Source: an uncultured Erysipelotrichaceae bacterium (lineage in GTDB: Bacteria > Bacillota_I > Bacilli_A > Erysipelotrichales > Erysipelotrichaceae). Taken from it: a stretch of 32,000 nucleotides of DNA. Where the stretch lies: the NCBI GenBank assembly GCA_964401865.1, contig CAYNZZ010000001.1, positions 150,001-182,000 of the forward strand, read 5' to 3'. This document shows, one piece after another, positions 1-32,000 of the stretch. Every line of letters starts with the position of its first letter. Within the stretch, counting starts at the first letter, position 1. The notes under the pieces were generated by a model that was given only the letters and a program-made list of their open reading frames with translations, did not search any database and was not told the origin of the DNA. The translations under genes were made by a program, and so were the position numbers.

Positions 1-26
1 TTATTTAGTTCAGCATATGTAGCCAT
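1..26 (-). CDS. istB: IstB-like helper protein, first ~8 codons only (cut by window edge)
   Basis: ATG at 26-24 (minus strand) lies 3 nt downstream of the istA stop and reads MATYAELN. The call rests on position in the canonical istA-istB arrangement; too little sequence is present to confirm it. Confidence 0.4.
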
Positions 27-29
27 ATA

Positions 30-1247
30 TTATAACTTATCGAAGATCTTTAAATTATCTTCACAAATCCTTTCTATATTTTCTTCGTGAATCATATTGT
101 GTTTTAATAGCGACTTATAATCATCAGGATTATAAGTAATTTGTTTATCAGTTATCCTGTGACTTTGAATGAGTGTTTTATTATAATAAATATTAAGGTT
201 ATCATCTTGTCTTTCAAGAGTAACTGTCTTGCCTGTATAGGCAGGTGGTAAAGAATATTTATGTCCATCATAAGTAATCAGACAGTCTTTTGGCACTTTC
301 CTAGTTAATACTTTCTCAGAGTAATAGGTTCCCAGTATGTCTAATCTTGGTAGTGGAAGTAAATATTCTTTTTCTTTTTCAAATCTGACAAATGGTTTTT
401 CTTTGGTTGCAGACTGTATTTCTGAATTAATATCTTCATTTAGTTTCATGACAATATTAATCAGCTCTTCTATTGAATCAAATTCATTATTCATAACCTT
501 AAGTCTATTCATTACCTTAGCCACTGTTTCAACCTTACCTTTGGTTTTAGGCTTATACGCAAGACAACTTTTGACTTCAAATCCGGCATCCTTGGAAAAC
601 TGATAGAACTTATCATTATAAACAGGCTTACTGTATTGTGTTCTTGATTGATCTACAACTGTTTTCATATTATCAAACAGAAATTCCTTAGGAACTCCAC
701 CAAAATATTTAATTGTATTTGTCAGGCATTTAAACAGTGTTGACTGTGATCTATCAAATGTCAGTTCTATATACTTAAGTCTTGAATAGCCAAGAATAGC
801 TAAGAATATATTCACAGTAAAGGCTTCACCAAGTCTTGATACTAAAGTTAAATCCTCTTTCCAGTCTATTTGACACTGTTTACCCCGTTCGGTTTCAAAG
901 TGTAATGTAACCTCATCCTGTTTCCTGACTTTCAAGTTTTGACAATAATACTTGATGGTAGTATAGGAACCAGTATATCCATATTTATCTTTTAAAAGAT
1001 TATATATTGCGATAGCTGGAGAATTATGTTTAAGATATTTATCTTCAATTATCGCTTCATAACCATCTATCTTCTTTTTAACCTTTCTTGGCATGCGTTT
1101 CTTTTTGTCCTTCTGACTATCTCTTTCGTTGTAGTACTTCTGTACAGTTCTATAGTCACAGTCATACTGTCTGGCTATAGCTGCGCAGTTTATTTTTTCA
1201 TCATTAAGTTTCATCAAATGTACAACCTCTTTAATGTCTTTTCGCAT
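30..1247 (-). CDS. istA: IS21-family transposase IstA
   Basis: About 405 aa with an N-terminal HTH (INCAAIARQYDCDYRTVQKYY) and an integrase/DDE core (QIDWKE..., NIFLAILGYSR, LFDNMKTVV) typical of IstA. The GGAGG at 1255-1259 is 7 nt from the ATG at 1247 but only 1 nt from the ORF-track ATG at 1253, so 1247 is preferred. Confidence 0.9.
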   Translation of the reverse strand: MRKDIKEVVHLMKLNDEKINCAAIARQYDCDYRTVQKYYNERDSQKDKKKRMPRKVKKKIDGYEAIIEDKYLKHNSPAIAIYNLLKDKYGYTGSYTTIKYYCQNLKVRKQDEVTLHFETERGKQCQIDWKEDLTLVSRLGEAFTVNIFLAILGYSRLKYIELTFDRSQSTLFKCLTNTIKYFGGVPKEFLFDNMKTVVDQSRTQYSKPVYNDKFYQFSKDAGFEVKSCLAYKPKTKGKVETVAKVMNRLKVMNNEFDSIEELINIVMKLNEDINSEIQSATKEKPFVRFEKEKEYLLPLPRLDILGTYYSEKVLTRKVPKDCLITYDGHKYSLPPAYTGKTVTLERQDDNLNIYYNKTLIQSHRITDKQITYNPDDYKSLLKHNMIHEENIERICEDNLKIFDKL

Positions 1248-1287
1248 ACACATTCCTCCATATAATCAATATGATTATATGAAAAGA

Positions 1288-1349
1288 ATGTAGGTAGCAC
1301 CTACATTTTTGAGATTGGCGTTTTCCTACATTTCTATTATGGCGTTTTC
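1288..1349. repeat. Subterminal repeats of the IS21 end (two tandem ~25-bp units plus one inverted copy of the CCTACAT core)
   Basis: Unit A at 1300-1324 is CCTACATTT-N7-TGGCGTTTT. Unit B at 1325-1348 is CCTACATTT-N6-TGGCGTTTT. ATGTAGGT-agc-ACCTACAT at 1288-1306 is a perfect 8-bp inverted repeat. Multiple terminal transposase-binding repeats are a known IS21-family trait. Confidence 0.65.
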
Positions 1350-1350
1350 A

Positions 1351-1978
1351 CTTTCTTTTGGGATAGACAGAAAATATCTTTCAGTATATTCTTTTCTGCG
1401 GCTTTCGATAATATCTAATACTTCGCCTGTAATGAAGTTCATTATGACCAAAGCATATTTGCAATCTAGAGATATGTTAAGATAAACCTCATCAATACAG
1501 ATAAACTTTGTAAGTTTTAGTCTTGGAAGATCTACATAACGAAAAATAACTGATGTACATAGGTATCTGATACAGAATACATACTGGCTATTTGTCTACA
1601 CGAAAGTCTTATGTCTTTCATTGCCATGATTATTCTGAAGTCGACAATTTTAGTAACACGTTTTCTTTTCTCAATGAAGTTGAACTGATCATAACAGGAG
1701 TATGTACATTCAGGATTACTACATTTCCATCTCCTTCCAATTACAGTAATCTCAAGTTTATACCCGTCGTTTAATATCTGATTATTAGGGTATCTTCTGA
1801 ATTGACCTTTGGAGTTTAACTTATATCCACATAACGGACATACCAAATCATGCCTAAGATTTTTCATGATGGTTACTGATTTAGTATCACCATCAACACT
1901 TGTATCTACTATTGATGAATCTTCATCAACCAGATTTAAAATCTGTGCTATACTATCTTTGATAATTATTCCTTCTTT
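1351..1978 (-). pseudogene. ISL3-family transposase, N-terminal part; frameshifted and truncated by the IS21 insertion
   Basis: The minus-strand translation gives ...ILNLVDEDSSIVDTSVDGDTKSVTIMKNLRHDLVCPLCG...WKCSNPEC (ISL3 zinc-finger N-terminus). A stop occurs at 1532-1534. Homology continues in another frame (FRYVDLPRLKLTKFICIDEVYL...DIIESRRKEYTERYFLSIPKE), with the shift at the A5/T5 run 1543-1547, and ends abruptly at 1351. There is no in-frame ATG between 1867 and the upstream stop at 1979-1981. Confidence 0.8.
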
Positions 1979-2018
1979 CTATTTTTTATTAGACACAATC
2001 ATATGATAGAAAGAAAAG

Positions 2019-2063
2019 AGGTCGTAGTGTTGGTATTATTTCTAATATTCTACGACCTTTTTA
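2019..2063 (+). terminator. Hairpin plus T-run (terminator-like, orphaned)
   Basis: AGGTCGTAG (2019-2027) pairs with CTACGACCT (2050-2058) and is followed by TTTTTAT. The loop is long (22 nt) and no intact upstream + strand gene is present. Confidence 0.35.
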
Positions 2064-2111
2064 TATTATTTATTTTTAGATATCGGTATGGCGATAATGT
2101 ATGCCATATGC

Positions 2112-2196
2112 TACCCCTATAACTTACCCCTGATAACTTTGAATACTTTGTGAATACCCCTGTTAATGACCCCCATTAACTAAACCCCCATTAAAT
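2112..2196 (+). repeat. Cluster of five degenerate C-tract direct repeats (iteron or centromere-like)
   Basis: The copies are TACCCCTATAACT (2112), TACCCCTGATAACT (2125), TACCCCTGTTAATGA (2155), CCCCCATTAACTA (2170) and AACCCCCATTAAAT (2183). C4-5 runs are conspicuous in this AT-rich DNA. The core is CCCC(T/C)-N1-2-(T)TAA. Confidence 0.6.
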
Positions 2197-2289
2197 TTGG
2201 ATATCCTGTATTTGATGTGAAGGCTTTTTTTGTACTTTCATTTAAACTTATTGAAGTGATTAAAGATGATATCAAAGACTCTTTAATGG

Positions 2290-2497
2290 GATTTTTCATC
2301 GTTCAAAAGGTGTTGATTTAATTCCTGCTAATTTAGATTTATCAGCTATGAAGTTTAACTTGGTCAATGCAATGAGTAGAGAAACAACATTAAAGACTTA
2401 TCTTAATGAAGTAAAACAAAATTATGATTATGTACTCATTGATTGTATGCCGTCTTTAGGTATGATAACTCTTAATGCATTATCGGTAGCATTAAAT
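2290..2497 (+). pseudogene. ParA/Soj-family partition ATPase, internal fragment
   Basis: The translation KGVDLIPANLDLSAMKFNLVNAMSRETTLKTYLNEVKQNYDYVLIDCMPSLGMITLNALSVA matches the middle of ParA-type ATPases (DLIPsn.dL...re..L...l....YDYvLIDCpPSLG.lT.NAL). The N-terminal Walker A region is absent and homology is lost after about 2497. The ORF-track ORF 2348-2599 is therefore a remnant. Confidence 0.7.
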
Positions 2498-2599
2498 CAA
2501 GTGTGGTCATATATAGGGCAATTAGTATTTAATATGTTGATATTGGTTGGCGCAGCGAAGATTGGTGATAGAATTATTCGAGAAATGATGGGATTATAA

Positions 2600-2707
2600 T
2601 TAAAAGTTACGGTAAAAGTTCCCTAAGTTTTAAATCAAAAGTTGATATTTGGATTTGGATATGGTATATTTAGTTAAAAGTTACGGTAAAAGTTCCCTAA
2701 GTTTTAA
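2600..2707 (+). repeat. Perfect 34-bp direct repeat, two copies (2600-2633 and 2674-2707) separated by 40 bp
   Basis: TTAAAAGTTACGGTAAAAGTTCCCTAAGTTTTAA occurs twice with identical sequence. The second copy ends 17 nt before the probable start of the ATPase gene. The unit contains an internal AAAAGTT duplication. Confidence 0.95.
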
Positions 2708-2724
2708 TTGAAAGGATGATTTTG

Positions 2725-4014
2725 ATGTCTAACATTATTAAAAGAGATTATTACCTTAAACAGATTATTGATAAAAAAGAAAATGGTTTGATTAAAGTTA
2801 TTACTGGCATAAGAAGATGTGGTAAGAGTTATTTGTTATTTAATTTATTTTACGATTACCTAATAAATAATGGGATTAGTAAAGATAATATAATCGCCAT
2901 TGCCTTAGATGATGATTTATATGTTAAGTATCGAAATCCTGACGAATTATCAAAGTATATCCGCGAAAAAATAATCAATAATGATATGTATTATATTTTA
3001 ATTGATGAAGTTCAATATGCCATTAGTAAAGAAGAATTAAAAAATTCTGAAAACATCAAATTGTATAATGTGTTAAATGGTTTAATGCGACTTCGTAATG
3101 TAGATATTTATGTTACAGGATCAAACTCTAAAATGTTAACCAAAGATGTTTTAACAGCTTTTAGAGGAAGAAGTGATGAAATTAAGATGTATCCAATAAC
3201 TTTTAAAGAATACTATAATTTTGTTGGTGGTGATAAATCAGATGTTTATGAAGAATATGCTTTATATGGAGGAATGCCCTTAGTATTGAATAAAAAAACT
3301 GATACCGAAAAAGTAAATTATTTAAAAAGCCTTTTTACTGAGGTTTATTTCAAAGACATCATTGAAAGATATAGTATTGAATTACCTGAGGTATTAAATG
3401 AATTAACAGATGATTTATGTTCTTCAATTGGCTCATTGACAAACGCTAATAAGATTGCGAAAACTCTAAATTCAATCAAAAATATCAAAGTATCTAGTAA
3501 CACAATAGCGAGTTACTTAGACTATTTAATGGAATCATTTCTTTTTAATAATGCGAAAAGATATGATGTCAAAGGTAAAAAGTATTTTGAATATCCATCA
3601 AAATATTACTGCACTGATATTGGACTTAGAAATGCAAGACTTAACTTTAGACAGCAAGAAGAAACACATATTATGGAAAATATCATTTATAACGAACTTA
3701 TTAGTCGTGGATATTTAGTTGATGTTGGAGTTGTGGAGATAGTTGAAAAAATAGATGAAAACCGAGTTAAAAAACAATGTGAAATCGATTTTGTTGTAAA
3801 TAAAGGCACAAAAAAATACTATATCCAATCAGCATTAAGTGTTTCAGATCCTAATAAACTAAAAACAGAAATCAGACCATTATTAAATACTAAAGACTTT
3901 TTCAAGAAAATATTGATAAGTAAAACTTCAATGAAGCCTTTTATTGATGAAAATGGGATTCTTCATTTAGGGTTATATGAATTTTTATTAAATGAAGATT
4001 CACTAGAATTGTAA
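2725..4014 (+). CDS. AAA+ ATPase of the AAA_14 / DUF4143 (COG1373-like) type
   Basis: Walker A is GIRRCGKSYLL and Walker B is YILIDEVQY. The C-terminal region (CEIDFVVNKGTKKYYIQSALSVSDPNKLKTEIRPLL) is characteristic of DUF4143-containing ATPases. The SD AAAGGA at 2710-2715 abuts the ATG at 2716 but is 9 nt from the ATG at 2725, so 2725 is preferred. Confidence 0.85.
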   Translation: MSNIIKRDYYLKQIIDKKENGLIKVITGIRRCGKSYLLFNLFYDYLINNGISKDNIIAIALDDDLYVKYRNPDELSKYIREKIINNDMYYILIDEVQYAISKEELKNSENIKLYNVLNGLMRLRNVDIYVTGSNSKMLTKDVLTAFRGRSDEIKMYPITFKEYYNFVGGDKSDVYEEYALYGGMPLVLNKKTDTEKVNYLKSLFTEVYFKDIIERYSIELPEVLNELTDDLCSSIGSLTNANKIAKTLNSIKNIKVSSNTIASYLDYLMESFLFNNAKRYDVKGKKYFEYPSKYYCTDIGLRNARLNFRQQEETHIMENIIYNELISRGYLVDVGVVEIVEKIDENRVKKQCEIDFVVNKGTKKYYIQSALSVSDPNKLKTEIRPLLNTKDFFKKILISKTSMKPFIDENGILHLGLYEFLLNEDSLEL

Positions 4015-4232
4015 TATCAACAAACTTTACTGTTGATAAATTTCAGATTATTAAATCATATGTTAAATAATAGAGTTGTAAATCTATTAAAACTCAAACA
4101 GAGTAAAAAAGTTTAATAAATGCCATATTTATTGAAGAATAGGGTTACAACTAAAATAATCTCGGAGATATATTTATCTCTATATAACTTTAAGGTCAGT
4201 AGAAAATGAACTGATCTTTTTTATTTATCTGT

Positions 4233-4649
4233 TTAGCAATTATCATTGGGATCCATGAGATCTAATAAGGTCTTATTTCTAAGATAATTGGAAATGATAT
4301 CTTGCAATTCCTTAAAAGTATTGATAGTCGGGCAGGTATTATGATCTTTACAACTACTATTTTGGCCAAGGCAAGCGATAGGGCAAAGATCTTCCTCGGT
4401 GATTTCTAGAATCTCCAAAAGATTGTACTCACTTGGATTTTTAATGAGTTTATAGCCGCCACAAACGCCTCTTTTAGATTCAACAAGATTGTTTTTGGCT
4501 AGTAAAGTCATGATGGTTTCAAGATATTTTCTAGATATATCTAATCTTTTAGAAATATCTAGGATACAAAGATATTGTTTTTGACCCCCATGTTTTGCCA
4601 TATCTACCAATACTCTTAAGGCATATGTTCCTTTAGCTGAAATTAACAT
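4233..4649 (-). CDS. Rrf2-family transcriptional regulator (CymR/IscR-like)
   Basis: The N-terminus has the Rrf2 winged-helix signature (SAKGTYALRVLVDMA..., ISRKYLETIMTLLAKNNLVESKRGVCGGYKL). The C-terminal part carries Cys residues (CPIAC..., SSC, TC). Confidence 0.9.
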   Translation of the reverse strand: MLISAKGTYALRVLVDMAKHGGQKQYLCILDISKRLDISRKYLETIMTLLAKNNLVESKRGVCGGYKLIKNPSEYNLLEILEITEEDLCPIACLGQNSSCKDHNTCPTINTFKELQDIISNYLRNKTLLDLMDPNDNC

Positions 4650-4671
4650 AGATATATTATATCACATAAAA

Positions 4672-4703
4672 CCTATTGAATTAGTAGGAAATGGGTTTAT
4701 AAT
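4672..4703 (+). promoter_or_regulatory. Putative sigma-A promoter of the ABC operon with an overlapping imperfect palindrome (candidate Rrf2 operator)
   Basis: TTGAAT (4676-4681), a 16-bp spacer, then TATAAT (4698-4703). The palindrome CCTAtTgAAtTAgTAGG (4672-4688) covers the -35. Called from sequence only. Confidence 0.4.
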
Positions 4704-4726
4704 GAAGAAGCAAAAAAGAGTTAAGT

Positions 4727-5398
4727 ATGGAAACACGTTTAATTGATATATTGATAGAGTCTTTTCCTAAAATGTTTATGTTAGGTATCCAAGTTACAAT
4801 ACCTTTAGCATTCTTTTCATTTTTATTGGCTTTTACAATCTCGATAATTGTCGCTTTTGTACAGTATGCAAAGGTCCGCTTTGCCAAAGAGGTTAGTAGA
4901 TTTTATATCTGGATTATTAGGGGAACACCACTGCTTGTTCAACTATATATATTCTTTTATGGACTACCAAAAATTGGTATTAAATTGAGTGCACTGCCCT
5001 GTGCGATCTTGGTTTTAGGATTAAATGAGGGTGCTTATATGTCTGAAAGTATGAGAGCTGCATTAGAAGCTGTTCCAAGAGGACAAATGGAAGCCGGCTT
5101 TTGTATTGGTGAATCTTATATGCAAGTTATGATGCGCATTGTTTTACCACAAGCTTTAAGAACAGCGTTCCCATCTTTGTCTAATTCATTTATCGCTTTA
5201 ATTAAAGAAACCAGCATGGCAAGTACAATTACAGTGGTAGAGATGTTCAGACAATCACAAATCATTAATTCACGTTATTATGAGCCTTTTGCCCTATACC
5301 TTGAAGCCGCATTTATCTATTTGATTTTCTGTACGATCGTATCCTTTATTCAAAAAAGAATTGAAAATAAGCTGGCTGTTTATGGAGGAATCAAATGA
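4727..5398 (+). CDS. Polar amino-acid ABC transporter permease (HisM/GlnP/TcyB-like)
   Basis: Multi-TM protein with an EAA-type loop (LNEGAYMSESMRAALEAVPRGQMEAG). Its stop overlaps the next ATG (ATGA at 5395-5398). Confidence 0.9.
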   Translation: METRLIDILIESFPKMFMLGIQVTIPLAFFSFLLAFTISIIVAFVQYAKVRFAKEVSRFYIWIIRGTPLLVQLYIFFYGLPKIGIKLSALPCAILVLGLNEGAYMSESMRAALEAVPRGQMEAGFCIGESYMQVMMRIVLPQALRTAFPSLSNSFIALIKETSMASTITVVEMFRQSQIINSRYYEPFALYLEAAFIYLIFCTIVSFIQKRIENKLAVYGGIK

Positions 5399-6132
5399 TA
5401 GAGGTAAGAAATTTAGCTAAATCTTTTGAAGGCAATGAAGTTTTAAAAGATATTAATTTACGGATAGAAAAAGGCGATGTAATATCAATTCTGGGATCTT
5501 CCGGTTCTGGTAAAACAACTTGTCTTCGCTGTATGAATTTTTTAGAAAAAGCCGATAGAGGTACATTAGTATTCGATAATAAAGAATATGATTTAGCTAC
5601 TATTTCCAAAAAAGATATTAGTAATATTCGGAAAAAGACAGCATTTGTTTTTCAAAACTATAATCTTTTTTTGAATAAGACGGTCTTAGAAAATGTAATG
5701 GAAGCTTTGGTGGTCGTTAGAAAATATGATAAAGAAAAAGCCAGAGATAAAGCTATCGAGGTTTTAAAAAAAGTGGGGATGGAGAATAAACTAGATGCCT
5801 ACCCCATTAAATTAAGTGGCGGTCAGCAACAAAGAGTATCAATAGCCAGAGCTTTAGCATATGATCCTGAAGTTATCTATTTTGATGAGCCAACTAGTGC
5901 TCTGGATCCCGAACTTATTGGCGAAGTACTGCAAGTTATGAGAGAGCTTGCGAAAAGCGGGATTACCATGGTGGTGGTTACTCATGAGATGAATTTCGCT
6001 CGCAATGTTTCGACTAAAGTCGTATTTATGGAAAATGGCAGAATAATTAAAGAAGCCAAGCCGGAAGAATTTTTTGAAAGGCAGGATGATGAAAGAATCT
6101 TGCAATTTATAAGAAAGGTAGGAGAACAATGA
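5395..6132 (+). CDS. Amino-acid ABC transporter ATP-binding protein (GlnQ/TcyC-like)
   Basis: Walker A is GSSGSGKTT, the signature motif is LSGGQQQRV and Walker B is VIYFDEPTSALD. It overlaps the next gene by 4 nt. Confidence 0.95.
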   Translation: MIEVRNLAKSFEGNEVLKDINLRIEKGDVISILGSSGSGKTTCLRCMNFLEKADRGTLVFDNKEYDLATISKKDISNIRKKTAFVFQNYNLFLNKTVLENVMEALVVVRKYDKEKARDKAIEVLKKVGMENKLDAYPIKLSGGQQQRVSIARALAYDPEVIYFDEPTSALDPELIGEVLQVMRELAKSGITMVVVTHEMNFARNVSTKVVFMENGRIIKEAKPEEFFERQDDERILQFIRKVGEQ

Positions 6133-6923
6133 AAAAAATATTTTTTGTATTAATTAGTTTATTATTATTACTTTCTCTAGGCGCTTGCAAAAGTAATGAA
6201 AAAGAAAAAGACCTTTTAGATGAAATTAAAGAAAGAGGCACTATTTCTATTGCTACAGAAGGAAATTGGTCGCCATATACATATCATGATGAAAAGACCA
6301 ATGAACTCACCGGTTTTGATGTTGAGCTTGGAAGACTTATTGCTGAAGCTTTAGGTGTTGAAGCCGTTTTTGAAGAAACGGATTATGATTCAATTTTAGC
6401 CGGTGTAGAATCGGGCAGATATGATTTAGGTATCAATGGTATTACTTATACCGATGAAAGAGCTAAGTCTTATAATTTCTCAAAGCCATATATGTTTGAT
6501 AGAACTATTTTGATCGTTTTAAAAGACAACACGAGCATCAAATCATTTGAAGATCTAAATGGAAAAGTAACAACTAATTCAACCGGTTCTACTTATGCCG
6601 ATATGGCTATTGGTTATGGCGCTGAAGTGCGATATGTAACAACGTTTGGCGATACCATTGAATTATTAAAAAGGGGAGATGCTGAAGCAACCATCAATGC
6701 AAGAGTAACTTATGAAGATTACTTACGAGCTCATCCGGAAGGGGACATTAAATTTGTCGATTCAACAGAACCAGAAAAATCAGTTATTGCTGCGGCTAAA
6801 GATGAAAGAACTGAGAGTTTAATTGAATTTATCAATAAAACTTTAGATGAGTTGGATGCTGATGGAACATTGAGCGAATTGTCTATTCAGTTCTTTGGAT
6901 ATGACGCTACAAAAGCTGAATAG
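6129..6923 (+). CDS. Amino-acid ABC transporter substrate-binding lipoprotein (family 3 SBP)
   Basis: A signal peptide with lipobox LSLGAC is followed by family-3 SBP features (WSPYTYHD..., LTGFDVELGRLIAEALG). Confidence 0.9.
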   Translation: MKKIFFVLISLLLLLSLGACKSNEKEKDLLDEIKERGTISIATEGNWSPYTYHDEKTNELTGFDVELGRLIAEALGVEAVFEETDYDSILAGVESGRYDLGINGITYTDERAKSYNFSKPYMFDRTILIVLKDNTSIKSFEDLNGKVTTNSTGSTYADMAIGYGAEVRYVTTFGDTIELLKRGDAEATINARVTYEDYLRAHPEGDIKFVDSTEPEKSVIAAAKDERTESLIEFINKTLDELDADGTLSELSIQFFGYDATKAE

Positions 6924-6927
6924 TGAT

Positions 6928-6960
6928 GAGATCTTAGTTTGATACTAAGGTCTTTTTTTG
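6928..6960 (+). terminator. Rho-independent terminator of the ABC operon
   Basis: GAGATCTTAG (6928-6937) pairs with CTAAGGTCT (6945-6953, one mismatch) and is followed by a T7 run. Confidence 0.7.
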
Positions 6961-7026
6961 TATAAAAATATTGTTTTTTTTATTTATTTATATGTATAAT
7001 GATTGCGTGTTTTATTGGAGGACAAA

Positions 7027-7830
7027 ATGGGAATATACGAGATATTAGAATCAAAAAAAGATATCAGAAAAGGTTCGGATATCTGTGATTTTAATGGTTA
7101 TTTAGAAGACTATATTGATAGCGTTGATGAAGAAGAAAAAATATATCCAGTGTTTAAGAAATTGCTTGAACATGATGATAGTTTAAGAGTCATTGTAAAT
7201 TTAAAAACATCGGTATCAAAAGAATCTATTTCAAATCAAATCATTCGCTATAAAGATATATTTAAATTAGGAAATCAAGCTATTGTTTTACCTTGGATTA
7301 TATATTCAAAAAAAGGTGAAGAACAAAAGGCATTACTAATTGTTAATGATGATTATATATGTGCTAAAGGTATGTACTATTCTTTAACTGAACCATCAAG
7401 TGAGTTTCAAGAAGTAAAAAATGATATTGTGGCTGTTGGTCTCAGAAACACAGATGAAGTTGTTGAAGCATTTGAAAAGTTATATACAAAAAGAGCAGGA
7501 CAAATTCAACGTGATTTAGATCATAAACATTTTAAGAATTATGATGAAGCATATGAACACGCCCTAGAACTATCAAATTCTATTGGCGATAATTTGATCA
7601 CTAATAGCAAAGAATGCGAAGATAAAGAAATGTTTATCCGTTCATGTGTATCGAGATGGTTCTTGATTAAGAAATATGTCTATGTTCAATTTATGGTAGA
7701 TAAGAGTATTCTTAATACTAAATTTGAAGGCAATGTAAAGGCCCAAAGAAATCAAGCGAAACAAAATGCCGATAGTATTAGGTTTGTTTCTATCTTAGAG
7801 ATTAGAAAGGCAATAGAAGAGAATGCATAA
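7027..7830 (+). CDS. Hypothetical cytoplasmic protein (268 aa), no family recognised
   Basis: GGAGG at 7017-7021 lies 5 nt before the ATG at 7027; the ORF-track TTG at 7003 has no SD. TATAAT is at 6995-7000. The ORF is long and uninterrupted in AT-rich DNA, and the gene has its own terminator. Confidence 0.75.
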   Translation: MGIYEILESKKDIRKGSDICDFNGYLEDYIDSVDEEEKIYPVFKKLLEHDDSLRVIVNLKTSVSKESISNQIIRYKDIFKLGNQAIVLPWIIYSKKGEEQKALLIVNDDYICAKGMYYSLTEPSSEFQEVKNDIVAVGLRNTDEVVEAFEKLYTKRAGQIQRDLDHKHFKNYDEAYEHALELSNSIGDNLITNSKECEDKEMFIRSCVSRWFLIKKYVYVQFMVDKSILNTKFEGNVKAQRNQAKQNADSIRFVSILEIRKAIEENA

Positions 7831-7848
7831 TGCTGCATTCTCTTTTTA
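7818..7848 (+). terminator. Rho-independent terminator overlapping the stop codon of the 7027-7830 gene
   Basis: AGAGAATGCA (7818-7827) pairs perfectly with TGCATTCTCT (7834-7843) and is followed by TTTTAAAA. Confidence 0.7.
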
Positions 7849-7872
7849 AAATGCTAAAAATATCGTATAATT

Positions 7873-8823
7873 ATGTCTATGAATAAAAACAATGGATCAT
7901 CAATTATTCCCTTAATATTTTTTATATTCTTCATATCGACAGGTGGTTTTGGGCTATTTAGTTTAATACCGGTTTTTGTTGTGTTCTTTGTCTTTTTTGC
8001 AATATTTAAAAGTATATTTAATTCTAACAATCAACCGCAGGCAAGGTCGAGAGTTAGAAGCACTGCAAGAAGCAATAACACTGCTAAAAGTTTATCTAAC
8101 AGAGATCGTAGCCGAATAGATAAGAAATTAGCTAGATATTTTAGGCAGAATATTAAGTTGCCTATTTTAGATAATATTTCTCTAACCACTAAAAACGGTA
8201 ATTATACAGTGATTGAAGAATTATATATTTCTATGGGTGATGAGTTAATCATCTCGATGGATGATTTTAAGAATAATTATCCTGATATGTATTCGAGGAT
8301 ATGTGATTTGTTGCTGGTTTTCTCTAAGCAGGAAGATGAAGTTTTAAATGCTGAAGTTAAGGTAGAAGAAGTGAAGAAAGAAGAAAAACTGTCAGATGCC
8401 GAAAAGTATATTGATAAGATTAATTCTTTAAATAATGATATTCCCAATGAAGAAGTTACTAATGGTTTATATCAGACATCGGCTCTTTTAAAACAAATCG
8501 AGTTGTCTGCTGATAAGGATGATGAAGATAAGTTATCTAAATTATATGATTATTATTTGCCTATTCTTACTAAGATTTTAGAGAATTATAAGACTTTATC
8601 TAAGGTAAATGGCGATAGTGAAGAAATAAAAAAGAGTGAAGTTCAATTGATTAAGACGATAATTTTAATTAACGAAGCACTTAAAGAATTGAATAATTCT
8701 TTACATGAAGATGAATATATGAATCTATCTGCTGATATTACTACATTACAGTCATTGTTAAAAAAAGATGGTTTAGTCAATTCTAATCCATTCCAGAAAG
8801 AGGATGAAAATGGAGAAAAATAA
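7873..8823 (+). CDS. Membrane-anchored protein with 2 N-terminal TM helices, a basic linker and a coiled-coil C-terminus; possibly XpaC-like (PF10112-like)
   Basis: TM helices are IIPLIFFIFFISTGGFGLF and LIPVFVVFFVFFAIF, followed by an R/S/K-rich linker. The C-terminal LSKLYDYYLPILTKILENYKTLSK resembles the YLP...LL..Y motif of XpaC (5-bromo-4-chloroindolyl phosphate hydrolysis) proteins, which also have 2 N-terminal TMs. The family call is from memory and unverified. The start may instead be the ATG at 7879. Confidence 0.7.
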   Translation: MSMNKNNGSSIIPLIFFIFFISTGGFGLFSLIPVFVVFFVFFAIFKSIFNSNNQPQARSRVRSTARSNNTAKSLSNRDRSRIDKKLARYFRQNIKLPILDNISLTTKNGNYTVIEELYISMGDELIISMDDFKNNYPDMYSRICDLLLVFSKQEDEVLNAEVKVEEVKKEEKLSDAEKYIDKINSLNNDIPNEEVTNGLYQTSALLKQIELSADKDDEDKLSKLYDYYLPILTKILENYKTLSKVNGDSEEIKKSEVQLIKTIILINEALKELNNSLHEDEYMNLSADITTLQSLLKKDGLVNSNPFQKEDENGEK

Positions 8824-9316
8824 GATTGATGATATTTATTCTTTGTTAGATGAAATTACAAATGATGAGAGAAAAAATGATATTAGTCAAAAAGATGATA
8901 ATTTAAATGGCCGAAGATCTAAGAATTTAGCAGGTATTGCCAAAACTATTAATCAAAACAGAATTGTGAGGAAACCTATTTTACCAAGTATTACAAGTTA
9001 TAGTAATCGTTTTGATTGTTTTGAAAAGCTGATCGAAAACTGTGATTATGGTTCGGTATATTCAGAGAGTTATGTTGAAGGTCATAAAGAAGCACTTTAT
9101 AAATATTTGGATAGTGCCAAAGAAAATCCAAATAACTTATTTATTGCTGAAGGAAAGCTTAACGATGAGATAAATAAATATGCTAGAGCGAGTAAATCAT
9201 CAATATATGTCAAAGGATACTATGATGGTTTATTATATGTGTATAAGGCATTTAAACGTTCAAAAGAACTCATAGCAGATAATATCTATAAGATTTTAAA
9301 AAGAGAGATTGGCTAA
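8810..9316 (+). CDS. Hypothetical protein (168 aa), no family recognised
   Basis: The ORF overlaps the upstream gene's end. GAGG at 8800-8803 is 6 nt from the ATG at 8810 and abuts the ORF-track ATG at 8804. Its stop overlaps the next start (TAATG at 9314-9318). Confidence 0.7.
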   Translation: MEKNKIDDIYSLLDEITNDERKNDISQKDDNLNGRRSKNLAGIAKTINQNRIVRKPILPSITSYSNRFDCFEKLIENCDYGSVYSESYVEGHKEALYKYLDSAKENPNNLFIAEGKLNDEINKYARASKSSIYVKGYYDGLLYVYKAFKRSKELIADNIYKILKREIG

Positions 9317-11301
9317 TGAAATACAATGAAGAAAAAGAAAGATTGATGAAAGAAGTATTAGGGAAAAATCGAAATTTTTCAACTGCTTATAGTGATTCAT
9401 TAGATGTTTTAAAAGAAACTGAAACTGAATTGCAGAAGATTATTGATCGAAATAATCGAGCGATTACAGAACTCAAAAGTAATGCGACAATGTCAGATAA
9501 CGATTTAAAATCGTTGAAGAAGGAAATTGAAAAAGATTTCAATGTAAAGATTGATGCACCGGAAAATATTGTTTATGGTAAGGCATCAAAAGAAGTATTT
9601 GATAAGATTAACGAAGAATTAAAAGCCATGGTAGTCGGTCAAGAAGAAGCAGCTGATTTGATGACTATTGCATTCAGAAGACCTTATGTTACAGGGGCTA
9701 ATCCAATGAAGATTAGGAATTCTATATTACTTACCGGCAACAATGGCAGTGGTAGGCACCTATTGGTGAATAGTATGGCTAATCTATTGAAAAAGAATGG
9801 TTTAACAACATCGAATGAAGTTTTTACTATCGATATGTCACGCTATCAGTCGCAAAGTCAGGAAGCATTATTTTTACAGGACTTATATGTTTCTTTGCAA
9901 GGAAAAAATCCCATCGTTGTAATTGAAAATTTTGAGAGTTCATCACCAGTTTATAATCGCATGTTGGCAGAACTTACAATAACTGGTAAATGTAATCTCA
10001 ATAAACGTTATGTTTTTGCCAATAACCAACTTCAAGAGGCTACCAGCAAGCTTACAAAAGAATCTATTGATCATTTAGAAGGCAATAACAAAACGCTTGT
10101 CTATATATCGGAAAATAAACCTTCAAAGATTATGGATTATTTTGGTAAATCTTTTATTGATGCGATTGATGATAAAATTAGTACTGTTTTATTAGATGAG
10201 GATGCTTTAAATATCATCATTGATAAAATGATGGCTTCGTTTAAACAGAAATGTACAAATCAGCTAGAAATGAATATTCAGATTGATGGCTCGGTTAAAG
10301 ATTATATTAAATCATGTTTTGAACCTAACGATGGTGTTGATTCTATCTCGCCAATCATCAATAAGATTTATGATGAGATAGTAGATTTAGCTTTACGCAA
10401 TGAGAATATTGTAACTTTGACATTGAAATATGATTCACAGGTAATTGCTTATAATGATCAAAATGAATATGCATTGGAATTGATGGATGATTCAAAATAT
10501 GAAAGAGAAGCGATACAGAAAGAACTCGATGAAATAGTTGGTCTTAATACGGTTAAGGAGTATTTGTTAAGTCTTGAAAATCATATTAAGGTTTCCAAAC
10601 TTCGCAAACAAAAAGGTTTGAAGACAGCTGAAGTATCTAAACATATGATATTTACTGGTAATCCTGGTACTGGTAAGACTACTATTGCAAGACTTATTTC
10701 AAGAATGATGAAGGCTTGCGGTATCTTAAAACAAGGTCAACTAGTCGAGGTTACTAGGGCTGATTTGGTTGGTAAATATGTTGGGCATACCGCTCCTCTT
10801 ACGATGGATGTTATACAGAGCGCTATTGGTGGTGTATTATTCATTGATGAGGCATATTCTTTATATCGTGGTAAAGATGATTCTTTTGGCTTAGAGGCTA
10901 TTGACACAATCGTTAAAGCGATGGAAGATCATCGTGATGATTTGATAGTAATATTAGCTGGTTATTCTAAGGAAATGGAAGATTTCCTTACGGCAAATAG
11001 TGGACTTAAATCAAGATTTGCAAATATAATTCACTTTGAAGATTACACAGGTGAAGAATTAATGCTTATATCCAAGAGTATCGCAAAATCGAAAGACTAT
11101 GTCATTGAAAAAGAGGCTTTAAAACCCCTTCAAGACTATTTCACTATTGTTCAAATGCGTAAAGATTCTACATCCGGTAATGGTCGTCTAGCTAGAAATC
11201 TAGTTGAAGATGCTATACTTCGCCAGTCAAAGCGTCTATTAGATAATCCTGATTATGCAATGGATGTCTTAAAACTTGAAGATTTTAATTTGAATAATTA
11301 A
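9316..11301 (+). CDS. Tandem AAA+ protein: coiled-coil N-terminus, degenerate Clp/Hsp100-D2-like module, intact SpoVK/CbbX-type AAA+ module
   Basis: The C-terminal module has Walker A GNPGTGKTT (10657-10683), Walker B VLFIDEAY (10834-10857), LIVILAGY, SRF and GNGRLARN, as in the SpoVK/CbbX/EccA family. The N-terminal module reads VVGQEEAADLMTIAFRR...ILLTGNNGSGRHLL...IDMSRYQS...IVVIENFESS and aligns by eye to Clp D2 (ViGQdeA...R.......l.GPtGvGKTeL...iDMSEY...vvLfDEiEKA). It has lost the P-loop Lys and the Walker B Asp-Glu. Confidence 0.85.
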   Translation: MKYNEEKERLMKEVLGKNRNFSTAYSDSLDVLKETETELQKIIDRNNRAITELKSNATMSDNDLKSLKKEIEKDFNVKIDAPENIVYGKASKEVFDKINEELKAMVVGQEEAADLMTIAFRRPYVTGANPMKIRNSILLTGNNGSGRHLLVNSMANLLKKNGLTTSNEVFTIDMSRYQSQSQEALFLQDLYVSLQGKNPIVVIENFESSSPVYNRMLAELTITGKCNLNKRYVFANNQLQEATSKLTKESIDHLEGNNKTLVYISENKPSKIMDYFGKSFIDAIDDKISTVLLDEDALNIIIDKMMASFKQKCTNQLEMNIQIDGSVKDYIKSCFEPNDGVDSISPIINKIYDEIVDLALRNENIVTLTLKYDSQVIAYNDQNEYALELMDDSKYEREAIQKELDEIVGLNTVKEYLLSLENHIKVSKLRKQKGLKTAEVSKHMIFTGNPGTGKTTIARLISRMMKACGILKQGQLVEVTRADLVGKYVGHTAPLTMDVIQSAIGGVLFIDEAYSLYRGKDDSFGLEAIDTIVKAMEDHRDDLIVILAGYSKEMEDFLTANSGLKSRFANIIHFEDYTGEELMLISKSIAKSKDYVIEKEALKPLQDYFTIVQMRKDSTSGNGRLARNLVEDAILRQSKRLLDNPDYAMDVLKLEDFNLNN

Positions 11302-11620
11302 TGCTATATATTTAAAAATAAAGTTTTTAAAAATGATGAATAACTAAATTGTAGGTGTTTTTATAAAGGATATTAAAATGCCTATTTTGATGGTAAAAAA
11401 AATAATTACTTATATTGCTTAAAGTGACTATCGGCTTTTAACGCATAAGCAACTAGCATATATTTGGATTTTTCCATTATTGTTAAATCCGCAACATTAG
11501 TGTAAAATTTAATTATAAGGGAGATAGAATGGTTAACTATAATCTTGGTAGGTATAAGAACGGAGAAATACAATAAACATTTTGTGTTTTTGTTAGCGTT
11601 ATAAAAGAAAGGATTTAATT

Positions 11621-12133
11621 ATGAAAATTCAAAAAATAGTATCAATTTGTGCTAGTGCACTTCTTCTGCTTACATTATCGCCTGCTTTAAGTTCGAATAT
11701 ATCGGCTGAAGAAGAATACAAGCCTTGTAGTGTTTCTAAATTTCCTGTTCCAGAAGAAGAAAGAGTAATTCTCATATCTGACAATTCGTATATCACAGTT
11801 AGTAGAGGAGCCGTTATTACAAAATGGGTAGATTCAACATATAGCATTAGAATTCAAGATGTAGGTGGTAGTTGTGTATCTAGCGCTAAAGTCAGAATCA
11901 CTGGGCAATATTCTTATGATTCTACATCCAACGAAATTTTAAGCGTTGATTTATCTTCACAAGTAACATATGTTCCACCATTATGGACGGTGGAAGTTCA
12001 GCGTTCATTTTACACAATTGTTGGGCAAGGCATTACATATAGTATAAATTACTGTTCCAGAGTTGATGATCCATATTCTTGTTTAATTGGTGGAGGCAAC
12101 TGGTATAATCAAGCGACTTTTACAATTAGATAA
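11621..12133 (+). CDS. Secreted protein (170 aa), unknown family
   Basis: It has a signal peptide (MKIQKIVSICASALLLLTLSPALS|SN), an SD AAAGGA upstream, a mature part rich in beta-strand-like alternation, and 4 Cys. Confidence 0.75.
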   Translation: MKIQKIVSICASALLLLTLSPALSSNISAEEEYKPCSVSKFPVPEEERVILISDNSYITVSRGAVITKWVDSTYSIRIQDVGGSCVSSAKVRITGQYSYDSTSNEILSVDLSSQVTYVPPLWTVEVQRSFYTIVGQGITYSINYCSRVDDPYSCLIGGGNWYNQATFTIR

Positions 12134-12166
12134 TTATATTATTGCTTATTAAAATAAATAAAACCT

Positions 12167-12412
12167 ATGTCAAAGAAAAATAAAAAATGGATTATCGTTA
12201 CAAACAAGCTTACATATTTATTATTTTTAACGGTGCCTATTGGGCTTTTAAAGATATTCTTATATGATATTAAATTTGATGATATGGTAAATATGATTAC
12301 TCAAATATTCATTTCAATCATCATTGCATTTTTAGGTATCTACTTCTTCATAAAACTAAATTCTTATTCAGAATGGATGAATCATAATCATCCAAAACCT
12401 GATGATAATTAA
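12167..12412 (+). CDS. Small membrane protein (81 aa, 2 predicted TM)
   Basis: A basic N-terminus (MSKKNKKW) is followed by two hydrophobic helices (LTYLLFLTVPIGLLKIFL and ITQIFISIIIAFLGIYFFI). It starts 33 nt after the secreted-protein gene and is followed by a strong terminator. Confidence 0.6.
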   Translation: MSKKNKKWIIVTNKLTYLLFLTVPIGLLKIFLYDIKFDDMVNMITQIFISIIIAFLGIYFFIKLNSYSEWMNHNHPKPDDN

Positions 12413-12468
12413 CTAGGGTCCGATATAAAAAGATTGATTTAAATTATCTAGTAGGTAAATTTTAAAAA

Positions 12469-12512
12469 GGGATATAGAAAATCATATTTTATGATTAACT
12501 ATATCCTTTTTT
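12469..12512 (+). terminator. Rho-independent terminator
   Basis: GGATATAG (12470-12477) pairs with CTATATCC (12499-12506), with inner AATCAT/ATGATT pairing, and is followed by a T6 run. Confidence 0.75.
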
Positions 12513-12739
12513 GGTGTTTGGCTAATTCATAAAATAATTATGTTTAATAGGAAAACTAAGAGTGGCTAATTTATTAAGGCAATACATTATTCAATATTCA
12601 ATTTATGAAACTTTTTAAAGTCCGTATTCTTTTTATAATTCTTTATATTTATTATATAAAAGTACAGTTCAACAGTATGCAAGATTATTCATGTTCAGTT
12701 TTAAATAATGATTATTGGAGAATATGGTAAAATGAAAAT

Positions 12740-14059
12740 ATGTTAAGTGATACTATTTGTGCAATATCGACTTCTCTATCTAATGGGGCTATTTCCATTG
12801 TGAGAATGTCTGGTGATGAGAGTTTTAATATTATTAAAGAAGTGGCACATATCGATGATAGTAAGATTAAGGCTAATCATGTAATATATGGTCATATTTA
12901 CGATAAAGATGAAAGAATTGATGAAGTATTGATAAGCTTTTTTGTGGCTAAACATTCATACACCAAAGAAGACATCGTTGAAATTAATTGCCATGGTGGC
13001 ATTTATGTTACTAGAAAAGTATTAAATATATTGATTGAAAAAGGAGCTAGACTTGCGGAAGCTGGTGAGTTTACTAAACGTGCATACTTAAATGGCAGAA
13101 TTGATTTAGCTAATGCCGAAGCAATCAATGACTTAATTAATGCTAATAATGTCTATCAGGCAAAATCAGCTATGAAAGGAATTGATGGCAGCATTCAAAG
13201 ATTACTAGATCCCATCATTTCAAAGATGAAAGATGTTTTGTCGATGATAGAAGTAAATATTGATTATCCTGAATATGAAGATGAAAAGGATATGACACAA
13301 TCAGAAATTAAACCACATCTAATTGAGTGGAAAGAACTATTTAATGAGATGATTGATAAAGCTGAACGTTTTAGAGTTGTTAAAGATGGTCTTAAAACAG
13401 TTATCATCGGTAAGCCTAATGTCGGTAAGAGTTCGCTATTAAATGCCTTACTTGAAAAAGATAAGGCAATAGTAACCGATATTGCCGGCACGACAAGAGA
13501 CTTAGTTGAGGGGCATGTCAATTTGAAAAATACATCTTTACATTTAATTGATACAGCAGGAATAAGGCAAAGTGAAGATGTTGTTGAAAAGATAGGTATC
13601 GAAAAAAGCATTCAGGCTTTAAATGATGCTGAACTTGTAATACTGGTTCTTGATGGTTCAAACGATTTAGATGATATAGATAAAGAACTACTAGATTTAA
13701 GTGCTAATAAAAGACGAATTATTGTTTACAATAAGAAAGACATCAAAAATCATGATGGCATCTCCATCAGTGCTATGAATAAAGATATTAAGCCATTAAT
13801 AGATGCGATTGATGAAATGTTTGAAAACGATACAGTCTTAGTTGATGAGGATATTTTGAACAACGAAAGGCAGATAGCTTTAATGAAGAAAGCATTAAAT
13901 GAGATTAATTATGCACTTAATGATTTAGATGATATGCCAATTGATGTCATATATACATCAATTATGGAAGCTTATCATTACTTGTCAGATATTTTAGGTC
14001 GAGAATATAAAGAAGATTTAATAGATCATATGTTTAGGAATTTTTGTTTAGGTAAATAA
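12740..14059 (+). CDS. mnmE: tRNA uridine-5-carboxymethylaminomethyl modification GTPase MnmE (TrmE)
   Basis: N-terminus DTICAISTS..GAISIVRMSG, G-domain GKPNVGKSSLLNAL / DIAGTTRD / DTAGIR, and the diagnostic C-terminal FCLGK. Confidence 0.95.
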   Translation: MLSDTICAISTSLSNGAISIVRMSGDESFNIIKEVAHIDDSKIKANHVIYGHIYDKDERIDEVLISFFVAKHSYTKEDIVEINCHGGIYVTRKVLNILIEKGARLAEAGEFTKRAYLNGRIDLANAEAINDLINANNVYQAKSAMKGIDGSIQRLLDPIISKMKDVLSMIEVNIDYPEYEDEKDMTQSEIKPHLIEWKELFNEMIDKAERFRVVKDGLKTVIIGKPNVGKSSLLNALLEKDKAIVTDIAGTTRDLVEGHVNLKNTSLHLIDTAGIRQSEDVVEKIGIEKSIQALNDAELVILVLDGSNDLDDIDKELLDLSANKRRIIVYNKKDIKNHDGISISAMNKDIKPLIDAIDEMFENDTVLVDEDILNNERQIALMKKALNEINYALNDLDDMPIDVIYTSIMEAYHYLSDILGREYKEDLIDHMFRNFCLGK

Positions 14060-14060
14060 C

Positions 14061-14822
14061 ATGGCATGGTTAGATTCACATACACACATTAATGATGAAG
14101 CTTTTGATGATGATTTAGATGATGTTTTAAATCGCATGATAGAAAATGATGTAAAAAAAGCGATGATTGTCTGTTTAAATGAGAATGATTTTAATCGTGC
14201 TTTAAAGATTAAAAGAGATGGTATTGAATTTGATATTGCGTTAGGGATATATCCTGGCGATGTCAAAAAGATGAATGACGAAGAAAAAGAAAGAATCTTA
14301 GAATTATTAGCCGATCCAAGAGTTAAGGCAGTTGGTGAGATAGGTCTAGATTATTATTGGGATAAAGATAATAAACAAGATCAAAAAGATATGTTTACAA
14401 GACAAATTAAGATTGCTCAAAAACTAAATAAGCCAATAATTGTTCATAGTAGAGATGCGATTCAAGATACATATGATATATTAAGAAACAATAGAGTTGA
14501 TGGGGTAATGCACTGTTATAGTGACTCGAAAGAAATGGCAAAAGAATTATTAAAATTAGGCATGTATATATCGTTATCAGGAACTGTGACATTTAAAAAT
14601 TCTAAAGAACCTAAAGAAGTAGCTAAAATTGTACCTTTAGATCGTTTATTGATAGAAACCGATGCACCATATCTAGCACCAGTACCAAATAGAGGCAAGA
14701 GGAACGAACCGGCATTTGTGGCATTAACCGGGGCATATATTGCTGAACTGTTAAATATTGATGAAGAAATATTAAAAAAACATATCAATGAAAATTATGA
14801 TAGTTTATTTAGAAAGGTATAA
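14061..14822 (+). CDS. TatD-family metal-dependent hydrolase/DNase
   Basis: DSHTHIND, GEIGLDYYW, IIVHSRDA, HCYS and ETDAPYLAP motifs. It starts 1 nt after the mnmE stop. Confidence 0.9.
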   Translation: MAWLDSHTHINDEAFDDDLDDVLNRMIENDVKKAMIVCLNENDFNRALKIKRDGIEFDIALGIYPGDVKKMNDEEKERILELLADPRVKAVGEIGLDYYWDKDNKQDQKDMFTRQIKIAQKLNKPIIVHSRDAIQDTYDILRNNRVDGVMHCYSDSKEMAKELLKLGMYISLSGTVTFKNSKEPKEVAKIVPLDRLLIETDAPYLAPVPNRGKRNEPAFVALTGAYIAELLNIDEEILKKHINENYDSLFRKV

Positions 14823-14824
14823 GC

Positions 14825-15637
14825 ATGAAATATACATTAGAAAACGATGTTATTAAATTAGTGGTCGATAGTTTCGCATCTGAAATGCACGAATTATGCT
14901 TAAAAGAAAATGGCATCAATGTTTTGTGGAATGGTAATCCAAAGTTTTGGAAAGGCAGAAATCCTACGCTGTTTCCTCAAGTGGGGAATACGCAAAATGG
15001 CATCATCTCTTTTAAAGGCCATGAGTATAAAATGGGCAATCATGGAATATGTCGCGATAGAGAGTTCAATCTAAAATCTAAAACAGATAATGAATTAGTT
15101 ATGGAATTAATATCTAATGAAGATACCAAGAACATTTATCCTTATGATTTTAAGATAGAAATTAAATATGTTTTGAAGGCTAATAGAGTGGATATAATTT
15201 ATCGTATTTATAATGAAGATAGTGAGGAACTCCCTTTTGGCTTTGGACTTCACCCTGCATTTAATTGTCCTTTAAAGTCTGGTGAAAATTTTGAAGATTA
15301 CTGCATTTATTTTTGCCAAAATGAAAAAGAAATAGTTGATAAAAAACTAAAGTTAAAAGAAGAAATGTTTTTAGGTGATAAGACTATTACCATTAACAAT
15401 CCTAATTCTGATTCGGTTATTTTAAGTAATGGCATCAACAAAATCAAAGTGATATTTCCTGCTTTTCCATATTTGGCGATATGGAAAAAGGAGATGGCTC
15501 CTTTTATTTGCATTGAACCGTGGATGAATAAATCCGGGTGTTTTAAAGATTATAATAATAATCCAAAAACTGATAGTATAATTAGATTAAAGCCTAAAAG
15601 ACAACTATTGATATCATATAGTATAGAATTGGCTTAG
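14825..15637 (+). CDS. Aldose 1-epimerase family protein (LacX-like)
   Basis: LFPQVGN, HGICRD, GFGLHPAF and IEPW motifs fit the galactose-mutarotase-like fold. Confidence 0.8.
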   Translation: MKYTLENDVIKLVVDSFASEMHELCLKENGINVLWNGNPKFWKGRNPTLFPQVGNTQNGIISFKGHEYKMGNHGICRDREFNLKSKTDNELVMELISNEDTKNIYPYDFKIEIKYVLKANRVDIIYRIYNEDSEELPFGFGLHPAFNCPLKSGENFEDYCIYFCQNEKEIVDKKLKLKEEMFLGDKTITINNPNSDSVILSNGINKIKVIFPAFPYLAIWKKEMAPFICIEPWMNKSGCFKDYNNNPKTDSIIRLKPKRQLLISYSIELA

Positions 15638-15646
15638 GAGGTTAAA

Positions 15647-16378
15647 ATGTTTAAAGTAATTATTGTTGAAAACTACGACGAAATCAGTAAAGAAGCATTT
15701 AAAGTAATGAAGGAGTTTCTAAAACCTGGCAAAGTATTGGGTTTGGCTACTGGTTCAAGTCCAATTGGATTATATAAAGAAATGATTAAAGATCATAAAG
15801 AAAATGGCACAAGTTATCAGGACATCACAACATTTAATCTTGATGAGTATGCCAACCTTCCAATAGAACACAAAGAAAGCTATTATTCTTTTATGCACGA
15901 AAATTTGTTTAATCACATTGATATAAAAGAAGAAAATGTACATGTGCCTAGTGGTTTAGGCGATCTTGAATCTAGTTGTAAGGCCTATGATGAAATGATT
16001 GATGAAAATCCAATTGATATTCAATTATTAGGTATTGGAGCTAATGGACATATTGGTTTTAATGAACCAAATACATCATTTGAAAGTGGCACTCATGTTA
16101 CTGATTTAACTGAGCAGACAAGAAAAGATAATGCTCGTTTCTTTGATCCGCTTGGTGAAGAAGTGCCTACACAAGCTTGTACAATGGGTTTAAAGACAAT
16201 TATGAAAGCTAAAAAGATCTTATTGGTAGCTAATGGTGAAAATAAAGCCAAAGCAATTAAGGGCATGCTAGAAGGGAAAGTGACTGAAGAAGTTCCAGCA
16301 TCAATTCTACAGAATCATGATGATGTAGTGGTGATTATTGATAAGGCTGCGAGCATATTACTAGAAAAAACATATTAA
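15647..16378 (+). CDS. nagB: Glucosamine-6-phosphate deaminase
   Basis: GLATGSSP, FNLDEY and LGIGANGHIGFNEP motifs; the length of 243 aa fits. Confidence 0.95.
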   Translation: MFKVIIVENYDEISKEAFKVMKEFLKPGKVLGLATGSSPIGLYKEMIKDHKENGTSYQDITTFNLDEYANLPIEHKESYYSFMHENLFNHIDIKEENVHVPSGLGDLESSCKAYDEMIDENPIDIQLLGIGANGHIGFNEPNTSFESGTHVTDLTEQTRKDNARFFDPLGEEVPTQACTMGLKTIMKAKKILLVANGENKAKAIKGMLEGKVTEEVPASILQNHDDVVVIIDKAASILLEKTY

Positions 16379-16412
16379 TCAACTATAATGAAAGTATATA
16401 AGGAGAAAAGTT

Positions 16413-16724
16413 ATGAAAAAAGTTAATCAAATAGAATTTGAAGAAATAGTTAAGAATGGATATACTTTAGTTGATTTTTTTGCGACATGGTGTGGACCAT
16501 GCAAGATGCTTGCGCCAATATTAGAAGAATTAGATAGCGAGTTTGAAAATGTCGACTTTGTAAAGGTTGATGTTGATGAAGAAAATGAACTAGCTGCAAG
16601 ATTTGGCATTATGTCTATTCCGGCCGTATATATGTTCAAAGATGGTGAAGTTGTTGCCAAGACTGGTGGATTTCAACCTAAGGCGCAGATTAAATCATTC
16701 ATTGAAACTGGTCTTAAGAAATAA
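16413..16724 (+). CDS. trxA: Thioredoxin
   Basis: 103 aa with active site WCGPCK; SD AAGGAG upstream. Confidence 0.95.
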   Translation: MKKVNQIEFEEIVKNGYTLVDFFATWCGPCKMLAPILEELDSEFENVDFVKVDVDEENELAARFGIMSIPAVYMFKDGEVVAKTGGFQPKAQIKSFIETGLKK

Positions 16725-16733
16725 GAATATTTA

Positions 16734-16757
16734 AAAAAGGAGAGCAATCTCCTTTTT
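16734..16757. terminator. Bidirectional rho-independent terminator between convergent trxA and the HD gene
   Basis: AAAAAGGAGA-gcaa-TCTCCTTTTT is a perfect stem flanked by an A-run and a T-run. Confidence 0.8.
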
Positions 16758-16769
16758 AAATTGTATTAG

Positions 16770-17987
16770 TTATTTTAGATTTGGTGCGAATAAATATGAT
16801 TCATGGTTGTCATTTACTTGGCTTAGCGATTTCATAATCGAAGACACTTCAGTGAATTCAAGTATTCTTCCGTCATTCAATAAAATATTTATCTTTTCTT
16901 TGCCATTAGATATATAAGGTCTTGTGGCATTAAAATTATGGCAATCTTTCAGTAAATAATAGTTGATATCTAGACTACTATTTTGTAGTTGATTTTTAAT
17001 GTAATTATAGTTTTCGTCATTGTTGACATATTCTTTGAATAAATCACGGTTTAATAGTCTTGATGATAAATCCGAAATGATAGAATCAGAATGTTTACTA
17101 AGTTTTTTTAGTAATTCGGTCATACTTCCGTCATCAAAAGATAAATATAGTTCAAGACTTGGGTTATTATCGTCGATTAGTTCGTCTAGATAATTAAACT
17201 CATCGGGACTTCTTTTTTTGATACATCTAATACGCGTAATTAAAGATACTAACATTTGTTCAAATATGCGAATATTGATATGGTAGTAAACTTGCCAAAA
17301 CATATGAAATCTAGCCATCAGATAGTCTTCAACCGCATAAATACCGCTTGCTTTGACTACTAATGAGTCATCTGTTACTCTTAGTGTTCTAAGTATTCTT
17401 TCAAGATCAAATTCTCCATACTTAGTGCCTGTGAAATAGGCATCGCGTAATAAATAATCCATTCTGTCAGCGTCTAATTGTGAAGAAATTAACTGCCAGC
17501 ATAACTTTTTTGGATAACTGTGGTCGATAATAGATACAACAATTTTGCTTAAACCTTCTTGATACGATTCCAATAGCTGATGAATATCGCTATTTTCCAG
17601 TATCATCAAAGCACTAGCTCTTTCGTGAGAAAAATTAGTCAATCTTTCAAAGACATGAGAAAAAGGCCCGTGTCCAACATCGTGCAATAAAGCGGAAATC
17701 ATGACATATATTTTTTCCTGCTCGCTTAATGCGTTACCTATATATGCATTTTCATATATCATTCGTCGAGCTATTTCATATACTCCTAAGGAATGGGAAA
17801 AACGGCTATGGTCGGCAGTAGGATAAACAATATATGTAACGCCTAGTTGCTTAATTCTTCTAAGTCTTTGAAAACTTGGGCAGGAAATCAAGTCATAAAT
17901 AATCTTCTTATCGACATGAATATATCCATGAATTGGATCACGGAAAACTTTCGATTCCTCGCAATTTAAAAATAATTTATTTTTCAT
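16770..17987 (-). CDS. HD-domain phosphohydrolase (COG1078 / SAMHD1-like dNTP triphosphohydrolase family)
   Basis: FRDPIHGYIHV, RLRRIKQLG, HSRFSHSLGV, LLHDVGHGPFSH and DADRMDYLLRD motifs. It overlaps ispF by 11 nt. Confidence 0.85.
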   Translation of the reverse strand: MKNKLFLNCEESKVFRDPIHGYIHVDKKIIYDLISCPSFQRLRRIKQLGVTYIVYPTADHSRFSHSLGVYEIARRMIYENAYIGNALSEQEKIYVMISALLHDVGHGPFSHVFERLTNFSHERASALMILENSDIHQLLESYQEGLSKIVVSIIDHSYPKKLCWQLISSQLDADRMDYLLRDAYFTGTKYGEFDLERILRTLRVTDDSLVVKASGIYAVEDYLMARFHMFWQVYYHINIRIFEQMLVSLITRIRCIKKRSPDEFNYLDELIDDNNPSLELYLSFDDGSMTELLKKLSKHSDSIISDLSSRLLNRDLFKEYVNNDENYNYIKNQLQNSSLDINYYLLKDCHNFNATRPYISNGKEKINILLNDGRILEFTEVSSIMKSLSQVNDNHESYLFAPNLK

Positions 17988-18450
17988 TTAATAAGACTAT
18001 AGCTGTCGCTACAACTCCTTTGCTTTCGCCTACAAAACCAAGTTTTTCACCCCTAGTTGCTTTCACACTAACCCTAGAAATGTCAGTGTGACAAGTTTTT
18101 GCGATGTTGCTACGCATCGTTTCAATATGTGGTGCCATTTTTGGTTTTTCGATTAAAATCAAAGAATCGATATTCCCGATTTCGTATCCTCTATCTTCCA
18201 TTATTTTTACTACTTCTTTTAATAAAATAAGCGAAGAAATTCCTTTGTATTTTGGATCATTATCTGGGAAATGATGCCCTAAATCTCCGAGCGCCAACGC
18301 ACCAAGGATGCTTTCACTTATTGCGTGTAACAATGCATCGCCATCACTGTGAGCGACTAAAGAAAAATCACATTCTATTTTTACTCCGCCTAAGGTGATA
18401 TAATCTCCCTTATCTAATTGATGAATATCTATTGATTGTCCAATGCGCAT
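17977..18450 (-). CDS. ispF: 2-C-methyl-D-erythritol 2,4-cyclodiphosphate synthase
   Basis: 157 aa with GQSIDIHQL, HSDGDALLHA, GDLGHHFP and the ATRGEKLGF region. Confidence 0.95.
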   Translation of the reverse strand: MRIGQSIDIHQLDKGDYITLGGVKIECDFSLVAHSDGDALLHAISESILGALALGDLGHHFPDNDPKYKGISSLILLKEVVKIMEDRGYEIGNIDSLILIEKPKMAPHIETMRSNIAKTCHTDISRVSVKATRGEKLGFVGESKGVVATAIVLLNEK

Positions 18451-18550
18451 AATATTATCTCCTACTTATATTTTAGCTTATTTATTTTATAGTTAAATAG
18501 AAAAGATAAAGTAATCATATAAACGATAATAAAAGTGATAAGATGAAAGT

Positions 18551-19921
18551 ATGGAAATTCAAGAAATAATCACAAGACAAAGGGAGTATTTTAATCAGGG
18601 CAAAACTTTAGATGTTAAATGCCGTATTGATATTTTAAAAAGATTGAAGTCAGGAATATTAAATAATTTAGATGGAATATATAATGCATTGTATCTCGAT
18701 TTGGGAAAAAGTAAGAGCGAAGCATACTTTTGTGAAGTGGGTATGGTGTTAAATGAGATTGATTATATGCTTAGACATGTAAAATCCTTTGCGCGCGATA
18801 AAAGAGTGCACACACCAATTGCTCAATTTCACGCGAAATCATATCGCAAATCAAGTCCATATGGGGTTGTACTGATTATGAGTCCATGGAATTATCCGTT
18901 TATGCTCAGTATAGAACCGTTGGTTGATGCTTTGGCTGCTGGCAATGTAGCTTGCATAAAACCAAGCGCTTATTCGCCTAATACATCATCAATAATAGAG
19001 AAGTTATGTAGTGAAGTCTTTAAAGCGGAAGAAGTAGCAGTTATCCAAGGTGGTAGAAAAGAAAATCAAGCTTTGCTGGAACAGAAGTTTGATTATATCT
19101 TTTTTACAGGTAGCACAAATGTCGGTAAAGAAGTAATGAGTAAGGCTAGTGTTCATTTAACTCCTGTTACTTTGGAACTCGGTGGAAAATCGCCAACCAT
19201 TGTTGAAGCTAGTGCTAATATTGCATTAGCTGCTAAAAGAATTGTGTTTGGAAAATATTTGAACGCCGGTCAAACCTGTGTTGCACCTGATTATATATTG
19301 GTAGATAAAAAGATACACAATGAATTTTTGGAAGCCGTAAAAGAAGAGATAGAAAAACAATATGGTAAAAATGCCTTATACCAAGATGATTATGGAAAAA
19401 TAGTTAATGAAAAACATTTTGATCGTTTAACTGCCTTAATAAATCAAGATAAGGTTGTTGTGGGTGGCAAAAGCGATAAAAATGTATTAAAAATCGAACC
19501 GACTGTATTAGACAATGTTGGTTTTAATGATGCAATAATGCAGGAAGAAATATTTGGGCCTATAATGCCTATCATTGCTTATGATAATCTAGATGATATT
19601 ATTAAAAAGATAAAGGAGCTTCCTCATCCATTTGCCTTATATTTATTTACTTCAGATAAAAAAGTCATTGATAAAGTGACCGATTCAGTTAATTTTGGCG
19701 GTTCTTGTATAAATGATACGATTATACATCTTGCAACTAGTGCTATGCCTTTTGGCGGAGTAGGAGAAAGTGGTATGGGCGCATATCATGGTAAAGTAGG
19801 ATTTGAAACATTTTCTCATACAAAAAGTATTGTAAATAAAAAGACCTGGATAGATCTTCCTTTAAGGTATCGTCCATATACCCCATTAAAAGATAAGATA
19901 ATCAAAGTCTTTATGAAATAA
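18551..19921 (+). CDS. Aldehyde dehydrogenase family protein (ALDH3-like)
   Basis: FTGST.VGK, LELGGKSP, catalytic Cys in GQTCVAPDY, and EEIFGP. Confidence 0.9.
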   Translation: MEIQEIITRQREYFNQGKTLDVKCRIDILKRLKSGILNNLDGIYNALYLDLGKSKSEAYFCEVGMVLNEIDYMLRHVKSFARDKRVHTPIAQFHAKSYRKSSPYGVVLIMSPWNYPFMLSIEPLVDALAAGNVACIKPSAYSPNTSSIIEKLCSEVFKAEEVAVIQGGRKENQALLEQKFDYIFFTGSTNVGKEVMSKASVHLTPVTLELGGKSPTIVEASANIALAAKRIVFGKYLNAGQTCVAPDYILVDKKIHNEFLEAVKEEIEKQYGKNALYQDDYGKIVNEKHFDRLTALINQDKVVVGGKSDKNVLKIEPTVLDNVGFNDAIMQEEIFGPIMPIIAYDNLDDIIKKIKELPHPFALYLFTSDKKVIDKVTDSVNFGGSCINDTIIHLATSAMPFGGVGESGMGAYHGKVGFETFSHTKSIVNKKTWIDLPLRYRPYTPLKDKIIKVFMK

Positions 19922-20533
19922 TCATTTTATTGAACAACCATGAATATCACATGTCATTCCTATGACATTTTTATGAGATTCAAAAATATCAAATAGTTCT
20001 TTTTCTTGTTCGCTGTCAAATAAATCGTAAGGGGTTTGATTTTCTTTTAAATCCACACCTCCATAGTGATATGAAATAATGGCACCATTACTTCCAAATA
20101 AGACAAGTGGTAAAGAGATATTGTAAGTATTGGGAACTTCTTCTAATTCTTCACCAACTTTTGCAACACAGTTGGTCATAATATCTTTGAATTCGTTAAT
20201 TAATAGTTGATAATCATCATCGCCCTTATAATCTAGAACATATTTGCCATCGGTTTTAATATAGATAGGGCGTTTTTTATCCATATTTATATAAGTGATG
20301 CGTTCATTTTCTTTTTTAGCATATTTGATTAAAACTGGCAACAAACTACGACACCAAGGGCACCAATTTGCACCAAAGTATAAGATTGATTCATCGCTGT
20401 TTTTGTATATTTCGATTGCATCTTTAATTGAAACACTATCAATTATAGAGTCGTCTATTGTTACGCTTTGATAGATAAATTTCCCTTTTCTTAAAGTCCC
20501 GTTTAGTGATTCATATTCTTCTTTTACAGACAT
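19922..20533 (-). CDS. Thioredoxin-fold protein (WCPWC active site)
   Basis: YFGANWCPWCRSLLP is a thioredoxin-like CxxC motif. No signal peptide is present. There is an extra C-terminal CDIHGC pair. Confidence 0.75.
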   Translation of the reverse strand: MSVKEEYESLNGTLRKGKFIYQSVTIDDSIIDSVSIKDAIEIYKNSDESILYFGANWCPWCRSLLPVLIKYAKKENERITYINMDKKRPIYIKTDGKYVLDYKGDDDYQLLINEFKDIMTNCVAKVGEELEEVPNTYNISLPLVLFGSNGAIISYHYGGVDLKENQTPYDLFDSEQEKELFDIFESHKNVIGMTCDIHGCSIK

Positions 20534-20534
20534 A

Positions 20535-21245
20535 TTATTCTCCTTTTACATCTAGTGACACTTCTTTTTTTAACTTGTTTATTTCTTCTTGGCTTAAATA
20601 TCGCCATTTAGATATTTCTAGATTATCTAGATTTAAAAATGAAAATTCAACTCTTTTTAAATAGGTTACTTTATTGTTGATTTTTTCAAACATTCTTTTA
20701 ACCTGATGATACTTCCCTTCGTGAATGCTTAAATAGGCACTTGTTTCATTAATCTTCTCAAAAACCGAACCTTTAGTAATGAAGTCATCAAGTTCCATAG
20801 GAGCTTCTAGTATTTCCTTGGCATTACTGACTAGAGGAAACTCTAGTTCGACATAATATTTCTTATTTACATGGTACTTAGGGGATATCAGTCGATGAGA
20901 TAATTCTCCGTCATTAGTTATCAACAGCAATCCTTCGGTATCTAAGTCTAAACGTCCAACAATAAATAAATCTTTTCTTCTTGAGTTCACCAATTCCAAA
21001 ACGGTAGGATACTTGTTGTCGGTATTGGCCGAAACATAACCGGATGGTTTATTTAATATTACGTATTCAAATTCTACATAGTCAATAATTTTATCATCAA
21101 CTAATACTTTATCAGTCAAATTTACATTAAAATCAGATTTTACTACAACATTACCATTAACTTTTACGCGTTTATTTTTGATGATTTGTTTTGCATCTTT
21201 ACGACTAATAAAACCCATATCAGCTAAGTATTTATCTAATCTCAT
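20535..21245 (-). CDS. rRNA pseudouridine synthase (RsuA/RluB family) with N-terminal S4 domain
   Basis: MRLDKYLA (S4 domain), NKPSGYVS, and GRLDLDTEGLLLITNDGELSHRL containing the catalytic Asp. Confidence 0.9.
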   Translation of the reverse strand: MRLDKYLADMGFISRKDAKQIIKNKRVKVNGNVVVKSDFNVNLTDKVLVDDKIIDYVEFEYVILNKPSGYVSANTDNKYPTVLELVNSRRKDLFIVGRLDLDTEGLLLITNDGELSHRLISPKYHVNKKYYVELEFPLVSNAKEILEAPMELDDFITKGSVFEKINETSAYLSIHEGKYHQVKRMFEKINNKVTYLKRVEFSFLNLDNLEISKWRYLSQEEINKLKKEVSLDVKGE

Positions 21246-22606
21246 TCAAATATCCATCCTTTTGCAATCTTGTTTTTAAATATTCCGTTGGTGATTTTAG
21301 AAAATCCTAAACTATAATTATTGACACATACCAAATTATACCCTTCATCATAGTTGTGATCGCTTATATCAATAGTTTCACCCTTTAGATATTTAATGAC
21401 TCTTTCATCGTCAATGTTTAAATTAATGATATTCCTAAATTCATCTTTTTTTAATGCAAGAGCCAGAGCTTGACTTGGGGCAAAGTTTTTTCCTTTAACA
21501 CTGCCAAGATGAAGTCCGGATCTCAAAACTCTGATATGTGATGTATCAAACGAAATGTTTGGAAGAAGATAGATATCATCATTTATCTGTTTAAAAATTC
21601 TACCATTTAAATTCCAATTAATTAGGCTTAAAAAATCATTAAACCCATCATTTTTGATAATGTCACTTTTTAAATGATAATTAAATATTTTATTATCTGT
21701 TCCTAGCTTGCGTATTTTACATGCGAAATGACCTTCGCCATTGATTCTGTGAGGGTATAGGCGTACTGCTTTTTTGAGTTCATCATTTCCATTGTATGCA
21801 ATCCCGCTAGAAAACCCATCAATTTTGTCGATAGGTAAAATTTCCAAGTTGTCGTTATTTGATAGTAGATAATCAATAATAGCTTCATTTTCTTTGATAT
21901 CAAATGTGCAAGTGGAATATAACATTTCACCACTTGGTTTAAGAAGTTTTATTGCTGAATCGACAATGTTTTTTTGAATATTTGTATATTCTTCTTTAGA
22001 CTTTTTCTTATAGTTTTTAATCATTGCAGAATCTTTTCTGAACATACCCTCACCTGAACATGGAGCATCAATTATAATTTTGTCGAAAAAACATTGGTAA
22101 TTATTGATTAAATTATTGATATCTAGTGCGGTGACATAAGCGTTTTTAATGCCGAAACGCTCAATATTTTTAAGCAGTGCATTAGCTCTTGATGGAGATA
22201 TATCGTTGGCAATAAGAATTCCACTGTCATTTAAATCTGAAGCAATTTTTGTTGACTTTCCTCCAGGTGCTGCACATACATCTAATACTGTATCGCCTTT
22301 ATTTACTTTCAAAGCACAAGCCGGTAACATGGCGCTGGGTTCTTGCAAGTAATATAATCCAGCATAATAATAAGGATGTTTAGAAACAGGATTATTTTCA
22401 TTATAGTAAAATCCGTCTTTGGTCCAAGGTATCGGTTTTAAATCGAATGGGAAAATATTTAAGAATTCATCGACAGATATTTTGCTGGTATTAACTCTTA
22501 AACCATTAAAAGAGTGTTCATCAAAAGAATTTAGGTATTTTCCAAAATCTTCTTTTAACAATTCTTGCATTTCATTTAAGAAATCTTCATCTAATGGATA
22601 TTTCAT
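21242..22606 (-). CDS. RsmB/RsmF-family rRNA cytosine-C5 methyltransferase
   Basis: SAM-binding site VLDVCAAPGGKST, then DAPCSGEGMFRK and YSTCT (catalytic cysteines). A 4-nt overlap links it to the downstream pseudouridine synthase gene. Confidence 0.9.
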   Translation of the reverse strand: MKYPLDEDFLNEMQELLKEDFGKYLNSFDEHSFNGLRVNTSKISVDEFLNIFPFDLKPIPWTKDGFYYNENNPVSKHPYYYAGLYYLQEPSAMLPACALKVNKGDTVLDVCAAPGGKSTKIASDLNDSGILIANDISPSRANALLKNIERFGIKNAYVTALDINNLINNYQCFFDKIIIDAPCSGEGMFRKDSAMIKNYKKKSKEEYTNIQKNIVDSAIKLLKPSGEMLYSTCTFDIKENEAIIDYLLSNNDNLEILPIDKIDGFSSGIAYNGNDELKKAVRLYPHRINGEGHFACKIRKLGTDNKIFNYHLKSDIIKNDGFNDFLSLINWNLNGRIFKQINDDIYLLPNISFDTSHIRVLRSGLHLGSVKGKNFAPSQALALALKKDEFRNIINLNIDDERVIKYLKGETIDISDHNYDEGYNLVCVNNYSLGFSKITNGIFKNKIAKGWIFE

Positions 22607-22654
22607 ATTGTTATTATAACATTTTGTCTATCTTTGTAATGATTAGGTAAATAA

Positions 22655-25600
22655 CTATTCAGATCTTAACGCATTTACAGGATCTTGTTTAGCCGCTTTT
22701 CTTGAAGGGATTAAGCCAGATATCAAAGTTAGTACGACACTAATGCAAATAAGTATCAAAGCCGGGATTGGATTTAACACTGCTGTAATATCTGCATTAA
22801 CACTATGAATCACGCTATTGATTGGCAATAGTAATAAATATGTAACTAAAATACCTAAACTTCCTGACAATAATCCGATAATGAAAGTCTCGGCATTGAA
22901 TATTGATGAGACATTATTTTTTGAGGCACCCATAGCTCTTAAAATTCCTATCTCTTTCGTTCTTTCCATAACACTTATCAATGTGATTACCGCAATCATT
23001 ATTGACGAAACGATCAAACTAATTGATACAAAAGCAATCAATACATATGTCACACTACTGATAACTGTTTGGACGCTAGACATTAACAAACCAGTCATAT
23101 CGGTGTATGAAATTTGTTTTTCTTCTGTAACAGAATCGTTATATTTATCGATTAAATCTAAAAAATCACTCTTAGCATCAAAACCATTAAAGTAAATAGA
23201 CATAGACGAAGGTTCTTCTATGTCTTGATAACCTAGGAATATAAGATTGTTATTGTAACTTGCGTTTGTTCTTTGCATCATGCTGGACATTAATCTAGAT
23301 AATTCGTCTTCATCCATATTGAAATTGAATGCTTTTTTAAATTTATCGGCATCAACAGTCATGATATCTTTGCTAAAAACATCTTGAAGTCCTGACAGAG
23401 AAGAAAGTGTAGGTTCCATTACTGCTTGAACGCTAGAACCAATCGATGCAGCAACTACATAGAAAGTATAATTATTTATGATGTTATTGATTGCTGAAGT
23501 AGTATAGGCGATAGCTTTTTCGTTTCCCATAACATCAGACAATAATTTCAAACTAACAATAGGATTGGTAAGATCGTTTGGATTTTTGTATATTACAAAA
23601 GTTTGTTTATCATTTATCTGGTCCAGATAATCTTTAAACATATCTTTTGATGAATCTGGCAAAGAGTCTTTAGTATATGATTCATAAATTACTTTGTTGT
23701 TGAAGCTGATGTTTTTGACTTCATCGTAATAATTTAAAAACATTTCTCTAACACTGCTTGATAGATTTTCATAATCGCTATCTTGCAGAACTTGAAGCAA
23801 TTCTTTGTATTGGCTTGTTTCAGGGCTGATCTCTAACATATAGTTTAAAGTATTTTTATAGTTATTTTTATCAATATTTAAACTAAAAGTATCGACATTA
23901 TCTAAGCTTAATGTAACAACGCCATTTTCTTTATCAACTTCAGTTATATTATCTTTCTCATAAGAACTGATATAGTTTTGCAGCATGCCGGTATTAATGA
24001 TGGTGAAGATACTTACCATGTCATTTACACTTGGACCGCTCGTGATTGAATCGACAGTTTTTGATGCATTATCAAAAATGATTTTTTGCAGTTGCTCTTC
24101 GCTTATTGTGTCAAATTTAAAGTCACTTTCGGATATATTAACTTTAAATGCCTCTTTTAACAAATTTTCATCAATAGAAACTAAATCATTAAAATCAATG
24201 TCATTTCCCTCAGAATCGTCGCCGAATTCAGTATTAGAAAAGATATCAATGTTTTTGTTAGCTAATTGCTTTTGCACAATAACAGATTTTTCTGCATCTT
24301 CAATAATGCGATATATTAATTCGTCACTGTACAAAATTCCTGAACTGTTATCATCACTTAAAGCGATTCCGGTAATTTTCAACTGCGTACTCTCGTCATA
24401 GACTTTTTGCATATGAATTTCATCTTTCGACATATCTTCATAAGTATTGTAGTCACTGTTATATTTGTACAGTTTATTTGCATCGATGAGCTTTAATTCT
24501 ATATCCATCAATTCATCATAAGAAATAACCATTTGTTTATTTCTAATCGTCACATCTTCGCCGTTCATTATCTGCTGGATAATTTTTTGCAATTCATTAA
24601 TATCTCTCAATCCTAAAGAATACACAAACAAGTCGGATATCATATCTTTAGAATTTAACACCATTAACACTTCATCGTAATTATGAGGGTATTCTCCTGC
24701 TAATAGAGTTTTGCCTTTTTCGATTTCATCGAAATCAGCTTTCATAAAAGAAGAGCCCATACCGTTTGATGCAGACATTGAAGATATCATCGATACTACT
24801 GCATCAGAGTAAATCGTTGACATTATAGTACTAGGATTTAATTGTACAATTTTATTGTTGACATCTCTTGTGTAAATTAATGGTGAGACTGAATAAGAAT
24901 ATTCTATTTTTGTCACAATATCATGGTGCAAATTTTCATTATTTTCTAACCATTCTTTAAAACTTTTAATATCATTAGAACCAAAACTATTAGTTATTGA
25001 AGTGATGATAGGTATTTCTTTAACGTAGCCATCTTCTATTTTGTCATCGCTTTCTAACTTTTTACCCATCATACTACCGAAGAAATTATTGGTATCACTT
25101 TGGATAGTTAAAGGATAAGAAGCCATAGTATCTTCTTGTATTTTATCTACATAGTTCTGAAAACCTTGGGATAGTGACAAAATCAGAGCGATACCAATAA
25201 TACCGATTGAACCGGCAAAAGCCGTTAATATCGTTCTTCCTTTTTTAGATAAAAGATTATTAAAAGACAGTGATAAAGCTGTGGACAAGTTCATCTTGGC
25301 TTTCCCTAAGTTACGATGAGTTACAGGCTTTTCTTCTTCTATAATAAATGGATCACTATCGCCAATGATTTTTCCATCTTTGATATTTACGATTCTTGTG
25401 GCGTATTCTTTAGCTAATTCCGGATTGTGCGATACCATTACTACTAATCGATCTTTTGCCACTTTTTTCAACAAATCCATAACTTGATAGCTAGTTTTGC
25501 TGTCAAGGGCACCCGTTGGCTCGTCGGCAAGTAAAATATCTGGATCATTTACCAATGCACGTGCAATAGCGACACGCTGCATCTGTCCGCCTGACATTTG

Positions 25601-26020
25601 ATTAGGTTTTTTATGAGCTTGTTCTTTTAAACCTACTTCTTCTAACGCTTGAAGTGCTTTCTTGGTTCTTTCTTTTTTCGGAACTCCTGAAATGGTTAAA
25701 GCCAACTCAACGTTTTTTAATACTGTTTGGTGAGAAATTAAGTTGTATGATTGAAAAACAAAGCCTATTGTGTGGTTACGATATGAATCCCAGTCTCTGT
25801 CCTTGTATTTTTTGGTTGAGACAGAGTTGATAATCAAATCTCCTTCGTCATAATGATCTAATCCGCCGATGATATTTAGCAATGTTGTCTTTCCTGAACC
25901 ACTTGGTCCAAGTATGGCTACGAATTCATTGTCTCTTAAATTCAAACTTACATCGTCCAAGGCTTTTTGAACTAAATCGCCAGTTTTATATACTTTTTTG
26001 ATATTTTTAATCTGTAACAT
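22655..26020 (-). CDS. Fused ABC transporter ATPase plus MacB/FtsX-type permease with a very large extracytoplasmic domain
   Basis: The N-terminal ATPase has [18 protein letters not shown] and [14 protein letters not shown]1 spans about residues 262-285, followed by a roughly 690-aa non-hydrophobic region. The C-terminus is an FtsX-type 3-TM bundle ending [16 protein letters not shown] lies 7 nt upstream of the ATG. Confidence 0.9.
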
Positions 26021-27527
26021 TTTTTTCCTCCAGCTTATTAAAAGCGCTATTCAATCCATCAATTAATAGTTCAGGAGAGAAACACCTAGCGTTATAATTG
26101 TCATCAATAGCATAATTGTGTATGAATGTAGATGCAATCGCTGCTTTTACTGTATCATTTAAATTGGCTATTAACCCTAGGATTATTCCACATAAAACAT
26201 CACCACTTCCTCCTTTGGACAATGCGCTATTTGGTTTATTTAATAAATAAGTTTCGGTGCAATTTTTAATGATTGTAAAAGAAGATTTTAAAACAACTGT
26301 GCAATTGGAGTATTTTTTAACAAAATCATCTAAATAAGTAAAAGGGTCTTCTTTTATTTTTTCTACTTCAATATTATTTAAATAAGAAAATTCTTTCAAA
26401 TGTGGAGTTATGATGGTTTCAGCTTTTCTGACCAACAAATCTTTTTGTTTTCTTAAATTGTATATAGCATCGGCGTCAACGATGGTTGTTTTGTCTGTAT
26501 TTAAGACTGTTTTTAATAATTCTTCATTTACCTTGTTTCTTCCCATACCATTTCCTATGGCAATAACATCGTAATTATTGATTATATTTTGAAGCTTTTT
26601 GATAGCTTCATCATTGAAATATCCATTATCTGATGGTGCACTAATATACATAGCTTCCGGAATTCTATTTTCAATAGCATTAATGCAATCAGGAATAAAT
26701 AGAGTTAGTGTACCAACACCGCTATGTAGGCATGCTTTACCAGCAAGGTAAATAGCTCCAGCCATTTGGTCGCTACCCCCAATTAGTAATGCTTTTTTAT
26801 ATGTTCCCTTATTTGCTTCATCGTTTCTTTTAACAAGACAAGAGGATGCTAAATCAAAATTAATAATTCTAATTTTATCTTTTAAATCTTTTTTAAGTTC
26901 TTGGGGAAAATTTATATCGACAAGAATATAATCTTTGTAAGAATTTCTGCTTGGATATTTGAACAAAGATAAAGGATATGAATCAATAAAAATTGTCAGA
27001 TTATTGTGAACATAGTGTCTAGGTAAGATATTAGAGCTGGCATTGATACCGCTTGGCATATCTATTCCAATCACAAAAGAACCACTATTATTTATGCAAT
27101 CAATAATATGATGGTATTCTTTGTCTATTTCTCCCTTTATTCCGCTACCAAATAAGGCATCGATTACTATATCGTTACAATTGATTTGGTCGATTTCAAC
27201 AAATGGAATATTTAAACTATTCAATATTTCAAGTTGAACATTAGCATCTTTTGATAGGCGCTTGTTATTGCAATTGATATATATATCGTAACCTTTGACA
27301 AATAAAATTCTAGCTAAAGCCAGTCCATCGGCGCCATTATTCCCTGGTCCAGCAACAACTATAACTCTTTGATTATTTTTTAAATATTTTTCAATAGAAT
27401 TAAAAATACTTATTGCTGCATTTTCGATACTTATTAGTGATGGTATGCAGCGGTCAATAATTGATTTTTGATCAACTATTGATTTATCACGACTGTTTAA
27501 TACATATTCTTTAAATAATTGCTTCAT
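26007..27527 (-). CDS. nnr: Bifunctional NAD(P)H-hydrate repair enzyme (epimerase / ADP-dependent dehydratase)
   Basis: The N-terminal YjeF_N module has GPGNNGADGLA and the C-terminal carbohydrate-kinase module has GGSGDVLCG. 506 aa. It overlaps the ABC gene by 14 nt. Confidence 0.9.
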   Translation of the reverse strand: MKQLFKEYVLNSRDKSIVDQKSIIDRCIPSLISIENAAISIFNSIEKYLKNNQRVIVVAGPGNNGADGLALARILFVKGYDIYINCNNKRLSKDANVQLEILNSLNIPFVEIDQINCNDIVIDALFGSGIKGEIDKEYHHIIDCINNSGSFVIGIDMPSGINASSNILPRHYVHNNLTIFIDSYPLSLFKYPSRNSYKDYILVDINFPQELKKDLKDKIRIINFDLASSCLVKRNDEANKGTYKKALLIGGSDQMAGAIYLAGKACLHSGVGTLTLFIPDCINAIENRIPEAMYISAPSDNGYFNDEAIKKLQNIINNYDVIAIGNGMGRNKVNEELLKTVLNTDKTTIVDADAIYNLRKQKDLLVRKAETIITPHLKEFSYLNNIEVEKIKEDPFTYLDDFVKKYSNCTVVLKSSFTIIKNCTETYLLNKPNSALSKGGSGDVLCGIILGLIANLNDTVKAAIASTFIHNYAIDDNYNARCFSPELLIDGLNSAFNKLEEKNVTD

Positions 27528-27586
27528 AACTATTACTATACGCTTAAATAAAAGTCTATTTTGTATTTTTTATTCAAGTTTTTATT

Positions 27587-27615
27587 AAATTATCACGCAT
27601 ATTTTATCGTGTCAA
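27587..27615 (-). promoter_or_regulatory. Putative strong sigma-A promoter upstream of nnr
   Basis: The minus strand reads TTGACA (27615-27610), a 17-nt spacer ending in TGa, then TAATTT (27592-27587). This is a consensus -35 with an extended -10. Confidence 0.5.
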
Positions 27616-27624
27616 CATACAGTT

Positions 27625-27927
27625 TTATTTTTCTATTTCTATTTCAAGTATGTCTTCAAAATTTATTCTTCTTTTGACAATTTGTATAAATTTATTGTCA
27701 AAGTCTAATTTCGATACATAACCGTTTATTTTAATGCAATCGTTATTGTGATAATAGACAACATTAATTATCATACCGATATTCAGGTTTTGAACAGTGT
27801 GATTTAGTTCTTCTGTTTCATCCTCTGATAATTCTTTTTTTGGGACAATTATTCTCTCTTGTTCCTTTAATACTTCTCTAAATTTTTGCAAGGCATCAAA
27901 AGATTGAAATGTACATGGATGTTTCAC
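27625..27927 (-). CDS. YolD-like protein (accessory to Y-family polymerase)
   Basis: 100 aa, overlapping by 4 nt and directly downstream of a Y-family polymerase gene, as in B. subtilis uvrX-yolD and yqjW-yqzH. The call rests on size, position and loose sequence resemblance. Confidence 0.7.
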   Translation of the reverse strand: MKHPCTFQSFDALQKFREVLKEQERIIVPKKELSEDETEELNHTVQNLNIGMIINVVYYHNNDCIKINGYVSKLDFDNKFIQIVKRRINFEDILEIEIEK

Positions 27928-29180
27928 GATTTATGACCTCCTAATGTTGTATTGCGATAGCGTTGTGTAGATTTTTCTAAATAATTCATGCCTTTGAGAA
28001 GATAATTTTTTCCGTATCGTTTATGAATATCATTGATGGCAACTTGTAGCTTATGTTCTTTATCTAATTCATCTATATCAGTAAATAGATTGTACTCGGC
28101 ATATGCTTCGTCTTTTAAATCCATGAAACAGACGGATAATTGTCTTATTGGATAGTTTATATCGACGATATCAAAATATATTTTTTTAAATTCTTTGAGC
28201 AGTATTTTGTGAGAATTAGTTGTATCGGCGATTTTTCTAACGCTTCTTTGCGCTTTTCTTATATTTTTAGAGTAAGAAATAGAAATTCCTATTCTACTTG
28301 TGACTAAATGCTTGTTTACAAGCGACAAAACATTGGTATCAATCATTTCTTTTAATATTAAATAAGCATCTTGATAATTGTAGTCTTCAAATAATATTTG
28401 GCTGTTAGTTATTGAACTATTCTTGGGCTTATGATTTTTGATATCTTTAATTTCTGTTTCTTCTTTTCCATAAGCATGATCAATCAAGATTGAAGCATTT
28501 ACGCCAAACTCTTTATATAGTATTTTTTCAGGAATCCTAGTAATTCCATAAAGATCGTATATTTCGAGTTTGGCTAAGCGATCTGCAATTCCCTTTCCTA
28601 TCATCCAAATATCAGTTATAGGTCTATGATGCCATATAGTTTGTTTAAAAATATCTTCATTTAAATACCCCATATTATCAGAACTGTGTTTTGCGGTAAT
28701 ATCTAGAGCTAGTTTGGCTAAAAAAAGATTGGTGCCAATCCCGACGGTTGCGGTAAGACCGGTACTTTTATATATGTCATCAAGTATCATTTTAGCTATT
28801 TCCTTAGGGTTTTTCTGATATAGATTCAAATAAGAACTAATATCTAAAAAGGATTCATCAACAGAATAGACATAAATATCTTCAGGTGATATGTATTTGA
28901 GTAGAATAGAGTATATTTTGGCAGAGTATTTCATATATAAGGACATTCTAGGTATGGCGGTGATGTAGCTGATGTTTTTGGGAATTTCAAATATTCTACC
29001 GCGACTTTTAACTCCTAATTTTTTAATGGCGGGAGTAGCCGCTAATGTGATGGCTCCACCTCCTCTAGATGAATCGGCGACTACTAAATTAGTTGAAAAA
29101 GGATCGAGGCCTCTTTCGACACATTCTACCGAAGCATAAAAAGATTTCAAATCTATGCACAGATATATTTTCTCTTTCAT
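27924..29180 (-). CDS. Y-family (UmuC/UvrX-like) translesion DNA polymerase
   Basis: CIDLKSFYASVE and YSVDESFLD (catalytic acidic residues), followed by palm, fingers and little-finger length. 418 aa. Confidence 0.9.
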   Translation of the reverse strand: MKEKIYLCIDLKSFYASVECVERGLDPFSTNLVVADSSRGGGAITLAATPAIKKLGVKSRGRIFEIPKNISYITAIPRMSLYMKYSAKIYSILLKYISPEDIYVYSVDESFLDISSYLNLYQKNPKEIAKMILDDIYKSTGLTATVGIGTNLFLAKLALDITAKHSSDNMGYLNEDIFKQTIWHHRPITDIWMIGKGIADRLAKLEIYDLYGITRIPEKILYKEFGVNASILIDHAYGKEETEIKDIKNHKPKNSSITNSQILFEDYNYQDAYLILKEMIDTNVLSLVNKHLVTSRIGISISYSKNIRKAQRSVRKIADTTNSHKILLKEFKKIYFDIVDINYPIRQLSVCFMDLKDEAYAEYNLFTDIDELDKEHKLQVAINDIHKRYGKNYLLKGMNYLEKSTQRYRNTTLGGHKS

Positions 29181-29186
29181 GGCTCT

Positions 29187-29215
29187 ATCATAATGGTAAA
29201 AATAAAATTTTCCAA
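29187..29215 (-). promoter_or_regulatory. Putative promoter of the polymerase operon, positioned for a leaderless transcript
   Basis: The minus strand reads TTGGAA (29215-29210), a 17-nt spacer, then TATGAT (29192-29187). The ATG at 29180 begins 7 nt after the -10, and no SD is present. Confidence 0.4.
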
Positions 29216-29255
29216 GATAGATTTGGGAATTGTAAATAATTATTTGTCAGTTTAA

Positions 29256-29284
29256 TTGCAAATAGTTAAAAGATTTGCTAATAT
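29256..29284 (+). promoter_or_regulatory. Putative promoter of the XRE-S24 repressor gene with an embedded inverted repeat (candidate operator)
   Basis: TTGCAA (29256-29261), a 17-nt spacer, then TGcTAATAT (extended -10, 29276-29284). The inverted repeat GCAAAT-N9-ATTTGC (29258-29278) occupies the -35 and spacer. Confidence 0.5.
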
Positions 29285-29302
29285 GATGGCGAGGTGATTG
29301 AG

Positions 29303-29893
29303 ATGTTGTTAAGAGAATTGTTGATCAAATATGAAATTGCAAATGATAAAAATCATGCCGATGTAGCTAACGAAGTAGGCGTTTCGCTCTCTACTTATTA
29401 TCGATGGATTAACGGCGAGAGCACGAAACTTAAAAAAGGTACGATTAAAAAATTGTCTGAAGTATTAGATTATGATATTCAAAGAGTTTTGGATGATCAA
29501 GAAAACTTCAAACCTATTCTCGGGAGTGCTAAGGCTGGATATGATATGTATGTTGATGAAGATGTTGAAGGTTATGTTGAATTGGGACATGGCGATGCAT
29601 CAAAAGGTGATTATTTTTTGCGAGTTAAGGGCGATTCGATGGAAGGTTCACACATCTACGATGGTGATTTAATCTTCGTTAAAAAGACTGAGAATGTGAA
29701 ATCCGGTCAAATAGCAGTTATTTTAATTGGCGAGGAAGTTACTATCAAAAAAGTAATATATAAAAGTGATCTATTGATATTAGAAGCCAGCAATCCAAAA
29801 TACGAATCGCGTTACTTTTCTTATGATGAAGTAGAGGAATTACCGGTTAAGATAATTGGGCAAGTTTTGTTTGTAAGAACTGATTTTATTTAA
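29303..29893 (+). CDS. XRE-family HTH repressor fused to an S24 (LexA/CI-like) autopeptidase domain
   Basis: HTH VANEVGVSLSTYYRWINGES; S24 module VKGDSMEG (Ser nucleophile) ... TIKKV (Lys). GAGGTG at 29291-29296 is 6 nt from the ATG at 29303; the ORF-track GTG at 29294 lies inside the SD. Confidence 0.85.
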   Translation: MLLRELLIKYEIANDKNHADVANEVGVSLSTYYRWINGESTKLKKGTIKKLSEVLDYDIQRVLDDQENFKPILGSAKAGYDMYVDEDVEGYVELGHGDASKGDYFLRVKGDSMEGSHIYDGDLIFVKKTENVKSGQIAVILIGEEVTIKKVIYKSDLLILEASNPKYESRYFSYDEVEELPVKIIGQVLFVRTDFI

Positions 29894-29912
29894 TCATTAA
29901 TTTTTCGAAATA

Positions 29913-29935
29913 AAATAGCTCATAAAGAGCTATTT
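29913..29935. terminator. Hairpin between convergent genes (weak bidirectional terminator)
   Basis: AAATAGCTC-ataaa-GAGCTATTT is a perfect 9-bp stem. The flanking A/T runs are short and it overlaps the stop of the minus-strand gene. Confidence 0.45.
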
Positions 29936-30883
29936 ACTAACGACATTCAATGGATTTCCGTTTATATAGGACTGGACATTTTTTGCTAGGATGTCAACTA
30001 ATCTTTTTCTTGTTTCAAATCCTTTCCATCCCATGTGCGGAGTAAGAATAACATTTGTCATATTATATAATGGGTTATCTTCTCTTGTTGGTTCTTCTTC
30101 TTGAACATCAAGAGCAGCGCCTGCTATTACTTTATTATTTAAAGCTTCTATAAGCGCATCTTCATCGATTAAAGGTCCTCTTGCGGTATTGATGATATAA
30201 GCAGTGTTTTTCATTTTAGCAAGTTCATTTTTTCCGATTAAATGGAAAGTTTCATCTTTTAATGGACAATGCAGGGACAAGAAATCTGAATTTTTAAGAA
30301 CAGTATCTAGGTCGGTAAATTTGATACCATCTTGGTTTTCGCGTTTAGTTCTTGTATAAACTAAAACATCCATATCAAATGCTCTAGCTAATTTGGCAAC
30401 ATTTTTTCCTATATTTCCATATCCGATTAAACCAAGTGTTTTATGTTGAATTTCGACATGAGGTACAGATAAATGGTTGGTGAAATTTGAATGATCGTTT
30501 TTGCTTAACATATGCATTTGTGCACGCATACTAGAAGCCATATTTAGTATTAGCATCATACATGTCTGAGCGACACATTCTGTAGAATATGCAGGAATAT
30601 TGCATACCGTTATTCCTTTTTCTTCGCAAGCTTTGACATCGATATTGTTGTAACCTGTTCCAGCTTCGCAAAGAAGATGTATAGATGCAGGGAATTGATC
30701 GATGATTTCTTTTGGCAAAGGATATTCTTTGACAATGACAATTCCAACACCTTCAATGGCTTTTATTAATTCTTCATGAGTAAGATAAGGGTACACTGTA
30801 AGGTCTTCGCCAATAATGCTGTAATCAATAGCGCCATCATAGTTAGTCTTTTCACCCTGTATGAGTGCGATTTTTGTATTCAT
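29930..30883 (-). CDS. D-isomer-specific 2-hydroxyacid dehydrogenase family (glycerate/hydroxypyruvate reductase-like)
   Basis: NAD-binding site GLIGYGNIGKNVA, then LHCPL, INTARGPLID and TPHMGW (the R/E/H catalytic set). Confidence 0.9.
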   Translation of the reverse strand: MNTKIALIQGEKTNYDGAIDYSIIGEDLTVYPYLTHEELIKAIEGVGIVIVKEYPLPKEIIDQFPASIHLLCEAGTGYNNIDVKACEEKGITVCNIPAYSTECVAQTCMMLILNMASSMRAQMHMLSKNDHSNFTNHLSVPHVEIQHKTLGLIGYGNIGKNVAKLARAFDMDVLVYTRTKRENQDGIKFTDLDTVLKNSDFLSLHCPLKDETFHLIGKNELAKMKNTAYIINTARGPLIDEDALIEALNNKVIAGAALDVQEEEPTREDNPLYNMTNVILTPHMGWKGFETRKRLVDILAKNVQSYINGNPLNVVSK

Positions 30884-30959
30884 TTATTATAACTCCTTTT
30901 CGCTTTTTTATTATTTTATCAAATATAATAATGTTATGATTATTAAAAAGGAGGATTTC

Positions 30960-31904
30960 ATGAAAATTGTTTTGTTAGAAGGCTTAGGAGTTAGCGACAA
31001 CATCATTAGCGAACACCAAGCCAAATTAGAAAAGATGGGGCACACTTTTGTGGCGTATCCAAAAGATGTTGATGCGAATGTTCAAAGCGAAAGAATCAAA
31101 GATGCTGATGTAGTGATGTTAGCGAATATGCCTCTTGATAAAAAAGCTGTTGAAGGTGCGGAAAATTTAAAGTTTATTGATGTAGCATTTACGGGTGTAG
31201 ATCACATTCCTATGGATGTGGCAAAGACTAAGAATATTACCGTTAGTAATGCTTCAGGTTACGCAACTTGTGCAGTAGCAGAACTTTGCATTGCTACAAT
31301 AATTGTTTCTTTGAGAAATGTCAAAAAAGTTCAAGACAGATGTCGAGAAGGTAAGACTAAAGATGGATTAGTAGGAACGTTATTAAATGGTAAGACTATC
31401 GGTATCGTTGGTGCTGGAGCAATAGGGAAGAAAGTAGCTTCCTTAGCTAAGGCGTTTGGCTGTCATGTGATTGCATATTCTAGAAGCACAATTAATGATC
31501 AAAATATTGATGAACAAGTTAGCTTAGACGAAGTAATGCAAAGAAGTGACATTGTATCTTTACATTGTCCCTTAACTGATGCTACAAGGGGAATGATTGA
31601 TGCATCAAAGATTGCATTGATGAAGAAGAGTGCTATTTTAGTAAATACGGCTAGAGGGGCAGTAGTTGATTCTAATGCATTAGCTGATGCTTTAAATGAA
31701 GAAAGAATTGCAGGAGCAGTAATTGATGTATTTGAAAAAGAACCGCCACTAGATACTAATCATCCACTACTTCACAGCAAAAACACTATCGTAACACCTC
31801 ACATTGCATTTGCCTCTAAGGAGTCGATGGAATTGAGAGCTGAGATAGTATTCAATAATTTATATTCTTGGTTAGAAGGTAACCCAGTCAACGTAGTTAA
31901 ATAA
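30960..31904 (+). CDS. D-isomer-specific 2-hydroxyacid dehydrogenase family (phosphoglycerate dehydrogenase-like)
   Basis: GIVGAGAIGKKVA, LHCPL, VNTARGAVVD and TPHIAF motifs. AGGAGG is 6 nt upstream of the ATG at 30960. The ORF-track extension to 30861 overlaps the divergent gene and has no SD. Confidence 0.9.
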   Translation: MKIVLLEGLGVSDNIISEHQAKLEKMGHTFVAYPKDVDANVQSERIKDADVVMLANMPLDKKAVEGAENLKFIDVAFTGVDHIPMDVAKTKNITVSNASGYATCAVAELCIATIIVSLRNVKKVQDRCREGKTKDGLVGTLLNGKTIGIVGAGAIGKKVASLAKAFGCHVIAYSRSTINDQNIDEQVSLDEVMQRSDIVSLHCPLTDATRGMIDASKIALMKKSAILVNTARGAVVDSNALADALNEERIAGAVIDVFEKEPPLDTNHPLLHSKNTIVTPHIAFASKESMELRAEIVFNNLYSWLEGNPVNVVK

Positions 31905-31927
31905 TTCAACGACTAATACAGCAAAAA

Positions 31928-31961
31928 ACAGCATATCTATTATAAAAATATGCTGTTTTTT
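31928..31961 (+). terminator. Rho-independent terminator
   Basis: ACAGCATAT (31928-31936) pairs with ATATGCTGT (31948-31956) and is followed by a T-run. Confidence 0.8.
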
Positions 31962-32000
31962 ATAGTCATTGATAATATTTAGATTTATTCACCTTTATAG

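Follow-up and report, generated by a model that had tools for sequence, protein, structure and literature searches.

Positions 7027 to 11301 of the 32-kb window, by which we mean the whole stretch of DNA analyzed, hold four co-directional genes on the + strand (g1 to g4), which encode a cytoplasmic orphan protein, an XpaC-like membrane protein, a helical orphan, and a two-module ATPase. With roughly even confidence, we interpret these genes as a vertically inherited, chromosomal cluster of the Erysipelotrichaceae, a family of gut bacteria, that extends the XpaC-TelA envelope-stress module with a dedicated AAA+ chaperone, for which g2 would be a tether or a client. Its most likely role is the upkeep of the cell envelope, and not defense against phages. 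The envelope-stress link is borrowed by analogy from the XpaC and TelA proteins of Bacillus, Enterococcus, Lactococcus, and Listeria, which are much shorter than g2.

All features described here lie on the + strand. The first ORF called, g1 (7027-7830, 267 aa), is preceded by an ABC-transporter operon with a terminator at 6928-6954. Downstream of that terminator are a putative -10 element for g1 (TATAAT, 6996-7001) and, from reading of the sequence, a ribosome-binding site (GGAGGA, 7018-7023) 4 nt before the ATG; both are consensus matches only, and the promoter scan as a whole was not enriched over shuffles (34 found versus 29 expected). At the end of g1, a hairpin with a 13-bp stem and a U run (7815-7846) carries the g1 stop codon in its loop. 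Its energy was -16.3 kcal/mol (z = -4.4), and equally good folds arose in 0 of 200 shuffles. Transcription from g1 into g2 is probably attenuated or partly terminated by the hairpin, which is not conserved as a boundary of these genes: they are spaced by just 21 nt in two related loci (L005 and L006). No ribosome-binding site was evident upstream of the second ORF, g2 (7873-8823, 316 aa), and a TATAAT (7857-7862) stands 10 nt ahead of its ATG; the g2 transcript may therefore be leaderless or a product of read-through. The third gene, g3 (8810-9316, 168 aa), overlaps g2 by 14 nt. Its start was placed at the ATG at 8810, which has a better-spaced GAGG and is also the start in public gene calls (168 aa). 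A TAATG at 9314-9318 is shared between g3 and g4 (9316-11301, 661 aa). ORFs, overlaps, and hairpin were thus as the initial annotation had described them.

The g2 protein opens with a TM hairpin of two helices (residues about 11-49, nt about 7903-8019), seen as hydrophobic segments at about 11-29 and 30-49. A predicted alpha/beta middle domain (residues 76-152, nt 8098-8328) follows, and then a four-helix PF10112-like domain (residues 175-298, nt 8395-8766), recognized by both model and profile match. In the AF2 model, whose confidence was moderate (pLDDT 69, pTM 0.36), the membrane helices span residues 12-21 and 32-49 and the four-helix domain residues 175-298. The linker after TM2 is basic and Arg-rich, and that between the middle and C-terminal domains is acidic. 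The basic linker suggests that the C-terminal domain is cytoplasmic, in which case g2 would share with XpaC an N-terminal pair of TM helices followed by a helical domain on the cytoplasmic side. The XpaC-like assignment of g2 had been proposed at the outset. It stood at family level, where PF10112 (Halogen_Hydrol) was matched by 50 of 52 g2 family members at E < 0.01 (best, 1.5e-9), but not for the window g2 alone, whose score of 22.0 bits (E = 1.8e-4) falls below the gathering cut-off of 29.8 bits. Judged by these profile matches, the C-terminal domain of g2 belongs, at family level, to the XpaC family. Many g2 relatives have precomputed PF10112 matches, and one NCBI record is named after that family.

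The tandem of a dead and a live AAA+ module proposed for g4 was borne out. Ahead of the first module (D1) lies a helical N-terminal region (residues 1-90, 9316-9585) composed of the motif EKERLMKEVLGK, a variable helical or coiled-coil linker, and EIEKDF just before D1. Homologues have a motif equivalent to the N-terminal one, [DE]x[DE]xL[ML]xx[VI][FL]G, whether g2 accompanies them or not. D1 (9583-10455, including its small domain) is, by profile, alignment, and single-sequence matches, a degenerate AAA+ module of the Clp/Hsp100-D2 type; a profile of g4 residues about 90-375 matched the D2 modules of ClpC, ClpE, ClpB, Hsp104, and ClpA at E = 3e-23 to 1e-11. Its P-loop reads GNNGSGRH (9736-9759) instead of GxxGxGKT, its Walker B-like segment reads VVIEN instead of hhhhDE, and its pore-loop segment is shortened. 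This degeneracy is family-wide, with the Walker A Lys/Thr and the Walker B DE missing.

The second module, D2 (10507-11301), was identified by profile matches as an intact AAA+ module of the SpoVK/CbbX/EccA clade with an AAA_lid_6 (1.1e-13). It contains the Walker A motif GNPGTGKT (10657-10680), the pore loop KYVGHT (10774-10791), and the Walker B motif FIDEAY (10840-10857), along with a sensor-1 ILAGY, an NSGLKSRF segment, and a sensor-2 GNGR. Among 43 family members the D2 motifs are 95-100% conserved; for the last three, conservation is 93-100%, except at a single variable position in ILAGY and another in NSGLKSRF. Residues 398-650 matched CbbX at 2.5e-57 and EccA1 at 2.2e-54, and on its motifs and AAA_lid_6 D2 falls within the higher-order SpoVK-CbbX-EccA clade (PMC11513918). 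The best NCBIfam match of g4 was SpoVK (TIGR02881; 310.8 bits, equivalog cut-off 422.95); scores were 257.7 bits against EccA (TIGR03922; cut-off 466.65), 249.6 bits against CbbX (TIGR02880; cut-off 459.25), and 24-37 bits against the ClpB equivalogs, whose cut-offs exceed 1200. No TPR domain match was found in g4; one long relative (P0314) carries N-terminal TPRs. As read from its sequence, g4 is a two-tier ATPase with a non-catalytic Hsp100-D2-type tier at the N terminus and an intact SpoVK/CbbX/EccA-type tier at the C terminus.

The remaining two proteins are both fast-evolving orphans. For g1, zero matches were obtained in Pfam, NCBIfam, or PADLOC, and its family profile retrieved nothing from the PDB or Pfam. 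The g1 family alignment contains the invariant polar residues C20, N23, N70, D77, E122, N132, Q161, R162, D165, K215, K216, Q240, and R241. The g3 protein begins with a conserved helix of acidic-hydrophobic character, continues through a disordered linker, and ends in a four-helix domain in which an invariant KGYYDGL motif sits; a Foldseek search of its model against the PDB gave nothing below E = 0.7. Because a recognizable fold or family is absent for both, the roles given to g1 and g3 below are guesses.

Gene order was compared across related Erysipelotrichaceae loci, for which the informative totals differ by gene (79, 71, and 60). Immediately upstream of g4, g2 was present in 79 of 79 loci, with a spacing mostly of -7 to +13 nt where g3 is missing, and the two genes are usually translationally coupled. 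The initial annotation had described a "1+3" arrangement of g1 and a physically coupled g2-g3-g4. In this comparison the trio was not the conserved unit and the 1+3 set was not closed: g3 is a lineage-restricted, dispensable member that only 15 of 79 loci possess, and g1 is a conserved partner, 46 of 71 loci having a homologue of it ahead of g2, at times at the 21-nt distance given above. A TelA gene follows g4 on its strand in 23 of 60 loci (directly adjacent in 9), and the cluster that has diverged furthest (L086, 35% identical over the N-terminal 395 residues) is among those that have one. A phmmer search found no TelA (PF05816) in the 32-kb window. The lack of an adjacent TelA is a peculiarity of the window's lineage and, based on gene order in relatives, the cluster is an expanded XpaC-TelA module and not an alternative to it. 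In one relative (L029), an ECF sigma factor and an RsgI-like anti-sigma factor lie within the cluster.

Identity to the window proteins co-varied across loci (r = 0.86 for g2 versus g4 and 0.85 for g1 versus g4), which fits co-inheritance, a pattern that shared phylogeny alone would also give. From 99% down to about 33% identity, the cluster diverges in step with its hosts, a pattern expected of vertical inheritance and not of a mobile island. The flanking genes are housekeeping genes: mnmE lies a few kb downstream in the window and in two relatives (L001 and L003), and jag lies upstream of the cluster in L003. Distant g4 homologues in Clostridia lack g2 and are standalone or have other neighbors. 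Since the N-terminal motif of g4 is kept regardless of g2, the ATPase does not depend on g2; judged from such sequences, the family is generally not tied to it, and some other protein of wider conservation may be the core client of g4. One Clostridia homologue (L085) adjoins Band-7 and TPM genes of the ydj (PspA) type, similar to ydjL and ydjH (PMC11237479). One Clostridia locus has a SprT-like metallopeptidase as the upstream partner of the g4 homologue, so that a proteolytic link is possible in that one lineage.

As the initial annotation had stated, the sigma-W regulon includes xpaC-yaaN and the AAA+ gene yjoB, and both belong to its core (PMC3498285). Expression of xpaC is also induced in the LiaR and CesSR regulons (PMC10269926), and E. 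faecium XpaC, with TelA present, controls daptomycin binding and phospholipid microdomains (PMC6811118). Chaperones of the SpoVK-CbbX-EccA clade are specialized, have few clients, and are not linked to peptidases; their work often concerns the envelope, and variable N-terminal regions recruit them (PMC11513918). Searches of the literature found neither a solved structure nor an established mechanism for the XpaC/TelA family, and no paper linking XpaC to AAA+ ATPases. The linkage of an XpaC-like anchor to such an ATPase without TelA, which had been put forward as novel, is accordingly undescribed in the papers found, but its "without TelA" part is a trait of this lineage.

In our preferred interpretation, g4 would assemble into hexamers, with ATP hydrolysis and the threading or remodeling of a client confined to the C-terminal ring; the degenerate ring and the N-terminal helices would serve assembly and docking. 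The g2 protein would tether g4 at the inner face of the membrane or would itself be the remodeled client. Placed at the membrane, g4 would act on a narrow set of membrane-proximal targets, for which TelA, g1, and g3 are candidates; these three would be cofactors or clients. The result would be an adjustment of membrane or envelope organization under envelope stress. Parallels for such an action are those of SpoVK on MurG, CbbX on RuBisCO, and EccA on T7SS or mycolate-synthesis clients.

A bolder version, which we regard as rather doubtful, has the XpaC-like protein and TelA forming a membrane assembly that is built or dismantled by an "inverted Hsp100" (a dead HCLR-type ring on a live SpoVK-type ring), the whole being a Bacillota-specific apparatus of membrane maintenance or repair with g1 as an unrecognized enzymatic or regulatory subunit. 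ESCRT-III/Vps4 or PspA would be functional analogues of this apparatus, built of unrelated parts. If this version is true, the cluster would offer a first way into the mechanism of the XpaC/TelA family.

Other explanations give g4 a different kind of work. A membrane anchor joined to a threading AAA+ ATPase with an intact pore loop could be a general machine for quality control or extraction of membrane proteins, like Msp1 or a protease-less FtsH, in which g2 is a mere anchor and XpaC/TelA biology is irrelevant. The occurrence of the g4 family without g2 and in varied contexts suits this idea, but the clade has a narrow client range and no peptidase link (PMC11513918), and the recurrent association with TelA and g1 points to a specific module; we consider it unlikely. 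Export is raised by the D2 scores (258 bits for TIGR03922, 2.2e-54 for EccA1), by the TPR-bearing relative, since EccA has N-terminal TPRs as well, and by secreted proteins nearby, namely a 5'-nucleotidase-like gene that separates g4 from TelA in about 13 loci and a signal-peptide gene (g5) after g4 in the window. An EccA-like chaperone with g5 or the 5'-nucleotidase-like proteins of relatives as clients is nevertheless very unlikely, as g4 scores below the 467-bit cut-off and lacks TPRs, the downstream secreted genes are variable and missing in many loci, g5 is confined to the window's own species, and none of the annotated neighborhoods contained an EssC/FtsK-type ATPase, WXG100, or other T7SS genes. 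A sporulation paralogue of SpoVK that promotes MurG or cortex synthesis would account for the best NCBIfam match (spore_V_K, 311 bits), and SpoVK acts at the membrane surface on an envelope-synthesis enzyme (PMC11513918). This reading is scarcely probable: the score is below the 423-bit equivalog cut-off, the g4 N terminus is 400 aa of helices and a Clp-D2-like module instead of the short, beta-strand-rich SpoVK domain, and no sporulation genes were found in the window. In addition, Solobacterium and Bulleidia, genera not known to form spores, commonly carry the cluster. Scores below cut-offs and the lack of both kinds of neighbor speak against a SpoVK sporulation operon and a T7SS EccA locus, the two placements that the initial annotation had named as telling against a novel system.

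The initial annotation had also suggested an anti-phage function. In such an anti-phage or abortive-infection system, the membrane protein would sense infection and the ATPase would be the effector or activator. TelA and Ter proteins have been assigned to stress/conflict systems, g1 and g3 are fast-evolving, and g4 weakly matches the PADLOC models of IetA, DolB, and TRIP13 (E = 1e-8 to 1e-6), all of which would favor defense. The g4 matches in PADLOC-DB 2.0, however, cover the generic AAA+ core only; g1 and g3 had none and g2 only chance-level ones to Cmr5 (E > 0.05), so that PADLOC gave no specific match and the cluster corresponds, as had been supposed, to no defense system named in that database. 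No nuclease, TIR, SIR2, or other effector domain and no defense neighbors were found, the flanks are housekeeping genes, divergence follows the hosts as expected under vertical inheritance, and a single weak match was obtained among 2.9 million viral contigs. Overall, we give phage defense a very slim chance.

Compared with known systems, the cluster has the logic of LiaI-LiaH/PspA and ESCRT-III-Vps4, in which a small membrane anchor, soluble helical proteins, and sometimes an AAA+ remodeler are induced by envelope stress. It differs in having no PspA gene and in an ATPase that lacks an MIT domain and lies outside the Vps4 family. Foldseek searches of the g2 and g3 models against the PDB showed no similarity to PspA, Vipp1, or ESCRT-III (best E, 0.4-0.7); with no ESCRT-III fold detected and the MIT domain missing, the cluster does not fall among PspA/Vipp1/ESCRT-III systems with a Vps4-type ATPase. 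With the Clp/Hsp100 proteins ClpB, ClpC, ClpA, and Hsp104, g4 shares two AAA+ tiers and, in D1, homology to their D2 module and small domain. In Hsp100 proteins the classical-type tier comes first and the HCLR-type tier second, an order that is reversed in g4, whose Hsp100-type tier is without catalytic residues and pore loop and which lacks the Clp N-domain, the middle domain, and the ClpP-docking loop.

With the SpoVK/CbbX/EccA clade, D2 has in common the AAA_lid_6, the GY in sensor-1, a conserved Asn upstream of the arginine finger, the sensor-2 Arg, and a YVG pore loop; g4 likewise has no associated peptidase and has a variable, presumably client-recruiting N-terminal region (PMC11513918). 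It differs in falling below all three equivalog cut-offs, in having a degenerate Hsp100-D2-type AAA+ module as its N-terminal region, in being operonic with a membrane protein, and in having no sporulation, RuBisCO, or T7SS link (no RuBisCO genes were found in the window). From XpaC-TelA (xpaC-yaaN; PF10112 and PF05816) the cluster is set apart by a 660-730-aa AAA+ gene between the XpaC-like gene and TelA, by the orphan g1 upstream, and by the additional alpha/beta middle domain of g2. B. subtilis XpaC is about 200 aa, which makes g2 about 110 aa longer. The window's lineage further differs in having no adjacent TelA and a g2 below the PF10112 gathering threshold. Shared with XpaC-TelA are the TM hairpin and PF10112-type helical domain of g2, the same-strand TelA after the cluster in those 23 of 60 related loci, and an envelope theme, borrowed by analogy, that runs through the sigma-W, LiaR, and CesSR regulons and the daptomycin and nisin phenotypes.

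Four co-directional open reading frames were recovered by ORF calling at the positions proposed in the initial annotation (7027-11301, + strand). The first, g1 (7027-7830, 267 aa), is preceded by a GGAGGA ribosome-binding site with a TATAAT further upstream, as judged by inspection, and its 3' end falls within a 13-bp hairpin with a trailing U run (-16.3 kcal/mol, z = -4.4 relative to shuffles). The gene for the XpaC-like membrane protein g2 (7873-8823) overlaps g3 by 14 nt, and the g3 start ATG at 8810 is backed by a correctly spaced GAGG and by public gene calls. At the next junction, TAATG forms both the end of g3 and the start of g4, the 661-aa AAA+ ATPase. No recognisable Shine-Dalgarno sequence precedes g2, and a TATAAT lies only 10 nt ahead of its ATG (window 7857-7875), which suggests that the g2-g4 transcript may be leaderless or that g2 may be translated following read-through from g1. 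A promoter scan of the AT-rich window DNA was uninformative, returning 34 sites versus 29 expected.

For related loci, ORFs were called and searched with profiles built from each of the four window proteins. A g2 homologue was found directly upstream of g4 in all 79 informative loci. In Erysipelotrichaceae, a two-tier AAA+ ATPase is invariably and tightly co-encoded with a membrane-anchored protein of the XpaC family. The orphan g3 was present in 15 of these 79 loci, mostly in the lineages nearest the window, and spacing between g2 and g4 in loci lacking g3 was mostly -7 to +13 nt. Two further genes recurrently join the core: g1 lies upstream, usually right before g2, in 46/71 informative loci, and telA (PF05816) lies downstream on the same strand in 23/60, in 9 of which it is directly adjacent to g4. 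TelA was not found within the 32-kb window. The window's locus is present in unchanged form in many assemblies. In L086, the most divergent cluster recovered (35% identity across the N-terminal 395 residues), the order is g1 ... g2-g4-telA. Across loci, the identities to the window proteins rise and fall together (r about 0.86), which is compatible with vertical co-inheritance and is no proof of interaction. Some loci without g3 encode a longer g4 (705-735 aa); fusion of g3 into these proteins was ruled out by the shared N-terminus, as they retain the EKxRLWNEV start and carry the extra length in the variable linker. Separately, the cluster-associated TelA proteins (alignment A8, e.g., L086:8239-9468) carry a low-complexity extension at the N-terminus, within which an I.LTL.P motif is invariant; speculatively, this might offer a handle for an unfoldase.

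The XpaC-like identity initially assigned to g2 stands at the level of the family: window g2 alone scored 22 bits against PF10112, below the 29.8 threshold, while 50 of 52 g2 relatives matched the profile (best E value, 1.5e-9) and one NCBI record carries the PF10112 family name. By family profile, g2 belongs with XpaC. In the AlphaFold2 model of g2, a transmembrane hairpin of two helices leads through a basic linker into a small alpha/beta domain, which an acidic linker joins to a four-helix domain at the C-terminus. Models of g3 (pLDDT 76) and g2 (pLDDT 69) gave no significant Foldseek match in PDB, and an ESCRT-III/PspA-like fold for either protein was not supported by the structure searches. 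Neither g1 nor g3 matched anything in Pfam, NCBIfam, PADLOC, or PDB sequences, singly or as family profiles. A cryptic TelA among g1, g2, and g3 was ruled out, with hhalign probabilities below 1%. No solved structure had sequence similarity to the XpaC or TelA family.

The ATPase g4 comprises two AAA+ tiers. Residues 398-650 (D2) form an intact SpoVK/CbbX/EccA-type module with AAA_lid_6, and their PDB sequence matches are CbbX (2.5e-57) and EccA1 (2.2e-54). Among 43 diverse family members, the Walker A GNPGTGKT, YVG pore loop, Walker B DEAY, GY sensor-1 signature, SRF arginine finger, and sensor-2 GNGR are each 95 to 100% conserved. These include the features by which Delerue et al. (PMC11513918) define the SpoVK-CbbX-EccA clade, and D2, judged from its sequence, does qualify for this higher-order clade. 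The tier is predicted to be live and pore-loop bearing. A profile of residues about 90-375 (D1) matched the D2 modules of ClpC, ClpE, ClpB, Hsp104, and ClpA (3e-23 to 1e-11), with the match extending over the Walker A and Walker B regions, IDMS[RE][YF], and the small domain. D1 is probably non-catalytic, because its P-loop (G..G.G[RK]H) and Walker B (E-[NH]) are degenerate family-wide and the segment equivalent to the Clp pore-loop carrier is shortened. In the first 90 residues of g4, a variable helical linker accompanies two motifs, a conserved N-terminal one (EKERLMKEVLGK) and EIEKDF. Within this region, an acidic-hydrophobic pattern, [DE]x[DE]xL[ML]xx[VI][FL]G (g4 residues 5-17, window 9328-9366), is kept throughout the AAA+ family, even in members that lack g2, and the g3 N-terminus (residues about 7-18 of the 170-aa ORF, window about 8822-8857) contains the loosely similar IDDIYSLLDEI.

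The D1 family comprised 146 representative clusters at E < 1e-10, many of them 620- to 730-aa proteins with the g4 architecture at 25 to 35% identity. When one genome per species was scanned in a pattern-limited manner with an alignment narrower than the 28-sequence D1 alignment, 347 species had a relative; nearly all of the best 80 were labelled Erysipelotrichaceae or its genera (Solobacterium, Bulleidia, and Galactobacillus, plus unnamed MAGs). Homologues from human-gut and other Clostridia-type contigs occur without g2, beside varied neighbors (SprT-like, NUDIX, GAPDH, and unannotated ORFs). In one GC-rich Clostridia contig (L085), an SprT-like metallopeptidase gene (5495-6004) overlaps the start of the g4 homologue, which is followed by Band-7/zinc-ribbon and TPM-domain genes (8602-13608) resembling the B. 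subtilis ydjG-L (PspA) operon. Because the N-terminal motif and the family persist without g2 in Clostridia, the ultimate client of g4 may be a more widely conserved protein and g2 a lineage-specific localiser, which is the chief reservation about the mechanism proposed below. Longer relatives of 900 to 1600 aa join a D1-like module to two to four tandem SpoVK-type modules, and no Rosetta-stone fusion with XpaC or TelA was seen among them. In those of 950 to 1620 aa (P0285, P0295, P0307, P0343, P0350, and P0314), each SpoVK-type module has AAA_lid_6, and one protein has EccA-like N-terminal TPRs.

The rest of the window is housekeeping in character, encoding an amino-acid ABC transporter, MnmE, TatD, IspF, RsmF, a pseudouridine synthase, LexA with a Y-family (impB/IMS) polymerase, and dehydrogenases. 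At the left edge are a transposase with rve and Mu-transposase C-terminal domains (30-1253, - strand) and an AAA_14/DUF4143 ATPase (2716-4014, + strand), followed by an Rrf2 regulator divergent from the transporter operon. A single 1121-aa ABC ATPase and FtsX-type permease fusion (22655-26020, - strand) resembles a fused MacB-type transporter. Downstream of the cluster, mnmE follows within a few kilobases in the window, L001, and L003, and jag lies upstream in L003. Between g4 and mnmE, the window encodes a 170-aa signal-peptide protein (11621-12133, + strand) and an 81-aa membrane protein (12167-12412, + strand), both without a Pfam match. The former had no homologue in any fetched locus beyond the window's own species; in the near-identical strain L169 an 85-aa gene occupies this spot, which is therefore strain variable. 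In about 13 loci (including L014, L017, L019, L026, L040, L044, L063, L071, and L081; e.g., L044:9902-11776), a gene for a secreted 620- to 730-aa 5'-nucleotidase-like protein (PF02872) lies between g4 and telA. XpaC was named after hydrolysis of a chromogenic phosphate ester, which makes this neighbor curious. In a single locus, an ECF sigma factor and an RsgI-like anti-sigma factor are encoded between g4 and the nucleotidase and telA genes (L029:9934-11479) and could possibly act as a local regulator of the cluster.

These surroundings bear on the anti-phage function that the initial annotation had raised, a reading we consider quite unlikely. No defence genes were seen in the window annotation, PADLOC gave no specific matches, no effector domain was found, the cluster holds a vertically inherited position amid housekeeping genes, and it is near-absent from viral contigs (one weak match only in 2.9 million). 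An EccA-like secretion chaperone would fit the similarity of D2 and the secreted proteins among the neighbors, but g4 lacks TPRs and no T7SS genes were found in the annotated neighborhoods, making this role unlikely. A sporulation SpoVK paralogue is very improbable: g4 scored 311 bits against the NCBIfam SpoVK model (EccA, 258; CbbX, 250), each under its equivalog cut-off, its N-terminal architecture is wrong for SpoVK, and the cluster occurs in Solobacterium and Bulleidia, genera not known to form spores. That the cluster is a general membrane-protein extraction machine is possible, though with a low probability.

We instead propose that g4 would assemble as a hexamer and thread or remodel a client through its C-terminal ring, with the dead ring and N-terminal helices contributing to assembly and docking. 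The g2 protein would place this machine at the inner membrane face, or would be remodelled itself, and TelA, g1, and g3 may be clients or cofactors; under stress, this would adjust how the membrane or envelope is organised. The case for cluster function comes entirely from comparison, in organisms that are uncultured or hard to work with. The envelope-stress theme derives from literature on XpaC/TelA and the SpoVK-CbbX-EccA clade. Specifically, the core sigma-W genes include xpaC-yaaN and the AAA+ gene yjoB (PMC3498285), the LiaR and CesSR regulons include xpaC (PMC10269926), daptomycin binding and phospholipid microdomains are modulated by XpaC and TelA (PMC6811118), and TelA affects nisin and tellurite sensitivity, as cited in PMC12791056. 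PMC11513918 presents the clade as specialised, few-client chaperones, several of which act on enzymes of envelope synthesis.

Within the literature searched, no description of an XpaC-AAA+ operon or of the two-tier order of g4 was found, in line with the initial annotation, which knew of no described operon linking an XpaC-like anchor to such an ATPase without TelA. In many Gram-positives, envelope stress induces XpaC and TelA, which influence daptomycin, nisin, and tellurite resistance. A conserved operon with a predicted substrate-threading chaperone between them offers a concrete, testable hypothesis, namely, that XpaC/TelA proteins may serve an ATP-driven remodeller as docking sites or clients. 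The linkage should be informative to envelope-stress and AAA+ specialists and makes XpaC/TelA function more testable. The g4 family, present in at least several hundred Bacillota species without functional description, also broadens the repertoire of a recently defined clade of specialised, often envelope-directed chaperones.

Classical Hsp100 proteins carry a classical-type module first and an HCLR-type module second. The predicted architecture of g4 is unusual in reversing this order, with a dead Hsp100-D2-type module ahead of a live SpoVK-type one. The cluster falls outside the strict SpoVK, CbbX, EccA, and Clp/Hsp100 families, since the defining features tested were not present, and its closest functional parallel appears to be an XpaC-TelA module that has gained a SpoVK-class chaperone.
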